Source: a virus
Taxonomy: Duplodnaviria > Heunggongvirae > Uroviricota > Caudoviricetes
Length of the DNA stretch: 64,000 nt
IMG/VR virus record: IMGVR_UViG_2703718869_000013
Span: 1 to 64,000 of that record
Reading direction: 5' to 3' (one strand)
In this document: positions 1 to 64,000 of the stretch, one piece after another
Numbering within the stretch: the stretch's first letter is position 1
Layout: each line of letters begins with the position of its first letter
Position numbers and translations under genes: made by a program
The notes under the pieces: generated by a model
What the model saw: the letters and a program-made list of their open reading frames with translations, nothing else
What the model was told of the DNA's origin: nothing
Database searches by the model: none

Positions 1-153
1 GCTTATTCGCCACCCGTCTTTACGGGCCTCTTTTGCACAACCAGACCATGACGTACCGATATACTCACCGAAGTCTGGCACTGGATATACACCTTCCGTA
101 CACTGGCGGCAGTCACAATAGAGATGCATGGTGTAACTTGCGGCAATAGCCAT
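1..153 (-). CDS. hypothetical Cys-rich protein, N-terminal part (ORF runs off the window start)
   Basis: ATG at 153..151 preceded by AGGAG; open to position 1; stop of upstream ORF overlaps as TGATATG. Confidence 0.3.
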   Translation of the reverse strand, partial: MAIAASYTMHLYCDCRQCTEGVYPVPDFGEYIGTSWSGCAKEARKDGWRIS

Positions 154-154
154 A

Positions 155-343
155 TCACTCTCCTTTAGTGCGCAAATGGTTTTTCCAGCGGTTTTGCGCC
201 GCGCTGGGCTTTTTGCAAAAAACACAATCCATCATCCCGTAATATTTCATCAACCCCATCCGTCGGTTGCTGAGTCTCACCCACTGCCAGACGCCAGGAG
301 CGTTTCTACGAACTAACAGAATCTTTGCTTTACGGTTTTTCAT
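155..343 (-). CDS. hypothetical small basic protein (62 aa)
   Basis: ORF track; tight coupling to neighbouring minus-strand genes. Confidence 0.3.
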   Translation of the reverse strand: MKNRKAKILLVRRNAPGVWQWVRLSNRRMGLMKYYGMMDCVFCKKPSAAQNRWKNHLRTKGE

Positions 344-515
344 CGCTTTGCTCTCCTGCGTCTCTTTGCTGCTCGTCGTGCCGCTGCAATACCGGTATGG
401 CGGCGCTTTGGTGCCGGGATGATGTTGTCAGCCATCAGGACATACGGCTTTGCAATTAGCGCAGAAGCCCAAAAACGAGTCGGGTACGGTAACAAGCCGA
501 TACATGCCACACGCA

Positions 516-926
516 TTACTCACCTCCTTTGATGCGAATGCCTGCGGCGCGGATTGCATCGATGACTTCAGAAACTTTGTATGCCATTACCGTTTGGTAA
601 TCATCGTGAAAATCTGTTCGATGAAGCATGCTGCTACGTTCCGGGAGCAGTATTTCCCGCGCTTCCAGTTCTGCAATGCGCTTTTTTGCTGCTTCCAGTT
701 CATCCAGTAATTCCAGCACGGTAGCCGGATTAGCCTTGGCAACAAAATCCCGGACTGGCTTACAATCAATCTCCGCAATGGGTTGATACGATGTGTAGCC
801 ATGCTGTCTTGTATAACTACCGTGACGAATAACGAAAAAATCACCATTTATTTTTTTAGCCTGCCACTTATCTTCACCGGCTTTCTCTGCCGCCTCGCGC
901 AGTGCCTGATAGTCAATCTTGCTCAC
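516..926 (-). CDS. Ead/Ea22-like phage protein
   Basis: N-terminus MSKIDYQALREAAEKA typical of the Ead/Ea22-like family; paralogous to next gene. Confidence 0.55.
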   Translation of the reverse strand: MSKIDYQALREAAEKAGEDKWQAKKINGDFFVIRHGSYTRQHGYTSYQPIAEIDCKPVRDFVAKANPATVLELLDELEAAKKRIAELEAREILLPERSSMLHRTDFHDDYQTVMAYKVSEVIDAIRAAGIRIKGGE

Positions 927-1699
927 TGGTTGCCTCCTTTGCGAAGCTGGGAAGCAAAGTCAACTAACCACTCTGTCATTTCAACCTTCCCTACCAGGTC
1001 TGAACCAGGGTGCATACAGCAATCACTCTGCGCCGCTTTGAAATCCTTATACTCATATTCTTGGGCCACCAGATTTTTTGCAGTTTCTATAGCAGCATCC
1101 ACCCCCTGCGCCCGCACTTCAGCCAGGCATTTGCGAAACTCGGAAACGTACTGTTCGACGCTCATTCCCCAGCTAAGTGGACATTCATTGAATGTTTCGC
1201 CTTCGTGCTCTTCATCAGGTAGCTCTTTGGTAAAGAACTCACGCTCAATGGCGTGGAGTGTGTCAGCAAAACGACGTAAGTTACTCAAACCTACCGTAAT
1301 GGAGAATTCAGGAGCATCACATCCGACGCCCATCTGCTGATAAACGGCGGTTTTGAAGGTCTTAAGCCCCGCATTCTCCGCCGCCAGCGCCGCGAGATTA
1401 GTCTCAAGCTCTGCAATTCGACACATAGCATCAATATTTGTGTCCTCCAGGCACTTAATTTCACCAAGCAGCTCCAGTGCAACCTTTGGGTTGAACGCGG
1501 CAACATGACGAGCGTTGTTCTCTGCATTTTTCTGTCCATCAAAGCCGGTCCATTTGATAACGTCTTCACATCGTTCATCACCGGGCGTGTGCACCGCATA
1601 AGTACCAGTATCCGTCGAAATAAATGCGACCCATTCGTCTGGTGTTGCCTTTTCTGCCGCCTCACGCAGTACCTGATAGTCAATTGTCATTCTCGCCAT
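923..1699 (-). CDS. Ead/Ea22-like phage protein (longer paralog)
   Basis: N-terminus MARMTIDYQVLREAAEKA shared with 516..926; 4-nt overlap coupling. Confidence 0.55.
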   Translation of the reverse strand: MARMTIDYQVLREAAEKATPDEWVAFISTDTGTYAVHTPGDERCEDVIKWTGFDGQKNAENNARHVAAFNPKVALELLGEIKCLEDTNIDAMCRIAELETNLAALAAENAGLKTFKTAVYQQMGVGCDAPEFSITVGLSNLRRFADTLHAIEREFFTKELPDEEHEGETFNECPLSWGMSVEQYVSEFRKCLAEVRAQGVDAAIETAKNLVAQEYEYKDFKAAQSDCCMHPGSDLVGKVEMTEWLVDFASQLRKGGNQ

Positions 1700-2331
1700 C
1701 CTTCACAGTTGTAATCACTACAGCCTTCAAAATCATATGGGCTGTACTGCCAGGTTATTTTTCCGCAATGCGGACAATTCCAACGCACCTTCCCGCTTCG
1801 CGACTTCTTTCTTCTGTTCTGCTCTTTCAACCAGTCAGGCATGACCAAACCTGCGCCCTGAACCATTGTTCTGCGGTTAAAGTTATTGATATTGAACGTC
1901 CGGCGCTTTGCTGCATCAGCAATGGAAAATGGCAACCAAACTATTCCTGGTTCGTTTTTGTTGGCGACGCTAAAGATGGTCGCTTTACTGAAGTCATCTG
2001 TTGGCAATCCACCGTGTTGAAGCCAGTAAACATCGTTGCCGTTCCAGCTACCTTTTTTGTAGGCCACATACTCAGTGCAATCTGACTCAATCAGGCTTTC
2101 TGTAGGGATGTACTGGCAATCAACGTGCCACACAGCCATTGCATCCACACTATCGGCACAAACAGGCTGATCGATATCTCGCCCACAATTCCAGGCTTTT
2201 TGGGCTTCTTCCAGCGTGTAAACATGAGCGCGATCGATATCAGAACTGTAACCATTGCCGTTATGGCAATGGAATGAGGCGTTATTACCCACAGTTTCAC
2301 GCAAGCACATCATGTAAAAACGGTTACTCAC
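1687..2331 (-). CDS. hypothetical phage protein, Cys-rich C-terminus
   Basis: 214-aa ORF in operon context; CPHCG and CxxC motifs suggest a zinc ribbon. Confidence 0.45.
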   Translation of the reverse strand: MSNRFYMMCLRETVGNNASFHCHNGNGYSSDIDRAHVYTLEEAQKAWNCGRDIDQPVCADSVDAMAVWHVDCQYIPTESLIESDCTEYVAYKKGSWNGNDVYWLQHGGLPTDDFSKATIFSVANKNEPGIVWLPFSIADAAKRRTFNINNFNRRTMVQGAGLVMPDWLKEQNRRKKSRSGKVRWNCPHCGKITWQYSPYDFEGCSDYNCEGWRE

Positions 2332-2539
2332 TGGATGCCTCCCAGCAAATTTGTCTTATATAAGAACTGTTAACGCGCTTTACTTTCCCGTCGAACTCCA
2401 GTTTCTTTAGACGACGCAAAACGTATGCCGTTTTGAGTGTGCGATATTTATCCCTAAGCCAGTTGGTCACGACGTAAGTCATACAGCGCCCGTGTTCTTC
2501 CAACACCCGAACTATTTCTTCGTCGGTTGGCTTGCTCAT
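2324..2539 (-). CDS. hypothetical protein (71 aa)
   Basis: ORF track; overlapping start/stop with neighbours. Confidence 0.4.
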   Translation of the reverse strand: MSKPTDEEIVRVLEEHGRCMTYVVTNWLRDKYRTLKTAYVLRRLKKLEFDGKVKRVNSSYIRQICWEASSE

Positions 2540-2757
2540 TTTGTCGCTCCTTCAGCTTTCTCTACTTTCGCTGCCATGATTTCCAGCTTTTGTGCTGCCG
2601 ATGCCGCTAACCTGTGAAATTCTTCATCTGTTTCAACTGGAATTGGTACAAACCTGACACCAATTTGAGCAAGGCTATGCGCCATTTCGAGACTTGTTCT
2701 TAACTCTGCTGGGGATGCTTTATTCAGGCCGACTTCCTCACAAATAACTGATTGCAT
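2536..2757 (-). CDS. hypothetical protein (73 aa)
   Basis: ORF track; translational coupling. Confidence 0.4.
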   Translation of the reverse strand: MQSVICEEVGLNKASPAELRTSLEMAHSLAQIGVRFVPIPVETDEEFHRLAASAAQKLEIMAAKVEKAEGATK

Positions 2758-2766
2758 ACGCTCGCC

Positions 2767-3482
2767 CTACTGAATACGCTCAAACTCGATTACCCAAACC
2801 CAGGGATTAGCACTCCAGCTTTCTTCGCCGTAGATGGATTCCCACAGGCGCTGGAACGCAACCTTGGCCATTGCGAAATCCCCCTTGGGAGTAAGGAATG
2901 TTCCCGGGTGATCAGGAAGCAAACTTCCAGCAGGCGGAACGCCCTCATCCCTTGCATCGCATTCGCTGATATCGTTCAACCGCTCAACGCGCACGTTGGT
3001 AATTTCCAACAGGATGCGCGCGGCATGTGAATTGATGGACGCCACCCACCATCAAACTTTTCATTCACAGTGTGAGGTTTCCAGTCGGCATCATCGGGTA
3101 TCGACCATAAGCCGTAATCACCAGGTTTTTGCTCGCAACTGGCCCGATAAATCCTTGCTGCGTTCTTCTCATCGCCACGACAAAGGTTGTCGTTCCAGTC
3201 CACACTGCAACCATCCTCATTGCCTAATATCGCCCATGTTTCACGAACCCAAATTCGATCGCCGACGATACCAAAGGGGCAATTGAAAACACTGCTTACA
3301 CCATCAGCCCCGTACCACTGAAAACCTGCACCAATTTTTCTAACCATCACTGGTGCTTCTGGACCAACTTCCGCAGGCTGATTTTTCATTATCCGCCGCG
3401 TCTGCGTTTTCCTTCCTTCGAGGATGGCCCGGACCATCTCATCGTTGAAAATCATGCCGCGCTCTTTCACTTCGCCTTTCAT
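2767..3482 (-). pseudogene. ASCH-domain protein gene interrupted by a frameshift (two ORFs, 2976..3482 and 2767..3045)
   Basis: N-terminal ILEGRKTQTRR and GDRIWVRETW in one frame; C-terminal ASCH-like end (WESIYGEESW...WVWVIEFERI) in the other; total length not a multiple of 3. Confidence 0.45.
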
Positions 3483-3491
3483 GCATCCCCC

Positions 3492-3578
3492 TTACCCATG
3501 TGCGACGATGCCGCCAAAAGTGATAGAGAACAGCCAGAAATAGATCGCGGCCATAATGATTTTGAATGCCGTGTTCAT
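3492..3578 (-). CDS. small hydrophobic peptide (28 aa, MNTAFKIIMAAIYFWLFSITFGGIVAHG)
   Basis: ATG with AGGAG 8 nt upstream; single predicted TM helix; absent from ORF track because under 60 aa. Confidence 0.35.
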   Translation of the reverse strand: MNTAFKIIMAAIYFWLFSITFGGIVAHG

Positions 3579-3607
3579 ATTTTCAGCTCCTGTGATTGAT
3601 TGGATAC

Positions 3608-3638
3608 ATGCCGCGTCTTGCGGCATGTTTTTATTTTC
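3608..3638 (+). terminator. GC-rich hairpin followed by T-run (plus-strand orientation)
   Basis: catgccgc-gtctt-gcggcatg then tttttatttt. Confidence 0.35.
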
Positions 3639-3660
3639 ACTTTCTCTGTTTTAAAAATCA

Positions 3661-3677
3661 AGATTTATTAGAGCAAT
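3661..3677 (-). promoter_or_regulatory. C1-type operator, 16/17 match to ATTGCTCTAATAAATTT
   Basis: agatttattagagcaat is the reverse complement of attgctctaataaatct. Confidence 0.55.
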
Positions 3678-4183
3678 TATTGCTGATGGAGAAGCGCATT
3701 TTCATACTCCCTGACCATTAACGTAAGTACGCCGTGTCTCCTGAAAACACGCGCCACTTCAATCTTATCTTCCAGCGCGAACGCAATTTTACTTAGACCA
3801 ATTTTCTTAAGGAGATCAATCTTTGCTGGGCCGTCATTTCTGTCATCGGTGGCAGGACGCATAGATAGCAAAGGCTCAGCCCCGTTTGTTACGTGCTTAC
3901 GCAACCAGGCTCGTGTTTTATCCCTTGCGATCTCACAGCGCCCGGTTACAAACCAGACCGTGTAAACGTTAAATAACTGGCGCACCATATCAATAACTGG
4001 AGTGATGGGAGTATCGGTGTCACAGGCGAGATTAAACTCGTTCCAGTCCTTTGTTAATGCACCTTTACCTGGTGGTGGAAGCAAATGCAGCCTGTCTTCC
4101 GTTGCCTCTGATATCGTCCCATCAATATCTACTATGACGATGTACGGACGTTCCTGGCGTGCGTGTTTATTGAAAATACTCAA
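3677..4183 (-). CDS. HAD-superfamily hydrolase-like protein (putative phosphatase/nucleotidase)
   Basis: motif I VIVDIDGTI (DxDGT) near N-terminus. Confidence 0.45.
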   Translation of the reverse strand: MSIFNKHARQERPYIVIVDIDGTISEATEDRLHLLPPPGKGALTKDWNEFNLACDTDTPITPVIDMVRQLFNVYTVWFVTGRCEIARDKTRAWLRKHVTNGAEPLLSMRPATDDRNDGPAKIDLLKKIGLSKIAFALEDKIEVARVFRRHGVLTLMVREYENALLHQQ

Positions 4184-4255
4184 ATGCCCTCCTCATTGGA
4201 CGAAAAAAATGCTGGTGGGCGCACTCCACCAGCATTAAAAGTGACACTGTAACTA

Positions 4256-5518
4256 TCAGCGAACGTAAATAGTGCCGCCGTTCTCTTTTTCCCATGCATC
4301 GCTACGTGCATAGCAAACATCAAGAAGTCTTCTTGCCGCTGTTTTCTCTAAACCCAATTCGACAACCAACTGCTCATGACGGCGGGTAACCACATCAAAC
4401 AGGGTATGCAACCCTTTAGTTGCCAGATCATCAATGAATTCCGGTTCGAACGGCAGCTCTGCATCTGCCAACATAACCTCTTGCGCCCACTCAACTCGAC
4501 GGACCAATTCCGGGCGGCGGCTTTCCATTTCTTTACAGATCAATTCATGGAAGAACTCTACCCAACCTTCCGGCTGGAACTCGCGGAAAATTGCCAACGG
4601 CTGGAAGTTTGGCATCAACCATTCGTTGATTCGGATATCAATGGCATAGCCCATGTCGCAGCAGAACTGATAAGCAAAGTCCAGCTTAGAAACGATATAA
4701 GGACGCTCGTTATTGAACTCTTTAGGCGATGAGATCCCATAAGCCAGGAGGCGCGGGAAGAAGGAGATTTGCCCTAACGTCGGATGAAGTTTGCTTGCAG
4801 GGAAACGGCGCTCAGTAATGCCATACATTTCCTTCTTGAGCGTCGCAAATTTGGCATTCTCATTAACCAGCGCGGTAACCTCTGCTTTTTTATTAGCAAA
4901 TGCCACGCGCGCCTCGCTTGCATCTTTAATAGTTTTTTTGAGCTGTTGGTTAAGGTCGGCGACCTGCTTACGCAGTTCCTGTCGCTCGCTTTTAGCTTTG
5001 TTATAGCGTTTCTCAAGGTTAAAAGGATCAAGTTTCATGATCTCTTTATATTGAGATTTTAGCGTTGAAATCTGTGAGTTCCGCAGTTCAACCATCGCGG
5101 TCATTTCATTGAGTTTTGTTTCCAGCTCAATGCTTATACGTTCGGCATTATCAGCACGCTGGTTGGCGTCATGCGTCGCATCGTCGATCGCGTCCTGTTG
5201 CTGGCGTTTCAAATGTTCAATTTGCAGCTGAAGCTCTTCAATTTCTTTACCCTTCAGACCGAGATCCAACTGCATATTTTCAGCTGCATCTACCAGGGAG
5301 TTATGGCTATCAGCTTCTGCGTTATAAACATCAATAAGCTGTGCGTGAAGCATCTCCGCTGACTGAACCGCATTATCAAAAAAACGTGCTGTGAGGTCAT
5401 CACAACTAACGCGGCGTTGCGCGGCCCGGATGTTCTGGATAATGGCCGGAATACCGGCATTCAGGACATCAGGAATAGATACATTTTCGATTGATTGGTT
5501 TTGTGCTGAAGTGCTCAT
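4256..5518 (-). CDS. hypothetical protein with long central coiled coil (420 aa)
   Basis: heptad-rich Q/E/K/L segment between residues ~90 and 230; good coding length. Confidence 0.45.
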   Translation of the reverse strand: MSTSAQNQSIENVSIPDVLNAGIPAIIQNIRAAQRRVSCDDLTARFFDNAVQSAEMLHAQLIDVYNAEADSHNSLVDAAENMQLDLGLKGKEIEELQLQIEHLKRQQQDAIDDATHDANQRADNAERISIELETKLNEMTAMVELRNSQISTLKSQYKEIMKLDPFNLEKRYNKAKSERQELRKQVADLNQQLKKTIKDASEARVAFANKKAEVTALVNENAKFATLKKEMYGITERRFPASKLHPTLGQISFFPRLLAYGISSPKEFNNERPYIVSKLDFAYQFCCDMGYAIDIRINEWLMPNFQPLAIFREFQPEGWVEFFHELICKEMESRRPELVRRVEWAQEVMLADAELPFEPEFIDDLATKGLHTLFDVVTRRHEQLVVELGLEKTAARRLLDVCYARSDAWEKENGGTIYVR

Positions 5519-5519
5519 T

Positions 5520-5738
5520 TCAAAGTTCCGTATTAGCTTGTGCTTCGGTCATTTTTCCTAAGTATGAAGGAGGAAGGACTACGCAATTTGTATCCAGTCC
5601 CTCACCTATGGCAGCCTGTAAAATTCTGGCTAAGGTGAGTCTCTTGTTGCGATACCTGGTGATGACATGCCTGATACCGCCGGTCGGCGTAACAAAGGCG
5701 ATCAGCCAGTAGTGATATTTCCGTCGGAATGGCCACAT
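5520..5738 (-). CDS. hypothetical protein (72 aa)
   Basis: first ORF downstream of operator pair; coupled to 4256..5518. Confidence 0.3.
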   Translation of the reverse strand: MWPFRRKYHYWLIAFVTPTGGIRHVITRYRNKRLTLARILQAAIGEGLDTNCVVLPPSYLGKMTEAQANTEL

Positions 5739-5752
5739 AGTGCACCTTATAG

Positions 5753-5769
5753 ATTGCTCTAATAAAAAA
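5753..5769 (+). promoter_or_regulatory. C1-type operator (14/17)
   Basis: attgctctaataaaaaa. Confidence 0.4.
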
Positions 5770-5790
5770 CGTGATGAGTGTACATCACGT
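5759..5790 (-). terminator. intrinsic terminator for the gene ending at 5820
   Basis: acgtgatg-agtgta-catcacgt stem-loop followed on the minus strand by a U-run. Confidence 0.45.
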
Positions 5791-5801
5791 TTTAAAAATA
5801 T

Positions 5802-5818
5802 GGAATTATTAGAGCAAT
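5802..5818 (-). promoter_or_regulatory. C1-type operator (14/17), inverted partner of 5753..5769
   Basis: ggaattattagagcaat. Confidence 0.4.
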
Positions 5819-5819
5819 A

Positions 5820-6521
5820 TTATTCTGATTCTCGCTCAAAAAACGAGCTAATGAGGGGAAGCCAATCCTCTGACACTTCGCGAGGCCGCGGTTTGCCGTG
5901 GAAAAAGATTATTCGGCAGTCCTTTGGTAATGTCCCATTCCCCCTGGAGTAACGCGCGCTCGCATATTTTGAACCAGGTTCCACAACATCGGCCTTGTAA
6001 CTTACAAACCATCCTGGATACAGATCCTGAAATGCTGGTGTATCATCGCCCATAACCTTCCGTAAGAACCCCTGATCACCCCAGCACTCAGTAGTGACAC
6101 AACGAGAAATCCAACCTTCCGGATCTTGCCAGAATGAACTCCAGATATGTGCTTTTACACTATTTGGTATCCACAGGGCACCGCTACCACGATATTGTGG
6201 ATGGTAAAAATCCCTAAGCATGGTGAAGCTGGTTGGTGGATTCTCAAGGATTGGGCGTATATCACCGGCAATAACTGTGTCCAAATCCAGATAGAACAGA
6301 TCATCGGTTATATCCGGTCGGAACAACTCGATTTTCGCCCACCAGCCACGGCACTTTTGCCACTGGTTGATCAATGGGACAACTTTGACGCCAGGTACAT
6401 GTAAACGCTTCAGGTCTGTCAGGCAAATAATTTCATAGCCTTTTGGCAGTTGATTAACCAGCCACTGCACATCGGAAGCGTTATAGTCACCACCAGAGCG
6501 AAAAACTAAAGCAATCTTCAT
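5820..6521 (-). CDS. putative glycosyltransferase (GT-A-like, DxD motif)
   Basis: YLDLDTVI DxD-type motif; 233 aa. Confidence 0.4.
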
Positions 6522-7210
6522 GCTGCACCATCACCTTTCACTTTCATCAATGTCAGGTTTCCGCAAAATACGGCACCAGTGTCGATATACTGCTGATTCC
6601 AGAATGTCTTCGGGCTTTTCACCGGAGTGTGACCAAAGATAAAACGATCTGCGCCCGAAATTTCGCCACCAATATCATCCATCGAATCACTGATACGCTC
6701 GCGCGCCCAGACAACGTTGAAAAGCGGCACCTCCTTACCGAATTGGTATTCATTATCCGGATAGTCGGCATGGGCTATAACGATAGTTTCTTGCCCGGTG
6801 TTCAACTCAATGATATAGGGCAGACGCTTTACCAGCTCCACCAGCGCCCAGGCTAATATTTCCTGATCAGTGTCCAGCATGAAGAACCATTGTCCGCCAT
6901 TCATTAGCCAGTTATTCACGTTGCCATCTGGACTTAACGCATCAATCATCAGCCGCTCATGGTTCCCCATCACTGCCCTGAACCAGGGCATCTGCAATAG
7001 TTCCAGACATTCGACATTTTCAGTACCGCGATCGATAAGGTCGCCGACCGATATCAGTAAATCCTGCGCCTGGTCAAAATCCACACGATGGAGTTCGGAC
7101 ATCAGTCTGGTGTAGCAACCATGCAGATCACCAACAACCCAGACATTCCTGTATTTGGTACCGTCGATACGGTGATAAATTGTTGGTGCCATCATGTATT
7201 CTTCAGCCAT
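6518..7210 (-). CDS. ppp: serine/threonine protein phosphatase (calcineurin-like metallophosphoesterase)
   Basis: GDLHGC, GDLIDRG and GNHE motifs. Confidence 0.8.
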
Positions 7211-7818
7211 TCTTTAAGAGTCATCTGCGGAATACTTCCCATTTTCCCGCATGAAACAACGTCAATCTGTTCACGCGCAGACTGGAATAACAAAGGTAGG
7301 TGACTTAGATTTTTTGGCGTGCCGCCGGAGTGAACTCGTGGTTCTTGCGTAGCGTCAACGCCCACCAGGGCTACATGTTTGAATCCGATATGGAAAGCCA
7401 GGTTCAGAGCACCATATGCACTATTGCCGCTGGCAATTTCATTCTCATCTTCGCAAAGGCCGAAATGTCCGGACCAGCGCCACGCCCACCACTCGGGAGA
7501 ATTCGTATTTTTTGGCTCCATGCCACGTTCAGCCACACGACGGAAGCACAGAACGCCGTCTCTGACTTCACGTTCTTTAACATCGGGTAGTGCCATGCAA
7601 TAACAAACCCCACGGCGACGGCGGCCACGACCAACGCGCCGCATATTGTCTGGGGATGGATCAAGGGTGAAAAAATAAGAAGCGCGGTTAAGCCAGTCGA
7701 TGGCCCCATTGACCGCTATAATCGGCACTCCGCGCGGCGCAACAAAGTTTGCGGCGCTTGGGCCACTGCCGACGATAATAACGCGATCACTGCCTCTAAA
7801 TTTATTCTTGGGAAACAT
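7192..7818 (-). CDS. GT42/MptE-like (DUF115-like) Rossmann protein, paralog B
   Basis: IIVGSGPS...IIAVNGA motifs resembling the sialyltransferase CstII / Maf N-terminus. Confidence 0.4.
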
Positions 7819-8378
7819 TGAATTGCACTGCTCCTACTTGCATTCAAAATATGTAAATCTGCGTGTTTTTTGCGGGTATCCAGGAACTGCTGTTGCCATT
7901 TTGAAATAGACACCTGCGTTGGATTCCGTAGTGCTTGAGGGTGCGCGCCATGCCAATGAAGGCCGTTTTGCAGAGAACAGTCATAGCCGACTAATACCAC
8001 TACTTCAGCCCCTGATTCAGCAGCCAGACTGATAGCCTGCGCGCCGCTATTTACCCCTTCCGCCGGTCCACAATATCGCCTGTACTCCAACGAAAATGAT
8101 TTCGCCGCCGCCAGGTTGGCTGTCACTTTGCGGAATCTCCCTCCCGGTATGGTGGATCCGTATTGCTTCCACCATGACAAATCACCGGCGTATAAGGCAT
8201 AAATGTCATCGAACATCTGCCAGGAATTGTTAACCGCGATGATTGAACAGCCAGTTTTTTCTATAGCAGCACAGTCCTCACGAGTGAGTGACGGACCGCT
8301 ACCGACACAAAAAACAGTCCTAGTCGCCCTGGGTGGTATGTTCATTCTCAGCTGCAAATTCAGCCTCCAGGCGAGCAT
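7716..8378 (-). CDS. GT42/MptE-like (DUF115-like) Rossmann protein, paralog A
   Basis: VFCVGSGPSL...IIAVNNS motifs; paralog of 7192..7818, 103-nt overlap. Confidence 0.4.
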   Translation of the reverse strand: MLAWRLNLQLRMNIPPRATRTVFCVGSGPSLTREDCAAIEKTGCSIIAVNNSWQMFDDIYALYAGDLSWWKQYGSTIPGGRFRKVTANLAAAKSFSLEYRRYCGPAEGVNSGAQAISLAAESGAEVVVLVGYDCSLQNGLHWHGAHPQALRNPTQVSISKWQQQFLDTRKKHADLHILNASRSSAIQCFPRINLEAVIALLSSAVAQAPQTLLRRAECRL

Positions 8379-8541
8379 TCATTTCAGCGATTACAGGGTC
8401 CACTACAGCATCTGTTTCCTGTTCATTACGCGGCATGACCGATGCCAGCGACTCATAATTAACCTTGGATGACACGATTATTCTCCCGATGTTAAAGTGC
8501 ACTACCACAAAGAGTGTAAATGCACTAATTAATTTATTATT

Positions 8542-9120
8542 TTAAGCAGCATGCAACCACTTATCGCCGTTCAATACATGCTCAATAGCCTCACCCTTTT
8601 TAAGACTTATGTATTCCAGGATGGCGGTAATCGCTTGTTCTGCACCATACGCAAGAACAACGTAGTAGCCTTCCTCTCTAAGCCTGCGCATCCAGGCGAT
8701 CTGCTCTTTCGTCGGGGCTTTACCATTTGGTTCTTTAAGCTCAATTCGCATGCCGTGATAAATACCGCATGCTTTATCGAGACTCATGTCCGGATAACCT
8801 TTTTTCTGCCCTTCAGCCTTCATTTTCCCGGCGGTTGCTTTTGAACGCTTCCCTCCGTTAGGCGTTGCATGCAACAGCTCATAGATGTCAGGGTGCTTGC
8901 GTTCGAAGTAATCAAAAATGAAAACCTGCTCGAAGTGCTCGCAATTTCCGTCGCGCAGGCCTGGGTTCTTTGCCAGTGCTGCAAGTGCCTTCGCATGTGG
9001 AGAAACTTCTTTTACCGGCGCAAGCGATAAGAATGGATCCTTTTTGGTTTTTGGCCTGGACCGCCCCTTATTTCGACGCTCACTAAAAGCCTGAAACTCT
9101 TCCTCAGTAAAGCGCAACAT
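8542..9120 (-). CDS. VRR-NUC domain nuclease-like protein
   Basis: C-terminal region with ATPNGG...AGKMKAEGQKKGYPDM pattern typical of VRR-NUC. Confidence 0.6.
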   Translation of the reverse strand: MLRFTEEEFQAFSERRNKGRSRPKTKKDPFLSLAPVKEVSPHAKALAALAKNPGLRDGNCEHFEQVFIFDYFERKHPDIYELLHATPNGGKRSKATAGKMKAEGQKKGYPDMSLDKACGIYHGMRIELKEPNGKAPTKEQIAWMRRLREEGYYVVLAYGAEQAITAILEYISLKKGEAIEHVLNGDKWLHAA

Positions 9121-9122
9121 AA

Positions 9123-9368
9123 TCAGTCAAATCCTGCCGGTCGCATGCCATATTTACGCTGTTTTGCGGCCTGCTCTTCCCTGTGCCATTGCGCACATTC
9201 AGCGTCACAATAAATGCCTGATTCAATCGATTCATTGCAGTAACGACACTTCCCTGTAAATACCTGGCTCACGACCTGTGCCTGCTTTCTGATGTTATCG
9301 ATGGCCATGTCTTTGAGAGCTTCTAACTGATTCATGCTCAGCTCTGCATCATCAACACGTTCTGCCAA
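9123..9368 (-). CDS. TraR/DksA-family C4 zinc-finger protein
   Basis: CRYC...(10 aa)...CDAEC zinc ribbon in an 81-aa protein. Confidence 0.55.
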   Translation of the reverse strand: MAERVDDAELSMNQLEALKDMAIDNIRKQAQVVSQVFTGKCRYCNESIESGIYCDAECAQWHREEQAAKQRKYGMRPAGFD

Positions 9369-9424
9369 TTTTGTTTTCTCGTGAAGAACCTACTTAAGGG
9401 CAGAATGATACATTTCACAATCAA

Positions 9425-9441
9425 AATTGCACTAATAATTT
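9425..9441 (+). promoter_or_regulatory. C1-type operator (15/17) in divergent intergenic region
   Basis: attgcactaataatttt. Confidence 0.45.
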
Positions 9442-9514
9442 TCTTTTATTGAGTTAAATATTCAACAAATGACTAGCGGTAGAATCACCATCATCTATTT
9501 CTGGCAGGCTGACT

Positions 9515-21548: not shown

Positions 21549-24500
21549 ATACCCAAAACGTCATGAGCTACACCTCGAGTGTCCCCCTTACAAGACACAG
21601 AACGTCTGGCAAAAAGAGGTTCCACTCTGAAGCCACTGTCATGATAAAGCTCTCTGATGTTTGGCGCGCCACTGTTAGTAATGAGAACCTTTGCACCTCG
21701 ACGATGAGCATCCGTCAACAGAGACACCAGGCGTTTTTGCTCTTCAAACTTAAAGTCATGACCGGAATAGTTCGTGAATCCCTCTGTATTTGGAAGCGGT
21801 TCATACGGCGGATCGCAAAAGATGACATCTCCTTCTCCGGCAGCTTCAATCACCGCTGCAAAATCACCGCATACAAACTCAGACCGCCCTTCCGCACCGA
21901 GGAAGGCTTCCATCTCCTGTAATGGGAAATACGGAGTTTTATACTTCCCATAACCGACATTGAACTCACCGGCCTGGTTGTAACGCGTCAATCCGTTAAA
22001 ACAATGTCGGTTCAGGAACAAAAACGCCGCTGCGCGATGTAAATCATCATAGACTTGTTTGTTAAACGCATTCCGTACTGCCAGGTATCCTTCCTGTGTG
22101 TTGTAGTCCTGGAAGAAACGATGTGCCAGAGTGATAAGTGAATGCGCCTCGCGTTGCAGAGTCTTGTAAAAGTTAATCAGGTCAGCATTCACATCATTTA
22201 GCAGATTTTCCTGGTATCCGGCATTCATGAAGACAGCTCCGCCACCAACGAAAGGTTCAATCAGGCGCTTCCCTTCTGGCAAATAGCGAAAGATTTGTTC
22301 CAGAACACCAAATTTTCCACCAGCCCATTTGAATATGGACCGTTCGAATTCTGCCGCTGGTTTAACTTTTCGCTCTTTTGTTTCACTTCCTTCTTTCTGC
22401 CGACATACGGCCTTAGTAATCCGATCGCCAATCCAGCGCATTACTGGTATTGCCATACTATTGCCGATCGCTTTGTAACGCGGTCCGTCAGCTGCAAGCA
22501 TTGCGGCCTCTTCTTCGCTTAAATCTGGATAGTGATTGTGCAGATATGCCAGTTCATCTGAATTAACTTTTTTACGCTTTTCCGTAGGGATCAACGTATG
22601 CCAATCAGGAAAACCTTGCAGCCTTTCACATTCGACAGGGGTAAGACGGCGCATTCTACCGTCGCCGAGCAATACAATTGGTGCTTCATGGTTACATGTC
22701 AAAGTTGGTGCCGAATTATCGGTTTTTATCTCAGCCCCTCCTTGCCCATGTGCCATGGCAATTATGTTTGTATCATCGCAAGTTCTGATAGCGATGTTTG
22801 AAGTATATCTGGTAGTTTCCTTCCCCTCGCCTCTGCTCGGCGCAATATTCCGGCGCACGCCTTCGAACTCAAAAAGTACCGTTGCGGGATCGAGATCTGT
22901 TCGAGCACTTGCGACAACAAACACGCGTCGGCGTCGTTGTGCCACTCCGAAGTATTGGGCATCAAGGATTCTCCAGGCCACTTTTCGCTGCGGTCCATAA
23001 ATACAACCACACTGCGGCCACTTTGGAACATGGCAACCGGTTTTGCCATCCCACCGCCAGAACGCGTTGCTTTTTCCTGATTCAGGTCGATCACCTGGTT
23101 CAAATGGCACATCTTCTCCAGCCAATCCGGCAAGGAAACATCCGAAGGCGTTATCTGCCGATGACAAGACTCCTGGGACATTTTCCCAGACGATAACGGC
23201 TGGTTTGAGAAATGACTCAGCCCGTTTGTCGTCAATTGCATTTGCAAGCTCCACATACTTTAAAGTTAGCGCGCCACGCTCATCATCAAGCCCACCACGT
23301 AATCCCGCGATACTGAATGCCTGACAGTTATGGACCACCGCACCATTGAGGATATAGGAATGATCACCTTCGACTTCTATGTTGTATACAGTATCTAGGC
23401 CTACCGATTTAAACTCTTTGACTGTTCGTAAAAGCATTCCATGAGCCAATCTTGATTTACGTGACAATTTCTGCGGGCAGATTGTTACCTGATAATAATT
23501 CCGTTGATTTACCACGCGATCCTCGATCACTTTTTTGGGCTCAACTTCAATAAAGCTGACCGAAGAAACATAACCACAAGTCTGTGACAACCCCGCAACG
23601 CCCCAAGCAAGCGCAGAACTAACACTATTAATTCTAAATCCCGCTTTACCACTTGGTGTCCCATCAGTATCAAGATAGCCTTGTAAAAACACATGACGCA
23701 ATGGATGCGACATCACCCATGCAGGGATACGCTTAGCATGGCTTAACTCGCCAAAATGTTCATTAAGCCAATTGGCATAACACGTATCATTCAAGGTTAC
23801 TTTGATGCTCCCTCGGATTTCGCTTGCCACGGAAAATATGTTTTCTGGTATGCGGCAATGAAACTTTCTCAATTTCTGGCAATTTATGCCAAAAACAACC
23901 GCCTTCTTAGATTTACCTCTCCATCTCCTAATATATCCATCGCCAACATAAGCGCCCGCAAGATACATAGCCTGTTCTTCAGACAAGAACCGAGAACAAA
24001 TATCTGGAAATGCAATATTGAAATTAGTTAGAGCGCACCATTGATATCCCGGCATATCACATGCTGCTCGCCATTCCGGTTCAGACAACAACTCTCTCTT
24101 AAAATATGTGCCATTTTTCCGGGTGTTTTGGGCTTTCCACCGAACAGCCAGGAAGGGATGGTCATTGGTTGTTCTTATACCTAAAGGCTGCCCAACGGCA
24201 TTAAGTAACCCCGTATTAGCTATTTTTGAACCAACTCTTTTTACTTGTTGTAACCGCCCGAGATGACTGACTACGTAATCACCAGGGCAAACATTTTCTA
24301 TTGGTTTATAGCCATTTTTACAAAGAACCATATGCCCCGCGGTAAAACATGGTGTTCCCCCGACGAGCACGTCAGGGGATTCGATTTCCCCAGCCAAGAC
24401 TTTTTTGGCAAGTTTTTTCATGTCGCCAAGGTTGGCAACATGGGGCCAGCGGAGCGCAAGAACGGCCGATGGAAAAGGCTCGATTTCAGCAAACCACGCC

Positions 24501-24580
24501 GGACGCATACCCAACGGTTCCCAGGCAATACTCGCGGCTTCAATTCCACTGCAAACAGATCCATAGCACAGCTCTTTCAC
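21539..24580 (-). CDS. dmt: bifunctional DNA methyltransferase: N-terminal C5-cytosine MTase (intein-interrupted) and C-terminal Dam-like N6-adenine MTase
   Basis: C5 motifs GGTP|...|CQAFSIAG and ENVPG; Dam motifs [19 protein letters not shown]; 1013 aa. Confidence 0.8.
23327..24349 (-). other. intein (341 aa) with LAGLIDADG homing-endonuclease domain inside dmt
   Basis: begins CFTAGHMV, ends VVHN followed by Cys; [11 protein letters not shown] and [11 protein letters not shown] motifs; splits the GGPPCQ catalytic motif. Confidence 0.65.
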
Positions 24581-25482
24581 TGCTTAGCCTCTCCGCCAAG
24601 GGCATTTACCAGAGCATCAACCAGGCACGAAATTTCACTGGTCAACAGGAAGAAATCTGCGTCCAGTCGCTGCGCAACATCTTCACTATCAATATCAGAG
24701 TTCTGCTCAAGCAATTCATCCGCAAATTTGACGCTGGTAAGGCTGAAGTTATGGTCCAGTGTAAATTTAATGCGGTTCTGCCAGTCGAGTGCCAACTTAG
24801 TGACGAGCTTGCCAGCTTCCAGGTGTGTGGAAATTTCATCGCTTCCCAAATCCTGCTTTTTCACTCGGGCAATACCGCCATCCTCAAGCACTGCCTTAAG
24901 TTCTGCCGCATCCCCCATTTGAAATCCCTGTGGAGCACTACCATCACGTACCCAGTCGGTCAGCGTTAATTCAATGGGATTTTCAACACTCAGGGGAACA
25001 GCAGGAAGAGAACCCAGAGACTTACGCATAAGCGCGAGCATATCCTCTGCCTGCCGCGCGCTGGCATTGATATAGATACGTTTAGTTGAACCGTCGTAGA
25101 TCGCCTGGATAACAGAAAACTTTGAAAAAGCCCGTGGCAGAAGAGAATGCAGAACTTCGTCTTTCAGGGAGTCCTTCTCTGTTTTCTTCAGTTTACGCGC
25201 TTGTTCTTGCTCAAGTTTTTCAATTTTTTCTTGAATAGCTCGCTGGATAACCGGCGGGGGAAGAATTTTTGTTTCGCGCTTTGCTTCAACAAGGATAAAA
25301 CCATTTCCATGCATAGCGATAACTTCAGAATTATCACCAAATGGCGATACAAAACCGAACTTGGCCATATCCTGACTACCGCATGGCGTGAAAAGGATCA
25401 TTTTCTTTTTATCTTCTAAGTCGGTCAGATCCGCCTCACGAGAAAGTTTATAAATAGTAATGTTTTTCCAGTGCTTAAACAT
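24577..25482 (-). CDS. hrdC: recombination-associated protein RdgC homolog
   Basis: near-colinear match to RdgC as recalled ([37 protein letters not shown]); start set at MFKHW, track ORF extends to 25596. Confidence 0.75.
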
Positions 25483-25822
25483 GTTGTAACCCTTGAATAT
25501 CAACCACAGAAAGCTCGTCTTTGTAGAAAAAGGCCAGGTTGTGGCACCCCCTCGTTTGAGCGTATGAGCTGGGACCAATTTCGTTCTTCCAGACAAATGG
25601 CTTCAAATCCGTACGGCGAAGCATAAAAACGCGATTTATTCCGCTCTGATTCCCAATGAGGCAAAAGCCTTCTTTCACCTTGATAGCCTGCAAGTTGTCG
25701 AGTTCACCGCTGGTTACACGGCTATCGAACTCTTTGCGGCTTATTAGCTCCATCTGCATCTGACGACTCCAAACAAATGCCCATTGAAGGGCGATGGCTG
25801 AATGGTACCGAAAATACGACAT
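25475..25822 (-). CDS. uhr: hypothetical protein upstream of hrdC
   Basis: ATG at 25822; position matches P1 uhr. Confidence 0.4.
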
Positions 25823-25830
25823 AAAAAACA

Positions 25831-25847
25831 ATATTTATTAGAGCAAT
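25831..25847 (-). promoter_or_regulatory. C1-type operator (16/17) just upstream of uhr
   Basis: atatttattagagcaat. Confidence 0.55.
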
Positions 25848-25928
25848 TTTGCGATAAGTAAACGCCATACAGACCACAAATAACCTAAGTTAAAATAACG
25901 AAAATCAGAGCAAATAATTGGTGATGGC

Positions 25929-26213
25929 GTGGCAAGCATTGCAACAAAAGACAGCATTTGTTCGGGGCACGGAGGATTCCCATCCAGGCCTCCTGTAGAG
26001 AGTGAACCACTACTTAAAGTCAACGGAGTCGAAGTGTTAGTTGATGGTAAGCAATATGCACAGCATACCGATGGAAACAGTACGCACGGTGGGCAAGCTA
26101 TATCAACCAGGGCATGGTTTACCGTCAATGGTAAAGGGATCGTATGCGTTGGTGACCCTGTTTCATGCGGATCTACCGTAGCGTCCGGAGACGGCCTGGT
26201 TCAGGTAAGTTAG
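25929..26213 (+). CDS. PAAR-like domain protein (94 aa)
   Basis: CSGHGG, THGG and GDPVSCGSTV repeats reminiscent of PAAR spike-tip proteins. Confidence 0.4.
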   Translation: MASIATKDSICSGHGGFPSRPPVESEPLLKVNGVEVLVDGKQYAQHTDGNSTHGGQAISTRAWFTVNGKGIVCVGDPVSCGSTVASGDGLVQVS

Positions 26214-26221
26214 GAGATATC

Positions 26222-27010
26222 ATGCTGGAAAAAGACTACCAGTTATCCGCATATAAAAAATTGGCCGCCGCCGGTGGGATGAAAACACCTGGTGCCATAA
26301 CATCGGCACGAAACAGTGCTAACACAGCAAAACTGCTTGCAGAAGAATTGACCGGATTAATTCTGGATACAATTGTCTATCCCGACACTATTACCAGCTA
26401 TGTTTCAACGATCAGAACAACCACAACCGGCTTAACGAACATTGGAGAACTGGCAACTAAGCACGCGGACCTGTTGGCTGGTTATGCAGATCTGTCAATG
26501 CTGCTTCAACTCGATATTGGTTGGGATGTTTACTGCCGTGCTAATGAGCGAGAAGTTTCAGAACTGCCGATCTCTATTGCCATTGGTGATGTGAATATTA
26601 CTAAATCGCTTGAGGACGCTGTTAACGCGCTTAATACATCAAGTTTAGTCGCTGCAATGGGGGAGATTAACCAGGCCCTTAACACTGGCTCAGAAAGCTC
26701 GTCAGGCTCTGGTTCAGGCGGCGGCACTGCCACTCCCCCACCAGCACTAACAGAAGAGCAAATTGAATCTCTGAAAGTAGCAACTGAACAGTTTGGGGTT
26801 GTTTTCAACCAGACAACAGCACCCACAACTGCGTTACAACAGCAGTATGAACGAGCGAATGAAAGCGCCAACGTAGCCATAACTGCTTATAACCATGCTA
26901 TCGGTACCGCGCTTGCGGAAGCATCAGCAAATAAGGCCAGCACAGCCAGCGCAGTCGCCGCTTTGGTTCCTGATTCTGTTCTTGATGAATTAAACAAAGC
27001 GGCACGGTAA
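26222..27010 (+). CDS. hypothetical protein with Gly/Ser-rich linker (262 aa from ATG at 26222)
   Basis: AGGAG 5 nt upstream of ATG at 26222; track ORF begins earlier at 26165. Confidence 0.45.
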   Translation: MLEKDYQLSAYKKLAAAGGMKTPGAITSARNSANTAKLLAEELTGLILDTIVYPDTITSYVSTIRTTTTGLTNIGELATKHADLLAGYADLSMLLQLDIGWDVYCRANEREVSELPISIAIGDVNITKSLEDAVNALNTSSLVAAMGEINQALNTGSESSSGSGSGGGTATPPPALTEEQIESLKVATEQFGVVFNQTTAPTTALQQQYERANESANVAITAYNHAIGTALAEASANKASTASAVAALVPDSVLDELNKAAR

Positions 27011-27049
27011 CAAAGGACTTCATTGATAATTTTTCTTCAGGAGGAAGAC

Positions 27050-27472
27050 ATGTCATTCTTTTCTACGTTAAAAACAGCTTTGTCTTTGAAGGAGAAACTT
27101 GCTGCTACTGGTGTTCTTGTTCTGATTTGCGCACTTGTTGGTGCTGGGTTTGCATGGGAACGTCATCAGCTAAAGCAAGCCATGGAGAAAATTGGCAGTC
27201 TTGATCAGGCTGTTAAGGAACGTGATAAGTCAATAATGGATCTTAACCAGACCATTGAGACGATGAACAAAGCAGAGCAACATTTTCACAGCCAGGAAGT
27301 GAAAAATGAATCAGAACAAGCCAAATATGCTGACAGGCAAATGGAACGAAAAGCTGAAGTTCAGAAACAACTGGTTGCGGCGGGTAATGTTCGCCAGCGC
27401 ATTCCTGCTGACACTCAGCGGTTGCTCCGGGAGTCGATCAGCGAATTTAACGCCGACGCCGACAAAGGTTAA
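27050..27472 (+). CDS. i-spanin-like protein (Rz-like type II membrane protein)
   Basis: N-terminal TM helix then charged coiled-coil periplasmic domain; AGGAGGA RBS. Confidence 0.5.
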   Translation: MSFFSTLKTALSLKEKLAATGVLVLICALVGAGFAWERHQLKQAMEKIGSLDQAVKERDKSIMDLNQTIETMNKAEQHFHSQEVKNESEQAKYADRQMERKAEVQKQLVAAGNVRQRIPADTQRLLRESISEFNADADKG

Positions 27473-27638
27473 CCACCCTGCCCCCAAAAGTGCGTTTATG
27501 TGCAGGATGCCAGAGTTTAGCAGTGAATATTTTGATGATCTGCCAGCGTATATCCTCGATACAGAAACGATGCTGATGGGGATTAACAGGAAGAATCGCA
27601 ACGTTAATGATTACAACCGCGCTATCAGCGGTAACTAA
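27387..27638 (+). CDS. o-spanin-like outer-membrane lipoprotein (Rz1-like), overlapping the i-spanin in another frame
   Basis: signal peptide with LSGC lipobox; overlaps 27387..27472 of the upstream gene. Confidence 0.45.
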   Translation: MFASAFLLTLSGCSGSRSANLTPTPTKVNHPAPKSAFMCRMPEFSSEYFDDLPAYILDTETMLMGINRKNRNVNDYNRAISGN

Positions 27639-27649
27639 AAGGGATTTTT

Positions 27650-28042
27650 ATGTCTGATAAAGTAACAGTAAAGCAAACTATCAACAAAGCGACTTCAATC
27701 TACAAAATTGAGCAAATCACTGTTGGCAAGCCAGGATCTGAACAATACCGTCGTGCTTTCGAGCTTGCCGATCAGCTTGGTTTAAAACACCCGGATTGCA
27801 TTGAGCATGTATTTCCGACCTATGCTGATGAGCAATGTACTCATGTTCTTACCGAAGAGGATTTTTTCAGCACTGAAGAACGAGAAGGCGTTGATCGCTG
27901 TATTGGTGTGATTTGCTCTTCAGTGAGTTATGAGTTATTCCCTAATGTCCATGAAGATGGTGGTATTGGATACCAATTCCTGTACGAAGGCGATGAGCTT
28001 AAATGTTATGAACATGGTCTTCTCATCGAAAGCGTAGAATAA
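27650..28042 (+). CDS. hypothetical protein (130 aa)
   Basis: ORF track; position of P1 upfA. Confidence 0.4.
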   Translation: MSDKVTVKQTINKATSIYKIEQITVGKPGSEQYRRAFELADQLGLKHPDCIEHVFPTYADEQCTHVLTEEDFFSTEEREGVDRCIGVICSSVSYELFPNVHEDGGIGYQFLYEGDELKCYEHGLLIESVE

Positions 28043-28086
28043 TATGACTTCCTTCCAACCGGCTTTGTTGGCCGGTTTATTCAACT

Positions 28087-28158
28087 TATCCACAGCATAG
28101 ACCCAATAAACAGATCCTAAAGAGAACCTTGTAAGATCCAAAGAAGATCCCGGATCGC
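28087..28158. promoter_or_regulatory. origin-associated DnaA box and cluster of four GATC sites
   Basis: ttatccaca at 28087..28095; agatcc/ggatcg repeats 28113..28158. Confidence 0.55.
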
Positions 28159-28197
28159 TGTAGGCCGCGTCATTTCTGGCCTGAAATGAGATCAACA

Positions 28198-28303
28198 TTG
28201 ACTATACGCGATTTTATGTTGACTGTGCACGATTTATTGTTGACTGCACGCGATTTATTGTTGACTATACGCGACAGAAACATTGACTGTACGCGATTTT
28301 AGA
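28198..28303 (+). repeat. five direct 21-22-bp iterons upstream of repA (incC/ori-like)
   Basis: ttgactatacgcgattttatg and four variants in tandem. Confidence 0.75.
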
Positions 28304-28377
28304 GTCTGAATATTCACAGCTGTTGATAACAGCCATCCAAATTGACGTCAGGCCGCGCCACACATGGAGAAACCACG

Positions 28378-29262
28378 ATGCCGGAAGAAAGTAAAGGCTT
28401 CCTTAGCGTTGAAGAAGTTGCAGGAAATACAGGAGAAATCCACAGCCTGAAGCCCAATAACAACAGCACTATACAACCCATCGCTTTGTTGCGTTTAGGT
28501 GTGTTTGTGCCAACCTTAAAATCTACCAATGTGGCGCTACGTCGCGGATCGTCAGTTACAACAAACACAACGAACGCAACCGAAGAACTATCAAGCCTCA
28601 AAATTGTTGAGCAGGAAGGCTATGAGGGAATTGAAATTCATGGTCCACGCCTGGATATGGATACTGATTTTAAGGTGTGGGTGGGCATAACCTCCGCGTT
28701 GTTTGACTACGCACCTGATGATGACGGTATCATCACCCTGCCATTCTCCGAGTTTGCCGATCGATGCGGCTATCCACGTAAGCGCCTTTCAAAGGCGTTC
28801 CGTAAAAGTATTGATGACTCTCTGACACGCATTCAGCAGACAGTTGTCAAATTCCGCTTCCCGGCGGCAAAAGGTCATCTCAATAACATTAACGTCAACT
28901 TGTTGGCATATAGCAGCCTGAATACCGAGCTTGATGTTATTGAGATCCAGCCGCAGAAACAGCTATCTGAACTTTACTATGTTGACTATAAGCGAATCCT
29001 GAAGCTGAAGATGCTGGATAAGCTCGGGCGCAAAGAGACGGCCAAGGTACTGTATACATTCTTTGAGGCTCTACCCGCCAACCCTGCACCTGTCAGCATT
29101 GAGCGCCTTAGAGCGAGGCTTAATCTCAAATCATCCGTTAGCGTGCAAAATAGCGTTATCAGAAAAGCCATGAAAGATTTGGAATCTATTGAATATCTTA
29201 AATTTTCAGAGATAAAAAACGGCAGGAAAATCGGCTTCCAGATCCATAAGCGCAATCCATAA
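28378..29262 (+). CDS. repA: plasmid replication initiator RepA (P1 RepA family)
   Basis: IQPIALLRLGVFVP and GPRLDMDTDFKVW regions as in P1 RepA as recalled; flanked by iterons; ATG at 28378, alternative TTG at 28342. Confidence 0.75.
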   Translation: MPEESKGFLSVEEVAGNTGEIHSLKPNNNSTIQPIALLRLGVFVPTLKSTNVALRRGSSVTTNTTNATEELSSLKIVEQEGYEGIEIHGPRLDMDTDFKVWVGITSALFDYAPDDDGIITLPFSEFADRCGYPRKRLSKAFRKSIDDSLTRIQQTVVKFRFPAAKGHLNNINVNLLAYSSLNTELDVIEIQPQKQLSELYYVDYKRILKLKMLDKLGRKETAKVLYTFFEALPANPAPVSIERLRARLNLKSSVSVQNSVIRKAMKDLESIEYLKFSEIKNGRKIGFQIHKRNP

Positions 29263-29264
29263 TA

Positions 29265-29520
29265 TTGACTATATGCGATAGCGAGAAGTTGACTATAGGC
29301 GACATTCGTTGACGCTGGTGGATTTTTGCTGGCGTCAATATTCTGCAAGTCGCTATTGAGATGGCTTTTAGGGTCATTTCATCGCGTATAGTCAACGTTT
29401 CTCCCGACAATATCTTACATAGTCGATCTTTGGTGGAGTTAAATCGACTACAGTCAACTTTTGACTGTAGTCACATCGCGCATAGTCAACTATTCACATT
29501 AACCTTCGCGCATAGTCAAC
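29265..29520. repeat. downstream iteron cluster in both orientations (incA-like copy-control array)
   Basis: multiple ttgactatatgcga and gcgcatagtcaa copies. Confidence 0.7.
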
Positions 29521-29554
29521 ATTTGCGCGGTTCTCATCAAGCAGTGGTATTGAT

Positions 29555-29890
29555 ATGCAAGAAGAGAAACAACACTACCTCTACGTTCTGGTGCCAGAGA
29601 ACGGAGATACTTTTAAAATCGGCATTTCATGTGGTCCATTGGCACGGTTTAAAGGGCTACAAGTGAGTCCCGATTTTGCGCTTTCACGGGTCTATCGTGG
29701 TACGCGTTTGGCAATGGTTAATCTTGAGCGGGCTTTACACGCAACCTTTTTCCCTTGGAATGCGCCGTGGGAGAAAAGCGCCGGTGGCGGGCATACTGAA
29801 TGGTTTACACGAGAGTGTCTTGATAAGGTTTTGGCTCATATCGAATATCTAAATGATATGTGGGGAGGGATTCTCGAGCGCATTAAGTAG
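29555..29890 (+). CDS. GIY-YIG nuclease-like small protein (111 aa)
   Basis: YLYVLVPENGDTFKIGIS resembles GIY-(10 aa)-YIG spacing. Confidence 0.35.
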   Translation: MQEEKQHYLYVLVPENGDTFKIGISCGPLARFKGLQVSPDFALSRVYRGTRLAMVNLERALHATFFPWNAPWEKSAGGGHTEWFTRECLDKVLAHIEYLNDMWGGILERIK

Positions 29891-29959
29891 AATGATTTAC
29901 TTCAGCGTCCAGTAGATGCTGCTCGCTCTTTCGAAAAAGAACTGGATGTTACTTCTATC

Positions 29960-30364
29960 GTGACTTTCAAAGATGACGCAGGAATGAGGGACGTGGCTTA
30001 TGTCTCCATATCTGGCTATGAACCGGACGCGATCCGCGCTCAATGTGAATTGCTGAAAGCAATGTTTATGCTTCGGACTAAATATCCCTGGGAGACAGGG
30101 CGGGTGTGCTTCCCTATGGAAGAGTTAACCGCCACCATTGATTCTCAGCTTTACCACGATAATCCAGAGAAGTTTTTTAGCCTTTTAGCCGGTAATGGGC
30201 TTAACTGTGTGTCCGGGCTGGGGCGAAGTAGAATCCAACATGCCTCGCTCTTCGGTCCCTTCTTTTACGATCGACACGGGTACTTTGAGGCTGAACTTCC
30301 GGCGCTTACGCGTGCTATAGATACTATCGATTTCGAACGATTATTCGCTGCTCTTAGCAAATAA
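29960..30364 (+). CDS. hypothetical protein (134 aa)
   Basis: ORF track; followed by a strong terminator. Confidence 0.4.
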   Translation: MTFKDDAGMRDVAYVSISGYEPDAIRAQCELLKAMFMLRTKYPWETGRVCFPMEELTATIDSQLYHDNPEKFFSLLAGNGLNCVSGLGRSRIQHASLFGPFFYDRHGYFEAELPALTRAIDTIDFERLFAALSK

Positions 30365-30371
30365 CACTGAT

Positions 30372-30392
30372 GCCCCTGAACGGGGCTTTTTT
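30372..30392 (+). terminator. intrinsic terminator
   Basis: gcccc-tgaac-ggggc followed by tttttt. Confidence 0.6.
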
Positions 30393-30532
30393 GTGCCTTT
30401 CTTGTAACTCTCAATCGTGCAAAATGAACAAAACATGCAGAGAATGCCATGTACAAGCATCTACGCATACATTATTATTTTATGCAGCATTTTTAATTAA
30501 ATTCAAAAATACAGCATAAAGGATGACTTTCG

Positions 30533-31729
30533 ATGAGTGATTCCAGCCAGCTTCACAAGGTTGCTCAAAGAGCAAACAGAATGCTCAATGTTCTGACTGA
30601 ACAAGTACAGTTGCAAAAGGATGAGCTACACGCGAACGAGTTTTACCAGGTCTATGCGAAAGCGGCACTGGCAAAATTGCCTCTACTGACTCGAGCGAAC
30701 GTTGACTATGCCGTAAGTGAAATGGAAGAAAAGGGTTATGTTTTCGATAAACGCCCTGCTGGCTCTTCAATGAAATATGCGATGTCAATTCAGAACATCA
30801 TTGACATATATGAACATCGCGGAGTGCCAAAATACCGGGATCGCTACAGCGAAGCGTATGTGATTTTCATCTCCAATCTTAAAGGCGGTGTGTCAAAAAC
30901 TGTATCGACGGTTTCTCTGGCGCATGCAATGCGTGCTCACCCTCATCTTCTGATGGAAGATTTAAGGATTCTGGTTATTGACCTTGATCCGCAATCTTCA
31001 GCAACGATGTTTTTAAGCCATAAACACTCTATTGGTATCGTAAACGCAACATCTGCACAGGCTATGTTGCAGAATGTAAGCCGTGAAGAGCTGTTAGAGG
31101 AGTTTATTGTTCCTTCTGTTGTACCTGGGGTTGACGTTATGCCTGCGTCGATTGACGATGCCTTTATTGCATCCGATTGGAGAGAGCTGTGCAATGAGCA
31201 TCTACCGGGTCAGAACATCCATGCTGTCCTGAAAGAAAATGTGATTGATAAGCTGAAGAGCGATTATGACTTTATCCTCGTTGATAGTGGTCCTCACCTT
31301 GACGCCTTCCTGAAAAATGCTTTGGCCTCGGCCAATATACTGTTTACACCTCTGCCGCCAGCAACTGTCGATTTCCACTCATCGCTTAAATACGTTGCCC
31401 GCCTTCCTGAGTTGGTGAAACTCATTTCGGATGAAGGCTGCGAGTGCCAGCTTGCGACTAACATTGGTTTTATGTCCAAGTTGAGTAACAAGGCAGATCA
31501 TAAGTATTGCCATAGCCTGGCTAAAGAAGTGTTCGGTGGGGATATGCTCGATGTCGTCCTCCCTCGCCTTGACGGTTTTGAACGTTGCGGCGAGTCTTTT
31601 GACACTGTTATTTCAGCTAACCCGGCAACGTATGTTGGTAGTGCTGATGCATTGAAGAACGCGCGAATTGCCGCGGAAGATTTTGCTAAAGCAGTTTTTG
31701 ACCGTATTGAATTTATCAGATCTAACTGA
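30533..31729 (+). CDS. parA: plasmid partition ATPase ParA (P1 type)
   Basis: deviant Walker A KGGVSKT; N-terminus MSDSSQLHKVAQRANRMLNVL as recalled for P1 ParA; 398 aa. Confidence 0.9.
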   Translation: MSDSSQLHKVAQRANRMLNVLTEQVQLQKDELHANEFYQVYAKAALAKLPLLTRANVDYAVSEMEEKGYVFDKRPAGSSMKYAMSIQNIIDIYEHRGVPKYRDRYSEAYVIFISNLKGGVSKTVSTVSLAHAMRAHPHLLMEDLRILVIDLDPQSSATMFLSHKHSIGIVNATSAQAMLQNVSREELLEEFIVPSVVPGVDVMPASIDDAFIASDWRELCNEHLPGQNIHAVLKENVIDKLKSDYDFILVDSGPHLDAFLKNALASANILFTPLPPATVDFHSSLKYVARLPELVKLISDEGCECQLATNIGFMSKLSNKADHKYCHSLAKEVFGGDMLDVVLPRLDGFERCGESFDTVISANPATYVGSADALKNARIAAEDFAKAVFDRIEFIRSN

Positions 31730-31745
31730 GGAGTAAGAAACCCCC

Positions 31746-32747
31746 ATGTCAAAGAAAAACAGACCAACAATTGGGCGAACCCTTAATCCTTCAATATTAA
31801 GCGGATTTGATAGTTCTTCAGCCTCTGGCGATCGAGTCGAGCAGGTATTCAAGTTATCAACTGGTCGCCAGGCCACATTTATTGAAGAGGTAATACCTCC
31901 GAACCAGGTAGAAAGCGATACCTTTGTTGATCAGCATAACAACGGGCGTGACCAGGCATCTCTTACGCCAAAATCATTAAAAAGTATCCGAAGCACTATT
32001 AAGCATCAGCAATTTTACCCTGCAATAGGTGTTAGACGGGGTACAGGGAAAATTGAAATTTTGGATGGTTCCCGGCGTCGAGCTTCTGCCATCTTAGAGA
32101 ACGTAGGGTTGCGGGTTTTAGTCACGGACCAGGAGATCAGCGTTCAGGAAGCGCAAAATTTAGCGAAAGACGTTCAGACAGCATTGCAGCACAGCATTCG
32201 AGAAATAGGTCTGCGTTTGATGCGAATGAAAAATGATGGGATGAGTCAGAAGGATATTGCAGCCAAAGAAGGGCTGTCTCAGGCTAAGGTCACGCGTGCT
32301 CTCCAGGCAGCGAGTGCTCCGGAAGAATTAGTCGCCCTTTTCCCTGTGCAGTCGGAATTAACCTTTTCGGACTACAAAACGCTTTGTGCTGTTGGCGACG
32401 AAATGGGGAACAAGAATTTAGAGTTTGATCAGCTTATTCAAAACATATCCCCGGAAATAAACGACATCTTATCCATTGAAGAAATGGCCGAAGATGAAGT
32501 TAAAAATAAAATCCTGCGCTTGATAACAAAGGAAGCCTCACTACTCACGGATAAAGGTTCTAAAGATAAGTCCGTAGTTACTGAATTATGGAAATTTGAG
32601 GACAAGGATCGCTTTGCAAGGAAGCGCGTGAAAGGCCGTGCATTTTCTTATGAGTTTAATCGACTTTCAAAAGAGCTACAGGAAGAACTCGACAGGATGA
32701 TTGGGCATATCCTTAGAAAGAGCCTCGATAAAAAGCCGAAGCCTTAA
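31746..32747 (+). CDS. parB: plasmid partition protein ParB (P1 type)
   Basis: 333 aa, immediately downstream of parA and upstream of parS. Confidence 0.85.
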   Translation: MSKKNRPTIGRTLNPSILSGFDSSSASGDRVEQVFKLSTGRQATFIEEVIPPNQVESDTFVDQHNNGRDQASLTPKSLKSIRSTIKHQQFYPAIGVRRGTGKIEILDGSRRRASAILENVGLRVLVTDQEISVQEAQNLAKDVQTALQHSIREIGLRLMRMKNDGMSQKDIAAKEGLSQAKVTRALQAASAPEELVALFPVQSELTFSDYKTLCAVGDEMGNKNLEFDQLIQNISPEINDILSIEEMAEDEVKNKILRLITKEASLLTDKGSKDKSVVTELWKFEDKDRFARKRVKGRAFSYEFNRLSKELQEELDRMIGHILRKSLDKKPKP

Positions 32748-32749
32748 AC

Positions 32750-32840
32750 TTTCGCCATTCAAATTTCACTATTAACCTACTGTTTTTAAAGTAAATCCAT
32801 CTAAAATTTCAAGGTGAAATCGCCACGATTTCACCTTGGA
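32750..32840. other. parS: partition site parS (heptamer box A atttcac, hexamer box B tcgcca, AT-rich IHF-like core)
   Basis: tcgccattcaaatttcac ... aaatttcaaggtgaaatcgccacgatttcac. Confidence 0.75.
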
Positions 32841-32901
32841 TTTTACCTTCCTCCCCTACTCCCGAAAAAATAAAAAAATTGCTTGTCACGAGAAAGTCAA
32901 C

Positions 32902-32920
32902 AAGTGACTTTCAATAAAAT
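32902..32920 (+). promoter_or_regulatory. putative P1-type late promoter (9-bp palindrome AAGTGACTT, 4 nt, TAAAAT)
   Basis: same palindrome/spacing/-10 arrangement as upstream of lydA at 58605. Confidence 0.35.
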
Positions 32921-32971
32921 CTCTTCCGAAAAGGGATTCACACAAGTGCCTTGTGTTTAAGGAAGAGTAAA

Positions 32972-34678
32972 TTGAGTAACTTACGCGAATACCAGAATCG
33001 TATTGCAGATATCGCAAAACGCTCTAAAGCTGTGCTTGGCTGGGCAAGCACTGCGCAGTTCGGTACTGATAACCAATTCATTAAAGATGATGCCGCGCGT
33101 GCCGCATCTATCCTTGAAGCTGCACGTAAAGACCCGGTTTTTGCGGGTATCTCTGATAATGCCACCGCTCAAATCGCTACAGCGTGGGCAAGTGCACTGG
33201 CTGACTACGCCGCAGCACATAAATCTATGCCGCGTCCGGAAATTCTGGCCTCCTGCCACCAGACGCTGGAAAACTGCCTGATTGAGTCCACCCGCAATAG
33301 CATGGATGCCACTAATAAAGCGATGCTGGAATCCGTCGCAGCAGAGATGATGAGCGTTTCTGACGGTGTTATGCGTCTGCCTTTATTCCTCGCGATGATC
33401 CTGCCTGTTCAGTTGGGGGCAGCTACCGCTGATGCGTGTACCTTCATTCCGGTTACGCGTGACCAGTCCGACATCTATGAAGTCTTTAACGTGGCAGGTT
33501 CCTCTTTTGGTTCTTATGCTGCTGGTGATGTTCTGGACATGCAATCCGTTGGTGTGTACAGCCAGTTACGTCGCCGCTATGTGCTGGTGGCAAGCTCCGA
33601 TGGCACCAGCAAAACCGCAACCTTCAAGATGGAAGACTTCGAAGGCCAGAATGTACCAATCCGAAAAGGTCGCACTAACATCTACGTTAACCGTATTAAG
33701 TCTGTTGTTGATAACGGTTCCGGCAGCCTACTTCACTCGTTTACTAATGCTGCTGGTGAGCAAATCACTGTTACCTGCTCTCTGAACTACAACATTGGTC
33801 AGATTGCCCTGTCGTTCTCCAAAGCGCCGGATAAAGGCACTGAGATCGCAATTGAGACGGAAATCAATATTGAAGCCGCACCTGAGCTGATCCCGCTGAT
33901 CAACCACGAAATGAAGAAATACACCCTGTTCCCAAGTCAGTTCGTTATCGCGGCTGAGCACACGGTACAGGCGGCGTATGAAGCACAGCGTGAATTTGGT
34001 CTGGACCTGGGTTCCCTACAGTTCCGCACCCTGAAGGAATACCTGTCTCATGAACAGGATATGCTGCGTCTTCGCATCATGATCTGGCGTACTCTTGCGA
34101 CCGACACCTTTGACATCGCTCTGCCGGTTAACCAGTCCTTTAATGTATGGGCAACCATCATTCGTGGCAAATTCCAGACTGTATATCGCGACATTATTGA
34201 GCGCGTTAAATCTTCTGGTGCGATGGGGATGTTTGCTGGTGCTGATGCAGCATCTTTCTTCAAACAGTTGCCGAAGGATTTCTTCCAGCCAGCCGAAGAC
34301 TATATCCAGACTCCGTATGTTCACTACATCGGTACCCTGTTCGGTAACGTGAAAGTGTACGAAGTACCTGCTGGTATTTGTAAGAACTTAACGACAGAGA
34401 ACATTCAGTTCAGCTCGATGGATGTGCTGTGCTACGTCCGTGATGAAAATCCGGGTAAAGCAGGCTTCGTGACTGGTGATGCTGTCCCGGCTATCCCGTT
34501 CCAGCATCCGACCACTCCGGCGCTGGTCAACCGTACCACACTGTGGGGTTCGGCTATCAACGATATGCACCCACGCAACGGCGCTGATTACTTCACTCGT
34601 GTAACGCTGACAATGGCCAAAAAAGGCGGGCTTAACTTCATAAGCGGCGACACGATTGATGCCGGTGACTCTGAGTAA
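32972..34678 (+). CDS. phage structural protein, candidate major head protein by synteny (P1 gene 23 position)
   Basis: 569 aa from TTG at 32972 with AGGAAG RBS; first gene after parS. Confidence 0.4.
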   Translation: MSNLREYQNRIADIAKRSKAVLGWASTAQFGTDNQFIKDDAARAASILEAARKDPVFAGISDNATAQIATAWASALADYAAAHKSMPRPEILASCHQTLENCLIESTRNSMDATNKAMLESVAAEMMSVSDGVMRLPLFLAMILPVQLGAATADACTFIPVTRDQSDIYEVFNVAGSSFGSYAAGDVLDMQSVGVYSQLRRRYVLVASSDGTSKTATFKMEDFEGQNVPIRKGRTNIYVNRIKSVVDNGSGSLLHSFTNAAGEQITVTCSLNYNIGQIALSFSKAPDKGTEIAIETEINIEAAPELIPLINHEMKKYTLFPSQFVIAAEHTVQAAYEAQREFGLDLGSLQFRTLKEYLSHEQDMLRLRIMIWRTLATDTFDIALPVNQSFNVWATIIRGKFQTVYRDIIERVKSSGAMGMFAGADAASFFKQLPKDFFQPAEDYIQTPYVHYIGTLFGNVKVYEVPAGICKNLTTENIQFSSMDVLCYVRDENPGKAGFVTGDAVPAIPFQHPTTPALVNRTTLWGSAINDMHPRNGADYFTRVTLTMAKKGGLNFISGDTIDAGDSE

Positions 34679-34738
34679 TCAGGGGAAGTTCTCCGTTTAA
34701 CATAGCGCCCCCGTGCGGGGCGCATAACAGGGAAAGTT

Positions 34739-36328
34739 ATGTCTCAATATTCAATTCAACAGTCATTAGGTAATGCATCCGGCGTCGCGGTTAGCCCGAT
34801 CAATGCCGATGCGACGTTATCTACCGGTGTTGCATTAAATAGCAGCTTGTGGGCTGGTATTGGCGTATTTGCGCGTGGCAAGCCGTTTACTGTTCTTGCG
34901 GTTACTGAGTCCAATTACAAAGATGTTCTCGGCGAACCGCTGAAGCCGTCTTCCGGCTCACAGTTCGAACCAATTCGCCATGTATACGAAGCTATTCAGC
35001 AAACGTCAGGTTATGTTGTTCGTGCTGTTCCGGATGATGCGAAGTTCCCGATTATTATGTTCGATGAATCAGGCGAACCGGCTTACAGTGCGTTGCCATA
35101 CGGTTCTGAAATTGAACTTGATAGTGGCGAAGCCTTTGCTATCTACGTTGATGATGGTGATCCGTGTATTTCACCTACCCGTGAGTTAACCATCGAAACG
35201 GCAACAGCGGACAGCGCGGGTAATGAACGCTTCCTCTTAAAACTGACCCAGACGACTTCGCTCGGCGTGGTAACGACCCTGGAGACACACACTGTGTCTT
35301 TGGCGGAAGAAGCGAAAGATGACATGGGCCGCTTGTGTTATCTGCCTACGGCTCTGGAAGCCCGTTCTAAATATCTGCGCGCGGTTGTTAATGAAGAGCT
35401 GATTTCGACGGCGAAAGTAACAAATAAAAAATCGCTGGCGTTCACTGGTGGTACCAACGGTGATCAGTCGAAAATCTCAACCGCTGCGTACCTGCGTGCG
35501 GTTAAGGTGCTGAACAATGCGCCGTACATGTACACCGCTGTTCTCGGCCTGGGTTGCTATGACAATGCGGCGATCACCGCGTTAGGTAATATCTGTTCTG
35601 ATCGCCTGATTGATGGCTTCTTTGATGTCAAACCGACATTGACGTATACGGAAGCGCTCTCTGCTGTTGAAGATACCGGTTTACTTGGTACCGATTATGT
35701 AAGCTGTGCTGTCTATCACTACCCGTTCTCCTGCAAAGACAAATGGACCCAATCCCGTGTGGTCTTTGGTCTGTCTGGCGTGGCGTATGCGGCGAAAGCT
35801 CGTGGCGTCAAGAAAAACTCTGATGTCGGCGGTTGGCATTACTCACCGGCTGGTGAAGAACGTGCCGTCATTGCTCGTGCGTCAATTCAACCGCTGTATC
35901 CGGAAGATACCCCGGACGAAGAAGCAATGGTCAAGGGCCGTCTCAATAAAGTATCTGTTGGCACCTCTGGCCAGATGATCATCGACGATGCTTTAACTTG
36001 CTGCACGCAGGATAACTATCTGCACTTCCAGCACGTCCCATCCCTGATGAATGCAATCAGCCGTTTCTTTGTCCAGTTAGCCCGACAGATGAAGCATAGC
36101 CCGGACGGTATTACTGCGGCTGGCCTGACTAAAGGGATGACCAAACTTTTAGATCGCTTTGTCGCCTCCGGCGCTCTGGTGGCTCCTCGTGATCCTGATG
36201 CTGACGGTACAGAACCGTATGTGCTGAAAGTTACGCAGGCGGAATTCGATAAATGGGAAGTAGTCTGGGCCTGCTGCCCGACTGGCGTAGCCCGTCGTAT
36301 CCAGGGCGTACCGCTGCTTATTAAGTAA
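34739..36328 (+). CDS. putative tail sheath protein
   Basis: 529 aa, size and position consistent with a contractile sheath gene. Confidence 0.4.
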   Translation: MSQYSIQQSLGNASGVAVSPINADATLSTGVALNSSLWAGIGVFARGKPFTVLAVTESNYKDVLGEPLKPSSGSQFEPIRHVYEAIQQTSGYVVRAVPDDAKFPIIMFDESGEPAYSALPYGSEIELDSGEAFAIYVDDGDPCISPTRELTIETATADSAGNERFLLKLTQTTSLGVVTTLETHTVSLAEEAKDDMGRLCYLPTALEARSKYLRAVVNEELISTAKVTNKKSLAFTGGTNGDQSKISTAAYLRAVKVLNNAPYMYTAVLGLGCYDNAAITALGNICSDRLIDGFFDVKPTLTYTEALSAVEDTGLLGTDYVSCAVYHYPFSCKDKWTQSRVVFGLSGVAYAAKARGVKKNSDVGGWHYSPAGEERAVIARASIQPLYPEDTPDEEAMVKGRLNKVSVGTSGQMIIDDALTCCTQDNYLHFQHVPSLMNAISRFFVQLARQMKHSPDGITAAGLTKGMTKLLDRFVASGALVAPRDPDADGTEPYVLKVTQAEFDKWEVVWACCPTGVARRIQGVPLLIK

Positions 36329-36337
36329 GGGAATACA

Positions 36338-37153
36338 ATGAGCAAAAACTTTTTTCAATCCGGGGCATTTTTGGGGAATGGACTGTCTCGTTTCGCTTTG
36401 AACTCTGATCCTGTGCAGCTGATGGAGTCCGCCCGAGCAAGCGCCGAACAGCCAACAGATCCGGTTATTAATAATAATCCGGAACCGGCGGCACAGACTA
36501 ACGATAACGTTCCATCTGATCCGGCTCCTGAGCAAATCCTGGAAGGGAAAGACGGTAAAGAATGGACCGTCGAACAGGCGCACCAGATGATTCTGGAAGC
36601 TGCAAATAGAAGTGCTATGCAGAATGCGTTGAGTGATGCGGCCGACGCCGTTTTCGCCTGGGCTGATAGCGGTGATCTGACTTTCGACTCCCTTGATGGT
36701 TTCGTTCAGGCTATCGCTGGTATCTCTGATGACGACGACTCCGAAGTTACAGAAGAACAGGACGATGCCTATAACGAAGCATGGGCAAATGTTGCTGACT
36801 TCCTCGCAGCATGCGGTGTAGATGATGACCTGATCGAAGCACTGGCTGACGATGAAGACGACGACGCAGCTGCTGATGTTGGTGCCTCTATCGCTGGTTT
36901 AGATAGCGACGACCGCGACGAACTGGAAGCGGCGTTTGTTGTTGCTGGCACTTCTGATGAAATGCTGACTGAAGCATTTAAGAAGGTTGTTCGTAATGGT
37001 GAGATCAAACTCATCCGTAAACGCCTGCGTAAAAAACGTCTGACTGCGGCTCAAAAATCGGCGCTGAAAAAAGCACGCCGTAAAGCCCAGACCGGCGCGG
37101 CAAAACTGGCCCGCAAAAAGTCAATGAAACTGCGCCGTAAGCGCCTTGGCTAA
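36338..37153 (+). CDS. acidic structural/scaffold-like protein with basic C-terminal tail
   Basis: D/E-rich body and C-terminal RKRLRKKRL...RRKRLG. Confidence 0.4.
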   Translation: MSKNFFQSGAFLGNGLSRFALNSDPVQLMESARASAEQPTDPVINNNPEPAAQTNDNVPSDPAPEQILEGKDGKEWTVEQAHQMILEAANRSAMQNALSDAADAVFAWADSGDLTFDSLDGFVQAIAGISDDDDSEVTEEQDDAYNEAWANVADFLAACGVDDDLIEALADDEDDDAAADVGASIAGLDSDDRDELEAAFVVAGTSDEMLTEAFKKVVRNGEIKLIRKRLRKKRLTAAQKSALKKARRKAQTGAAKLARKKSMKLRRKRLG

Positions 37154-37160
37154 AGGAGGA

Positions 37161-37184
37161 GGCCGGAGAACTCCGGCCTTTAAC
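37161..37184 (+). terminator. intergenic stem-loop (weak terminator/attenuator)
   Basis: ggccggag-aa-ctccggcc then ttt. Confidence 0.3.
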
Positions 37185-37188
37185 TTGA

Positions 37189-37770
37189 ATGGCACCTATA
37201 CCTTATGGGGTTTACAGCCAGGCTGACGGTGTATCACCATTTCTGAAAGTTACTTTAACGAACTCTCAGTACCAGGTTACCGGATATATCAGCCAGGGAG
37301 CGGCAATGAACATGGCCCAGAATTGGGAAGCGCCGTTTACCGGTATGTCCATGGGATCTGTTTCTGGTGCTCTGGGTGGTTTTGTGCAAGTAGGTACTGA
37401 AACAACGTCGGTTGCCCGTTGGAATAGCTTAATGGTTTGGGAAGGGGGGACTCCGCCGACGTTCACGCTGCCTGTAACTTTCATTGCTTTGAACAATCCA
37501 TTCATTGAAGTTTCAGGCGCTATCGCCGCGTTGACAGCCATGATTAGCCCGGAACTAAAAGCGGCCAATGTTGGTGGTCGAATCCCGGAGCGCGTGACGC
37601 TAAACATTGGTCGCCGGATCAACATCACCGATGTCGCCATCCAGGACTTAAGTTTTGATCTCGATGCGCCAAGGGATAGTAATGGATATTTCCTGAAAAA
37701 CACCGTCAACCTCCAGTTGACCGGTTCTTCGATATATAACAGCTCCGATATTGTTCGGGCGTTCCAGTAA
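37189..37770 (+). CDS. hypothetical structural protein (193 aa)
   Basis: ORF track; late operon context. Confidence 0.4.
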   Translation: MAPIPYGVYSQADGVSPFLKVTLTNSQYQVTGYISQGAAMNMAQNWEAPFTGMSMGSVSGALGGFVQVGTETTSVARWNSLMVWEGGTPPTFTLPVTFIALNNPFIEVSGAIAALTAMISPELKAANVGGRIPERVTLNIGRRINITDVAIQDLSFDLDAPRDSNGYFLKNTVNLQLTGSSIYNSSDIVRAFQ

Positions 37771-37781
37771 AAGGATTTTAT

Positions 37782-38291
37782 ATGGGACACAATAACACTA
37801 AGGGAAACCGTAAATTTATTAAGGGCCGCTATACTGCCAACGCGGCCAAAGGCGAACGACTGGTATCTTCTGAATTCCAGCTCACTTTTGCAGGCCGTGA
37901 AGATATCAGCGTACTGGTTCGTACGTCGCAAATTCCTGAAATGACCCGCGAGGATGTGGAGGACTATGGTCCGAATGGTGTGAAGTTCAACCAGCACGGA
38001 CCAATTCGAAACTCTGGGGAAATCCAGGTCCAGTGCGTGGAGACTATCGAAGGCGATATTCTTCAGTTCATCAAGGATCGCATTGCGGCGAAGGACTATG
38101 TTGATATCACGATGGCTGCTACCCCTGAATCCAAATCTTCCGGGGTTAACGCTGTGACAAAAGCTGCTACAACAATTGAAATGTTGGACTGCAAAATCTA
38201 CAGTGATGCAATCGACTTTAGTACCGAAGATGTGACTGCCGCTGTGCGCCCGTCACTTCGTATCGTTTACAACTGGATTGAGTGGGATTAA
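37782..38291 (+). CDS. hypothetical structural protein, possibly tail tube-like (169 aa)
   Basis: ORF track; last gene before a strong terminator. Confidence 0.4.
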   Translation: MGHNNTKGNRKFIKGRYTANAAKGERLVSSEFQLTFAGREDISVLVRTSQIPEMTREDVEDYGPNGVKFNQHGPIRNSGEIQVQCVETIEGDILQFIKDRIAAKDYVDITMAATPESKSSGVNAVTKAATTIEMLDCKIYSDAIDFSTEDVTAAVRPSLRIVYNWIEWD

Positions 38292-38310
38292 GAGTCACCC
38301 CTTGTATTTT

Positions 38311-38336
38311 AAAGCTCCTACGGGAGCTTTTTTGTG
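38311..38336 (+). terminator. intrinsic terminator
   Basis: aaagctcc-tacg-ggagcttt followed by tttt. Confidence 0.65.
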
Positions 38337-38374
38337 CTTAAATTATGCCGGTATAGCGAAATTTTGAGCATATT

Positions 38375-38671
38375 ATGGAAATTGATTTTTCATACTCTCC
38401 TGAAACGATAGAACGAAGATTCGAAATAATTGGATGCAAAACTATTTCAGAGGAGCATTATTGGATTCTCTATGATGCCAATACATGGTTATGTGCCTTA
38501 GCAGAATGTCGGCCATCGTTATGTGCAGGGGAGGGAGGACTTCGACATAAGGTGCTGGCTACACTTGAAGTGAACACGTTACGATATTGGTGTGTCGAAA
38601 TACTTAGGGATAACAAAGAATTACATTTATTATTGCTGAATAAGTGTGCGCCTCTGCGCAGGAAAGCATAA
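38375..38671 (+). CDS. hypothetical Cys-containing protein (98 aa) in AT-rich cargo island
   Basis: ORF track; followed by hairpin gaacccga...tcgggttc plus T-run at about 38796..38835. Confidence 0.3.
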   Translation: MEIDFSYSPETIERRFEIIGCKTISEEHYWILYDANTWLCALAECRPSLCAGEGGLRHKVLATLEVNTLRYWCVEILRDNKELHLLLLNKCAPLRRKA

Positions 38672-38837
38672 GAAAACCCAACCGCCATACTGGAATTATC
38701 AGAAGAATATGTGCGGAAAGTTATAGCTAGCTATTGAAAAGCTAAAGTAGATCGGTTAGATTTACTTTACTCATCTACCATGCGTAGAAAGAGCGATCGA
38801 ACCCGATACATAGCAATATGTGTCGGGTTCAGCTTTT

Positions 38838-39317
38838 TTATGTCCCAAGTGCTCTTTTTCTGCTTTGTTTGAGTGTTCTGATTTTACTGTCATAGGTTAC
38901 AACATAGGCTGTTTTGAGAAGCCAATAGTCTCTACGTGCGGATAGCACAACAACGTAGTTTTCACACTCGTTCCAGATTACCCACTCTTCAGTTGGTCCT
39001 CGTCTTTCAGACCAACATGATATATCGCAATGGTCATAATTCCTTATCATATGCGCGATCCAGCGGATCCGCTTACACCGTTCAAGATCTGGTATTCGTT
39101 CTTCTTCTATTTTTCCCTCTGATACTAAATGCCAAAATCCGAACTCTTTCCCATCATATTCCGGTGAATAACGTAATCGAACAGGGAGACCCTTAAACGT
39201 TATATTAGAGATTAAAATATCTTCTCTAACAACATCATATACATCGTCTATATACTCTTGCCAACTTCCATTGAAGTACAATAAATCTGGCATTTGAAGC
39301 ATCAGCGAGCCTCCCAC
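38838..39317 (-). CDS. hypothetical protein (159 aa), partner of DUF3800-like gene
   Basis: 16-nt overlap with upstream gene; AT-rich codon usage unlike flanking phage genes. Confidence 0.45.
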   Translation of the reverse strand: MGGSLMLQMPDLLYFNGSWQEYIDDVYDVVREDILISNITFKGLPVRLRYSPEYDGKEFGFWHLVSEGKIEEERIPDLERCKRIRWIAHMIRNYDHCDISCWSERRGPTEEWVIWNECENYVVVLSARRDYWLLKTAYVVTYDSKIRTLKQSRKRALGT

Positions 39318-40006
39318 ACGAAAATATTAAATTTACTTTCTGTTGGAAGAGTGCTTTTTAGTAACTCCCTGTTTGTATGTGATTTTATCCTGTTTATGAC
39401 TTGGATTTTTCCCGCGTTGCTATTCATTCCTCGATGAACGTAGCCTAACGCACCAATGAAAAGATCCGTTAGCTGCAATTGTTGCACTTCATGAGATCGT
39501 ATATGTTGAATTCTGTTTATCGACTCATGATTGTAATCATAGCGATCATTGTGAAGAACTCCTCTTAATTTCTCAATTTTTTCAATACCTAAAGTATCTT
39601 TTATATCTAGGTAGATATTGTATGTGTTGTTACTTTCTATTATGTTTTTTAAGACATAAAAAAACATCTTATAATAGAAAGTATTATGATCTTGATGGAA
39701 TCGAGCATGGTCCAGTTGCTCTTTATCAGGAACAACAACACCTCTAAAGCGCAATGCTGGGTTGCTGAAGAAGTAATCTACGACCTCTAAGTAAAATTCA
39801 ACTTTGGACGCAGATACTTTAGTCCACTTGATTTCGAAATCAGGTTTTAAATTGTGTTTTAATTTTAATCCCTTGATGTCTCTAGCAATTTTTTTTGTGA
39901 TAGTGCCAGGACACCAAAGCGCACCCAATACCATGACTTTATTATGATCATTTAGTAGGTGACAGGATTCATCGCAGAATACATTAAATGTTCTTCGGTT
40001 CAACAT
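39302..40006 (-). CDS. DUF3800-like protein (234 aa)
   Basis: N-terminal FCDESCH (DESG-like) and C-terminal SHEVQQLQLTDLFIGAL motifs recalled for DUF3800. Confidence 0.45.
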   Translation of the reverse strand: MLNRRTFNVFCDESCHLLNDHNKVMVLGALWCPGTITKKIARDIKGLKLKHNLKPDFEIKWTKVSASKVEFYLEVVDYFFSNPALRFRGVVVPDKEQLDHARFHQDHNTFYYKMFFYVLKNIIESNNTYNIYLDIKDTLGIEKIEKLRGVLHNDRYDYNHESINRIQHIRSHEVQQLQLTDLFIGALGYVHRGMNSNAGKIQVINRIKSHTNRELLKSTLPTESKFNIFVWEAR

Positions 40007-40174
40007 GTTAACTCCACTTATTGTTAGGTAGAATTGTCCGTTAGTTGTTTATTAATTGCAATAATTGGACGTTCTGATTTGCTAACTACGTCATCTTACC
40101 AGGACGCCTATGAGTTTTCCTCATGGCAAACTAGAGGTGTTGAAAGTATGCATGGTTATAATTAGAGCAATCTA

Positions 40175-41020
40175 TCACCCTCTGAATCCTACCGGTATAC
40201 CCCATTGTTCGTTATCTTTATTTTTGGCTAATACCGCATTAAGAGCTTCGTTTACCGTCATGCAATGCGGTAGATTATCGAAGTTTGATATCCAGCCAAT
40301 ATCAGGAGAACGCTTGTTCTTCAGGTAAGCATATTTCCGCGCTGCCGCCTCTACTTTCTGCTTGAACTCATGTTTTTGAGCGCGTTTTTTGGATAACCGC
40401 AGATTGTCAGCCTTTGCTTTTGCTTCAGCGATCCATGAAGTCAATTTTTTGAGTCTGGTCGTTCCGGCACCGCCGGAAACTGATCTTTTTGTTTTTTTAA
40501 CTTGTGACTTCTTATTCTTTATTGCCACGTCATCCTGACAGGGGGAGGGGGTATCATTTTGACATGGGGGTGTGGATAAAAAATTAAATAAAGCCAATGT
40601 CTTAGCGAGAACAGCTTTAACCTTGGTTGCCGCTGAAGAGATCTTTAATTTGCTTTCAATCAGCGCATTTTTGGCTTGTTGTGCGAAGGCCAAAAAGGAT
40701 GGTGTAAACCGGTACAGGTTAGCGCGACGTTCACGGTGATCGCCGATAACAATCTCTACAGACAGAATTCCTTTGTTTACAGCTTCACGGAATGCACGAA
40801 CGACGGTTGATTGGCTATAACCAGTTTCTGCCGCGATCAGGCGGTGAGGCTTGTGAATGAAGTATTCACTGGTTGTTGCCGCTAGATTTGCACATTGCGA
40901 CAGGATATGCCCGGCGCTACGAGATAGACCGGAGTGTGTTACAAAGCAGGCCAATTCATAGCCAGAAAAAGTAAAATCGCTCATCGTTATACAGCTCAGG
41001 AAAGTGACTTTAGCCAGCAT
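40175..41020 (-). CDS. repL: lytic replication initiator RepL
   Basis: 281 aa, immediately downstream of kilA under a C1 operator, as in the P1 kilA-repL operon. Confidence 0.6.
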   Translation of the reverse strand: MLAKVTFLSCITMSDFTFSGYELACFVTHSGLSRSAGHILSQCANLAATTSEYFIHKPHRLIAAETGYSQSTVVRAFREAVNKGILSVEIVIGDHRERRANLYRFTPSFLAFAQQAKNALIESKLKISSAATKVKAVLAKTLALFNFLSTPPCQNDTPSPCQDDVAIKNKKSQVKKTKRSVSGGAGTTRLKKLTSWIAEAKAKADNLRLSKKRAQKHEFKQKVEAAARKYAYLKNKRSPDIGWISNFDNLPHCMTVNEALNAVLAKNKDNEQWGIPVGFRG

Positions 41021-41049
41021 TACAATGCTGGTGGTTCTTACTACGTCTG

Positions 41050-41850
41050 TTAGCGCGTTGCCGCGACAGGTACCAGCACACCAGCATCAAGCAATCGCTT
41101 CATCAGCCACTGCTGACCTTTGCCGGTTATACGAGTCGTGAAAGAAATCCTGCTTCCATTGCTTGTATCGATCACGGTTTCTTTAAGGGTGAAATACCCA
41201 CGGGATATGTATTCTTGTTTGGGGACGTTCCTGCGTTCACCGGTTGCGATCAGAATTCCGTTATCACGCAACCAGGTGAAGAGATAGTTTTGGCCCAGGC
41301 CGAGCACTTTGGCATAGTTGCCGATTAGAACCCCGCTGGCGGTAGCAACGCGTTCGGCGAATTCGACTTTAGGCGCATCCATAAGCATTTTTTGCTCCAG
41401 CCGTTGCTTTTGCTCTGCCAGGTCGGCAGCCAAACGGAGAGCTTCAGGGAGACTCTGCGGAATAGCAGGTTGTAATCTTCCGGCTCGATAGTCGATAAAT
41501 GTCTGGTTTACCTTCAGCCGAAACGCGGGAGAAATCCAGCCTGCGTACTCCACAGCGAGCAATTCATGGGCAAACGTACCGCCGCCACGGCCTTCGAACG
41601 AAACTATGCAATTCTGCATAGTTTCTTTTTCAAGCTCTTCGATGAGCTGTTTAGCTGACAGCGTTCTTAGCCATTGAGCTGGCGCTTTATGGGCACCGAG
41701 TCCGCTCGCTCTGTGTAGAGCATTAAGGTTGTAACGGCCAGCGCGGTCGGTCGTAATTTCAACACCACAAATAACGGGCAGAGTGGTTGAAGGATCGACA
41801 TTTTGATGAAGGTTTGATATATTCATATCCGCATTGAATGTTTGTTGCAT
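41050..41850 (-). CDS. kilA: KilA (KilA-N domain plus antirepressor KilA-C domain)
   Basis: N-terminal RAGRYNLNALHRASG...WLR pattern; C-terminal domain shared with the Ant proteins; 266 aa. Confidence 0.6.
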   Translation of the reverse strand: MQQTFNADMNISNLHQNVDPSTTLPVICGVEITTDRAGRYNLNALHRASGLGAHKAPAQWLRTLSAKQLIEELEKETMQNCIVSFEGRGGGTFAHELLAVEYAGWISPAFRLKVNQTFIDYRAGRLQPAIPQSLPEALRLAADLAEQKQRLEQKMLMDAPKVEFAERVATASGVLIGNYAKVLGLGQNYLFTWLRDNGILIATGERRNVPKQEYISRGYFTLKETVIDTSNGSRISFTTRITGKGQQWLMKRLLDAGVLVPVAATR

Positions 41851-41923
41851 TTTTTCTCCAAATTTGCATCAACCTTCAATCACCAGCTCGAAATGGTGAT
41901 TCTTTGCACTTAGAAAACGAAAT

Positions 41924-41940
41924 TTATTAGAGCAAATTTT
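41924..41940 (-). promoter_or_regulatory. C1-type operator (16/17) upstream of kilA-repL
   Basis: aaatttattagagcaaa. Confidence 0.55.
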
Positions 41941-42014
41941 TCTGACTCGATCCAGATCGGGTTGGACGATCTGCTCAGAAACCTGCCAGTTTGCTGGCAG
42001 GTTTTTTTCTTTTG

Positions 42015-43058
42015 TTAACCTATTGCTACTGGTTTTAACAAACCAGCATCAAGTAGCTTGCGAGTTAACCACTGCTGGCCTTTACCCGTTAATTGGGGCG
42101 TCAGCCGTATCTGGTAGCCATTTTCATCATCCAGCACCACTTCTTTCACCGTGAAATACCCGGCGTTAATGTACTGCTGGCGCGGTACGTTTTTGCGCGC
42201 ACCAAAAGCCATGAGAATGCCGTTCTGGCGCAACCATGAGAAAAGGGCGTTTTGCTTAAGTCCAACGACCTTTGCAAAGTTCCCGATCAGGATTCCATTA
42301 GCCGCTGATACCCGGTCGGCAAAATCGACTTTAGGGGCTGCGGCCACCAGCTGTTGTTCCAACTGCATTTTCTGTTCTGCCAACTCGGCAGCCAGGCGTA
42401 GAGCTTCTGGTAATGTTTGGGGGATCGATGGGGTAGGGGAGTTTGCCTGCTGCAATTCTTCCAGTTTGTCGATCAGCGAACGGCGGACCGCTTTTGACTC
42501 GCGCGCGGCGACTCGCAAGGCTTGTTTGTAGGTCATGGTGATGACCTCAAAAGAGCGCCCAGCCCTTGTGCCATGGGATTTTGCACTTTTTGTGTAAAAT
42601 TCACCTTCAAGTTCATCGAGTATTTTTTCGATGAATTTATTGTTTCTAACCTCTGGTTCTCCACATAACTTGCGTGCCTCATTGACCATCTTCAACAATG
42701 TTTGGCTGTCGATTGTGTCTCCGGTGTTGGGGATGACATTCACGGCTGGTGTTGGCGTAGCTGACGTAACAGGTGCTGGTTTCTCAACATTCAAATTTTT
42801 ACCGGTCACTCTATGTGCCTCCTTTCTCATTTCTGCTGCCACCGTTGCGTAACGTAGACGTCCTTGTTCAATCAAATAATCCCTGATCTCGGCTATCAGT
42901 AGCCTGTTGATCACAGCCTTATCTGTTCGGGTATAAAAACGCCTGGTTATCATGAAATAGTTGGCAATTGCGCCGGGGATCTCCCGTGTCGGCATACAGG
43001 CAGTATGCAGGGCGATTGCTTCGGCTATGTCATTACGGGTGACGAGAGGTTTTTTCAT
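42015..43058 (-). CDS. ant: antirepressor Ant (immI copy 2)
   Basis: 347 aa, paralog of 14337..15371 with near-identical C-terminal half. Confidence 0.65.
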   Translation of the reverse strand: MKKPLVTRNDIAEAIALHTACMPTREIPGAIANYFMITRRFYTRTDKAVINRLLIAEIRDYLIEQGRLRYATVAAEMRKEAHRVTGKNLNVEKPAPVTSATPTPAVNVIPNTGDTIDSQTLLKMVNEARKLCGEPEVRNNKFIEKILDELEGEFYTKSAKSHGTRAGRSFEVITMTYKQALRVAARESKAVRRSLIDKLEELQQANSPTPSIPQTLPEALRLAAELAEQKMQLEQQLVAAAPKVDFADRVSAANGILIGNFAKVVGLKQNALFSWLRQNGILMAFGARKNVPRQQYINAGYFTVKEVVLDDENGYQIRLTPQLTGKGQQWLTRKLLDAGLLKPVAIG

Positions 43059-43276
43059 AAAACCCCCTGAACGTCGGCAGAGAAGGGGAGGTTCCAGTAA
43101 CTAAGTGAATTGCGCGAGTTAGTTGAAAAACGGGCAGTAAAAATGCAGGGGCCATCAGGCAATTGAGAGCGTGCTTCGTCTTCTGTTGCTGCGATAACGA
43201 AGTGATAGTGGTGTTTTTTACAGGAATAGAAACGCCAGATGAATTCTTGGCGTGCGCAAGGATTGGCATTAACCAT
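43055..43276 (-). CDS. icd: Icd-like small protein (73 aa), copy 2
   Basis: paralog of 15368..15589. Confidence 0.45.
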   Translation of the reverse strand: MVNANPCARQEFIWRFYSCKKHHYHFVIAATEDEARSQLPDGPCIFTARFSTNSRNSLSYWNLPFSADVQGVL

Positions 43277-43490
43277 AGTTACGGCCTCACTAACAGGTTT
43301 AACAACCTGCTACCCGCTGTCAAACAGGTGGCAGGACGTGACAGGGTTGACAGACTGGCGTTAGTGAAACCAGCAGGCCGAAGCCTCCCCATCACGCCCC
43401 ACCATAATTCGGGCGTAACGCGGTTTACGGACACAAAAATACCGCAATATCGGAAATCTGCGGTTGTCCGCACTAACATTCAGGCTGTCA
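43275..43490 (-). ncRNA. c4: c4-like antisense RNA region (immI copy 2), approximate bounds
   Basis: sites 43287..43294, 43360..43366, 43471..43478 carry compensatory changes relative to copy 1. Confidence 0.5.
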
Positions 43491-43589
43491 AACCTGGTCG
43501 CAGAATTTGCTACGACGGCAGAACTATAAGCCTGAACGATTAAAAGGTCAATATGATGCGAAAAGATAGCATTCGCGACTTAAAAATAC

Positions 43590-43606
43590 AAATTTATTAG
43601 AGCATT
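43590..43606 (-). promoter_or_regulatory. C1-type operator (16/17) upstream of immI copy 2
   Basis: aaatttattagagcatt. Confidence 0.5.
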
Positions 43607-43700
43607 ATTTGTGCAATAAATGCACAAATGGATCTAATAACCTCTTTTTTTTAAAGGCGAAAATATGTACCCTAAATGGGTTATAAGGCAGGTGAGATTA

Positions 43701-43832
43701 TAATGAGAAGACTATTACTACCGTTATTATTTATGGCCGGGACTGTTAATGCAGCATCAAGCGTAAAGGAGATTTGTACCGATTATACGAAATACCTTGG
43801 GCACGTTTACGCCTTTGCGATCAATGACTATT
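43701..43832 (+). CDS. small secreted peptide (43 aa precursor with signal peptide)
   Basis: MRRLLLPLLFMAGTVNA signal-like N-terminus; not in ORF track (under 60 aa). Confidence 0.3.
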
Positions 43833-43855
43833 AATCCATGCGTAGGAGTGGATTT

Positions 43856-44173
43856 ATGCTGATTCGTTTGTTTTTAGTGCTTTCCTTTTTAACATTTAAT
43901 GTTTTTGCTGATGAAGTTGACTTTTCGAAGGTAGATTGCAATTCAGTGGAAACAAGAAAAGCTCTTATTGAAGAATATAACGAAATATTATCGTCATATG
44001 GAATAACAGTGGTTGATTCTTATAATCAAAAAACTATTCAGAAAGGAATAAATAAACTGGTTTGTTATGGGGTTTACCAATATTCAGATGGCTCTTCGGA
44101 GTATGTTATTTATAAAGCATACCCAAATAGTCTTGGTGAATTGATTAGTGAGTTTAAACCGATTAATGAGTGA
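43856..44173 (+). CDS. secreted protein (105 aa precursor)
   Basis: AGGAGTG RBS; N-terminal signal peptide MLIRLFLVLSFLTFNVFA. Confidence 0.45.
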   Translation: MLIRLFLVLSFLTFNVFADEVDFSKVDCNSVETRKALIEEYNEILSSYGITVVDSYNQKTIQKGINKLVCYGVYQYSDGSSEYVIYKAYPNSLGELISEFKPINE

Positions 44174-44180
44174 ATGGAAA

Positions 44181-44960
44181 ATGAAATTATTTAATGTAAT
44201 AACATTTTGTTGTGCTATTTTTGCTGGAAGCGCGATAGCTGATAATAAATTGCCAGATTGGCTTTCTACTTCAAAAAAAGATTATGATTTAGTAAGGGTG
44301 TTCTATTTGTCTGGATTTGCCTCGAAAGCAATGAATAATCAATTTGGTTATCATTTTCCATCTGAGTTGGTTAATGATTTTAAAGATAATGAATTTGCCG
44401 CTCAGGAAAAATGGAATACAATTTCAATTGTATATGGTGAAATAAAATCCATAAGAATGGTGAATAATGAACCAATTGTAGAGTTATTTACTCCAGGGGA
44501 AAATGCAACGCCACTAAATTATATCAAATTGAAAGTGTTGGATTCAAAACAAAACTCTCTGTTAAAACTAAAAAAAGGGGATGATATATATGCAGTGTGC
44601 TCCGGTGCTAATTTTAGGTTAGTGCCAATTCTGAGCAACTGCACTCCAGCAACTGACGTCATTGATGCTGCACTCTCTTTTTCTGGTGAATATATGTTCC
44701 CTGCTTTTGATTCTTTTTCACCTACTAAGCAAAACGTCAAATATATATTCACAAATCAAGATCCTGTTCAGATGATGAATTTTATAGGGTACCTATCCTT
44801 AGTCGATACAACGAAGGATAAGAATAAAATGGATATGGTTCGTAAGTGTACGCCTTGGAAGCCGGAATGTTCACAACAATTCGTTGATGTAATGGAAGGA
44901 TTTGATAACATCATGTATAAATATGAGAGGGAATTTAAAAATTACATAGAATTAAAATAG
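44181..44960 (+). CDS. secreted protein (259 aa precursor)
   Basis: signal peptide MKLFNVITFCCAIFAGSAIA; AT-rich. Confidence 0.45.
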   Translation: MKLFNVITFCCAIFAGSAIADNKLPDWLSTSKKDYDLVRVFYLSGFASKAMNNQFGYHFPSELVNDFKDNEFAAQEKWNTISIVYGEIKSIRMVNNEPIVELFTPGENATPLNYIKLKVLDSKQNSLLKLKKGDDIYAVCSGANFRLVPILSNCTPATDVIDAALSFSGEYMFPAFDSFSPTKQNVKYIFTNQDPVQMMNFIGYLSLVDTTKDKNKMDMVRKCTPWKPECSQQFVDVMEGFDNIMYKYEREFKNYIELK

Positions 44961-44993
44961 TATTTGAAATGATAGTCAATTTAAGTTTTAACA

Positions 44994-45024
44994 AAACGCC
45001 CATTAAAGGGCGTTTTATTGTTTT
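44994..45024 (+). terminator. intrinsic terminator
   Basis: aaacgccc-attaaa-gggcgttt then tattgtttt. Confidence 0.6.
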
Positions 45025-45183
45025 ACTCAAAACAACCTGACTCAAAACAACCTGATTGTGTGATAACCATATGATACTCCTCATTCCATCTACACTACCT
45101 ACTCTAACTTAATGATACCATATTACTCCCGGACGGCAATATTCCCACTCAATGGACAAATGACTACTCGTAGAATCGGGTAA

Positions 45184-45774
<591 letters not shown>

Positions 45775-45784
45775 GGGGGCTGAT

Positions 45785-46396
45785 ATGGGGCTTAATGTTG
45801 CTTCAGTAAAGTCTTATGTATCTTCGGCATTAACGACGACATTATTTGGCTCCGGCGTTGGTGAGCGGGAAGTTGGTAAGCTGACGTCAATCATCATGAA
45901 CAAAATGCTGTTCGCGCAAGGATGGCAGTTCTCTGTCGAAGTTGATGGTCTGGAGGGGGCAGACTTCTTTGCTAAAGACATTACCTACCACGATTACAGC
46001 ATCGAATATGAAACGATTAAAATCGGCGGAGGGAATATCCTTCAGCCAACGGAGCGTTCGCCTGGGCAGATAACAATGATGGTCAGGGACACTGTTGATG
46101 GCCTCGTTTTGGACTGGTTTAAGACGGCAAAAAGTCGGGTGATCAATCCTGACGGTACCGGGAACATACCATCTAAATATTTGCTCAATGTGCGTATTTA
46201 TCGGTTGCTGTCTTCCGGCTTAACCAAACTGGAAAATGAGATGACGGTATTCCCGGTCACTACCGGCGATGTCACCTATGCGCGGGATCAGGTTACGGAA
46301 TTTAAGTCATTCCCAATGACCTTCGCATTGCACAGCACGTTTAACCAATCCTCAAGTTCTTTGGCTTCCCTTCTGGGCTTTAGTTTTTCTCTTTGA
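45785..46396 (+). CDS. putative tail tube protein (203 aa)
   Basis: size and position upstream of the tape-measure-like gene. Confidence 0.4.
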   Translation: MGLNVASVKSYVSSALTTTLFGSGVGEREVGKLTSIIMNKMLFAQGWQFSVEVDGLEGADFFAKDITYHDYSIEYETIKIGGGNILQPTERSPGQITMMVRDTVDGLVLDWFKTAKSRVINPDGTGNIPSKYLLNVRIYRLLSSGLTKLENEMTVFPVTTGDVTYARDQVTEFKSFPMTFALHSTFNQSSSSLASLLGFSFSL

Positions 46397-46410
46397 ATTA
46401 AGGAGCAAGG

Positions 46411-47292
46411 ATGCTTTTACCCCTTTTCCCGCTACCATCGCGGCCAACTGAATTGATCCAGTTCCGTCAGCCAAATATTGCTGATGCGATGCGTTTCAAC
46501 TCGATAACACCGGAGGAACAAGAACAACAGACAACGGCATATTTAAAAGCCTTGCTGGCTGAACCCGTGAAACATGATCCCCTGACATGGACGGCGCAGG
46601 ACCGGATTACCGCGTTATGGTGGATATTTACTGGCTCCCGTGAAACACCGGTCGAGACATTCACCTACACCTGTAAACATTGCGGTAAAGAGCATTATTA
46701 CGATTGTGATATGAATGCTCTGGCTGAAGATATCCAGGTCCTGGAAGTGGAACCTTTCATTGACGATATTGAGGTGTCTGTAGAGGGAGTACCTTATCAA
46801 TGGCGTATCGTGCCGCTTGATGGTTGGGCAATGGAAATGCTGGAGATGCGCCGTGCAGCATTGCCACCTGAAGACGACGCGGAATTCAAAGAAGCGATCG
46901 TTGATTTGCGTTTTTGGGAATTCGCTTATCAGTGTGAGCTTTATAACGATGTTAGTGGTACTCGTGAAGATCAGGCTGAGCGTCGTTATGAAACGATCAA
47001 ACGGATGGCCATTGATACTGAATTTATGAAGCTGGCGGCACACATCCGGCTGGCTCATGAAAAGCTCGAACATGGTTTACCGTGCTACATCGATAAAGGC
47101 GAAATGCGTCTTCGTCTCCCGCCGCACAAATGCCCAAACCAGGATACAAAGGAGTCCACAGAGGGTGCGTACACCCGTCTGTGGGTGCCCTTTCGGGCTA
47201 CCGACTTCATTCCACAGGTGGGGATTGAAAAGCTATCAGACCTTAGTGTCCAACCTGGTTTTGTATGGGGGTATACCGATTCAGGACGCTGA
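46411..47292 (+). CDS. hypothetical protein, possible tail assembly chaperone (293 aa)
   Basis: position between tube-like gene and sit; CxxC...C motif. Confidence 0.35.
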   Translation: MLLPLFPLPSRPTELIQFRQPNIADAMRFNSITPEEQEQQTTAYLKALLAEPVKHDPLTWTAQDRITALWWIFTGSRETPVETFTYTCKHCGKEHYYDCDMNALAEDIQVLEVEPFIDDIEVSVEGVPYQWRIVPLDGWAMEMLEMRRAALPPEDDAEFKEAIVDLRFWEFAYQCELYNDVSGTREDQAERRYETIKRMAIDTEFMKLAAHIRLAHEKLEHGLPCYIDKGEMRLRLPPHKCPNQDTKESTEGAYTRLWVPFRATDFIPQVGIEKLSDLSVQPGFVWGYTDSGR

Positions 47293-47373
47293 AAGGCTTA
47301 CTGAATCCTATGCGTTTTTCCTGTTGGAGAAACTGGAAGAAAAACTTAAACCGAAACGGTAGGCGATAAGATC

Positions 47374-50300
47374 ATGGAAAGAAAAAACGCCAATATTGAC
47401 GATGTTATAAGGACAGTTGAAACCGCCAGCGCGAAAGAGCTGGAAGAGCTTGCAGGTATTCGGGAAGCTGTTGAAGATTTGAAAGGGGAACGAGTTGCAA
47501 CTGTTGATCCTGTCTCTCGCAGTGTGTCGGCATTAAATCGCACAATCGAAAATTCCCGGCCAGACTTTGTGGCCAATGCGCCATCCGTGGACCCTATTGT
47601 TGAGGCAATGAAACGGCTTAATTTAGGGGACGTTTCTCGTGTAGTTCAGGAGGATGTTGCTCTAGAGGAACCGCAGGCCAAATCAACTACGCGAAAGGGT
47701 AAAAAACGACGCAAGAAGGCTATAACAGAAGATGTAAAGGCGCAACGGACCGAAGCAGCCGAACACGCTCGCGAAATGTTCGGTCAAAAAGGCGGTGCGC
47801 AAAAAAGCCAAAACCAACGCGATGCGCGTGGTCGTTTTATTGGAAAGTCAGGGAGTAAGGCCGCAGCGGAAGATGCCCGTGCTGAACGTGCTGAAAAGGC
47901 CAGGCGCAAAGAGGATGATGAGCGTCTAAATGCTGAATCAGGTTTATTAAAAAAACTGTCAAAAGTAGCTGAAGGCATAGGTAACCCTTCAGAGACTCGT
48001 GCCGTCGATGCGTTAGGTTATGCCGTTGCTGGTCCATTGTGGGCAGCAGGGAAGGAGCTTGGCGGGATATCAAAAGAAGTTGGTGGATCGCTTAATGGTG
48101 CCAGAAAGTCTATTGCCGATGTGATTCGTGGCAATGACGATAACAGCCGTAGAAAAGGTTTTTTTAGGCGTAAATCGCAAAATAGTGCCGATGTCGTTCA
48201 GATTAACACCCAAAAACGGACGGTTCAGGAACTTCAGGATCAGACCAGCGAAATTAAAGAGGGCAATGACAAGATTCTCAGCGCCCTTGATCAGATAGCC
48301 AAAAACACCGGGAAAAAGAAGGGCGGCTTGCTGTCCAAATTATTTAGCCTGTTAGGGAAGGGGGCCGGTGGTATTGCCTCCCTTATTTTTGGCCGTGGGG
48401 CACTAAAGAAAGTTGGCTCGATGGCACTCGGCGCTTTAGGTATTAAGGGGGTAGGGAAACTAGGGATTAAGGCGGTCGCAAAAGGCGCTTTACGTGCAAT
48501 TCCGCTAGTCGGCACGGTGGCTGGAGGTATCTATGATGCGGTAACCGGTTGGAATGATATAGAAGCGCAACGCCGAGCGTTTGGGCTTAAATCAGGACAA
48601 GATCCATCATTCCAGCAAAAAGCCGCTTATACGTTAGCTAATGTTCTTGATATGGGGGGACTGGTATCTGGTATTAGCAGCGCCATTGGTGAGGTTCTCA
48701 AATCACTTGGATTTGAGGATATCGGCAATATGTTGCAATCATTTTCGACGGAAAGTATTGCCCAGGCCATTGATAGCGGGGTTACCAACTTAGAAACATA
48801 TATTTCTAATCTTGGCGACACCATTTCTACCAAGTTCGATGATTATACAGCAAAGATTGGTGATGCTATTTCTGCATGGTTCAGTGACACCACAAAGAAT
48901 CTGAACGAAAAATTAGACGCCATCAAAAACTTCTTTACTGTCGATAACCTGAAACAGGTTTTCAGTGATGCAATTGATAGTGCAATTGATTTCATTAAGA
49001 ATCCTGGGAAATACATTAAAGAGGCTGGCAGTAATCTATGGAGTGCCGCAAAAGAGCTTTCAGGTGAGGTTGCAGATGCCGCTGTTCAGAGCACCCCTGT
49101 GGCCTGGGTTGCATCAAAGCTAGTCAACAAAGCGGATGCGAAAGAGGTTACACCTGAATTAAAAACACCAGCTAAAGAAAGTCAGGAGGACAATGCTCCT
49201 AAGACTGAATATACCCCTAAAAAGGCTAATATTGTCACTCGTGTTGTAAATGCATCCCTAGATACGGCGAAAGATAGCAATAAAACAGTTAAAGAAACTG
49301 CCAATCAGATTATCAATGCAAATGCCGTAGAAACGGGCAATCGCGCGTTGCAGAAAATTGATAATGCTATTGGTCAAAATAGCTCATCATCATCGTCGCT
49401 TAATACTACTGGCACCAGGAATGACATTCAGAAAGCTGCGGATACCTACAACAATGGCAACTTAGATGTAAAAGTCGGAAGCCTTGGCGCTGAAGGTAAG
49501 GCAAATCTCGATAAGTTGGCTCCGTATTTTGCTGAACTAGAGAATAAATATGGCCTTCCTGAAGGTACTCTTTACGCGATCGCTGCAACTGAATCTGGTG
49601 GTGATCCTAACGCAAAATCTACGCTTACAAGATCACCAAATGGAAAGCTAAGTGGTGGCGCTCTCGGAATGTTCCAGTTTACGAGCGTTGCTCGTGAGGA
49701 AACTGGATTATCCCGGGAAGATTCTTTTAATCCGGAAAAATCGGCAGAAGCTGCGGCTCTTCTCATGAGCAAGTATCTGAAGCAAGCCAATGGAGACTTA
49801 AACGAGGCCATCACTGCATATAACGCTGGGTTTGGCACTATCAATAAGTGGAAAAAAGGCACAGGTGACTTATCGAAAGAAAACCGTGAGTACGCGATCA
49901 AGGTCAATACTCATCGTGCTCGCTATTTGGGTGGTGAAATCTATACACCTGGAGCAGGAGCACAGGGTGGGGCGCAATATGGAGTGAGGGGACCACTGCC
50001 TGATAACGCCGTTATCGATCAGTCTACTGGCCTGGCGTTTACCCCTGGTGATAGCCCGTTTGAGAAAGGCGGTCTGGTAGACAAAATCGGCAATGCTGTT
50101 GGCGTTAACGATCTGGTCAACAAATTCATGAATGGCCGGGGGATGCGTCGGGAAGTCGTTCAGGGAACCCTCGAAGAACGTGCACGAGGAAGGGGAACCG
50201 CAACGGCAGCTGGCAATGTGTATGTTGATACACCTATGCCAGTTGAAGAGGCACGTCCGGTAGCAAACAACTCAAGTTACTTTGACCAACTCGGTGCACA

Positions 50301-50706
50301 AATGGGGATTGATGGGCTGTATGACAAACTCATTAATGCCCGGGGAATGCGCTCAAATAATTCTCCTCAACCAGCCTCCACGTCCCAGGTGACGACTGCC
50401 GCCAACGATTTGCAGCAACCAACCGGTCGTATGCAGATAGACGGACAGGTTATTAGTGACCTTGGCGGCTCCGGTGCCAAGCCGACAATGCAGTTGGCTG
50501 ATAATACCGTTTCACTTGATGGTGAAACGAAGCGGCTGTTTGCGCAGATGACCTCATTGCTTGCCAGGATTGAAGAGCACACTAAAGACTCGGCGAAAGG
50601 CCAGGGAACTGTCGTAAAGGTCAGCACGCCTCAACCGGGCGTTATGCGCACGGTGCCACTGTCAATTGATGATCCGTTGATGAATGACTACGCGAGAGTT
50701 GATTGA
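47374..50706 (+). CDS. sit: tape-measure-like protein with C-terminal lytic transglycosylase (SLT) domain
   Basis: 1110 aa; Gly-rich membrane-like middle; SLT-like YAIAATESGGDPNAKS...GALGMFQF. Confidence 0.75.
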   Translation: MERKNANIDDVIRTVETASAKELEELAGIREAVEDLKGERVATVDPVSRSVSALNRTIENSRPDFVANAPSVDPIVEAMKRLNLGDVSRVVQEDVALEEPQAKSTTRKGKKRRKKAITEDVKAQRTEAAEHAREMFGQKGGAQKSQNQRDARGRFIGKSGSKAAAEDARAERAEKARRKEDDERLNAESGLLKKLSKVAEGIGNPSETRAVDALGYAVAGPLWAAGKELGGISKEVGGSLNGARKSIADVIRGNDDNSRRKGFFRRKSQNSADVVQINTQKRTVQELQDQTSEIKEGNDKILSALDQIAKNTGKKKGGLLSKLFSLLGKGAGGIASLIFGRGALKKVGSMALGALGIKGVGKLGIKAVAKGALRAIPLVGTVAGGIYDAVTGWNDIEAQRRAFGLKSGQDPSFQQKAAYTLANVLDMGGLVSGISSAIGEVLKSLGFEDIGNMLQSFSTESIAQAIDSGVTNLETYISNLGDTISTKFDDYTAKIGDAISAWFSDTTKNLNEKLDAIKNFFTVDNLKQVFSDAIDSAIDFIKNPGKYIKEAGSNLWSAAKELSGEVADAAVQSTPVAWVASKLVNKADAKEVTPELKTPAKESQEDNAPKTEYTPKKANIVTRVVNASLDTAKDSNKTVKETANQIINANAVETGNRALQKIDNAIGQNSSSSSSLNTTGTRNDIQKAADTYNNGNLDVKVGSLGAEGKANLDKLAPYFAELENKYGLPEGTLYAIAATESGGDPNAKSTLTRSPNGKLSGGALGMFQFTSVAREETGLSREDSFNPEKSAEAAALLMSKYLKQANGDLNEAITAYNAGFGTINKWKKGTGDLSKENREYAIKVNTHRARYLGGEIYTPGAGAQGGAQYGVRGPLPDNAVIDQSTGLAFTPGDSPFEKGGLVDKIGNAVGVNDLVNKFMNGRGMRREVVQGTLEERARGRGTATAAGNVYVDTPMPVEEARPVANNSSYFDQLGAQMGIDGLYDKLINARGMRSNNSPQPASTSQVTTAANDLQQPTGRMQIDGQVISDLGGSGAKPTMQLADNTVSLDGETKRLFAQMTSLLARIEEHTKDSAKGQGTVVKVSTPQPGVMRTVPLSIDDPLMNDYARVD

Positions 50707-51062
50707 TGGCCAACAATAACGAAATTGATCCTTTACTGACGCTGGAGTTATCCGGCGTAAAAACGTATGAGTCCCAGGAGGAGGCCTGGGGCGCTCGTTT
50801 ATATGAGTGGCTGAACACTTATCAGGGTGAGGTATACGGGGATCCGTCATGGGGCAATGTTTTACCGCAGTTTAAACACGAACCGACCAACTTGTCGCAT
50901 GTTCAAATTGCGGTTGAGGCAATGCTGTTGCAAAAACTGACGGTAGATTTACCTGACATACCGATTTCTGGCTTGTCAGTAGCCGAGGGAGATGCTTTTG
51001 ATAAGTTGAAAATATCCATTCGTATCAGGGATATAACTATCACACAGGACGTGGTGCTATGA
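50703..51062 (+). CDS. baseplate wedge protein (GPW/gp25-like)
   Basis: 119 aa; QGEVYGDPSWGNVLPQFKHEP resembles the GPW core. Confidence 0.45.
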   Translation: MMANNNEIDPLLTLELSGVKTYESQEEAWGARLYEWLNTYQGEVYGDPSWGNVLPQFKHEPTNLSHVQIAVEAMLLQKLTVDLPDIPISGLSVAEGDAFDKLKISIRIRDITITQDVVL

Positions 51063-52492
51063 GTAAAACAACACCGACTAAAGACAGTATTCGTGCAGAG
51101 TTTGAAGAGCTTGTCGAGAAAGATTCATTCTGGTCGAAGTTTGTCGGCTCTCAATTTGTCTCGATGCTGACATTGTTTATTACCCAGATTGTCTACAGGT
51201 GCTTTCAGTATGCCGATGCGGCGCTGGCTGAAGGCTTTATATCGACCGCGACGCGGCGTTCCTCTATCCTGGCAGCGGCAGAAACGAATAGTTACGTTGG
51301 TACCAAGCCAACACCGTCATCGGGGATGATTGAGATCACCGCCACAAGTGAAGATGCCCCAGCGGTAATCCCCAAAAACATGCCTTTAATATCTGACGAC
51401 CAGTACCCTTACATGACTATGGATGTATGCAGGTTGGTTGACGGCACCGGTACGGTAGAAGTGGCACAGTTGGAAATCCAGGAGGTGACATATACCGTTA
51501 CGGCAGCCAAAGAATTTCTGGAAGTCGTGTTATCAAAGGCTCTCACTGCTGTCTGCTATAAGCTGGAAGTATTCGTGACGACCGATGGTAAGACCACGCA
51601 GTGGTCTTCCAGCACTATGTTCCGGTTAGCCGGTAGTAAAAGCCAGGTCTACGTTGAGTTTTATAAGCCATCCGAGCAGTTGGGGGTTCGATTCGGTGAT
51701 GGGCTAATTGGGCAAATACCGCCAGAAGGCTCGACCATTACACTTAAGGTATGGTGCACCAACGGAGATATAACCCTGGTTGCTGGCCAAAATCTGACGC
51801 CTGTCGATTCTGCGGCTAATTTAGCTAATTTGATTTCAGTTAAGACAACGACACCCATAACCGCAGGTACCGATGCCGAAACAACGGAGATCACACGTAA
51901 TCGTGCACAATATTACCTTGCCTATGATGATCAGGTCGTATGGGGCGGGGACTATACGTATTTTCTGGTGCGTAACATCCCGGGACTGTCCTGGGTAAAG
52001 GCATGGGGCGAAGGCCAGCAAGAGAAATTAGATGGTGCTTATAATGTTCGGAATATCAATAAGATATTTATTTCAGGATGGCATCCAAACAAAAGCCAGT
52101 CAGAGCTTGAAGAAATGATCCTGGCTGCCTTTAAGAAGGTGCCGAATGAGTTGAACAAGAAATTCTCGTATAAAGAGGTCAGAAAACTCCCCTTTAAGAT
52201 CACCATCACTGGGCGGATATCGGCAAGCCTGACCATTGAGAATGTGACCGATGAGCTGAAGTCGGCACTGGAAACAAAATTTGGGCGCGACTCAACTTTC
52301 TTTGATCCGAACCGCGTCGGGAAGTACATCCTGATTAAGAAAAAAGACGTTTGGGCGTTTATCGAAACGCTGGGTTATTTCCGCGACTTTTATCTGGAAT
52401 TTGTCGAGTGGAATGAGTCCAACGGCTTTTACGATTTCGTTTATCTGGATACAGAAAACTCCACCTTTAATATTTCGTATGAGGAGGAGTGA
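51059..52492 (+). CDS. baseplate protein (gpJ/gp6-like)
   Basis: 477 aa immediately after GPW-like gene. Confidence 0.45.
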   Translation: MSKTTPTKDSIRAEFEELVEKDSFWSKFVGSQFVSMLTLFITQIVYRCFQYADAALAEGFISTATRRSSILAAAETNSYVGTKPTPSSGMIEITATSEDAPAVIPKNMPLISDDQYPYMTMDVCRLVDGTGTVEVAQLEIQEVTYTVTAAKEFLEVVLSKALTAVCYKLEVFVTTDGKTTQWSSSTMFRLAGSKSQVYVEFYKPSEQLGVRFGDGLIGQIPPEGSTITLKVWCTNGDITLVAGQNLTPVDSAANLANLISVKTTTPITAGTDAETTEITRNRAQYYLAYDDQVVWGGDYTYFLVRNIPGLSWVKAWGEGQQEKLDGAYNVRNINKIFISGWHPNKSQSELEEMILAAFKKVPNELNKKFSYKEVRKLPFKITITGRISASLTIENVTDELKSALETKFGRDSTFFDPNRVGKYILIKKKDVWAFIETLGYFRDFYLEFVEWNESNGFYDFVYLDTENSTFNISYEEE

Positions 52493-53328
52493 TGCAGCGT
52501 TCCTGGTTTAATAACCGGCTTACATCAGCTAAGCAAAAGTCATTGCTCTATAAATCATTGGCTGATTTGGTTCAGTCAATGATGGACACCTTTGTTGACC
52601 CATGGTTGGAGCGAATTACCAACCGGAAGTCTATTTTCTCCATGAGCAAGGAGGATCTGGAGACCAGGACAAATGAACTTGGCCAGTTCTTTACTATCAG
52701 AACCTCGGACTCATCTTCCGTTCCGATGTTGTTACAACAGCGGCTTGATGAGATCCACTTTAAGGGAACTGAACGTCCTATAAACCAGACAATTTACCGC
52801 GAATTTAACGGTATTTCTGTTTTATGGGATCCGATATATGCACCGGTGGACCTTGAGCGTCATCCCTATGGCACAGTTCTAATACCAGAAAGCACATTGG
52901 AGACTACCGGCGGCACATTCGGCGAGATGTTTCTGACTTCCAGAGGGATGATCAGTATTCCCATAAACGACCTGGCCCGGACAATGGGTATTACTGGCAC
53001 GATAGATCAGTCCGCAATTACAGAAGAAATTCTCAGAAAGTTTAATCAGTTCGTAAAGCCTCTACTGCCACTGCATATAGTGTTTGATGGGCTTACGCTC
53101 TATTTGTCGGTTGTTGTAAATGAACAGGCCGACATGATCACTTTGAACGAGATTTCTGATACCGAAAAAGCATTCTGCTGGTTTGAAACTTCGGATACAA
53201 CTTCGCTTACTGGAGTTACGTCGATTAGCGCCCCGATCACCGCAACGCCTGGTGGCACTATTGTGAAAGCGACACCTACGTTTGATCGCACCCGCGCAGA
53301 TGATTTGTTGCTGGATAGCGACGCCTGA
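52489..53328 (+). CDS. baseplate/tail protein (gpI-like position)
   Basis: 279 aa, coupled to upstream gene; followed by hairpin 53332..53356. Confidence 0.4.
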   Translation: MMQRSWFNNRLTSAKQKSLLYKSLADLVQSMMDTFVDPWLERITNRKSIFSMSKEDLETRTNELGQFFTIRTSDSSSVPMLLQQRLDEIHFKGTERPINQTIYREFNGISVLWDPIYAPVDLERHPYGTVLIPESTLETTGGTFGEMFLTSRGMISIPINDLARTMGITGTIDQSAITEEILRKFNQFVKPLLPLHIVFDGLTLYLSVVVNEQADMITLNEISDTEKAFCWFETSDTTSLTGVTSISAPITATPGGTIVKATPTFDRTRADDLLLDSDA

Positions 53329-53406
53329 CAATCACCCCGTCCGCAGGGCGGGGTGACAAGTTACTTCTCTTACAATGAGGCTTCACAACAGTGATTAGGG
53401 AAAATC

Positions 53407-53841
53407 ATGTCTGACGTCTCAACAAACCTCTATAAGAGTCAGTTGTTGGACTATTACTATCAGCGGCGCGCTGAATCGTCCATTAACAAAGGCTCTCGAT
53501 TTTTAATCAGCAAGGCCGTTTTCGGTACCAGTTCTCTGGTTACTAAGAAAGGAGATGGCACTTATGAGATTGGAGAACTGCCAAAGGCTTTCGATCTGGC
53601 AGAACTGACCAGCCAATTTTGTACCATCAACCTCGTGCCAACCTACTCAGGTGGGATAATTACTGTCCGAATGGACCTTGATCAAAGCCAGTTGCAGGAA
53701 GGGAAAAACTACCCATTCAACACTCTGGTTGTTCTGGATAACGAGAACAAGCCAATCGCCATTATTTGTGTCCAGGAAGACTCGCTGTATGTGGGCAAAA
53801 CATATACCGCAGTTATGGCCATAAACACGACTACAGCATAA
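53407..53841 (+). CDS. tail fibre-associated structural protein (144 aa)
   Basis: immediately upstream of the tail fibre gene. Confidence 0.4.
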
Positions 53842-53852
53842 GGATATGCTTG

Positions 53853-56702
53853 ATGAATGACGTTACAGTTGTTACATCGGTTACTTACCCATCACCCGAG
53901 TCGTTGGCTCTGGTTGCTGATGTGCAATACCACGAACCATATCTGTCAGCCGCGCTAAACCGAAAATTCAGGGGGATTGTTGACCCGGGATTTTATGCCG
54001 GTTTCTTACCTAAGCCTGGCGGTGGGATGAACCTGTTAATCACCTCAGTGGATGGAGATAAAACCGCAGGCGCGGCGTCGGTGGATATTGGTGAATTCTA
54101 CCAGGTAACTATTCAGCAATGTACGGATATTCCTCTTGCACTTAGTGCAGGCAAGAAATATGCAATTGTGCTGAAGGGAAGATACCTCCTTGGAGAGGAT
54201 ACCTATCAGGTTAATACCGCGTCACATATTCATGCGGCTGAATTTGTTACCAGAACCTATACCGATTCATATCAGTTAGGAGATGGGGAGCTGCTTGTTT
54301 GTACGGTGAATATCCCTGCTGGAGTATCAGCCATTACCCAGGAGATGATTGATACATCCGAGCGTATTAACCGCACGATCGGCATTGATATCTCAGACTC
54401 TGTAACCAGTAGCAGAAGTGATGTTGCTGCAAGTTCGCTGGCAGTTAAAAAAGCCTACGATCTGGCGAACAGTAAGTATACGGCGCAGGATGCAAGCACA
54501 ACGCAAAAGGGATTAGTTCAGCTCAGTAGCGAAACTAACAGCGACAGCGAAACAATGGCGGCTACCCCTAAAGCCGTTAAGTCTGTAAAAGATCTTGCTG
54601 ATACCAAAGCGCCAATAGAAAGCCCGAGTCTGACAGGAACGCCAACCGCGCCGACGGCAGCGCAAGGTACAAATAGCACGCAGATCGCAAATACAGCCTT
54701 TGTTAAGGCAGCTATAACGGCACTTATCAACGGTGCACCTGGCACACTGGATACGCTTAAAGAAATAGCTGCTGCGATCAATAACGACCCGAATTTCAGC
54801 ACAACTATCAACAATGCTCTGGCTCTTAAAGCTCCTTTAGCAAGTCCTGCATTAACGGGAATACCTACTGCGCCTACCGCTGCACAGGGTACGAATAACA
54901 CGCAGATTGCTACGACCGCTTATGTAAGAGCTGCCATATCCGCATTGGTTGGTTCATCACCAGAAGCTCTTGATACCCTGAATGAGCTTGCCGCAGCACT
55001 TGGTAATGACCCGAACTTTGCGACAACAATGACAAATGCGCTGGCAGGCAAACAGCCTCTGGATGCAACTTTAACCGCGCTTGCTGGTCTTGCTACAGGC
55101 GCAAATAAATTGCCGTACTTTACCGGTACAGACACTATTTCTCAGACTGACTTAACGTCAGTCGGTCGCGATATTCTGGCCAAAACAAGCGTCCTTGCTG
55201 TTATCCAATACCTTGATTTAAGAGAACTTGGCACAAGCGGTGAAAAGATCCCCCTGTTGAGCACGGCTAACAAATGGGGTGCACGCCAGACTTTCAACGG
55301 TGGGATCACCGGGGCGCTGACAGGGAACGCCGACACCGCGACGAAATTAAAAACAGCCATAAACATTAATGGCGTCAGATTCGATGGTTCGGCTGACATT
55401 AATATCAATACTCTGGTATCTCGCGGTCGCGTAACGGCCCTAGAGGCGAATGCACAGGGAACATCCGGGATTCAGCTGTATGAGGCATACAACAATGGCT
55501 ACCCTTCCCCCTATGGCAATGTGCTTCACCTTAAAGGTGCCACCGCTGCTGGCGAAGGTGAGTTATTCATTGGCTGGAGTGGCACGAGCGGTGACCATGC
55601 GCCCGTACATATCCGTTCGCGGCGTGATACTGATTCTGCCAACTGGTCTGAATGGGCGCAGGTCTATACGTCAAAAGATTCAATTCCCGGCGTCAATGCC
55701 AAAGGGGATCAGGACACCTCTGGTAATGCGGCTACAGCGACCAAGTTGCAGACAGCATGTACTATCAATGGCGTCTCGTTTGATGGTTCTACTGATATCA
55801 CTTTAACCGCTGCGCATGTTGCTGCTTTTGCCAGAAGAGCAACGGATACGTATGCCGATGCGGATGGGGGCGTTCCCTGGAATGCCGAATCAGGCGCTTA
55901 CAATGTCATTCGCTCTGCCGACAGCTATATTCTGGTTAACTTCTATACCGGAGTCGGAAGTTGCCCGACCTTGCAGATGAAGGCGCATTACAGAAATGGT
56001 GGTCTGTTCTACCGTTCTTCAAGAGACGGTTATGGTTTTGAGGAAGACTGGGCAGAAGTTTATACCTCGAAAAATCTTCCACCAGAAAGCTACCCAGTCG
56101 GCGCACCAATCCCGTGGCCATCAGATACCGTTCCGTCTGGTTATGCCCTGATGCAGGGGCAGACTTTTGACAAATCTGCATACCCGAAACTTGCAGCGGC
56201 TTATCCGTCAGGCGTTATTCCTGATATGCGTGGCTGGACGATTAAGGGCAAGCCCGGCAGTGGTCGTGCCGTATTGTCTCAGGAACAGGACGGCATTAAA
56301 TCGCACACCCACAGCGCCAGCGCATCCAGTACGGATTTGGGGACGAAAACCACATCGTCGTTTGATTACGGTACTAAAACGACCAGTTCATTTGATTACG
56401 GCACAAAAACTACGAATAGCGCTGGAAATCATTCACACAATATACCTGTTGGTCACACTGGCGCGGGGAATGGTGTATCAGCCGGTTTTAACGCTGCGTT
56501 AGGTACTGGTACCACGTCGAGCGCAGGCGAGCATGCTCACAATGTATATATCGGTGCCCATAACCACACTATCGGCATTGGTGCTCATGCCCATTCTGTC
56601 ATTATTGGTCCCCACGGACACACCATCACCGTTAACGCTACGGGTAACGAAGAAAACACCGTAAAAAACATCGCATTTAACTATATTGTGAGGCTTGCAT
56701 AA
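53853..56702 (+). CDS. tail fibre protein (about 949 aa) with repetitive C-terminal receptor-binding region
   Basis: repeats LTG(T/I)[11 protein letters not shown](S/N)TQIA(N/T)TA and [10 protein letters not shown] (two exact copies plus [10 protein letters not shown]), His-rich HxH C-terminus; ATG at 53853. Confidence 0.7.
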
Positions 56703-57280
56703 TGACATTCAGAATGAGTGAACAATCACGGACCATAAAAATTTATAATCTACTGGCTGGAACCAATGAGTTTATTGGTGAAGGTGATGCATACATTCCA
56801 CCTCATACAGGTCTGCCTGCAAACAGTACCGATATTGCCCCGCCAGATATTCCGGCTGGCTTCGTGGCCGTTTTCAACAGTGATGAGGCATCGTGGAATC
56901 TCGTTGAAGACCATCGGGGAAAAACCGTCTATGACGTGGCTTCCGGCGACGCGTTATTTATTTCTGAACTTGGCCCATTACCGGAAAATGTCACCTGGTT
57001 ATCCCCGGAAGGGGAGTTTCAGAAGTGGAACGGCACAGCCTGGGTGAAAGATGCAGAAGCAGAAAAACTGTTCCGGATCCGGAAGGCGGAAGAAACAAAA
57101 AACAGCCTGATGCAGATGGCCAGTGAGCATATTGCGCCACTTCAGGATGCCGTAGATTTGGATATTGCGACGGAGGAAGAGGCATCGTTACTGACTGCAT
57201 GGAAGACATATCGGGTATTGTTGAATCGTGTTGATACAACAGTAGCATCGGATGTTGAGTGGCCAGTCGCCCCGCAATAA
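56702..57280 (+). CDS. tail fibre assembly protein
   Basis: 192 aa, typical Tfa-like protein directly after the fibre gene. Confidence 0.7.
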
Positions 57281-57323
57281 AAGGATAAAGCCATCGATAG
57301 AAATATTGATGGCTTCATGTACT

Positions 57324-57827
57324 CTATTTATACAATACAACACCGCTCTTTTTTGTTATATATGTGCAGTTCGATGGTATATCTTTATTTATAAAAGACA
57401 TTGCACCTATTTTTACATTATCCCCAATTTTACGTGATAATCCAATGATGCAACAATTAGCTCCGATATCAACGTTATTACCAATTTTTACTCTTGAACC
57501 AGGCATGTCACCATCTACCTGTCCAATGGTAGTATTCTGTCGCAAAACCAGATTTTCACCAGCATCAACAGCAAAATGAACAACAATTCCAGTATGATGG
57601 GGAATTGTTAAACCTTTTCCAATATTTGCGCCCAATCCAATTTCGCAACCAAATCTGTTAATTATATTATTGTTTAACTTTCTGGCTGCTTTCTTATGTA
57701 ATTTATTGCCATTAATATACATTTCATTAGCCAGTCTCCACCAGAAAAGGAAATTCCGATTGCGCTGCTTCTTCTCTCTTAATAGTCGCCAAACATCCAT
57801 TTTTTCACGCCTGATGATTTCAGCCAT
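57324..57827 (-). CDS. hexapeptide-repeat acyltransferase (serine acetyltransferase/WcaB-like)
   Basis: left-handed beta-helix hexapeptide repeats (GCEIGLGANIGKG, IGNNVDIGANCCI, IGDNVKIGA); AT-rich; start set at internal MAEII. Confidence 0.55.
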   Translation of the reverse strand: MAEIIRREKMDVWRLLREKKQRNRNFLFWWRLANEMYINGNKLHKKAARKLNNNIINRFGCEIGLGANIGKGLTIPHHTGIVVHFAVDAGENLVLRQNTTIGQVDGDMPGSRVKIGNNVDIGANCCIIGLSRKIGDNVKIGAMSFINKDIPSNCTYITKKSGVVLYK

Positions 57828-58604
57828 CCAGTAGCTCAATAGAGCTTTTGAATTCCCGAAGATGACAAAGTGAATAGCTATTAAGTAACATAACATATTG
57901 CAACTGCCTATATTTTTTGGTTTCTATGTTTATATATTGACATTATAATTAAAACAATAATCATCAGTGTGTTACTGCGTTCCTGCTAAACTAAATCAAC
58001 GCACAATGTAAACACAAATGTTAATTTTAAACTGAGCGCTAAAGGGATGTCAATATTGTATTGATAATGAGTTGCAAGATTGCCAACACTTTCTATATTT
58101 TTGGATGTAATAATTTATATTTTATCTATTTAGTGTTTCTTTAGACTTATTAAGGATGTCATTATTAATTTATGGCTTGCCATTTCTATACATATCTGTT
58201 AAAAATTTTGACTTGTTTGTTGAAAATAGATTTAATTGATTGGTTTATTTTTTACATGACGCTCTTTAATATAGCTTCAGGTATATATAAGCACAATGCA
58301 TTATTTCCAGAGGAAATTAACAAAATTGTTAGCTCTTATTTGTTGAGCTTATAGATATTAATTAAGGCCCGATTCCGGGCCTTTCCTCATTCCGGCTTTT
58401 CGGGAAACGTTACTGGAAGGATGGAGGTATCCGTGGATTCGACTTTCTGCGCATAGAGAATCCACTCGGTTAATTTTTGTTTACCCTGAACGGAAATAAT
58501 GCCTAGCCGTAACTGTGAGTCCCAGAGCTGAGTTTTATCCCTGACGAGCTGTAGCAGGCTTTGCTTTTCTTTTTCCGCTTGTTGTCTTTGCATGACCGGT
58601 TGAG

Positions 58605-58622
58605 AAGTTACTTTGCATACCA
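58605..58622 (+). promoter_or_regulatory. putative P1-type late promoter upstream of lydA (AAGTTACTT, 4 nt, TACCAT)
   Basis: same palindrome and spacing as at 32902. Confidence 0.35.
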
Positions 58623-58651
58623 TTACCTCCTGACAACGTAGGAGGGAACTT

Positions 58652-58981
58652 GTGCTTGACACACAGGAATTAGCTCCAGTTGCTATTGCGCTCCTGCTTT
58701 CAGTAATTGGTGGGATAGGCACGTTCCTGATGGATGTCCGAGACGGTCGCCAGTCTGGCAATTTGTTGGGATTGGTTACGGAGATCTTTGTTGCAGTGAC
58801 AGCTGGCGCGGTGGCGTACCTATTGGGGCAACACGAGGGCTGGGAGTTATCAATTACGTACTTAATGGTAACGATAGCCAGCAATAACGGTCATGAGGTG
58901 ATTTCAGGGATGAAACGAGTGAATATCGATAGCATTCTGAATGTTCTTACAAGTTTGGTGAAAAAGGGAGGTGGGAAATGA
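58652..58981 (+). CDS. lydA: holin-like membrane protein
   Basis: GTG start with GGAGGG RBS; two or three TM helices in 109 aa; first gene of lyd-dar operon. Confidence 0.5.
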   Translation: MLDTQELAPVAIALLLSVIGGIGTFLMDVRDGRQSGNLLGLVTEIFVAVTAGAVAYLLGQHEGWELSITYLMVTIASNNGHEVISGMKRVNIDSILNVLTSLVKKGGGK

Positions 58982-59421
58982 TTGGCTGGGGTGTATGCGC
59001 TCTTGCGTTAGCCTTAGCCGATCGCTATTTGCTAAAACGCAAGGACATCACGCATTTAGAACTTGGTGATGTGGAAATTAAACCGGGTTTCATCCGGGTG
59101 CCGTTCAAATACCGGTCTAAATTCCCGTTTTTGCGCGGCGCAACGGTCAGATATTGGATCCGCGATGTTCAGAAGCCAACGACAGTGATTGAAGGCGAAC
59201 AACGTTGTCTGACGTCGGCTGAACAGGGCGAAAACAGTGAATGGTTGTACATACCCACTGAATATATGGGTAAAGGAGAACGGCTGTGGCATTTCAACGT
59301 CATGGTTACGCATGGCGACTCGTTCATTAACCCGTTGTATCGGATTTTCCCTGTTACTCAGCAAATCCGCAGAAGTTACGTAATAAATCTCGCACAGGAT
59401 GTGTCAGATGACGAAAAATAA
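58978..59421 (+). CDS. lydB: LydB-like lysis regulator (putative antiholin)
   Basis: 147 aa, N-terminal TM segment, coupled to lydA. Confidence 0.4.
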   Translation: MIGWGVCALALALADRYLLKRKDITHLELGDVEIKPGFIRVPFKYRSKFPFLRGATVRYWIRDVQKPTTVIEGEQRCLTSAEQGENSEWLYIPTEYMGKGERLWHFNVMVTHGDSFINPLYRIFPVTQQIRRSYVINLAQDVSDDEK

Positions 59422-60010
59422 GTATGCAACGGTCGATTTTGACCAGGTTAATGAAAAGGGGCTGAAATCCCTTATCGCGGCGATCAATAAAACCGGTGTT
59501 ACGGTAATTGAGGTTGACTCCAGCAACCGCGCAACAACGAAAGATGGCGTTAAAGTTAAAACCGCAAAGCTGGTTCTTAACGACGGACAAATTCTTGCCA
59601 TACAGGTAAACGATACTGGCGATATATCGTCTGTGAGGCTGAATGGAAAAGCTATTCCTAACGCTCAGTCGCCGGATATCAAGACGCTTGGTACCGTCAT
59701 GGGGCAAGCGGCCCGCAAAAACTCCGCAAAATTCCAGAAATCACTGATCGCCAAAGCGAAACGTGTTGCCAATCCGGTAGACAAGAAACCGGCAGTAAAA
59801 TCCAACTTTCAGCGCCTGCAAGAGGCAAAACAGCGGAATGCTCAGGTGGTTGCCGCTTATAAATCAGCGCAGAACTCGGTGTCTTTCAATCAACAGCAGA
59901 TCACTGATTTGCGGGCGAAGCTGGATAAGGAGACAGGCCGACTCAATAACGAAAAGGCCCGAAATGGCGAACTCAAACGCCGTCTTAAGCAACTGAAAGC
60001 AGGAAATTAA
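59408..60010 (+). CDS. hdf: Hdf-like protein (homologous to a DarA fragment)
   Basis: AARKNSAKFQK matches AEKNSAKFQR within the downstream darA product. Confidence 0.45.
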   Translation: MTKNKYATVDFDQVNEKGLKSLIAAINKTGVTVIEVDSSNRATTKDGVKVKTAKLVLNDGQILAIQVNDTGDISSVRLNGKAIPNAQSPDIKTLGTVMGQAARKNSAKFQKSLIAKAKRVANPVDKKPAVKSNFQRLQEAKQRNAQVVAAYKSAQNSVSFNQQQITDLRAKLDKETGRLNNEKARNGELKRRLKQLKAGN

Positions 60011-60011
60011 C

Positions 60012-61931
60012 ATGGAACAGTTCAATATCAATAAAGGGGTGGCGATCAAGCCTGGGCTTGACGTGCTTCCCCCGCCAGTGACTGATGATGAATATCGCGC
60101 ATTAATGGCCGGTGAGGACCGCTATCTGATGACGGAATCCAACACCCTGGAGGAAATCGAGGCTACGTTCTTCTATGACACGCCGATCCACTGGTGTGCT
60201 ACGGATTTACTGGAGGCGATTAGTTCTACTCGTTTGCAGCTACACCGGACCATGCAGGCATTTGTCCGGGCATTGAACCAGAAGCTGAATGGTACCGGAA
60301 TCTCTGCGGGGAGTGATAAAACGGGGGACGTGGCCCAGAACGGTGCACGCGCGATCGGCGGGGCTGAAATTGGCCGGGCGCGTAACGTTAACGGGCTGCC
60401 GGTTCTGCCAGCCATTATTCCGCTCAGTGATGGTCAGACTATCAGCATTCTGTTTCATAGCCCGACAGCGGAAAACCGGATCACCAATAGCGATACGCTG
60501 ATTGCTTTCCAGTTCTTACTGAATAAAAAAGACGTTACTCATACCGTTGCTCCGATGAGTGGACGTGATATGACGCTGGCGCAGGTCACCATGAAACTTG
60601 CCAACCTTGCAGAGAAAAACTCGGCAAAATTCCAGCGTGCGCAGAAGAAGAAAAAAGCCCTGGTTGATGAAATAACCCAACTACAGGCTGACAGTGACCA
60701 GAAAGAGGATGCCATGAGCGACCTCGCGGATCAGGTGGCAGCGGTAGAAGGCCAGAAGGCAGATCTGGAGCAGAAAATTAACGTGGTTGCTTCGGAAGCG
60801 GATTCTCTTTATCAAGAAAATGAGCGTTTGCAGGCGGAGATTGATCAGCTCAATCGCACTGGTGGGCGCGATACCATTGCTCCTGCGGGGATGACTGGTG
60901 GGCACTCTCGCGTGCTGACGGATCGCCTTGCCAGTATCAAAAATCGTATGCATATGGACGGGGAAGCGACGCTCAGTAATGGTGCATCAATGAAGCAATT
61001 CATTGGGGATGGCGAAGGGTATATCCAGTTAACCGATCCGGATGGCAGCGTATACATGATCAAGGCTAAATCCATACAGGGTGTGGACATGGCAGATGCG
61101 ATCGGCAAGCTGTTTAAAGCCTATAAAGCGGGTAATGTATCGGAATACCTGGTCCAACCAGAAGAACATAAACCGGAAAACGTCGAACCTGAACCAGCGG
61201 AGGATACCGGTAGCTCTTCGCCTGAACCAGAAGTCTCTGTAGGTGCATATCGATATGCCCTGCAAATGCGTCCGGCGGCCCCTGGCGCAATACCTGAAGG
61301 TAACAAAGCAATTCTGCCGCGCCCTGATGAAGGTGACCCGTATTATGAATATGCACGCTACGGCATTGCTACTTACGATACCCCGCTTTCTGATCAGCAA
61401 ATGAGTGAGTACGACCTGAAGTTATTGCCTCGCGAGGATTCTTTCGACTTCCTGGCGAAGACACTTACTAATGGTCCGTTTGGCAAATATGCACAAAAAG
61501 CTCTGGATCTGGCCACCAGCTCACCAGACGAGTTCCGCGTAATGCTGAAAACTCAGTTTCAAAAAACTTTCCCCAATATTGCGTTTCCGGGGGGCGCTGG
61601 CACCGAGAAAATGGTGCAGAGCATGATCAATGCATTGCAGGCCGAAGTCGGTGAGATTACTCAGCCAGAACCTGCCCCGGCACAGCCTGATGAAACGGTT
61701 AGCGAAGCAGATGCAGAGGCTAATAAAGCCATTGAATATCTCAATAACGTGATGGATATGCAAAGCACTGACATGGCGGAGATCCGTAACGCCCGGGGTA
61801 ATGTCCGGGAAGCGATTGCAGCCCTTCAGGCTGCCGGGCGTTTTGAGGAAAACGAAGAGCTGGTTAATGGCGCTGCTCGCCACCTGGCTGATCTGCTGGT
61901 AGCAATCCAGAAAGCGGGGGTAGCGGCATGA
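60012..61931 (+). CDS. darA: DarA-like head internal protein (defence against restriction)
   Basis: 639 aa; operon lydA-lydB-hdf-darA-ddrA as recalled for P1. Confidence 0.6.
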   Translation: MEQFNINKGVAIKPGLDVLPPPVTDDEYRALMAGEDRYLMTESNTLEEIEATFFYDTPIHWCATDLLEAISSTRLQLHRTMQAFVRALNQKLNGTGISAGSDKTGDVAQNGARAIGGAEIGRARNVNGLPVLPAIIPLSDGQTISILFHSPTAENRITNSDTLIAFQFLLNKKDVTHTVAPMSGRDMTLAQVTMKLANLAEKNSAKFQRAQKKKKALVDEITQLQADSDQKEDAMSDLADQVAAVEGQKADLEQKINVVASEADSLYQENERLQAEIDQLNRTGGRDTIAPAGMTGGHSRVLTDRLASIKNRMHMDGEATLSNGASMKQFIGDGEGYIQLTDPDGSVYMIKAKSIQGVDMADAIGKLFKAYKAGNVSEYLVQPEEHKPENVEPEPAEDTGSSSPEPEVSVGAYRYALQMRPAAPGAIPEGNKAILPRPDEGDPYYEYARYGIATYDTPLSDQQMSEYDLKLLPREDSFDFLAKTLTNGPFGKYAQKALDLATSSPDEFRVMLKTQFQKTFPNIAFPGGAGTEKMVQSMINALQAEVGEITQPEPAPAQPDETVSEADAEANKAIEYLNNVMDMQSTDMAEIRNARGNVREAIAALQAAGRFEENEELVNGAARHLADLLVAIQKAGVAA

Positions 61932-62293
61932 CACTATCAGCTATTGAGTTAATGGACCTCAGCGATAAGTTGGATGCTCTGATGTCCAAAGCGGCTACCG
62001 CGAGTGGCATGGAGTTGCTGGATATCAGCGATGAAATTGACCAGATCATGCAACAGATGGGGTACGGCGCGTCTGGCGACGGTAGTGGCGAGGAGAAACA
62101 ACCTTCGGAACATGATGGTGTGCCAAAACTGGTTGCTGATTTCCTGGCTGATAAATTCGTCGATCAGAGCACCGATGCATTTATCGGTACGTTGCAGGAC
62201 TTGAGTCAATATGTTGGCACATACATCGATCTGGACCAGGTTAAACAGCACACGGCGGCATGGATAGCCGCCAACATTAAAGAGGCAGCGTGA
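61928..62293 (+). CDS. ddrA: DdrA-like acidic protein
   Basis: 121 aa, coupled to darA. Confidence 0.4.
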   Translation: MTLSAIELMDLSDKLDALMSKAATASGMELLDISDEIDQIMQQMGYGASGDGSGEEKQPSEHDGVPKLVADFLADKFVDQSTDAFIGTLQDLSQYVGTYIDLDQVKQHTAAWIAANIKEAA

Positions 62294-63632
62294 CATCCTC
62301 CACGCCCCGAAGGGCGTGGATTCCTGCTACGTTCAGGCTGTCGCCTGAATCATTTCGGTGGGTTCCTGCTTCAACGGGCGGCCTGACTGCACCATCCCTC
62401 CACAGGCAAGTACGGCGTGTCCCGCCGCTAAAATGTTACGAGCGCCGTTTACATCGGCGTTCGCTGTATATCCACATACCTGGCATCTGAATTTACTTTG
62501 TGACAGGCGATTTTCTTTCGCTGTATGACCACAGCACGCGCAACGCTGGCTTGTGTACGCTGGCGGAACAGCAAGCACCTGACCGCCACGCCAGAGCTGC
62601 TTGTACTCAAGCTGGCGGCGCATTTCATACCAGCCCTGATCCAGTATCGAACGGTTTAAACCTGATTTTGCCCGGACATTGCGACCCGGATGACTTATCG
62701 TTCCCGCCGCTGACTTTGACATGTATTTAACCTTCAAATCCTCAATGACAATCATTGCGTGGTTTTTGCTGATGATCGTTGTGACTTTATGAAGGTAGTC
62801 TCTGCGGATATTTGCGATACGAAAATGCAGTCGCTGTATTTTGCGTTTCTGCTTCTGCCAGTTGTTGCTGAATTTGACCTTGCGGCTTAACTGTCGCTGA
62901 AGTCTCGCCAGCTTCTTCTGGTTTTTCTGAAAACTGTTTACAGGCTCAAAGACTGTGCCATCTGACAGCGTGGCGAGTTTAGCCACGCCAGCATCCAGCC
63001 CGATCATTGATGCTGAAGGGTGAACCGGAGTGGATATTTCACTTTCTGTCTGAATACTGATGTACCACTTACCGCAGGACTGGCTGACAGTGACATTTTT
63101 CACAACTCCCGTGACCTGACGGCTATTCCGGTAGCGCATCCAGCCCAGTTTCGGCAGAAAAATACGGCTGTTTTCCTGATCGAGCTTAACGCCCTGCGGG
63201 TAGCGAAATGCATCATTCTGTCCCCGCTTTTTGAATCGGGGAAAAGCAGCCCGATTCTGGAAGAAGTTTTTGTAAGCCCGCTCAAGGTCTTTCAGTGACT
63301 GTTGCAATGGCTGTGAGGGAGAATCTATAAGCCATTCGGTTTCAGTGTCTTTTTTCCACTCAACCAACCAGGAAGCCATTTTCGTGTAAGGGATGTATTT
63401 TTTACCGGCCTCATGATTCTCATTCTGAAGCGCCAGAGCACGGTTGAAAACGAAACGACAAGCTCCGGCAAAGTGCCTCATTTGACACTCCTGTTGACCA
63501 TCTGGTTTTAACCGGAATTTGAATGACACCTGTTGTTTCATGTCACTATTTTAAGCAAAAATAGCCGGGAGGAAAACTGTGCCTTATATCCCCACTATGA
63601 GGAGCGTAGGGGGCGGCACATTGGATAAGGCG
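62294..63632 (-). mobile_element. IS200/IS605-family insertion carrying only tnpB (ends approximate)
   Basis: tnpB ORF; subterminal hairpin 62300..62319; TTAC at the proposed left-end junction (about 63633..63636 on the minus strand); no tnpA. Confidence 0.55.
62333..63541 (-). CDS. tnpB: TnpB (OrfB) RNA-guided nuclease-like transposon protein
   Basis: RuvC-like [20 protein letters not shown] and zinc finger CACCGH...CQVCG; 402 aa. Confidence 0.85.
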
Positions 63633-63640
63633 TAACAGGG

Positions 63641-64000
63641 ATGAGCTTAAGCGATCAGGTGGTAATGGCCACCAGCATAGAAACGCTGATCGAGCTGCTA
63701 AAGAACCTGCCCGATTATGGGCGGGTTTCGTATGTGGTGACAGCGAAGGGAGACGAGGTAAAAACAGCGTTTGATATCGTCGATGCCTCAGTTCTTTTGG
63801 TATCCAATACTCTGGATGGGAAAATTAATCCAGACTATCCCCAGGAACTTCAGCCGCGCGACCGGACCCGCGCATCCAGCCTTCTTCAGGTTAACCAGAT
63901 ATCCAAAGATTTGCGGCCTGCTCAGCTTACCGATTCCGGTTTATCCAGCCATGGCGCGCCGATAATTGGTGAGGACAATGCCGTTGAGTCAGGTAATGGA
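63641..64000 (+). CDS. hypothetical protein, N-terminal part (runs off window end; next dar-operon gene by position)
   Basis: ATG at 63641, open to window end in frame; QPRDRTR-containing N-terminus. Confidence 0.35.
   Translation, partial: MSLSDQVVMATSIETLIELLKNLPDYGRVSYVVTAKGDEVKTAFDIVDASVLLVSNTLDGKINPDYPQELQPRDRTRASSLLQVNQISKDLRPAQLTDSGLSSHGAPIIGEDNAVESGNG

What the first reader, a model, noticed from the sequence alone, without database searches (positions are those of the whole stretch)
23327..24349. LAGLIDADG intein inserted at the catalytic cysteine of the C5-methyltransferase domain of Dmt
The dmt product reads GGTP, then 341 residues, then CQAFSIAG. The flanks reconstitute the C5-MTase catalytic motif (GGxPCQxFSxAG), and ENVPG follows downstream. 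The insert starts with Cys (CFTAGHMV), ends with His-Asn before the catalytic Cys, and carries two LAGLIDADG-like motifs. The C5-MTase (N) then Dam (C) domain order may also differ from P1 Dmt as I recall it. I am not aware of inteins described in phage-plasmid methyltransferases.
Basis: partly seen in the sequence, partly recalled or inferred. Interest (0 to 1): 0.7.

Follow-up and report, generated by a model that had tools for sequence, protein, structure and literature searches.

The report
Homing intein in phage P1-family Dmt methyltransferase
The DNA methyltransferase gene of this P1-like phage-plasmid is split, exactly at its catalytic cysteine, by a typical self-splicing mobile protein element (an intein); it is real and common in E. 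coli plasmids, I found no description of it in the literature I could search, and it is an ordinary example of a known kind.

Summary
The dmt ORF lies on the minus strand (21539-24580, 1013 aa). It carries a 341-aa in-frame insert (23327-24349) between GGTP and CQAFSIAG.

Intein-free P1-family alleles, including P7 Dam (672 aa) and reference P1 Dmt, are colinear and lack exactly these 1023 nt.

The insert has the sequence features of a class-1 intein:
- Cys1, a TxxH block B, a terminal His-Asn, and a +1 Cys that aligns with M.HhaI Cys81.
- Two LAGLIDADG motifs with their acidic residues.
- A confident AlphaFold model (pLDDT 90.9) that matches PI-SceI, the TliVMA intein and PI-PfuI.

About 26% of P1-like plasmids in PLSDB and 152 of 5426 complete E. 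coli genomes carry it, as does a laboratory P1vir stock. All records seen are annotated only as Dam methyltransferase.

Population data fit homing. Intein copies differ by at most 1.5% while host genes differ by up to 9%. The intein sits in three target-recognition-domain backgrounds, one synonymous flanking base is fully linked to it, and it is under purifying selection (omega about 0.27).

Relatives occupy the same Pro|Cys site in many phage C5-methyltransferases. Verdict: a new member of a known kind. Splicing and cleavage are not tested.

The parts
21539..24580 (-). dmt precursor ORF, 1013 aa plus stop: N-extein, intein, then a C-extein made of the rest of the C5-methyltransferase followed by the Dam domain
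   Evidence: ORF; Pfam DNA_methylase, LAGLIDADG_3, Hint_2, MethyltransfD12; 99% identical to dmt of OP279344, with the same uhr-hrdC-dmt-tRNA synteny
24350..24580 (-). N-extein, 77 aa: C5-methyltransferase motif I ([10 protein letters not shown]) up to the Gly-Gly-Thr-Pro of motif IV
   Evidence: aligned with M.HhaI residues 27-80
23327..24349 (-). Intein, 341 aa, class 1, with an embedded LAGLIDADG homing endonuclease. G+C is about 42-44%, against 51-53% in the flanking extein.
24326..24349 (-). Intein block A (CFTAGHMV), with Cys1 as the N-terminal splicing nucleophile
   Evidence: Cys1 is invariant in 9 family members
24152..24172 (-). Intein block B (TTNDHPF), holding the TxxH residues Thr61 and His64
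   Evidence: both residues are invariant in alignment A3
23930..23965 (-). LAGLIDADG motif 1 ([12 protein letters not shown]), with catalytic Asp137
   Evidence: Asp137 is invariant in the family and in 36 of 36 P1-type copies
23657..23689 (-). LAGLIDADG motif 2 ([11 protein letters not shown]), with catalytic Asp229
23546..23992 (-). Approximate extent of the homing-endonuclease domain (intein residues about 120-268), an alpha/beta region inserted between the two halves of the Hint fold
   Evidence: secondary structure of the model; Foldseek matches to I-DmoI and I-SceI
23327..23389 (-). Intein blocks F and G ([12 protein letters not shown]...GAVVHN), ending in His340-Asn341
   Evidence: aligned with the C-terminus of the Spl DnaX mini-intein; TIGR01443 above its cut-off
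23324..23326 (-). +1 Cys codon. This residue is both the C-extein splicing nucleophile and the catalytic cysteine of C5-methyltransferase motif IV (PCQ).
   Evidence: aligned with Cys81 of M.HhaI in GFPCQAFSISG
22346..23326 (-). C-extein part 1: the rest of the C5-methyltransferase (motif IV Cys, ENVPG, QRRRR, the variable target-recognition region at about 22652-22834, and GNS). The 22346 boundary with the Dam domain is approximate.
21542..22345 (-). C-extein part 2: complete Dam-type (D12 class) N6-adenine methyltransferase domain, with the FCDPPY motif
   Evidence: PF02086, 1.9e-56, profile positions 1-242 of 253; TIGR00571
25831..25847 (-). C1 repressor operator (identical to P7 Op(dam), equivalent to P1 Odmt) upstream of the uhr-hrdC-dmt operon. 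It implies the intein-bearing gene is switched on when repression is lifted.
   Evidence: exact match to the operator annotated in P7; its function is taken from the P1 and P7 annotation

Best explanation
The 341-residue insert is a genuine class-1 intein that carries a LAGLIDADG homing endonuclease. It sits between Pro77 and the catalytic Cys of motif IV (PCQ) of the C5-cytosine methyltransferase half of the bifunctional P1-family enzyme Dmt.

Shown:
- The insert is a precise in-frame insertion that is absent from otherwise near-identical alleles.
- It has the canonical splicing residues and the Hint plus LAGLIDADG fold.
- Its reading frame is under purifying selection.
- Nearly identical copies sit in diverged dmt alleles.

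Inferred mechanism:
- dmt is transcribed with uhr and hrdC from the C1-repressed promoter.
- The 1013-aa precursor splices itself: an N-S acyl shift at Cys1, trans-thioesterification to the +1 Cys, cyclisation of Asn341, then an S-N shift.
- Splicing yields a 672-aa Dmt, whose PCQ active site is rebuilt only by this reaction, and a free 341-aa endonuclease.
- The C-terminal Dam domain is a complete separate domain, so it probably works before splicing as well. This would keep the cost of the intein low.
- When an intein-bearing and an intein-free P1-like genome meet in one cell, the endonuclease cuts the empty GGTP|CQAF site. Repair then copies the intein in, together with a short flanking tract.
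For: Precise insertion:
- Three phage intein-free alleles align colinearly without these 341 codons, and five more plasmid alleles read [12 protein letters not shown] uninterrupted.

Splicing residues:
- Cys1, Thr61 and His64 (TxxH) and Asn341 are invariant across 9 family members at 29-53% identity; His340 is kept in 7 of 9. All five, the two LAGLIDADG Asp residues and the +1 Cys are intact in all 36 P1-type copies.
- TIGR01443 scores above its cut-off.

Fold:
- The AlphaFold model has pLDDT 90.9 and pTM 0.88.
- Foldseek matches are PI-SceI 4e-18, TliVMA intein 1e-16, PI-PfuI 1e-11, PI-PkoII 2.5e-9 and I-DmoI 4e-5.

Endonuclease:
- Pfam LAGLIDADG_3 scores 3e-8. Both motif aspartates are conserved.

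Catalytic site:
- The +1 Cys aligns with M.HhaI Cys81.

Foreign origin:
- G+C is 42-44% in the insert and 51-53% in the flanks.

Mobility:
- The distribution is patchy. In PLSDB, 129 records carry the intein, against 363 records with an uninterrupted junction among 497 that hold the dmt 5' region.
- 152 of 5426 complete E. coli genomes carry it.
- It occurs in three target-recognition-domain backgrounds, with extein lengths of 2019, 2265 and 2424 nt.
- Intein copies differ by at most 15 of 1023 nt, while the Dam domains of intein-bearing genes differ by up to 76 of 840 nt.
- The intein of L009 is identical to that of L001. The C-extein of L009 is identical over 480 nt to intein-free L011, and differs from L001 from position +24 onward.
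- The last base before the intein is A (codon CCA) in 36 of 36 intein-bearing alleles and T (CCT) in 8 of 8 intein-free alleles.
- Exact 36-nt junction searches of PLSDB found no intein-free CCA junction, no intein-bearing CCT junction and 158 intein-free CCT junctions.

Selection:
- Among the variable sites, 20 are synonymous and 19 non-synonymous, giving omega about 0.27 (binomial p = 6.5e-5). For the endonuclease domain alone omega is about 0.31.

Compatibility with phage growth:
- A laboratory P1vir stock (OP279344) carries the intein (PMC10250240).
Against: - No experiment shows splicing or DNA cleavage.
- The Pfam Hint_2 score is 0.2-0.3 bit below the gathering cut-off, and Intein_splicing is well below its cut-off.
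- The population pattern (a mosaic, plus a flanking base that is always linked) could also come from ordinary homologous recombination among co-resident P1-like plasmids, carrying a block that entered only once.
- In the small sample, intein-bearing plasmids share one replicon type (5 of 5 typed 'IncHI1B') and intein-free ones mostly another (IncY). This points to partial clonal inheritance.
- The window's copy has three derived amino-acid changes (D19N, S114F, P245S) whose effect is unknown.
- Whether the C5 domain of Dmt is active at all is only 'perhaps' in the P1 annotation.
Confidence: 0.85

Rival explanations
1. The intein can splice but its endonuclease no longer cuts, or is not needed. 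The element entered P1-type dmt once, and has since spread only by vertical descent and by general homologous recombination between related phage-plasmids.
For: - One synonymous flanking base is linked to the intein in every copy examined, which fits a single founding event.
- dmt is visibly mosaic even without the intein, for example in its target-recognition-domain swaps.
- Intein-bearing plasmids in the sample share one replicon type.
- The window and L002 differ only in the target-recognition domain, which is a recombination event unrelated to homing.
Against: - The endonuclease domain is under purifying selection (omega about 0.31) and keeps both catalytic aspartates in 36 of 36 copies. 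No frameshift or stop was seen.
- The recombination breakpoint lies within 24 nt of the intein's C-terminal junction in L009, as expected for repair of a break at the homing site.
- The element is held at about 26% frequency across E. coli, E. albertii, E. fergusonii, Salmonella and Shigella.
Confidence: 0.2
2. Splicing is conditional, for example sensitive to redox state through the intein's 11 cysteines, or to temperature. The intein would then act as a post-translational switch: C5-cytosine methylation would be turned on only under certain conditions, while the Dam activity of the same polypeptide stays constitutive.
For: - The intein interrupts only one of the two catalytic domains, and its +1 residue is the catalytic Cys.
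- The intein contains Cys at positions 1, 10, 21, 97, 105, 118, 157, 165, 190, 258 and 291.
- Conditional splicing through disulfides is established for some other inteins (general knowledge, not tested here).
Against: - No feature specific to regulation was found.
- Relatives at the same site occur in many single-domain C5-methyltransferases, so the insertion site is explained by the conserved PCQ motif alone.
- Cys10 and Cys21 are not conserved in the family.
Confidence: 0.1
3. The insert does not splice. It permanently inactivates the C5-methyltransferase half, and the gene is kept only for its Dam domain.
For: - Host Dam or the Dmt Dam domain is what P1 needs, according to the P1 literature quoted in PMC11437467.
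- C5 activity of Dmt is annotated only as 'perhaps'.
- Reference P1 carries a G74W change in motif IV.
Against: - All splicing residues are intact in 36 of 36 copies, and the splicing domains are under the strongest purifying selection (omega 0.16 for the N-terminal Hint half).
- The C5 extein motifs (IV, ENV, QRRRR, GNS) are intact in intein-bearing alleles.
Confidence: 0.05

Closest known systems
Canonical class-1 inteins with a LAGLIDADG endonuclease: PI-SceI (yeast VMA1), TliVMA and PhoVMA inteins, PI-PfuI, PI-PkoII
   Same: - Same architecture: a Hint fold split by a LAGLIDADG domain.
- Same splicing residues: Cys1, TxxH, terminal His-Asn and a +1 Cys.
- Inserted at a catalytic motif of a conserved enzyme.
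- These are the best structural matches.
   Different: - Only 11-17% sequence identity.
- At 341 aa, shorter than PI-SceI (454 aa) and PI-PfuI.
- A different host protein.
- No biochemical evidence exists for this one.
Inteins in actinobacteriophage DNA methylases: DNMT-1 and DNMT-2 in N6_N4 methylases (Kelley et al. 2016, PMC5050341), the methylase intein of Gogarten and colleagues (PMC9957025), and C-5 methylases (IPR001525) listed as intein hosts in the 2025 survey (bioRxiv 10.1101/2025.01.02.630785)
   Same: - A phage-encoded orphan DNA methyltransferase invaded by a LAGLIDADG intein.
- Patchy distribution, with transfer between diverged methylase alleles.
   Different: - Those are in phages of Actinobacteria, and the well-described cases are in N6/N4 methylases.
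- I could not find the insertion site of the actinophage C-5 methylase inteins in the text, so allelic identity with the Pro|Cys site was not tested.
- This one is in an enterobacterial phage-plasmid and in a two-domain (C5 plus Dam) enzyme.
Uncharacterised inteins at the same Pro|Cys site of C5-methyltransferases in public genomes and viromes (for example Metarhizobium album, Mannheimia haemolytica, many IMG/VR contigs, and the mini-intein P0019)
   Same: - Homologous inteins (23-56% identity) at the identical position, ...P|C...N|C(Q/T/A)xxS.
- At least 121 of the best 150 cluster representatives show this pattern.
- P0036 is another C5-Dam fusion with a 56%-identical intein.
   Different: - The host methyltransferases are mostly single-domain and come from other phyla.
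- As far as I could find, none has been described in a paper.
Intein-free P1-family Dmt/Dam: P1 Dmt (AAQ14041, 754 aa) and P7 Dam (AAQ07538, 672 aa)
   Same: - Same operon (uhr-hrdC-dmt, C1 operators, tRNA genes downstream).
- 91-97% protein identity over the exteins.
- Same C5-then-Dam order.
   Different: - They lack the 341-aa intein.
- P1 has a longer target-recognition region.
- The reference P1 sequence has VWGTPC in place of VGGTPC.

Membership tests
Intein (class 1) | In-frame insertion in a conserved host protein that is precisely absent from orthologs, so that removal restores the host sequence | tested here: met
   Three intein-free alleles align without exactly these 341 codons, and five more read [12 protein letters not shown] uninterrupted. 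The 1023-nt difference shows in record spans.
Intein (class 1) | N-terminal nucleophile (Cys or Ser at position 1) and block B TxxH | tested here: met
   Cys1, Thr61 and His64 are invariant in 9 family members and in 36 P1-type copies.
Intein (class 1) | C-terminal His-Asn followed by a Cys, Ser or Thr at +1 | tested here: met
   ...AVVHN|C. TIGR01443 scores 25.9-28.9 bits against a cut-off of 15.6. The C-terminus aligns with that of the Spl DnaX mini-intein.
Intein (class 1) | Hint fold | tested here: met
   The AlphaFold model (pLDDT 90.9) matches PI-SceI, the TliVMA intein, PI-PfuI and the Prp8 mini-inteins. Pfam Hint_2 scores 28.1-28.2 bits, just under its 28.4 cut-off.
Intein (class 1) | Autocatalytic protein splicing that yields the ligated exteins and the free intein | not testable with these tools
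   This needs expression with a western blot or mass spectrometry. The only indirect support is purifying selection on the splicing residues and a viable P1vir stock that carries the element.
LAGLIDADG homing endonuclease (two-motif, monomeric) | Two LAGLIDADG helices, each ending in a catalytic acidic residue, within the alpha-beta-beta-alpha-beta-beta-alpha fold | tested here: met
   YLAGAYVGD137G and FLQGYLDTD229G. Pfam LAGLIDADG_3 scores 34.2 bits against a cut-off of 22.5. Foldseek matches I-DmoI, I-SceI and I-OnuI.
LAGLIDADG homing endonuclease (two-motif, monomeric) | Site-specific cleavage of the empty allele | not testable with these tools
   This needs a cleavage assay on the intein-free junction.
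LAGLIDADG homing endonuclease (two-motif, monomeric) | Population signature of homing: sporadic distribution, intein much less diverged than the exteins, short co-converted flanks | tested here: inconclusive
   All three signatures are seen. General recombination of a block that was acquired once is not excluded.
C5-cytosine DNA methyltransferase (PF00145) | Conserved motifs I, IV (PCQ), VI (ENV), VIII (QRR) and X (GNS) in the spliced product | tested here: met
   Pfam DNA_methylase scores 7e-30. The intein-free protein aligns with M.HhaI across motifs IV and VI, the RRLTPxE region and GNS. Enzyme activity was not tested.
Dam / D12-class N6-adenine methyltransferase | Full-length D12 domain with the DPPY catalytic motif | tested here: met
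   PF02086 scores 1.9e-56 over profile positions 1-242 of 253, TIGR00571 scores 249 bits, and FCDPPY is present in the translated ORF.
P1-family Dmt ortholog | Position in the C1-controlled uhr-hrdC-dmt operon upstream of the tRNA genes, with high identity to P1 and P7 Dmt | tested here: met
   96-99% nucleotide identity to punavirus dmt, the same neighbouring genes, and exact matches to the operators annotated in P7.

The most novel reading that the evidence does not exclude
The intein is more than a passenger. Because it splits only the C5-cytosine half of a two-activity enzyme at the catalytic cysteine, splicing (possibly conditional on redox state or temperature) would set when the phage-plasmid starts to methylate cytosines, while adenine methylation by the same polypeptide continues. 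In addition, its endonuclease would actively drive gene conversion between co-resident P1-like plasmids, and so shape the dmt specificity mosaic.
Probability: 0.1. Interest if true: 0.6.

Novelty: new member of a known kind. Interest (0 to 1): 0.4.

Why it matters
P1 is one of the classic phages of E. coli and the standard tool for generalized transduction. Its dmt gene has been annotated for two decades.

About a quarter of natural P1-like plasmids carry an unannotated, apparently functional homing intein, and so does at least one laboratory P1vir stock. This has practical consequences:
- The 1013-aa "Dam family methyltransferase" in hundreds of records is a precursor, not the mature enzyme.
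- Size-based or domain-based comparisons of Dmt are distorted by the insert.
- It offers a native E. coli system, with natural intein-bearing and intein-free alleles and easy genetics, for studying intein splicing, homing and co-conversion in a phage-plasmid.

The work also shows that the Pro|Cys site of motif IV is a recurrent intein site in phage C5-methyltransferases. It does not reveal a new mechanism.

Tried and rejected
- **Domain order.** I checked the idea that the order differs from P1 and rejected it. Reference P1 Dmt is colinear, with C5 first and Dam second.
- **Chance or assembly artefact.** Rejected. The exact 1013-aa protein is on at least 1000 contigs, and the intein DNA is in 129 PLSDB plasmids and 152 complete E. 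coli genomes.
- **Bacterial intein-like (BIL) or other non-intein Hint domain.** Rejected, because the insert has the +1 Cys and the His-Asn, lies at a conserved catalytic site, and is precisely absent from orthologs.
- **Literature.** Nine searches for an intein in P1, P7, dmt, phage-plasmids or C5-methyltransferases found no description. Novikova et al. 2016 does not mention methylases in its main text. The only relevant statement is the listing of C-5 methylases among actinophage intein hosts.
- **Internal late promoter.** P7's predicted promoter LPdam2 might allow separate expression of Dam. The window matches only 17 of 19 bases, and the promoter is itself only a prediction, so I gave it no weight.
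- **Failed tool run.** The search for related loci with the 9-sequence alignment failed for lack of a conserved stretch. It worked with 5 sequences.
- **Species-representative genomes.** That scan gave only 4 loci. It under-samples plasmids and phages, and the viral and protein-representative searches were far more informative.
- **Not done.** I did not model the full precursor or the spliced product. Neither would have changed the conclusion.
Full report
**1. The observation**

The window is part of a P1-like (Punavirus) phage-plasmid. On the minus strand, the ORF listing gives a 1013-aa ORF at 21539..24580. It is 99% identical in DNA to dmt of OP279344 and 96-99% identical to other punavirus dmt/dam genes. 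It has the same neighbours: uhr and hrdC/rdgC upstream, tRNA genes downstream.

The protein reads ...DVLVGGTP | CFTAGHMV ... NGAVVHN | CQAFSIAG..., and WENVPG follows.

A protein alignment with P7 Dam (672 aa), MH422554 (672 aa) and reference P1 Dmt (754 aa) shows that these lack precisely the 341 codons and read [12 protein letters not shown]. The record spans, 2019 nt against 3042 nt, differ by exactly 1023 nt. Five further intein-free plasmid alleles also read [12 protein letters not shown] uninterrupted.

**2. What the insert is**

Sequence profiles:
- Pfam finds LAGLIDADG_3 above its cut-off (34.2 bits against 22.5).
- Pfam Hint_2 covers the first 50 residues and falls 0.2-0.3 bit below its cut-off. 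The match to Intein_splicing is weak.
- NCBIfam TIGR01443 (intein C-terminal splicing region) is above its cut-off.
- phmmer against PDB sequences aligns the C-terminus with the Spl DnaX mini-intein and the central part with PI-PkoII.

Structure:
- An AlphaFold2 model built on 12 sequences is confident (mean pLDDT 90.9, pTM 0.88). It shows beta-strands at both ends and an alpha/beta domain in the middle.
- Foldseek against the PDB returns intein-endonucleases first: PI-SceI 4e-18, TliVMA intein 1e-16, PI-PfuI 1e-11, PhoVMA 4e-11 and PI-PkoII 2.5e-9.
- Free-standing LAGLIDADG enzymes (I-DmoI, I-SceI, I-OnuI) and mini-inteins (Prp8) follow.

Canonical residues, all present:
- Cys1.
- Thr61 and His64 (block B, TxxH).
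- Asp137 and Asp229, at the ends of the two LAGLIDADG helices.
- Block F ([12 protein letters not shown]).
- His340-Asn341, followed by Cys at +1.

Host site: the intein-free protein aligns to M.HhaI so that [12 protein letters not shown] matches GFPCQAFSISG. From established knowledge of M.HhaI, Cys81 is the catalytic nucleophile there. The +1 Cys is therefore both the splicing nucleophile and the methyltransferase active-site cysteine.

Composition: the insert has a lower G+C content (42-44%) than the flanking extein (51-53%).

**3.

The C-extein holds the remainder of the C5-methyltransferase and then a complete D12-class Dam domain (PF02086 1.9e-56; TIGR00571). Reference P1 Dmt has the same order, so the suggestion that the order differs from P1 is wrong.

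Exact copies of the C1 operators annotated in P7 flank the operon. Op(dam)/Odmt lies at 25831-25847 and Oban at 21521-21548. The intein-bearing gene therefore belongs to the repressor-controlled set. That it is expressed on derepression is inferred from the P1 and P7 annotation.

**4. Distribution**

- The intein DNA is in 129 PLSDB plasmids at 95-100% identity: 114 Escherichia (including E. albertii and E. fergusonii), 14 Salmonella and 1 Shigella.
- The dmt 5' region is in 497 records. Of these, 363 have an uninterrupted junction and about 131 are split. So about 26% of P1-like plasmids carry the intein.
- Among complete E. coli genomes, 152 of 5426 carry it.
- The exact 1013-aa protein of the window is on at least 1000 contigs and is named only "Dam family site-specific DNA-(adenine-N6)-methyltransferase". 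No record I saw flags an intein.
- OP279344 is the sequenced laboratory P1vir stock of the Kulbachinskiy group (PMC10250240). The element is therefore compatible with normal lytic growth.

**5. Evidence on function and mobility**

I collected 16 dmt alleles, 8 with and 8 without the intein, and 28 further intein-bearing loci from the genome and IMG/VR scans.

- All 36 intein copies are intact, with every key residue conserved.
- There are 20 distinct sequences, which differ by at most 15 of 1023 nt.
- Of 39 variable sites, 20 are synonymous and 19 non-synonymous. Neutral expectation is about 22% synonymous (binomial p = 6.5e-5). Omega is about 0.27 overall: 0.16 for the N-terminal Hint half, 0.31 for the endonuclease domain and 0.59 for the short C-terminal part.
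- The host genes are much more diverged than the intein. L006 and L010 differ at 6 of 1023 intein positions but at 76 of 840 positions in the Dam domain.
- The intein occurs in three target-recognition-domain backgrounds, with exteins of 2019, 2265 and 2424 nt. At least the first two of these also exist without the intein.
- The intein of L009 is identical to that of L001. The C-extein of L009 is identical over 480 nt to intein-free L011, and differs from L001 at 13 sites from +24 onward. On the N side, L009 differs from L011 only at -1, -22, -48 and -104. This is the pattern expected from repair of a break at the homing site with a short, asymmetric co-conversion tract.
- The only site perfectly linked to intein presence is the last extein base. 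The Pro codon is CCA in 36 of 36 intein-bearing alleles and CCT in 8 of 8 intein-free alleles.
- Exact 36-nt junction searches of PLSDB found no intein-free CCA junction and no intein-bearing CCT junction. The positive control, the intein-free CCT junction, gave 158 records.

These data show recent horizontal spread of the element among dmt alleles, and selection for its coding capacity, including the endonuclease. They do not by themselves separate endonuclease-driven homing from ordinary recombination of a block that entered once. In the small sample, intein-bearing plasmids also share one MOB-suite replicon label.

**6. Relatives**

- A word-indexed search with the intein alone returned 20 proteins, all carrying PF00145. 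They include 47-53% identical inteins at the same GGTP|C...HN|CQ position, and a 141-aa mini-intein (P0019) at that position.
- An exhaustive phmmer search of 1.84 billion cluster representatives found 186 with E <= 1e-30. At least 121 of the best 150 show ...P|C...N|CQxxSxxG, that is, the same site.
- IMG/VR holds 53 loci. The 24 intact, more distant ones I translated (23-54% identity) all sit between the Pro and the Cys of motif IV, in diverse C5-methyltransferases (GGTPCQ, YSFPCQ, GGFPCA, HGSPCT, GSPPCA). A 25th copy, L062, has decayed.
- Species-representative genomes add Metarhizobium album and a Deferribacteres MAG. In both, the gene lies next to primase genes.
- P0036 is another C5-Dam fusion whose intein (56% identical) and exteins are about equally diverged from the window's. 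This suggests a long association with this enzyme family.

**7. Comparison with what is known**

Inteins in phage DNA methylases are established for actinobacteriophages: N6_N4 methylases in Kelley et al. 2016 (PMC5050341) and in PMC9957025. A 2025 survey lists C-5 methylases (IPR001525) among intein hosts. I could not find the insertion site of those inteins in the text.

Nine full-text searches found no paper describing an intein in P1, P7, dmt, any phage-plasmid, or at the PCQ motif.

The element meets every sequence and structure criterion for a class-1 LAGLIDADG intein. Splicing and cleavage could not be tested. It is a new member of a known kind.

**8. Mechanism, with confidence**

- That the insert is an intein: about 0.95.
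- That it splices, restoring a 672-aa Dmt whose C5 active site exists only after splicing: about 0.85. This is inferred from intact residues, purifying selection and a viable P1vir stock.
- That its endonuclease is active and drives homing: about 0.6. This is inferred from conserved catalytic aspartates, an omega of 0.31 and the population signatures.
- That the Dam domain works in the precursor is a plausible inference from domain independence only.
- Conditional splicing as a regulatory switch is possible but has no specific support (about 0.1).

**9. Verdict**

The finding is correct and well characterised. It is of practical value for annotation and as an experimental system, but it is mechanistically ordinary. 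Interest 0.4.

Noticed in passing
L004 (AF234172, reference P1) 1720-1722; equivalent to window codon 74 at 24359-24361 (-): The reference P1 c1.100 mod749::IS5 sequence has VWGTPC in place of VGGTPC (G74W, G to T at gene nucleotide 220) in catalytic motif IV of the C5 domain. The other 15 alleles examined have Gly. This may be why C5 activity of P1 Dmt is annotated only as 'perhaps'.
   Followed up: partly
window about 22652-22834 (-); L002, L004, L009, L014: The target-recognition region of the C5 domain of dmt is a cassette polymorphism. Extein lengths are 672, 754, 807 and about 851 aa among P1-like plasmids, and the flanks are otherwise near-identical. This suggests several cytosine-methylation specificities that are exchanged by recombination.
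   Followed up: partly
window 20700-20786 (-): An 87-nt tRNA-Tyr(GTA) lies between tRNA-Asn and tRNA-Thr downstream of dmt, as in phage vB_EcoM-Ro157c2YLVW. P1, P7 and OP279344 are annotated with only Asn and Thr there. A tRNA-Met lies at 18612-18687.
   Followed up: no
L001 (OP279344.1) 1501-4542: The sequenced laboratory P1vir stock used in PMC10250240 carries the intein-bearing, short-recognition-domain dmt allele, unlike the reference P1 sequence. Laboratory P1 lines therefore differ at this locus.
   Followed up: partly
P0010; L051 and L052 (IMG/VR): In Mannheimia haemolytica (578 contigs), a 340-aa relative of the intein is intact, but the C-extein ends 20 residues after the +1 Cys (CQSDKGG...). 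This is an intact intein in an apparently truncated methyltransferase. Full-length versions exist in L049 and L054.
   Followed up: no
L006-L010 compared with L011-L015 (PLSDB typing): All five sampled intein-bearing plasmids are typed 'IncHI1B' by MOB-suite. Four of the five intein-free plasmids are typed IncY. The intein may be enriched in one replicon lineage of P1-like plasmids.
   Followed up: no
P0019 (306 aa), residues 115-255: A 141-aa mini-intein with no endonuclease domain sits at the same Pro|Cys site of a C5-methyltransferase. Its Hint blocks are clearly related to the window's intein.
   Followed up: no
L011 (NZ_CP031351.1) 1021-2234: An IS3-family transposase is inserted between rdgC and dmt in this O145 plasmid, separating dmt from its operon promoter.
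   Followed up: no
H58 and H93, NZ_CP070953.1 (E. fergusonii plasmid) 61745-62294: This record holds only the N-extein and the first 320 nt of the intein. It is a truncated copy, and the only clearly disrupted P1-type intein seen.
   Followed up: no

Follow-up and report, generated by a model that had tools for sequence, protein, structure and literature searches.

The AT-rich island beside repL in a P1-type phage-plasmid: rlfA-rlfB as the defence candidate PDC-M04

As read from its sequence, the AT-rich island that lies between the tail genes and repL in the window (the whole stretch of viral DNA analysed here, 64,000 nucleotides) is the rlfA-rlfB operon of a P1-type phage-plasmid together with an unrelated neighbour, pmgF, in a known accessory slot. 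It is almost certain that this island is the rlfAB locus of phage P1 and that this locus corresponds to the defence candidate PDC-M04. The two genes form a conserved, horizontally mobile cassette. Regarding their function, the reading that we prefer, with a probability of roughly 0.5, is that of a toxin-antitoxin-like, nucleic-acid-targeting abortive-infection module with a presumed anti-phage activity. Both the locus and its reading as a defence candidate were already known from the P1 annotation and PADLOC.

The rlfAB island and its slot

The original prediction had described an AT-rich segment unlike its neighbours and preceded by a terminator, and both features were confirmed: the GC content of the island is 37.4%, compared with 47.2% for the whole window (z = -3.0, within the lowest 1.3% of equal-sized windows), and a hairpin followed by a T-run stands before it (Table 1). 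The three open reading frames that had been listed were also present, namely the 234-aa frame and the convergent 98-aa frame given in the table, and a 159-aa frame at 38838..39317 on the minus strand. Although the latter, which begins at GTG 39317, is the mechanical ORF, the start of rlfB is most likely ATG 39302, giving the 154 aa of the P1 annotation; this codon has a GGGAGG Shine-Dalgarno sequence upstream and shares 1 nt with the stop codon of rlfA in a TGATG overlap. The elements of the promoter PrlfA (TTGCAA and GACAAT, with a 17 nt spacer) are weak (8/12) and fall below the threshold of the promoter scan, and this promoter is predicted only. An operator-like site had been placed at 40145..40161; its degree of match to the consensus held, but its position is ten bases off. 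In a scan of 40007..40174, no terminator-like site was found between repL and rlfA and, as repL stands immediately before rlfAB, the operon could receive read-through transcription from the C1-controlled lytic replicon, besides being transcribed from its own weak promoter.

Table 1. Features of the island and its flanks, in coordinates of the window
Feature	Coordinates	Strand	Description
Intrinsic terminator, bplB/tail operon	38311..38336	+	8-bp GC-rich stem at 38311..38330 and T-run
pmgF, 98-aa Cys-rich ORFan	38375..38671	+	ORF, P1-lineage neighbour gene
Hairpin, 14-bp stem	38799..38830	.	Between convergent pmgF and rlfB; terminator-like on the + strand; directly 3' of the rlfB stop (- strand)
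rlfB (PDC-M04B), 154 aa from ATG 39302	38838..39302	-	Small alpha+beta protein, putative RNase-type effector
rlfA (PDC-M04A), 234 aa, DUF3800	39302..40006	-	
PrlfA, predicted sigma-70 promoter	40033..40061	-	P1 annotation transferred by coordinate map
C1 operator Orlf (ex Op55), ATTGCTCTAATTATAAC	40155..40171	-	Predicted C1 site; 12/17 to consensus; letters same as the annotated P1 operator
repL, lytic replication initiator containing oriL	40175..41020	-	P1 annotation; 98.2% identity; backbone flank upstream of rlfA

In the 3 kb around the island, nucleotide identity is 97.2% to P1 (NC_005856) and 99.6% to the P1-like phage JL22, which is the closest relative. The gene order (bplB-pmgF-rlfB-rlfA-Orlf-repL) is that of P1, identity to P1 ranges from 94.9 to 98.8% per feature, and the proteins differ from those of P1 by two residues in RlfA, two in RlfB and six in PmgF; no substantive difference separates the locus from P1 rlfA/rlfB/pmgF (rapA/rapB in P7). 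Because identity, gene order and operator all match those of P1, the view that P1 carries other accessory genes in this neighbourhood was wrong, as P1 has its own rlfA, rlfB and pmgF there, and the same observations rule out that the island was swapped relative to P1. Similarly, the idea of an undescribed system had to be abandoned: the genes are named in the P1 annotation, rlfA-rlfB-pmgF is the low-GC “variable region 5” of P1-like phage-plasmids in a published survey (PMC9603915), and the pair is already listed in PADLOC as PDC-M04.

By contrast, the intuition of an exchangeable cargo slot was right, because P1-like plasmids hold differing alleles at this place. Comparison with island-less P1-like alleles delimits the exchanged segment to 38334..40160, which approximates the span originally given. 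Its left edge (38333/38334) falls after the tail-operon terminator, with homology to the island-less alleles stopping at 38333, and its right edge (40160/40161) falls inside the operator Orlf, whose backbone half (ATTGCTCTAAT, 11 bases matching the C1 consensus) is kept in all alleles, while the other 6 nt are allele-specific. The island allele was found in 98 of the 681 P1-like plasmids matching the flanks (14%) and in 121 of 5,426 complete E. coli genomes, where it is nearly always plasmid-borne. Other alleles of the slot carry hokD/mokW, an Ail/Lom protein, IS elements or small unnamed proteins, two of which (198 and 81 aa) gave no PADLOC or convincing Pfam match. The replacement of the rlf region in individual plasmids has also been described in earlier work.

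The pair across genomes and its two proteins

A scan for RlfA with one genome per species yielded 80 loci, spread over many phyla and each sharing about 50% identity with RlfA, and a homolog of RlfB was found directly downstream on the same strand in every one of them (80/80), overlapping or abutting in 78. The reverse check, made from distant RlfB relatives (~30% identity), agreed with this result, as a DUF3800 gene was found upstream with the single exception of an IS-disrupted locus. The co-occurrence of the pair, which had been proposed as a check, is therefore borne out, and so is its presence on other mobile elements: the nearest enterobacterial relatives each adjoin an integrase, a pair with 87% identity at the border of a Rac-like prophage and another with 68% identity in an integrative mobilisable element at guaA.

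The surroundings of these loci are of a defence type, including type I restriction-modification, Mrr, GmrSD and DISARM-like contexts. HsdM/S/R genes lie within four genes of the pair in half of the loci (40/80) and on both sides in 11/80, and HsdS is the gene immediately upstream in 19 of 72. Mrr and GmrSD also recur nearby, as do DUF4062, YhcG and two kinds of methylase, one type III-like and the other a DUF1156 methylase accompanied by an SNF2-PLD protein; additionally, PDC-M03 and PDC-M04 were found in tandem within one hsd operon. Rfam scans revealed no relevant RNA, either in the 37.5-41.5 kb region of the window, where a permissive threshold gave chance-level matches only, or in 20 related loci at gathering scores, where a group II intron was detected in one of them (L072).

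The 234-aa protein had been described as DUF3800-like, and RlfA indeed matches Pfam DUF3800 (PF12686) with 53.1 bits (cut-off 21) over profile positions 1-148 of 149. Its fold is of the RNase HII-like type, within the RNase H fold. Among 37 sequences, D12, E13 and D181 are invariant and Q178 is nearly invariant; D134 is likewise invariant, and the protein keeps both the N-terminal DE motif and the C-terminal QxxD motif, as defined in PMC7736814, as well as a conserved C11/C15/H16/C32 cluster. RlfA is a member of the DUF3800/RNase H-like superfamily with an intact acidic active site, and its nuclease activity is putative. The search for solved relatives by sequence in the PDB gave noise only (E >= 0.14), and no HTH, RHH or AbrB DNA-binding domain was detected with Pfam.

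RlfB belongs to a family of 1,765 clusters at 50% identity, all of them standalone proteins of ~155-180 aa. The claim that the overlapping protein has no recognisable family stood, since no Pfam family was matched by RlfB or by 150 diverse relatives, although its length is probably 154 aa and not the proposed 159; there was likewise no NCBIfam match and no PDB sequence match at E <= 10. In 150 diverse members, P5, F56, W57, H58, R69, R75, C76, R78, W81 and W97 are near-invariant, and the family signature can be written as FWH...R...RCxR..W...W. The presence of a histidine and several arginines would be compatible with a metal-independent RNase, with H58, R69, R75 and R78 as candidate residues. 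Weak fold matches of RlfB include the tRNA anticodon nuclease colicin D; Foldseek, used as an independent check, gave no significant match, and HigB1 and colicin D recur among its weak ones. As these are non-significant, the description “RelE/colicin D-like” is to be taken as a lead and not as a finding. We found no support for the public labels of RlfB, “oxidoreductase” and “replication protein”. RlfB has no sequence-profile relationship to RelE/ParE or to the colicin D/CdiA-CT RNase toxins, and it differs from RelE/ParE/colicin D toxins by an additional helical segment at its N-terminus, in which most of the conserved residues lie. Moreover, whereas the partner of type II toxins is a DNA-binding antitoxin, the upstream partner of RlfB is an enzyme-like protein.

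The third gene of the island, pmgF, shares 94.9% nucleotide identity with P1 pmgF and gave no match in Pfam, NCBIfam or PADLOC; it corresponds to PHROG 7349, which has no assigned function. pmgF was considered as a third component of the module and rejected: none of the 80 non-P1 RlfA loci contains it and a homolog search returned P1-like elements only, which indicates a neighbour and not a component.

Comparison with known candidates and systems

A search with the complete set of PADLOC models matched the pair to PDC-M04 only. RlfA corresponds over its full length to PDC-M04A (PDLC04353, 2.2e-95, 316.5 bits) and RlfB to PDC-M04B (PDLC04355, 1.1e-51) as well as to 11 further B models and, as in PDC-M04, the two matched genes are adjacent on one strand in the window. 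PDC systems are 145 predicted candidates obtained through guilt-by-embedding, and PDC-M04 is cassette CAS_00034 (count 679) in the supplement of that study (Payne et al. 2024). The PDC systems were selected for lying inside BREX, DISARM or type I restriction loci and, for PDC-M04, embedding in type I restriction-modification loci was re-derived independently here from the RlfA loci. The P1 copy differs in that it occupies an accessory slot of a phage-plasmid instead of a restriction system, and PDC-M04 is itself a candidate only. The literature searched contained no mention of PDC-M04, no phage test of a DUF3800 pair and no paper linking this defence candidate to P1.

PrrC/EcoprrI and RloC are anticodon nucleases encoded within type I restriction loci. 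Relatives of rlfAB take the same place inside hsd operons and, as a plausible working analogy with PrrC/RloC, the pair could serve there as a reserve that is triggered once restriction has been disabled. However, PrrC and RloC have an ABC-ATPase domain fused to an anticodon nuclease domain, while neither was found in RlfAB with Pfam or PADLOC, and RlfAB consists of two proteins, one of which is RNase H-like. The location also differs, since the copy in the window is flanked by repL and tail genes, and the P1, prophage and integrative-element copies have no adjacent hsd locus.

DUF3800 proteins have also been found with RNA-cleaving immune effectors: in retron type VII, as TPR-DUF3800 with Cas12a2/a3, and as Csx32 with Cas13 in a kinase system. 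These partners share with RlfA the Pfam domain, the RNase H2-like fold, the N-terminal DE and the C-terminal QxxD, although the DUF3800 protein of retron VII has a DEED motif without the Q (PMC7736814) and RlfA has DEDD. In contrast to these systems, rlfAB has no reverse transcriptase, ncRNA, CRISPR array or TPR domain; specifically, there is no reverse transcriptase ORF in 36.5-42.5 kb and no retron ncRNA in 37.5-41.5 kb (Rfam). A DUF3800 protein with demonstrated activity was not found in the literature on the retron type VII, Cas12a2/a3 and Cas13 systems. A classical type II toxin-antitoxin system was likewise rejected, RlfA being a 234-aa RNase H-like protein with no small DNA-binding antitoxin beside it. 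Thus, rlfAB is not PrrC/RloC, retron type VII or a classical type II toxin-antitoxin system, because the defining features of each were looked for and are lacking.

Possible functions of rlfAB

We favour the abortive-infection module because the two genes are strictly paired, they occur in defence and mobile contexts, both proteins have nuclease-type folds (weakly matched in the case of RlfB) and DUF3800 is found beside RNA-cleaving effectors; the presence of the hokD toxin in another allele of the slot points in the same direction, as do the dispensability of the genes in P1, the low GC content of the island and its occurrence in a mere 14% of P1-like plasmids. Protection against phages or other invaders is predicted, at about even odds. 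In the scheme considered here, we infer the anti-phage activity, the identity of the toxin, the RNase activity of RlfB, the trigger and the timing of expression. RlfA, as an RNase HII-like protein, would recognise and/or cut an RNA:DNA hybrid, or some comparable intermediate of the invader's replication or transcription, while RlfB would be made in a fixed ratio to it through translational coupling at the overlapping stop and start codons. Once the control exerted by RlfA was lifted, RlfB would act as a small His/Arg-rich RNase-type effector and stop translation. These particular roles, RlfA as sensor and RlfB as effector, are tentative and, as one specific scheme, we hold them to be rather unlikely. 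It is similarly doubtful that RlfAB (PDC-M04) represents a new class of two-nuclease abortive-infection system, in which a DUF3800 sensor of RNA:DNA hybrids or R-loops would license a RelE/colicin D-like RNase, and which P1 would carry downstream of its lytic replicon as a means of keeping out rival phages or of striking back once restriction has been disabled. If true, such sensor-licenses-RNase logic could explain the presence of DUF3800 beside retron type VII, Cas12a2/a3 and Cas13 kinase systems.

Some observations count against the abortive-infection reading. The P1 copy of rlfAB adjoins no restriction system, and RlfA has no DNA-binding domain of the antitoxin type. Two other PDC candidates had no activity in their native host; as a base rate in favour of the reading, four of eight HEC/PDC candidates from the same catalogue protected E. 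coli in one study. Expression must also be considered. rlfA and rlfB have been reported to be co-induced with repL early in P1vir lytic infection and, together with the upstream C1 operator, this suggests that the operon may be off in lysogens, which would go against a prophage-encoded host defence. The read-through position behind repL, the operator and the lytic induction all raise the possibility that rlfAB acts in the lytic cycle of P1 itself and not in the lysogen. CRISPRi knockdown in P1 gave efficiencies of plating of 1.3 for rlfA, 0.88 for rlfB and 1.2 for pmgF, and the three genes are dispensable for lytic growth on the laboratory host. The low values in the second column of that table were considered as a mild phenotype, a reading that was rejected because this column is the standard deviation.

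P1 is a heavily used model phage, but since its genome annotation rlfA and rlfB have had no better name than the placeholder “replication-linked function”. These genes are now tied to PDC-M04, a cassette common in restriction operons across phyla, whose products are an RNase H2-like enzyme and a candidate toxin of the RNase type and, consequently, a vague annotation becomes a cheap and direct experiment in E. coli. Knowing the function of rlfAB would provide the first functional handle on DUF3800, which is recurrent beside retrons and RNA-targeting CRISPR systems and, should the pair prove inactive against phages, the result would still be useful to calibrate guilt-by-embedding predictions.

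The alternative that comes closest to the abortive-infection module is a plasmid or island addiction module, that is, a toxin-antitoxin pair that would stabilise the P1 prophage, restriction operons and integrative elements and would not be mainly anti-phage. Two translationally coupled genes with a putative toxin-fold protein in second place would fit it, as would the distribution of the pair over plasmids, prophages and integrative elements and the hokD toxin carried in the same slot by other P1-like plasmids. However, in place of the small DNA-binding antitoxin that would be expected, the pair has the enzyme-like RlfA, with 234 aa and a catalytic tetrad that is conserved, and ~50% identity across phyla with insertion in hsd operons is the guilt-by-embedding pattern from which defence is predicted. 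Furthermore, P1 already carries an addiction system, phd-doc. We consider addiction as the main role to be unlikely, although the two explanations overlap, because many toxin-antitoxin pairs double as abortive-infection systems.

The name of the genes reflects a different explanation, an accessory role in P1 lytic replication, in which RlfA would, for instance, process a transcript or R-loop that activates the oriL contained in repL. The immediate vicinity of repL/oriL with no terminator in between, the RNase H fold of RlfA, the C1 operator upstream of the operon and the reported early co-induction with repL in P1vir infection are consistent with it, but the 80 paired loci are not beside a repL-type replicon and half of them (40/80) are near hsd genes. 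Additionally, the pair is missing from 86% of the P1-like plasmids that keep repL, and knockdown leaves plating unreduced; these two observations weaken the replication-linked reading. The P1 annotation also notes that the lytic replicon segment of P1-based cloning vectors stops just short of rlfA, and we regard this role as improbable. More improbable still is a counter-defence function of mobile elements, by which the pair would destroy RNA:DNA hybrids of the retron msDNA type or nucleic-acid signals. The pair is phage-borne and reportedly expressed in lytic growth, DUF3800 is linked to retrons, and retron msDNA is a conceivable substrate for RNase H-like enzymes. Against this, in half of the sampled loci the pair lies inside or beside type I restriction operons and other defence genes of the host and shares their orientation, as is typical of defence genes and not of anti-defence genes, and the DUF3800 protein of retron type VII is the retron's own partner.

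The slot junction and C1 operators

Comparison of the slot alleles in this window and in three P1-like plasmid loci (L002, L083 and L085) places the right junction of the slot, the exchangeable segment that carries rlfAB here, within Orlf, the annotated P1 C1 operator between repL and rlfA. The half of Orlf that matches the C1 consensus, ATTGCTCTAAT, is backbone in every allele compared, while the six remaining bases are allele-specific: TATAAC where the slot carries rlfAB, CTGGAG in the mokW/hokD alleles. Because the consensus-matching half belongs to the backbone and only these six bases differ, Orlf matches the consensus at 11-12 of 17 positions in both allele types. Rather than regulating the cargo, Orlf may be a recombination junction or a half-site retained for repL. 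A scan of the window with the C1 operator consensus of P1 returned twelve matches with at most three mismatches, where chance alone would yield 0.4; with five mismatches, Orlf falls outside this set. The twelve predicted operators mark the C1 regulon throughout the window.

Features of the window and of related loci
Feature	Locus	Position (strand)	Remark
RlfB	window	38838-39302	
RlfA	window	39302-40006	
Orlf	window	40155-40171	contains right junction
C1 consensus matches (examples)	window	21532-21548, 41920-41936, 43590-43606	consensus scan, <=3 mismatches
Low-GC stretch	window	42751-45981	minimum 34.8% GC
Low-GC stretch	window	56401-59281	minimum 37.9% GC
Alternative slot cargo	L002	3209-3364(-)	P1-like plasmid
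198-aa protein	L083	1064-1660(+)	alternative slot cargo
81-aa protein	L083	1843-2088(-)	alternative slot cargo
PDC-M04 then PDC-M03	L005	10000-13206	Nitrospiraceae
Group II intron domain	L072	65-140	Bacteroidales contig
358-aa protein	L089-L091	9372-10448(-)	E. coli

RlfA, RlfB and their relatives

In RlfA, residues C15, H16 and C32 are invariant and C11 nearly so, forming a conserved Cys/His cluster that flanks the catalytic D12-E13. The cluster does not belong to the canonical RNase H active site; it could be a metal or redox site. Homologs of RlfB carry the name “oxidoreductase” at NCBI, whereas PHROG 16230 calls them “replication protein”; as neither name finds support from domain, fold or context, both look like propagated annotation errors.

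Outside P1-like elements, PDC-M04 (the PADLOC candidate to which rlfAB corresponds) is followed in tandem by PDC-M03 (PADLOC models A, 9e-107; B, 7e-79) between hsdS and hsdR of a type I restriction operon. Elsewhere, a Bacteroidales contig carries a group II intron domain (63 bits; gathering score, 40) immediately upstream of an rlfA homolog, and in an E. coli integrative element at guaA the rlfAB-like pair is directly followed by a 358-aa protein with no Pfam or PADLOC match.

Other slot cargo and low-GC stretches

The slot of other P1-like plasmids also holds hok-family toxins (mokW/hokD), Ail/Lom and IS421; the tabulated 198-aa and 81-aa slot proteins have no PADLOC match and no convincing Pfam match. 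If collinearity with P1 persists, the two further low-GC stretches of the window (minima in 1.8-kb windows) would lie in the sim and tail-fibre/cin regions, both of them further published variable regions.

Follow-up and report, generated by a model that had tools for sequence, protein, structure and literature searches.

The immI region of phage P1 is the textbook example of antisense-RNA control of an antirepressor. Differences in c4 and its targets make P7 heteroimmune with P1, and the heteroimmunity of these two phages is a classic case of specificity set by a few bases. The P1 arrangement (Op51 - c4 - icd - ant1/ant2) was reportedly described by Citron and Schuster in 1990 and by Heisig et al. 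in 1989. The annotation reference for P1 immI was NC_005856.

In the retrieved passages of two reports on plasmid prophages, an extra icd-ant or c4-icd region is mentioned in passing, for the P1-like pSvP1 (Venturini et al. 2019, PMC6906374) and for the D6-like pYU39_89 (PMC6799933). Because of these mentions, the bare presence of a second immI module is not new. The same passages contain no C4 specificity analysis, no gene 5/dbn site and no GUACAUG key. Our search for literature on multiple immI modules or diversity of the C4 key returned only passing mentions, and an earlier description is possible. In the secondary immunity region (immI) of Salmonella phage P22, the sar antisense RNA limits synthesis of the ant antirepressor (PMC12197685).

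Here we describe two complete immI modules in a 64,000-nucleotide stretch of viral DNA (the window). Our preferred reading, to which we assign a probability of about 65%, is that of a P1-like phage-plasmid with its ancestral immI (copy 2) and a differently keyed 1.6-kb cassette (copy 1) recombined into gene 5/dbn from an exchangeable pool, the two keys widening immunity and escape.

Copy 2 is the canonical immI module

The region at 42015-43606 is the canonical P1 immI module, with C1 operator Op51, C4 RNA, icd and ant1/ant2, and is 97% identical to that of P1. Its features, together with the adjoining kilA-repL, are as follows.

40175-41850, minus strand: repL (40175-41020) and kilA (41050-41850; KilA-N and KilAC domains), from ORFs, P1 annotation and Pfam
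41920-41936, minus strand: C1 operator Op53 (OrepL), TTTGCTCTAATAAATTT, which controls kilA-repL (P1 annotation)
42015-43058, minus strand: ant1, 347 aa, with nested in-frame ant2 from GTG 42809 after AAGGAGG (ORF, P1 annotation, Pfam)
43055-43276, minus strand: icd, 73 aa (ORF and P1 annotation)
43287-43323, minus strand: downstream C4 targets a2 (43317-43323) and b2 (43287-43294), the latter overlapping the icd ribosome-binding site
43327-43403, minus strand: C4 antisense RNA, 77 nt, identical in sequence to P1 C4, with b' CACUAAC (43360-43366) and a' CUGUCAA (43347-43353)
43470-43491, minus strand: upstream C4 targets a1 TTGACAG (43485-43491) and b1 GTTAGTG (43471-43477), from P1 annotation and Rfam c4-a1b1
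43523-43591, minus strand: promoters P51a (43563-43591, overlapping Op51) and P51b (43523-43551), identical to the annotated P1 promoters P2c4 and P1c4
43590-43606, minus strand: C1 operator Op51 (Oc4), AATGCTCTAATAAATTT, one mismatch to the consensus, at the position of the annotated P1 Op51/Oc4

All annotated P1 sites are thus found in this region: Op51, P51a/b, a1/b1, c4, a2/b2, icd, ant1/2, Op53 and kilA-repL. The a1b1 element matches Rfam RF03163 with 55.5 bits (43477-43529) and the C4 RNA matches RF01695 with 68.8 bits (43324-43409). The arrangement, repL-kilA-Op53-ant-icd-c4-Op51 followed by simABC, is exactly that of P1, and positions 41000-46000 retain P1 gene order at 97.3% identity over 5 kb. 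An earlier note on this DNA had placed copy 2 directly upstream of kilA-repL, as in P1, and this comparison confirms it.

Copy 1 is a second complete module

The second module lies on the minus strand between baseplate gene 5 and dbn.

13634-14266, plus strand: baseplate gene 5, the left flank, its last five codons synonymously different from P1
14257-15975, minus strand: inserted segment with copy 1, 1.7 kb, taking the place of 63 bp found between gene 5 and dbn in P1 (blastn against P1)
14302-15925, minus strand: exchangeable immI cassette, operator to terminator, the stretch common to the mat/cra-site modules of other plasmids
14310-14331, no strand assigned: bidirectional terminator hairpin separating ant of copy 1 from gene 5
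14337-15371, minus strand: ant1, 344 aa, 77% identical to copy 2, with nested in-frame ant2 from ATG 15122 after AAGGAGG
15368-15589, minus strand: icd, 73 aa, 81% identical to copy 2 icd, its stop overlapping the ant start (ATGA, 15368-15371)
15600-15636, minus strand: downstream targets a2 TTGACAG (15630-15636) and b2 GTACATG (15601-15607), b2 being followed by the icd Shine-Dalgarno sequence GAGG
15640-15716, minus strand: C4 antisense RNA with b' CAUGUAC (15673-15679) and a' CUGUCAA (15660-15666)
15784-15804, minus strand: upstream targets a1 TTGACAG (15798-15804) and b1 GTACATG (15784-15790), from Rfam c4-a1b1
15836-15864, minus strand: P51b-equivalent promoter TTGATC-17-TATAGT, aligning with P1 P1c4, with no operator over the promoter
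15890-15922, both strands: pair of converging C1 operators, ATTGCTCTAATAATTTT (15906-15922, minus) and TTTGCTCTAATAAATCA (15890-15906, plus), with perfect 12-nt inverted arms
15969-18337, minus strand: dbn (15969-16967, last codon different from P1) and ban helicase (16967-18337), the right flank, from ORFs and P1 comparison

The C4 RNA matches RF01695 with 70.7 bits (15637-15722; gathering score 45), and its minimum-free-energy fold has the same shape as that of P1 C4, at -44.9 kcal/mol. The a1b1 element matches RF03163 with 52 bits (15790-15842; gathering score 46.7). The operators depart from the consensus by one mismatch (15906-15922, minus) and three mismatches (15890-15906, plus); both overlap the promoter TTGATT-17-TACCAT, the equivalent of P51a, the second operator lying within its spacer.

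The existence of both modules, which the earlier note had read from the letters, is borne out by ORFs, Rfam and operator matches. Its observation of three proteins with a KilAC domain, each behind a C1 operator, likewise holds. Pfam ANT/KilAC (PF03374; curated cut-off 25.3 bits) matches Ant of copy 1 (E 7e-32, 110.4 bits), Ant of copy 2 (E 5e-31, 107.6 bits) and KilA (E 2e-32, 112.2 bits), and no further KilAC/ant paralogue was found within the window. C1 operator matches in the window number 12, compared with 0.38 expected by chance.

The two modules carry different b keys

Both modules have their parts in a common order: a C1-repressed and an unrepressed promoter, a1/b1, C4, a2/b2 over the icd ribosome-binding site, and icd coupled to nested ant1/ant2. 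They form direct repeats (14347-15850 and 42025-43537) of 81% identity. The difference that sets them apart lies in the b key, where b1, b' and b2 read GTACATG, CATGTAC and GTACATG in copy 1 and GTTAGTG, CACTAAC and GTTAGTG in copy 2 and P1. The C4 b loop and both b targets have changed together, at three bases; a1, a' and a2 are identical in the two copies. The keys of P7 and D6 differ from the b keys of both copies.

In copy 1, a2 is the exact complement of CTGTCAA and b2 that of CATGTAC; b2 lies at the icd ribosome-binding site, and the predicted duplex is -12 kcal/mol. For the b loop, the predicted duplex energy is about -12 kcal/mol when the a2b2 pair is cognate and lies between -4.5 and -6.1 kcal/mol when it is non-cognate. 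We infer that the two modules would act orthogonally and that the immunity phenotype would reflect both; the element most likely makes two distinct antisense repressors. By analogy with the established immI biology of P1 and P7, each module in a lysogen would make its own C4 RNA, and each C4 would keep the icd-ant message of its module, as well as incoming messages with the same a/b key, from being translated. Stacking differently keyed modules would help both defence and attack, because with two keys a lysogen would be immune to both types of relative, and in an infecting phage, one of the two Ant proteins escaping the resident C4 would suffice to inactivate C1. The second key hence probably widens the range of related phages that are resisted and overcome.

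Should the shared a/a' pairing be enough for each C4 to repress both ant messages, the modules would not be orthogonal, and copy 1 would be a redundant or dosage back-up. The a elements are indeed the same and the predicted a-loop duplexes equal, so partial cross-repression between the modules may occur. As a full account, however, this is unlikely. In the b duplex of 7-8 nt, three central bases have changed together in three places, a pattern that is difficult to account for unless b pairing is under selection, and b2 is the very site that covers the icd ribosome-binding site. Moreover, co-resident modules in related elements differ in some cases in a only or in b only, yet are never identical, which suggests that either loop alone discriminates.

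A still less likely possibility is that copy 1 serves through its C4 RNA alone, which would shield against heteroimmune relatives, and that the icd-ant genes of this copy are silent passengers or decaying. Loss of Ant with retention of C4 does happen: beyond the window, but on this plasmid, another C4-icd-ant module adjoining c1 combines a frameshifted ant with an intact C4-family RNA (75.9 bits). In copy 1, by contrast, icd and ant are intact, with a conserved Shine-Dalgarno sequence, a coupled start and a nested Ant2 start; its Ant shares 77% identity with that of P1, and the KilAC domains of the two are nearly the same. The exact Icd protein of copy 1 is also widespread, being indexed in 1237 blocks of public assemblies; in nine of the ten places shown, its context is dbn, icd-ant, gene 5, and in one it is rearranged.

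Runs of identical sequence as long as 73 bp occur in both copies in direct orientation, so the two-module arrangement could be recombinationally unstable; recombination between the direct repeats would be expected to yield a 27.7-kb deletion or circle. A related contig (L016) is rearranged through an ant paralogue.

Origin of copy 1

Comparison of the insertion site across relatives gives the history of copy 1. The gene 5/dbn junction is uninterrupted in P1, in P7 and in every one of the 27 phage records that matched, and among complete E. coli genomes it is empty in 443 and filled in 23. On this distribution, copy 1 is a secondary acquisition, as the earlier note had proposed. Its insert occupies the junction in 8 of the 789 matching plasmids of PLSDB, and positions 13900-16400 are 99.9% identical to pF1273-3 of E. 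coli O157:H7.

Each border of the insert falls within the terminal codons of a flanking gene, gene 5 or dbn. The search for recombination scars that the note had suggested there found no flanking direct or inverted repeats, and the ORF list contains no transposase in 14257-15975. Transposon- or IS-borne insertion was rejected, as terminal inverted repeats, a target-site duplication and a transposase are all lacking.

Duplication of copy 2 within this genome, followed by divergence in place, would account for the identical parts list and order, and several stretches of the C-terminal half of ant are 97-100% identical between the copies. It is nevertheless very improbable. The copies are only 81% identical, whereas the flanks of copy 1 are 98-99% identical to P1, and the nearest relatives of copy 1, at 90-96% identity, occupy the mat/cra site of other, unrelated plasmids. 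In E. albertii plasmids the site C (gene 5/dbn) flanks, insertion borders and operator pair are the same, whereas key and Ant core differ. The near-identical ant stretches are matched equally well by foreign modules such as L074 and thus point at a shared mosaic pool; for the same reason, local gene conversion between the copies was rejected. The earlier idea of copy 1 as a displaced copy gives way on these comparisons: copy 1 is, as far as its relatives indicate, a heterospecific allele from a pool of exchangeable modules, and neither a displaced nor a duplicated copy 2.

That copy 1 marks the ancestral position of immI and the kilA-adjacent copy came later is hardly tenable: we found nothing in its favour but the conservation of site C between E. 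coli and E. albertii plasmids, whereas P1, P7 and all other phage records have immI beside kilA-repL and gene 5/dbn uninterrupted, empty junctions outnumber filled ones (443 vs 23 complete genomes), typed IMG/VR modules number 79 at the canonical site vs 4 at site C, and the synteny comparison that the earlier note had suggested revealed no P1-like relative with copy 1 in an ancestral position.

A pool of exchangeable modules

The preferred reading of copy 1 as a cassette recombined from a pool is placed in context by 140 modules from IMG/VR, which comprise two a alleles and at least six b alleles in 11 a/b combinations. Full self-complementarity at a1, b1, a2 and b2 is seen in 128 of the 140, with a true mismatch in just one. 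In PLSDB, roughly 690 c4 cores were counted across 575 plasmids. The modules occupy three or four fixed sites (canonical, mat/cra, dbn/gene 5, i.e. site C, and pacB/c1), with up to four per plasmid; pE2865-1 has four icd-ant modules, every one differently keyed. The GUACAUG key is found mostly at secondary sites (17 of 19 cases). A stricter statement, that it never occurs at the canonical site, was dropped, as contig L136 is classified there.

No co-resident pair has an identical type (0 of 25, compared with 3.3 expected), although the naive P of 0.028 is only suggestive because its null ignores relatedness and site-specific type frequencies. Occasional cross-wiring between co-resident modules may occur, as the b2 site of module L055 matches the C4 of its co-resident L085.

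Tentatively, we hypothesize that in these elements a two-loop antisense code, with two a and at least six b alleles, works as a combinatorial address, and that up to four mutually orthogonal immI modules could be stacked in the fixed sites (canonical, mat/cra, dbn/gene 5, pacB/c1). An arms race between immunity and anti-immunity might drive the stacking, each key extending the immunity of the lysogen and breaking single-key lysogens, so that co-residents would be selected to differ.

Natural P1-like plasmids are common in E. coli, STEC among them. As this window shows, they can carry several complete, differently keyed immI modules, whose keys form a small combinatorial set recombining between fixed sites. 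Should the modules be orthogonal, this would explain mutual exclusion and invasion among related phage-plasmids, and hence which of them co-circulate or spread resistance genes. They would also offer a natural set of orthogonal small-RNA/target pairs, whose rules could be tested by simple reporter and plating assays, including whether one mismatched loop suffices.

Comparison with known systems

Copy 2 is the same module as P1 immI, with 97% identity and all annotated sites. Copy 1 lacks none of the parts, keeps their order and shares with P1-type immI the operator and promoter arrangement, the C4 fold, a1/b1, a2/b2 and the icd-ant coupling. It differs from P1 in its b/b' pair (GUACAUG/CAUGUAC instead of GUUAGUG/CACUAAC) and in its converging pair of C1 operators in place of the single Op51. 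The N-terminal and central parts of its Ant have diverged (77% identity overall), and Ant2 starts with ATG, homologous to the GTG of P1 Ant2. In place of the canonical position, with the sim or P7 upf50 genes and kilA-repL as neighbors, copy 1 lies between gene 5 and dbn. Genomic position is outside the functional definition of immI, yet it is a respect in which copy 1 departs from P1.

P7 immI follows the same principle: specificity shifts when the C4 loops and the sites they target change in a compensatory way. Compared with P1, both the a site (UUAGCAG) and the b site (GAUUGUG) are altered in P7, whereas copy 1 differs at b only, with another b sequence; the single P7 module is at the canonical site. 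The pSvP1 and pYU39_89 reports, in the passages retrieved, likewise place immI-like genes off the canonical locus in plasmid prophages; these concern the res-mod/mat region or a D6 backbone, whereas copy 1 lies at gene 5/dbn. P22 immI is an analogy only, its RNA, antirepressor regulation (Mnt/Arc) and architecture being unrelated to the P1 type. Taken against these systems, the locus is an ordinary system in an under-described multi-copy arrangement.

Two immI modules in one element

The window carries two complete, self-consistent immI modules with different b keys, a key being the a' and b' loops of the C4 antisense RNA together with their complementary targets a1, b1, a2 and b2. Positions 41000-46000 match phage P1 (NC_005856) over their full length at 97.3% identity and a P1-like phage at 98.6%, and positions 13900-16400 match the E. 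coli O157:H7 plasmid pF1273-3 (NZ_CP038378.1) at 99.9%, which identifies the window as about 64 kb out of a P1-like phage-plasmid of roughly 100 kb.

Copy 2 (42015-43606) is recognizable as the canonical immI. Its features were placed by carrying over the P1 annotation at a constant offset of 37999, and Rfam, independent of this transfer, finds its C4 RNA (68.8 bits) and a1b1 element (55.5 bits). The operator coordinates in the earlier note, 43590-43606, are exact, coinciding with Op51. Its placement of copy 2 directly upstream of kilA-repL, as in P1, agrees with the order of Op53, kilA and repL and with simA, simB and simC, which flank the opposite side as they do in P1.

Features of copy 2
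43590-43606, C1 operator Op51 (P1 annotation transfer and operator search)
Promoters P51a and P51b, targets a1 and b1 (P1 annotation transfer)
43327-43403, C4 RNA, 77 nt (P1 annotation transfer)
Targets a2 and b2 (P1 annotation transfer)
43055-43276, icd
42015-43058, ant1, with nested ant2 starting at GTG 42809
41920-41936, Op53, beyond ant1 and followed by kilA and repL

Copy 1 is likewise, judged by its parts, a real and complete module, forming a direct repeat with copy 2 at 81% identity (Ant proteins 77%, Icd proteins 81%). The icd stop overlaps the ant start in ATGA, and an in-frame ATG at 15122, after AAGGAGG, lies precisely at the position of the P1 Ant2 GTG.

Features of copy 1
15906-15922, minus, C1 operator, consensus-like
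15836-15864, minus, P51b-like promoter (TTGATC-17-TATAGT)
15790-15842, minus, a1b1 (Rfam 52 bits)
15637-15722, minus, C4 (Rfam 70.7 bits)
15368-15589, minus, icd ORF
14337-15371, minus, ant ORF
14310-14331, bidirectional terminator

Whereas Op51 is unpaired in copy 2 and P1, the copy 1 operator has a converging partner at 15890-15906, the pair forming perfect 12-nt inverted arms. This second operator falls within the upstream promoter's spacer, so that C1 may control that promoter more tightly. No terminator-like site was found between the dbn stop and these operators, so the ban-dbn operon could read through into copy 1 after C1 inactivation. Converging operators also occur at 21521-21548 (ATTACACTAATAAATTT on the plus strand, a perfect consensus on the minus strand), overlapping by 6 bp compared with 1 bp in copy 1; judging by position, this pair is presumably Op72, the bivalent operator of the ban operon.

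Strong Pfam ANT (PF03374) matches fall in both Ant proteins and in KilA, which also contains KilA-N, and tblastn found no further KilAC paralogue in the window. Each of the three genes has a C1 operator upstream, bearing out the proposal that three KilA-C-domain proteins each lie behind such an operator; 12 operator matches were observed within the window versus 0.38 expected by chance.

Copy 1 carries a different key

The leaders of copy 1, copy 2, P1, P7, D6 and one E. fergusonii module were aligned. The c4 regions of the two copies are 92-100% identical except where differences gather, at b1, loop b' and b2. These read GTACATG, CATGTAC and GTACATG in copy 1 and GTTAGTG, CACTAAC and GTTAGTG in copy 2 and P1, so that the differences compensate one another, while the a sites (TTGACAG / CTGTCAA) are identical in both copies. 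Compared with P1, P7 differs at both a and b, and D6 at b alone, where its sequence is different again. Copy 1 as a duplicate of copy 2 is rejected, b1, b' and b2 having changed together into a different key.

Both C4 RNAs adopt the same predicted fold, with b' within a hairpin loop. For the b-loop duplex with a2b2 targets, the predicted energy is about -12 kcal/mol when the pair is cognate and -4.5 to -6.1 when it is not; with a1b1 targets, cognate pairs give -8.7 to -8.9 and non-cognate pairs -3.3 to -5.3 kcal/mol. C4/target pairing and its part in P1/P7 heteroimmunity are established (Citron & Schuster 1990, as relayed in PMC12197685 and PMC8201110). From P1/P7 biology, the keys are predicted to be orthogonal and the two modules to affect immunity. 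Each module's unrepressed promoter would supply its own C4 in the lysogen, and each C4 would block icd-ant translation from messages with its key, those of superinfecting relatives included. A two-key lysogen would be expected to resist phages of either type, and an infecting two-key phage to overcome any lysogen without one of its keys.

Insertion site and direction of acquisition

Positions 14257-15975 (1719 bp) stand in place of 63 bp of P1, comprising the last gene 5 codons, the intergenic terminator and the last dbn codon. With the insert and its flanks as query, the insert is absent from all 27 phage records matching the flanks, each aligning as two pieces that cover 71% of it, and a module is found at dbn/gene 5 in 8 of 789 matching PLSDB plasmids. 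The 5,426 complete E. coli genomes include 443 with the uninterrupted P1-type junction versus 23 with a gene 5/ant junction. As the site is empty in the phage records and in most of the plasmids and genomes that have it, copy 2 is judged ancestral and copy 1 acquired, in line with the secondary acquisition put forward earlier. Recombination scars, for which a search at the copy 1 borders had been proposed, did not appear there either as target-site duplications or as terminal inverted repeats. Synonymous differences from P1 in the last five gene 5 codons suggest that the segment came by homologous exchange from a diverged relative in which a module already occupied this position.

In the E. 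albertii plasmid p2RM10705 (1938-3650 of locus L160), the insertion borders at gene 5/dbn and the two converging operators are those of the window, but the module has another key (a' CUGCUAA, b' AUUCGU) and its Ant a different central domain. Such identical surroundings with other content show cassette exchange inside a conserved site, as which dbn/gene 5 is thus identified.

The backbone seems to have a further site for variable cargo just upstream of ban: an SPFH/Band_7-domain gene (275 aa) lies at 18715-19542, where the P1 record has tciA, tciB and tciC. Four Rfam tRNA matches lie upstream of ban on the minus strand (18615-18687 and 20623-20866), the one at 20703-20786 being weak and long, and a full-length match to IS009 (RF02111, 192 bits) lies at 57045-57243 on the plus strand.

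A pool of modules

Scanning IMG/VR for the conserved C4 5' half and, in a second step, for the five most frequent b' alleles yielded 140 modules, in which two a' alleles (CUGUCAA, CUGCUAA) and six b' alleles are combined in 11 ways. Self-complementarity at a1, b1, a2 and b2 is perfect in 128; of the other 12, 11 are truncated or missed by the search pattern and one is a true mismatch. This module (L055, IMG genome 2565956613), at the canonical site, has b' AUUCGU and a cognate b1, whereas its b2, GTTAGT, fits the C4 of module L085, which is co-resident at mat/cra. The two may be cross-wired, with one module's ant under the other's C4 in trans.

On P1-like backbones, context typing distinguished three sites (canonical, mat/cra, dbn/gene 5) plus a D6-like arrangement. 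Modules with the key of copy 1 (a' CUGUCAA, b' CAUGUAC) lie at mat/cra (8), dbn/gene 5 (4) and the canonical site (1), with one unplaced. The mat/cra modules share 14302-15925, operator to terminator, with copy 1, and sliding identity shows ant to be mosaic, with segments that are reshuffled regardless of which C4 key is present. There are 686 c4 cores in 575 PLSDB plasmids. Four icd-ant modules are present in pE2865-1, which is closely related to the plasmid of the window.

Modules of pE2865-1
mat/cra, a' CUGCUAA, b' CAUGUAC
Canonical, P7 key
dbn/gene 5, key identical to copy 1
pacB/c1, divergent C4-family RNA, to which the module's own targets are complementary

Outside the window, pF1273-3 has an empty mat/cra site and, at pacB/c1, a third immI-like module (L135 23125-24802; NZ_CP038378.1 about 47.6-49.3 kb). 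It consists of an isrK-like element (60.8 bits), an intact divergent C4-family RNA (Rfam 75.9 bits), icd, and an ant frameshifted into ORFs of 257 and 171 aa; the pE2865-1 homologue is intact (370 aa).

Twelve isolate genomes carry two or more typed modules; among their 25 co-resident pairs, no two modules have the same key, where 3.3 such pairs are expected (naive resampling P = 0.028). Relatedness and the allele frequencies particular to each site play no part in this null, so the evidence for non-redundancy in key is only suggestive. Some pairs differ in a alone and others in b alone, which hints that a single mismatched loop may suffice.

Exact direct repeats of 73, 71 and 59 bp are common to both modules of the window (14590-14839 and 42268-42517), 27.7 kb apart, and are long enough for RecA-dependent recombination to cause a deletion or split the element into two circles. 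By the P1 map, the segment between them would presumably include the plasmid replicon. In another genome (L016, GCA_020280785.1 contig, 6001-7331), an ORF6N+ANT antirepressor of 370 aa comes after the icd of the dbn/gene 5 site, with c1 and cre immediately beyond it, an arrangement indicating large rearrangement by recombination between ant paralogues.

Relation to known systems

The immI system itself is well known. In the literature searched, whose reach did not extend to Gilcrease & Casjens 2018 and PMC523184, we found no description of the gene 5/dbn site, the GUACAUG key, the combinatorial set of a and b alleles or the non-redundancy of co-resident modules. Passing mention is made of extra icd-ant or c4-icd regions in pSvP1 (PMC6906374) and in the D6-like pYU39_89 (PMC6799933).

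Follow-up and report, generated by a model that had tools for sequence, protein, structure and literature searches.

An AT-rich island of exported proteins in a P1-like phage-plasmid corresponds very probably to the sim (superimmunity) operon

Extracytoplasmic proteins that act against incoming phages have been described for several resident phages. Spackle (Sp) of phage T4 is a periplasmic protein made with a signal peptide by the resident phage, and, by inhibiting the tail-tip lysozyme gp5, it blocks a superinfecting relative that has already adsorbed. Ltp of the Streptococcus phage TP-J34 is an extracytoplasmic prophage protein that blocks DNA injection, with the escape mutations located in the tape-measure protein. 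SieA of P22, Imm of T4, gp15 of HK97, Llp of T5 and Cor of phi80, all encoded by phages or prophages, are envelope proteins that stop DNA from entering or the receptor from being used (PMC6832061).

The closest described system is the sim locus of phage P1, whose name goes back to 1982 and whose sequence goes back to 1990; in the P1 annotation simC is labelled 'superimmunity' and simA and simB 'putative superimmunity accessory function'. The sim genes are dispensable for plaque formation by P1 and their knock-down is without effect on P1 growth, as expected of an accessory exclusion function. The exclusion phenotype was reportedly described with sim carried on multicopy plasmids, and the 1989 abstract on sim reportedly states that P1 adsorbs normally to Sim+ cells and is blocked before its DNA enters the cytoplasm; normal adsorption would argue against receptor blocking of the Llp or Cor type. 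In the papers that cite the original work, P1 SimC is given as a protein made as a precursor and processed, which excludes superinfecting P1 (cited in PMC8546580, PMC6832061 and PMC2409434), the processing being credited to Maillou & Dreiseikelmann 1990 (cited via PMC2409434) and the superinfection exclusion by sim to Kliem & Dreiseikelmann 1989 (cited via PMC8546580 and PMC6832061).

The DNA analysed here (hereafter referred to as the window) comprises the 64,000 nucleotides at positions 1 to 64,000 of the IMG/VR virus record IMGVR_UViG_2703718869_000013. A preliminary description, made from the sequence alone, had pointed to an AT-rich island with three consecutive genes for signal-peptide proteins, but had missed that the locus is already named and characterised, so that the finding is real but ordinary. 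The island can be assigned with high confidence to the long-known sim operon of a P1-like phage-plasmid, this confidence being a joint one for the identity of the operon, the export of its products and their inferred periplasmic action on the injection apparatus. The features of the region are as follows.

43324-43409, minus strand: C4 RNA
43477-43529, minus strand: C4 a1b1 targets
43590-43606, minus strand: C1 repressor operator Op51/Oc4, which controls c4-icd-ant (16/17 match to ATTGCTCTAATAAATTT)
43612-43638, plus strand: predicted sigma-70 promoter PsimA, transferred from the P1 feature at L001 3063-3089
43622-45155, no strand: variable low-G+C cassette slot of P1-like elements, with the Op51/c4 promoters on the left and LPsit on the right
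43703-43834, plus strand: simA', 43 aa (52 aa from the P1-style upstream start at 43676)
43838-43846, plus strand: deletion joint that links simA codons 45-47 to the simB leader, with a short microhomology (TCCATGCG)
43856-44173, plus strand: simB, 105 aa (111 aa from the upstream start of the P1 annotation at 43838)
44181-44960, plus strand: simC, 259 aa (264 aa from the upstream start of the P1 annotation at 44166)
44993-45024, plus strand: intrinsic terminator, recognised by stem and fold energy, at the end of the sim operon and before the late sit operon
45158-45176, plus strand: late promoter LPsit, at the start of the conserved pmgC-tub-pmgB-sit operon, transferred from the P1 feature at L001 4571-4589

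The assignment is carried by sequence orthology and by position. The island is 97.5% identical in nucleotide sequence over 1491 bp to P1 46706-48196 (simA-simB-simC) and 96.7% identical to the original sim sequence M34382, while the amino-acid identities to P1 are 94% for SimA (49/52), 100% for SimB (111/111) and 96.6% for SimC (255/264). It lies in the slot between the Op51/c4 promoters and LPsit-pmgC, and the order of the neighbours is as annotated in P1: kilA, ant1/2, icd, c4, Oc4, simA, simB, simC, LPsit, pmgC, tub, pmgB and sit. Genes, order, neighbours, operator and terminator are the same as in the P1 sim operon (GenBank M34382, NC_005856 46786-48070), from which the window differs by nine substitutions in SimC and three in SimA, and by a 15-bp tandem duplication and a 23-bp insertion in the simC-pmgC spacer, which are also present in phage vB_EcoM-673R5. 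A SimC precursor with a cleavable N-terminal signal sequence, as in P1, is likewise predicted by a home-made heuristic (see below).

The composition and the transcriptional layout agree with what had been read from the letters alone. Over 43676-44960 the G+C content is 33.4%, whereas the upstream flank has 48.9%, the downstream flank 48.1% and the window as a whole 47.2%. The sim genes are on the plus strand, divergent from the C1 operator, the C4 RNA and, farther left, icd and ant1, all of which are on the minus strand. The operator Op51/Oc4 occupies the same position as in the P1 annotation, just upstream of the predicted sim promoter; PsimA was not called by our own promoter consensus scan. 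The label 'immI-2' given to this operator region is justified, because a second, diverged immI-like module is present at about 14.3-15.9 kb of the window. Homologues of the three sim reading frames begin at the shorter starts (43703, 43856 and 44181), and an AGGAG is found 6 nt upstream of the simB ATG at 43856. The strong terminator proposed for the end of the island consists of a 9-bp stem with five G-C pairs (44993-45016) followed by ATTGTTTT, with a fold energy of -16.1 kcal/mol (z = -4.3; 0/200 shuffles as stable). LPsit falls within the conserved block of the multi-element alignment, and the sim operon is predicted to be insulated from the late tail operon by its own terminator.

Signal peptides were called by the home-made heuristic, which looks for a positive n-region, a hydrophobic core and small residues at -3/-1. 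All three products carry Sec-type signatures with sites of the AXA type by this heuristic, with cleavage predicted between MRRLLLPLLFMAGTVNA and AS in SimA (site VNA/A), MLIRLFLVLSFLTFNVFA and DE in SimB (VFA/D) and MKLFNVITFCCAIFAGSAIA and DN in SimC (AIA/D). The window has 83 ORFs that are 100 aa or longer, of which only six satisfy the heuristic, SimB and SimC being two of them. A lipobox Cys at +1 is absent from SimA, SimB and SimC, the predicted mature N-termini of which are A, D and D, respectively. Once the signal peptide is removed, neither SimB nor SimC retains a hydrophobic stretch (maximum 19-residue Kyte-Doolittle values of 0.45 and 1.09, respectively), and no transmembrane segment of the kind found in integral-membrane exclusion factors was detected in either by this measure; both are predicted to be soluble and without a membrane anchor. 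The proposal of three genes for signal-peptide proteins holds as far as the signatures go, but the 43-aa frame is a truncated remnant and not a full gene.

Sequence comparison indicates that simA', here and in P1, is what is left of the 5' end of a gene whose full-length product is a secreted protein of 163-215 aa. The simA' product consists of the signal peptide and 26 residues, and is 90% identical to residues 1-41 of a 215-aa protein of phage Ro157c2YLVW and 67% identical to a 179-aa protein of L007. The tblastn alignment of full-length simA runs past the simA' stop to residue 48, and in pMCR_SCKP-LL83 the TAA at 43832-43834 is replaced by AAA and simA' and simB are fused into a single ORF of 156 aa. 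In the alignments, 43838-43846 is where homology to full-length simA gives way to homology to the region upstream of the native simB in L029. The truncated simA of the window probably contributes little.

The part of SimA deleted in the window includes a motif of 20-25 residues, found in most of its full-length relatives, that is common to the tail tape-measure/transglycosylase protein Sit. The motif, GMRxxxV[QE]GTLExRARGxG, occurs in the full-length SimA family and in Sit about 80 residues after the SLT domain (residues 718-837), and the similarity has an E-value of 4.5e-7 against all ORFs of the window. It is degenerate in the full-length relative L032 and absent in L033. Covariation between cognate SimA and Sit motifs was also considered and was rejected on a flat identity matrix over six pairs (L034, for example, has VEGTL in SimA and VQGTL in its Sit); the shared motif itself stands.

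simB and simC form a conserved pair that, to judge from sequence comparison, is under purifying selection. No non-synonymous change separates simB from that of P1, dN/dS being 0.15 against L029, and simC has a dN/dS of 0.17 against P1; the pair is retained in the same slot of the diverged L007 with identities of 61% (SimB) and 39% (SimC). SimB, processed from 105 to 87 aa by the predicted cleavage, is an acidic mature protein with two Cys, both conserved in the full-length relatives, and matches phrog_14329 (E 3e-71). One of five AlphaFold2 models was confident (pLDDT 83.7), with one helix on a four-stranded sheet; a fold search in the PDB gave cystatin- and NTF2-like matches only, none of them significant.

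SimC (259-aa precursor, 20-residue signal peptide, 239-aa mature protein) matches phrog_14355 (E 1e-184), and all four Cys of the mature protein are invariant among relatives down to 25% identity. Its central part is probably an OB-fold. Residues 62-154 cover most of the Pfam profile PF12869 (tRNA_anti-like), with a score of 19.1 bits that lies below the cut-off of 23.5 (E 0.001), and the SimC relatives P0012 and P0014 contain this domain. The AlphaFold2 model is weak (mean pLDDT 52, with 60-73 over residues 60-140), since an exhaustive HMMER scan gave 13 relatives only, as did the profile search. On this weak model, DSSP assigns four strands and a single interstrand helix, ordered as expected of an OB-fold, and the top Foldseek matches are nearly all OB-fold proteins (best E 3.6e-3); both the order of secondary structures and the matches fit an OB-fold, while SimC differs from PF12869 in having additional helices at the N-terminus and, at the C-terminus, a helical domain of some 100 residues with disulfide bonds. 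The SimC profile gave nothing meaningful against PDB sequences (best E 0.19). As had been remarked in the preliminary description, no catalytic motif is recognisable, none being found in the Pfam, NCBIfam and PADLOC scans of the three proteins, and PADLOC-DB gave no match at E <= 0.01 for SimA, SimB or SimC.

The SimC family is tiny, with 13 representatives among 1.84 billion sequences in the exhaustive HMMER scan. A profile search of 185,579 species genomes with a four-sequence alignment gave one match, an E. coli contig, a scan of viral contigs gave near-identical (95-100%) P1-type copies only, and the simBC cassette is present in 138 PLSDB plasmids. The family is thus essentially confined to P1-like elements. 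Within these, sequence comparisons indicate that cassettes are exchanged at the slot: P7, SJ46 and RCS47 cease to be homologous at about 43604-43621, all elements realign from about 45156, and sim has been listed as variable low-G+C region 4 (PMC9603915). The four alternative cassettes that were examined all code for proteins that are exported or lie in the membrane; among the occupants are an outer-membrane lipoprotein together with an exported coiled-coil protein (P7, SJ46 and RCS47), a small membrane protein and a YfjT-like protein. Several slot occupants contain the motif of the phage's own Sit.

The suggestion of a superinfection-exclusion function, made before the locus had been identified, is therefore right in the light of the P1 sim literature on a processed product that causes superinfection exclusion, given the near-identity and the shared synteny with the P1 operon; the alleles of the window may likewise exclude superinfecting P1, an activity known for P1 itself only. 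In the mechanism proposed here, mature SimC would be a soluble, disulfide-bonded protein with an OB-fold-like central domain, which would act in the periplasm together with its constant neighbour SimB, the small acidic helix-on-sheet protein, on the injection apparatus of the incoming phage. The target would most likely be a step of the ejected tape-measure/lytic-transglycosylase Sit, or the inner-membrane entry site that Sit opens. We infer, as the favoured reading, that Sim may block Sit-dependent crossing of the envelope; Sit as the target is hinted at by the motif shared between the SimA family and Sit and by the location of the cassette directly upstream of the sit operon. Counting against Sit, the motif falls in the portion of SimA missing from the window, is degenerate or absent in two full-length relatives and lacks cognate covariation, and SimB and SimC resemble none of the virion proteins encoded in the window.

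It is also conceivable, though rather unlikely, that Sim acts on a host component, with SimC and SimB occupying or altering a periplasm-facing protein needed by P1 for DNA translocation. We know of no host partner of Sim; an inner-membrane transporter or channel is the type of candidate to be considered. No mimicry of virion proteins by SimB or SimC was detected, BLAST against the six-frame ORFs of the whole window returning self matches only; this would suit such a route. OB-folds often bind ligands or other proteins, although the OB assignment of SimC is itself weak. Precedents are available in HK97 gp15 (proposed) and in DicB with ManYZ (summarised in PMC6832061). However, SimB and SimC are predicted to be soluble and without a membrane anchor, and their near-restriction to P1-like elements (13/1.84 billion sequences; 1/185,579 species genomes) is more readily explained by a phage-specific target than by a conserved protein of the host.

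Improbable, in our view, is a lysogenic-conversion module that alters the envelope for the benefit of the host (stress, serum or colicin tolerance), exclusion being a side effect of over-expression. The exclusion phenotype, reportedly described with multicopy clones, would agree with it, as would the envelope-protein cassettes without known phage function that also occupy the slot. Against this, several occupants of the slot carry the phage Sit motif, the distribution is limited to P1-like elements, and exclusion of P1 is the sole sim phenotype reported in the titles cited via PMC8546580 and PMC2409434.

A secreted toxin/immunity or bacteriocin-like set, the other possibility raised at the outset, is highly improbable: it has in its favour, in generic terms, that a mobile element encodes small exported proteins, and the resemblance of the predicted SimB fold to inhibitor scaffolds (cystatins), with matches that are not significant, whereas neither a catalytic nor a toxin domain came up in Pfam, NCBIfam or PADLOC, the genes are not arranged with lysis, export or immunity functions, P1 plaques form without the genes and knock-down leaves P1 growth unaffected, and to our knowledge no toxicity has been reported for cloned sim.

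Returning to Sit-dependent crossing as the favoured target, we entertain, as a speculative and rather doubtful extension, that the slot holds interchangeable periplasmic modules all aimed at the Sit injection step, descended from a three-part operon. Full-length SimA may then be a secreted decoy bearing the Sit motif (GMRxxxVxGTLExRARG), SimB a small cystatin-like binder and SimC an OB-fold protein, and P1 and the window may have kept SimB-SimC only, an in-frame microhomology deletion having left the simA stump. If true, Sim would represent exclusion in Gram-negative hosts by targeting or mimicking the tape-measure protein.

The finding mainly confirms that a true exclusion locus can be recognised from raw sequence. 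Its remaining value lies in the simA stump of a family that shares a Sit motif, in simB and simC travelling as a pair and in a slot that swaps exported or membrane cassettes, because no description was found in the literature of how Sim blocks P1 DNA entry; its practical relevance follows from the wide spread of P1 transduction and of P1-like resistance plasmids.

Beyond P1 itself, the described systems differ from Sim in the nature of the protein or in its setting. SieA, Imm and gp15 are integral inner-membrane proteins and Llp and Cor are lipoproteins, whereas SimB and SimC, once processed, are predicted to be soluble. T4 Spackle offers a functional analogy, in which gp5 would have its P1 counterpart in the SLT domain of Sit, the putative object of inhibition by Sim. 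Spackle and Sim share no Pfam, PHROG or PADLOC family, as judged by the family scans, and Spackle is expressed early in the lytic cycle, whereas sim lies beside the prophage immunity region. Ltp of TP-J34 is a lipoprotein of a Gram-positive host, unlike the Sim proteins, which have no lipobox and no sequence relationship to it; the kind of target that it acts upon is nevertheless the one proposed here for Sim.

Three open reading frames (ORFs) follow one another on the plus strand at 43.6-45.0 kb, in DNA of 30-36% G+C. The G+C content of the coding block is 33.4%, lower than on either side (48-49%) and in the window as a whole (47.2%), in agreement with the AT-rich island of the preliminary description. 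The features of the block and of the immunity region to its left are as follows.

43703-43834, plus strand: simA', 43 aa
43856-44173, plus strand: simB, 105 aa
44181-44960, plus strand: simC, 259 aa
44993-45024: intrinsic terminator ending the block, with a G+C-rich 9-bp stem and a T-run behind it
43590-43606, minus strand: C1 operator, matching that of P1 at 16 of 17 positions
43477-43529, minus strand: a1b1 target element (Rfam match)
43324-43409, minus strand: C4 antisense RNA (Rfam match)
43055-43276, minus strand: icd
42015-43058, minus strand: ant1 (Pfam ANT domain)

The strong terminator and the transcription divergent from the immI operator, both proposed earlier, are thus recovered, the latter with the C1 operator, C4, icd and ant1 all on the minus strand to the left. 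The three genes were also described as signal-peptide-like, and all fit a crude heuristic for such peptides: each N-terminus carries one or two positively charged residues, a hydrophobic core and a small-x-small site, with putative cleavage sites, in gene order, of VNA-AS, VFA-DE and AIA-DN. By the same crude rule, export-like N-termini are found in 6 of the 83 window ORFs of at least 100 aa, SimB and SimC among them, and past the putative cleavage site neither the 105-aa nor the 259-aa protein contains a further hydrophobic segment. Gene starts in homologues and PHROG profiles are the shorter ones (43703, 43856 and 44181) rather than the upstream ATGs of the P1 record, and AGGAG stands 6 nt ahead of the ATG at 43856. 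Of the large window ORFs, only one more shows a strong export signal, a 275-aa ORF (18715-19542, minus strand) with the lipoprotein-type N-terminus MKKTLISAAIILGSLCLTG/C.

A megablast search of phage genomes matched the island to positions 46706-48196 of phage P1 (NC_005856) at 97.5% identity over 1491 bp, under which P1 is annotated with simA, simB and simC; the original 'sim region' sequence (GenBank M34382) is 96.7% identical, and two recent P1-like isolates are 99.5% identical. Residues identical to the P1 proteins number 49/52 for SimA, 111/111 for SimB and 255/264 for SimC. The gene order around sim is the same as in P1, with Oc4/Op51, c4, icd, ant1/2, kilA and repL on one side and LPsit, pmgC, tub, pmgB and sit on the other. 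Because of this match and the existing literature on P1 sim, the island is, as judged by its sequence, the textbook P1 sim operon and already known. Exclusion, the first choice of the preliminary description, is therefore upheld, the P1 annotation being 'superimmunity' for simC and 'putative superimmunity accessory function' for simA and simB.

The function of sim is traced to three papers, one of them Devlin, Baumstark & Scott 1982, as cited in PMC8546580, PMC6832061, PMC2409434 and PMC10695390. Sim possibly keeps the DNA of superinfecting phages from being injected into the cytoplasm (summarised in PMC8546580), and according to the P1 literature SimC undergoes processing and brings about exclusion. 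All three genes were non-essential for P1 plaque formation in a genome-wide CRISPRi screen, and simABC belongs to a set of eight regions with low G+C and high variability in a comparison of P1-like phage-plasmids (PMC9603915). Predicted high-scoring ArgR-box matches are located within simC of P1 and where its simA meets simB (P1 about 47270 and 47906; PMC2409434); in the window, simC with the P1-style start spans 44166-44960. Compared with P1, the simC-pmgC spacer carries a 15-bp tandem duplication (two copies of ACTCAAAACAACCTG) right behind the terminator (45026-45055) and an additional 23-bp insertion (45103-45125), both of which are also present in phage vB_EcoM-673R5.

A second, diverged immI-like module, with only about 81% identity to canonical P1 immI, was observed at 14337-15922, adjoining a glycosyltransferase-like ORF and a DnaB-type helicase gene (16967-18337).

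15637-15722, minus strand: second C4 antisense RNA
15790-15842, minus strand: second a1b1 targets
14337-15371, minus strand: 344-aa ANT-domain ORF
15890-15922: two abutting inverted C1 operator matches

Two immI-matching places also occur in JL22 and in phage vB_EcoM-Ro157c2YLVW (hereafter Ro157c2), and two antirepressor/C4 modules in one P1-like element might provide dual immunity specificity. Other RNA matches in the window are to the IS009 RNA family of Rfam (192 bits; 57045-57243, plus strand) and to four clustered tRNAs (18615-20866, minus strand), one of them weak (41.9 bits).

The simplest history of the short simA is that a microhomology-mediated in-frame deletion removed the 3' three-quarters of the gene in the P1 lineage. 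The 43-aa SimA is 90% identical to residues 1-41 of a 215-aa secreted protein of Ro157c2 and shares 67% identity with the N-terminal part of a 179-aa protein encoded on L007, a diverged P1/D6-like contig from Salmonella, and covers only positions 1-41 of the 213 in phrog_3933. DNA homology to full-length simA genes runs past the TAA stop (43832-43834), at which the relatives have GAA, into TCCATGCG, and the tblastn similarity extends through the stop to residue 48. This octamer codes for S-M-R in the long simA genes and provides the annotated 'start' of P1 simB; beyond it, the alignments change over to the native simB leader as in comparison locus L029. The TAA is present in all P1-type loci matched by the probe. 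The two genes share one reading frame, and in pMCR_SCKP-LL83 (MF510496.1, L036:701-1171) the simA stop is AAA, so that simA' and simB form one 156-aa in-frame ORF. Two signal-peptide-like segments stand in tandem in this ORF of the mcr-1 plasmid. Among PLSDB plasmids, 126 carry a full-length SimA-family gene and the other 141 matching ones mostly have the first 48 codons of simA only.

Both simB and simC are under purifying selection, with 2 synonymous and no non-synonymous changes between simB and its P1 counterpart and dN/dS values of 0.17 (simC vs P1) and 0.15 (simB vs L029). The pair occurs, always in the same slot, in P1-type elements, L029 (SimC 83% identical) and L007 (SimB 61%, SimC 39%). 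SimC is a near-orphan protein with a probable OB-fold. Its remarkably small family comprises 13 of 1.84 billion cluster representatives at E <= 0.001, in full length in three only, and one contig among representative genomes of 185,579 species, while IMG/VR holds only copies of 95-100% identity. All four mature Cys residues are retained without exception even at 25% identity, as would suit an oxidised periplasmic protein. The Pfam OB-fold family tRNA_anti-like is matched below threshold by residues 62-154, and two SimC relatives carry its domain outright; the relative P0012 is a 121-aa signal-peptide protein of Enterobacter, whose gene is inserted on the opposite strand into a cluster of P2-like tail genes. 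Structure prediction of the 259-aa protein, suggested in the preliminary description, yielded a weak AlphaFold2 model from 8 sequences only (pLDDT 52; central domain 60-73), whose strand-helix order and Foldseek matches (LysRS anticodon-binding domain, Stn1, SSB, MCM10 and staphylococcal SSL; best E 3.6e-3) are consistent with an OB-fold but do not prove it. Of the five SimB models one was confident (pLDDT 83.7) and had a single helix packed on a four-stranded sheet, and none of the cystatin/NTF2-like fold matches was significant; neither protein had a meaningful match among PADLOC and NCBIfam models.

The 121-aa signal-peptide OB-fold protein with PF12869 (L030:7965-8330 and L031:8001-8366; Enterobacter ludwigii and a plasmid-like contig) is a relative of SimC in its central domain. 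Inserted on the opposite strand beside Phage_tail_X and gpD-like genes of the P2-like tail cluster, it may be another exported moron of this fold.

Cassette-specific DNA extends from about 43622 to 45155, or from about 43846 when SimA-bearing relatives are compared, and all P1-like elements compared realign from 45156, two bases ahead of LPsit, the late promoter of the pmgC-tub-pmgB-sit operon. The slot contents are as follows.

P7, SJ46 and RCS47: outer-membrane lipoprotein and coiled-coil exported protein
Ro157c2: full-length SimA and 158-aa YfjT-family secreted protein
L029: small membrane protein, SimB, SimC, full-length SimA and YfjT in tandem
L032 to L035 (further comparison loci): SimA and other genes

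Signal peptides or membrane segments are present in all products of the four cassettes examined (P1-type, P7-type, Ro157c2 and L029), and the terminator after simC sensibly insulates the immunity-side gene set from the late tail operon.

Comparison of the full-length SimA of Ro157c2 with all window ORFs gave one significant match besides simA', namely Sit, the tail tape-measure/transglycosylase (47374-50706), at residues 907-949 (49% identity, E 4.5e-7). The shared core, GMRxxxV[QE]GTLExRARGxG, lies in Sit about 80 residues C-terminal of the SLT domain (Pfam SLT, residues 718-837). It is clear in four of six further full-length SimA proteins (matching Sit at 14-17 of up to 27 positions), degenerate in one (L032) and absent from one (phage JK004). 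Full-length SimA-family genes with the motif are located at:

L004:3654-4301
L007:5059-5598
L029:1921-2568
L035:9501-9992

The proposal that each SimA motif would best match the Sit encoded by the same element was rejected, no cognate-specific covariation being found in six pairs. The motif falls in the portion of simA deleted from the window and is a lead that the slot may concern the Sit step, not evidence on the window's own proteins.

In the 1989 work on P1 sim, superinfecting phage reportedly adsorbed normally and was blocked before its DNA entered the cell. SimC, probably with SimB, would act on the injection machinery in the periplasm. Interference of Sim with the Sit-dependent crossing of peptidoglycan and inner membrane is favoured, because of the Sit-motif lead, the placement beside sit and the confinement of the family to P1-like elements, over action on a host target and over a lysogenic-conversion role of the cassette; the toxin alternative of the preliminary description is without support. 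None of the following was found in the open-access literature searched: the truncation of simA and its in-frame joint, the motif that full-length SimA proteins share with Sit, the slot for cassettes of exported proteins, and the near-orphan status and probable OB-fold of SimC. These points are to be regarded as experimental leads rather than discoveries. Spackle of T4 inhibits the tail lysozyme, and Ltp of TP-J34 targets the tape-measure protein; the proposed action of Sim would resemble that of one or the other.

Follow-up and report, generated by a model that had tools for sequence, protein, structure and literature searches.

The AT-rich kilobase at positions 57300-58390 represents the decayed centre of an invertible tail-fibre (C) segment of the P1 type, and it lies in a 64-kb window (the whole stretch of DNA that was analysed) that sequence comparison identifies as a P1-like phage-plasmid. 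Our best explanation of the locus as a whole, for which we hold belief and doubt to be about evenly balanced, is that the decayed segment carries an autonomous moron acetyltransferase that O-acetylates a surface glycan, probably lipopolysaccharide (LPS). Over 56600-58900 the sequence agrees at 100% identity with some 20 STEC plasmids (e.g., NC_013370.1 from O111:H- strain 11128) and at 97% with phage vB_EcoM-Ro157c2YLVW (Ro157 below). Here the tail-fibre gene S (53766-56702) is followed on the plus strand by a tail-fibre assembly gene, tfa (56702..57280), which is of the lambda Tfa type (Pfam Caudo_TAP, E = 8e-43; 90% nucleotide identity to lambda tfa) and stands in place of P1 U. Only 43 bp separate the tfa stop codon from a convergent ORF on the minus strand (57324..57896), supported by ORF, profile, fold and dN/dS evidence and encoding a 190-aa acetyltransferase of the LbH type with a CysE fold; beyond this ORF lies a non-coding, AT-rich spacer of 490 bp (57897..58386). 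Together these occupy the position of the P1 C-segment/cin region, between S-U and lydA. The GC content of 57300-58390 is 0.319 compared to 0.472 across the window, a minimum among stretches of 1091 bp (z = -4.0, with 0.08% as low), with the spacer (0.282) more extreme than the acetyltransferase ORF (0.351).

The earlier note on this DNA had called the element P1-like, had placed an AT-rich kilobase directly after tfa where P1 has U'-Sv'-cin, and had read that kilobase as an opposite-strand acyltransferase plus some 490 bp of ORF-free DNA. These descriptions stand, given the synteny with P1 and JL22, the GC minimum, the LbH ORF and a spacer that holds no conserved ORF. Its view of the kilobase as horizontally acquired cargo adjoining fibre genes is likewise borne out by the atypical base composition, by the absence of the cargo from P1 and by a cassette held in common with P2-like prophages. 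The same note had the cargo replacing the invertible segment; the site proved to be the same, but in JL22-type relatives the cargo is nested within the segment, and the switch was lost through a separate deletion of ~2.9 kb.

The gene orders of P1 and its relatives define this nesting. In P1, Sc, cixR and Sv-U face U'-Sv', cixL and cin, followed by lydC and lydA, and the convergent genes U and U' are just 28 bp apart with no cargo between them. In the phage-plasmid JL22 the order is S-tfa, then acetyltransferase-spacer, then U'-Sv'-cin, with U', Sv', cin and lydC intact; the P1 Sv-U part is replaced by another fibre tip and a lambda-type tfa, and the acetyltransferase is annotated "sacF". We built the predicted Cin-inverted form of the JL22 segment and searched for it in PLSDB. 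Among 12 plasmids bearing an intact segment with cargo, 8 were in the JL22 state and 4 (CP123199, CP126933, OQ423471 and CP009051) were inverted, matching the predicted form end to end at 98.5-100% identity. The annotation of OQ423471 reads accordingly: R, S (Sc+Sv'), U', spacer and acetyltransferase on the same strand, tfa on the opposite strand, and cin. In JL22-type relatives the cargo is thus nested in the middle of the C segment, between two convergent chaperone genes, and the segment inverts together with it.

What the window retains of this arrangement is a set of remnants. An orphan cix recombination site, TTATCCAATACCTTGATTTAAGAGAA, lies within gene S on the plus strand (55201..55226) and is the sole match in the window at <=3 mismatches; it equals P1 cixR and the JL22 site at 25 of 26 bases, the one difference being a G>A change 2 bases from the crossover dinucleotide. 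The left copy of the 0.6-kb C-segment inverted repeat follows on the plus strand (55203..55791), a sequence that matches JL22 and P1 twice each, in opposite orientations. On the far side of the cargo, a minus-strand stump of the alternative chaperone gene U' (58387..58591) preserves its C-terminal ~67 codons, as recognised by matches to phrog_3792 and phrog_136; it reads as a 78-aa ORF because an ATG from the lydA leader has become fused to it. Directly past the U' stop codon lies a GC-rich minus-strand hairpin (58364..58383; -15.8 kcal/mol, z = -2.4) that also occurs in the 28-bp U'/U intergenic region of P1, and window positions 58360-58591 match P1 12346-12115. The P1 late promoter LPdar is intact on the plus strand (58605..58623, 19/19 identical to P1) and drives lydA-lydB-darA, pointing away from the cargo.

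The loss itself is confined to one junction (58570..58592), at which JL22 (L001) positions 8969-11866 are missing. This deletion of about 2.9 kb took the 5' part of U', Sv', the right repeat with its cix, cin and lydC, and apart from it the window is colinear with JL22. Since no clear microhomology is seen at the junction, the deletion is left as illegitimate recombination. The earlier note had suggested looking for crossover sites or a recombinase elsewhere in the element, and of these the one orphan cix was found. No second cix site is present across the 64 kb at <=3 mismatches, as either a full site or a half-site; the Cin proteins of P1 and JL22, searched by tblastn over all of the window, returned no match at E <= 1e-3; and no large inverted repeat remains in the window, the right 0.6-kb copy having been deleted. 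The functional features of a C segment, namely two inverted cix sites, an adjacent cin and an Sv'/U' set with paired repeats, are therefore absent from the window, and a single mutated cix plus a U' stump, with neither Cin, a second cix nor a large repeat, leave the fibre frozen in the Sv-tfa state. This locked form is the commoner one, with 49 of the 5426 complete E. coli genomes sharing its junction against 65 that have the spacer, and it has been isolated as a virion (Ro157).

These comparisons yield a history in which the JL22-type ancestor had Sc, cix and Sv-tfa facing acetyltransferase-spacer-U'-Sv', cix and cin. The Sv tip, tfa and the acetyltransferase entered that ancestor as a single 1.8-kb cassette, also present in P2-like prophages, and the later deletion of ~2.9 kb locked the element in its Sv-tfa state. 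The cassette runs from the C-terminal ~200 codons of the fibre through tfa to the start codon of the acetyltransferase (56091..57888) and also occurs in prophages of the P2-like and other myovirus types. Its identity is 95.9% with a P2-like prophage from E. coli O104:H4 (L004, 4802-6599), 87% with a further locus (L005), and 87-91% with prophages of O157:H7 and of a bovine isolate. Furthermore, the acetyltransferase gene is found in about 530 of 5426 complete E. coli genomes (~10%), mostly on the chromosome. Convergence with tfa or fibre genes recurs in distant members of the family (35-67% identity), as in another P2-like prophage, Hafnia phage yong2 and Citrobacter phage phiNP, and further distant members are located at prophage ends. 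The fibre tip, tfa and the enzyme thus move between phage types as one cassette. The linkage to tfa could nevertheless mean no more than that the end of a late operon tolerates insertions.

In P2-like prophages the acetyltransferase sits between tfa and the tail genes, the site known as the Z/fun hotspot, which is known mainly for intracellular defence genes but also for fibre swaps and invertases (bioRxiv 10.1101/2024.10.15.618418). This location raises the alternative that the gene is an anti-phage or counter-defence function with an intracellular target (a phage or host protein, a nucleotide or a small molecule), like other cargo of that P2 site, and the neighbours of the gene in other phages, which include an abortive-infection family protein, HicAB and hok, lend this reading some weight. 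The protein, however, matched none of the PADLOC-DB v2 families at E <= 1, it is one small enzyme that lacks a sensor or effector partner, and its association with a fibre tip and with LPS enzymes favours a role at the surface; we consider a defence role unlikely, though well within the range to be kept in mind.

The transcriptional organization of the cargo is consistent with a self-contained unit. Within 57200-58700, the sequence that best fits a sigma-70-like promoter, TTGACA-18-TAAAAT (11/12 consensus positions), lies on the minus strand at 58053-58024, about 120 nt upstream of the acetyltransferase ATG, and both hexamers are kept in JL22 and Ro157, in a spacer that also shows 1-bp indels. 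At the other end of the gene, between it and the convergent tfa, a hairpin (57287..57315) is followed on the minus strand by the U-rich tail UUUAUCCUUUUAUU; its predicted stability on the minus strand is -17 kcal/mol (z = -4.6), compared with -16.4 kcal/mol (z = -4.7) for the plus strand, and it is conserved in 6 of 6 contexts. This hairpin probably serves the acetyltransferase unit as its intrinsic terminator. Apart from LPdar, which points away, 57201-58700 contains no match to a late promoter, so that no P1 late promoter faces the acetyltransferase, and on this basis we infer that the gene should be expressed in the lysogen. The gene is absent at the corresponding P1 site (the 28-bp U'/U gap) and has an atypical GC content (0.32 vs 0.47, z = -4); base composition, the putative promoter, the hairpin with its U-rich tail and the lack of a facing late promoter together fit the definition of a moron. 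The acetyltransferase would accordingly be described as a candidate autonomous moron, with its own putative sigma-70-like promoter (a consensus match) and a probable terminator hairpin.

The remainder of the spacer yielded little beyond the promoter match. Its longest ORF (58172-58354, 60 aa) was not accepted as a gene, since a 1-bp indel shifts its frame in both JL22 and Ro157; no annotated feature lies within the spacer among the example records listed, and the putative 5' leader folds no more stably than shuffled sequence (z = 0.16). An Rfam scan of 57000-58900 at E <= 1 gave nothing credible in the spacer, the sole strong match (IS009) falling inside tfa. The spacer occurs only on P1-like plasmids: a sensitive blastn search of the 5426 complete E. 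coli genomes placed it in 65, in every case on a plasmid and never on the chromosome.

We then consider what the enzyme itself may do. Every source names the gene serine (O-)acetyltransferase, and taken at face value this would make it an auxiliary metabolic gene that stimulates the synthesis of O-acetylserine and cysteine, either in the lysogen or while the phage grows. Family models place the protein near this branch without assigning it to any member. Its 23 NCBIfam matches are of the CysE/EpsC/WcaB type (EpsC 1e-22, CysE 5e-18, WcaB 2e-15), all of them far under the curated cut-offs: 65.6 bits vs 210.65 for the cysE model TIGR01172, 42.2 vs 397 for PRK11132, and 56.5 vs 194.65 for WcaB (TIGR04016/PRK10191). 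Assignment to either the CysE or the WcaB family, two of the options raised in the earlier note, is consequently not supported by these models. Hexapeptide-repeat models were also matched only below cut-off (Hexapep, 24.6 bits vs 27), and the match to PHROG 2154 is nearly full length (E = 1.9e-83; residues 13-190 on profile positions 3-181 of 185), a family labelled "unknown function". An AlphaFold2 model computed with 82 homologues (pLDDT 96) shows five N-terminal helices followed by a left-handed beta-helix, and the closest solved folds are serine acetyltransferases (CysE; TM 0.72, 22-28% identity), as are the best PDB sequence matches. This comparison included no solved structure of a WcaB-type sugar acetyltransferase, so the CysE fold match cannot discriminate between acceptors. 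A BFVD fold search was uninformative (top match TM 0.26).

CysE residue roles were mapped onto HMMER pairwise alignments and onto the 82-homologue family alignment, using His158 and Asp143 as catalytic residues and Asp157 and Arg192/His193 as serine ligands in E. coli numbering (PMC9547175). The catalytic pair is conserved: His158 corresponds to His100 of the window protein, kept in 81 of 82 homologues, and Asp143 to residue 85, which is Asp or Glu in all 82. The serine ligands, in contrast, are lost. Asp157 corresponds to Pro99, a position occupied among the 82 homologues by Pro (41), Ala (11), Phe (6), Gly (6), Ser (4) and Ile (3), with Asp not among these six commonest residues, and Arg192/His193 fall in a variable region, which has one residue fewer in one of two pairwise alignments, the ligands there being variable or absent. 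A further difference lies at the end of the chain. CysE binds CysK through a C-terminal Ile tail, and the window protein ends instead in ...VVLYK. Taken with the sub-cut-off scores and with the pairing of distant relatives with LPS enzymes described below, these observations make a genuine serine O-acetyltransferase very unlikely, despite the shared name, fold and catalytic residues; the housekeeping-type enzyme, which the earlier note had set against its own reading, is made unlikely by the lost serine-ligand residues in particular. The database name "serine O-acetyltransferase" is a domain-level label, and the enzyme is probably an active O-acetyltransferase with an acceptor other than serine, predicted to be acetyl-CoA-dependent and CysE-like in fold.

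A second alternative within the same superfamily is a xenobiotic or antibiotic acetyltransferase of the Vat/CatB-like kind, which the LbH family includes, and P1-like plasmids do carry resistance genes (e.g., blaCTX-M-55 in JL22; PMC9603915). Against a resistance gene on this phage-plasmid, no Vat/CatB enzyme appears among the 23 NCBIfam or 34 PDB sequence matches, the N-terminal helical domain is of the CysE type, and PLSDB gives no resistance-gene prediction at the gene, so that we regard this reading as scarcely credible. Selection on the gene bears on a third alternative, that of a decaying, functionless hitchhiker that is carried along when the fibre tip and tfa transfer. The visible decay of the segment around it (deletion, cix mutation, U' stump) and a spacer of no detectable function are what such a reading would expect, but the 190-aa frame is intact in 6 of 6 contexts, including those with diverged DNA over the first 32 codons. 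Furthermore, dN/dS is 0.12-0.21 at dS from 0.4 to above 2, indicating purifying selection, and the gene is kept in about one-tenth of complete E. coli genomes (the ~530 noted above); a functionless hitchhiker is therefore highly improbable.

The link to surface glycans comes from the neighbourhoods of more distant homologues. A homologue from prophages of Xenorhabdus bovienii (52% identity over 78% of the query) lies beside baseplate genes and makes up a two-gene unit with a Glyco_transf_25 gene 58 bp further on, and a Photorhabdus homologue (48% identity over 85%) adjoins fibre genes and makes up a similar unit with a WaaZ/Kdo-III-type enzyme that follows after 38 bp; this pairing is confined to homologues of 48-52% identity. 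LbH enzymes are cytoplasmic. From the LPS-enzyme pairings, the linkage to receptor-binding genes and this cytoplasmic nature, we infer acetylation of LPS or of a lipid-linked glycan at the inner face: the acceptor would most likely be an LPS sugar (of the core or of a lipid-linked O unit) or another envelope glycan, modified at the cytoplasmic face of the inner membrane. The fibre-bound surface would thereby be altered, with lysogenic conversion, or the exclusion of phages bearing similar fibres, as the outcome. Lysogenic conversion is our best hypothesis, built on genomic context and residue analysis.

A more specific version of surface acetylation treats the fibre tip, tfa and the acetyltransferase as a "recognise-and-mask" cassette, with surface acetylation possibly coupled to the fibre switch, and we put this forward tentatively, as a proposal that is more probably wrong than right. 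Its enzyme would act on the same LPS or envelope structure to which the co-transferred fibre tip binds, acetylating it, so that gain of the cassette would bring both a new host range and immunity of the lysogen to phages with that fibre. In intact C segments, Cin inversion would also flip the enzyme's transcriptional context, which would receive sense read-through from the late S-U' operon in one orientation and from cin in the other. Published statements on the family offer only "function unknown" or "fitness" and no characterised member (PMC9603915, PMC6456863): the JL22 paper noted the gene and described the reason for its presence as unknown (PMC9603915), and the phiNP study lists it only as a "fitness" gene (PMC6456863).

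The gene is widespread, occurring in about one in ten complete E. coli genomes, including O157:H7, O104:H4, O111 and O26 STEC, and the residue analysis indicates that its automated annotation as a cysteine-biosynthesis enzyme is misleading. If acetylation of LPS or another envelope glycan is correct, the gene would be a widespread and unrecognised factor in lysogenic conversion or phage exclusion, with bearing on serotyping, phage therapy and STEC ecology. For phage evolution, the locus documents how a host-range cassette with an accessory gene has passed among phages of the P1, P2 and other myovirus types and come to rest within a DNA-inversion switch, the switch being lost later in the lineage that dominates among STEC plasmids. 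The gene was already annotated in hundreds of genomes and records; new here are the recognition that the window region is what a deletion left of a C segment with cargo, the inversion of the intact segment together with that cargo, the joint movement of fibre tip, tfa and enzyme as a cassette between phage types, and an enzyme that has no CysE serine-binding residues and is linked to LPS enzymes in relatives.

Comparison with known systems places the locus between several of them. Relative to the P1 C segment, the window occupies the equal position between R-Sc and lydC/lydA, with an Sc part that is 96% identical, and shares the cix (25/26), the 0.6-kb repeat, the 3' end of U' and LPdar; it differs in having a lambda/T4-like tip and tfa for Sv-U together with 1.1 kb of cargo, and in having neither cin nor half of the segment, which makes inversion impossible. 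JL22-type phage-plasmids (with "sacF"; PMC9603915) share tfa, the acetyltransferase and the spacer with the window, at the same location and with 96% identity, but keep the U', Sv', cin and lydC that the 2.9-kb deletion removed or truncated in the window lineage. The cargo of the P2 Z/fun hotspot includes the same gene (93-96% nucleotide identity) in O157:H7 and O104:H4 prophages, and the acetyltransferase resembles such cargo in being AT-rich, on the opposite strand and equipped with its own probable terminator, whereas the known cargo there consists of Z/fun, defence systems and toxins, and the host element of the window is P1-like. With the CysE/WcaB/EpsC branch the enzyme shares its fold (TM 0.72) and the catalytic His and Asp/Glu, and departs from it in its sub-cut-off scores, unconserved serine-ligand residues, short length (190 aa) and lack of a CysK-binding tail. 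The remaining comparison is with NeuO of prophage CUS-3, the LbH O-acetyltransferase of the E. coli K1 polysialic acid capsule, which raises phage resistance and alters phage and immune recognition (PMC3046976, PMC13001214). Both are phage-borne, soluble, hexapeptide-repeat O-acetyltransferases, acetyl-CoA-dependent by prediction in our case, and the surface-polysaccharide modification carried out by NeuO is the mechanism that we propose here; the window enzyme differs in its CysE-like helical N-terminal domain, and its gene has no repeat-based phase variation. No NeuO chain appears among the 34 PDB matches at E <= 0.001, though a NeuO crystal structure has been published (PMC3046976). The resemblance is thus limited to the proposed mechanism and the phage context, and within those limits NeuO is the closest precedent in kind.

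Homologues of the acetyltransferase (190-aa minus-strand ORF, 57324-57896) occur in other genomes. In Xenorhabdus bovienii (locus L014, 6001-7393) and Photorhabdus (L019, 5001-6520), a homologue forms a tight two-gene unit with Glyco_transf_25 and with WaaZ_KDO_III, respectively, both partners being LPS-core-type enzymes, and both units lie in prophage regions, adjoining baseplate or fibre genes. A further homologue (56% identity) is carried on large E. coli plasmids (L020/L022, 5001-5594), where genes for a type IV pilus (prepilin peptidase, SLT) adjoin it, together with IS66 copies and fragments resembling EspF/IpaB; the range of the family therefore extends beyond phages.

Elsewhere in the window, two more AT-rich islands were located, at ~38600-40600 (minimum GC 0.35) and ~43200-45400 (minimum GC 0.32; both minima per 1.09 kb). 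The former contains a minus-strand DUF3800 ORF (39302-40006), and the ORFs of the latter, which returned no Pfam match, adjoin a KilAC antirepressor gene (42015-43058, minus strand). Both islands are probably additional places where the P1-like backbone varies or carries morons. Colinearity with P1 and its relative JL22 holds up to 62289 and no further there; immediately after ddrA lies a 402-aa minus-strand TnpB-like ORF (62333-63541) with HTH_OrfB_IS605, OrfB_IS605 and Cas12f1-like TNB domains, which looks like an IS200/IS605-family insertion separating ddrA from ddrB. The remaining cix site (55201-55226) differs from those of P1 and JL22 by a single G>A adjoining the crossover core, a change that could be neutral decay following the loss of cin.

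An Rfam scan of 57000-58900 placed a strong plus-strand match to IS009 (RF02111) at 57045-57243, with 192 bits where the gathering score is 117. Because this match falls wholly within the coding region of tfa, the tail-fibre assembly gene, the "sRNA" family seems to have been modelled on the 3′ segment of prophage tfa.

In the P2-like prophage of E. coli O157:H7 EC4115, a degraded IS3 element replaces the tail-fibre gene upstream of tfa (L003, 4401-5991), and tfa and the acetyltransferase are still intact despite this replacement. A second P2-like prophage (L023) encodes a homologue (67% identity) beside a truncated, 87-aa Caudo_TAP remnant (5617-5880), beyond which come a methyltransferase gene and a complete tfa. 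That the homologue is again flanked by truncated Caudo_TAP suggests that cassettes were inserted repeatedly and left tfa stumps behind, in L023 as well as in the window.
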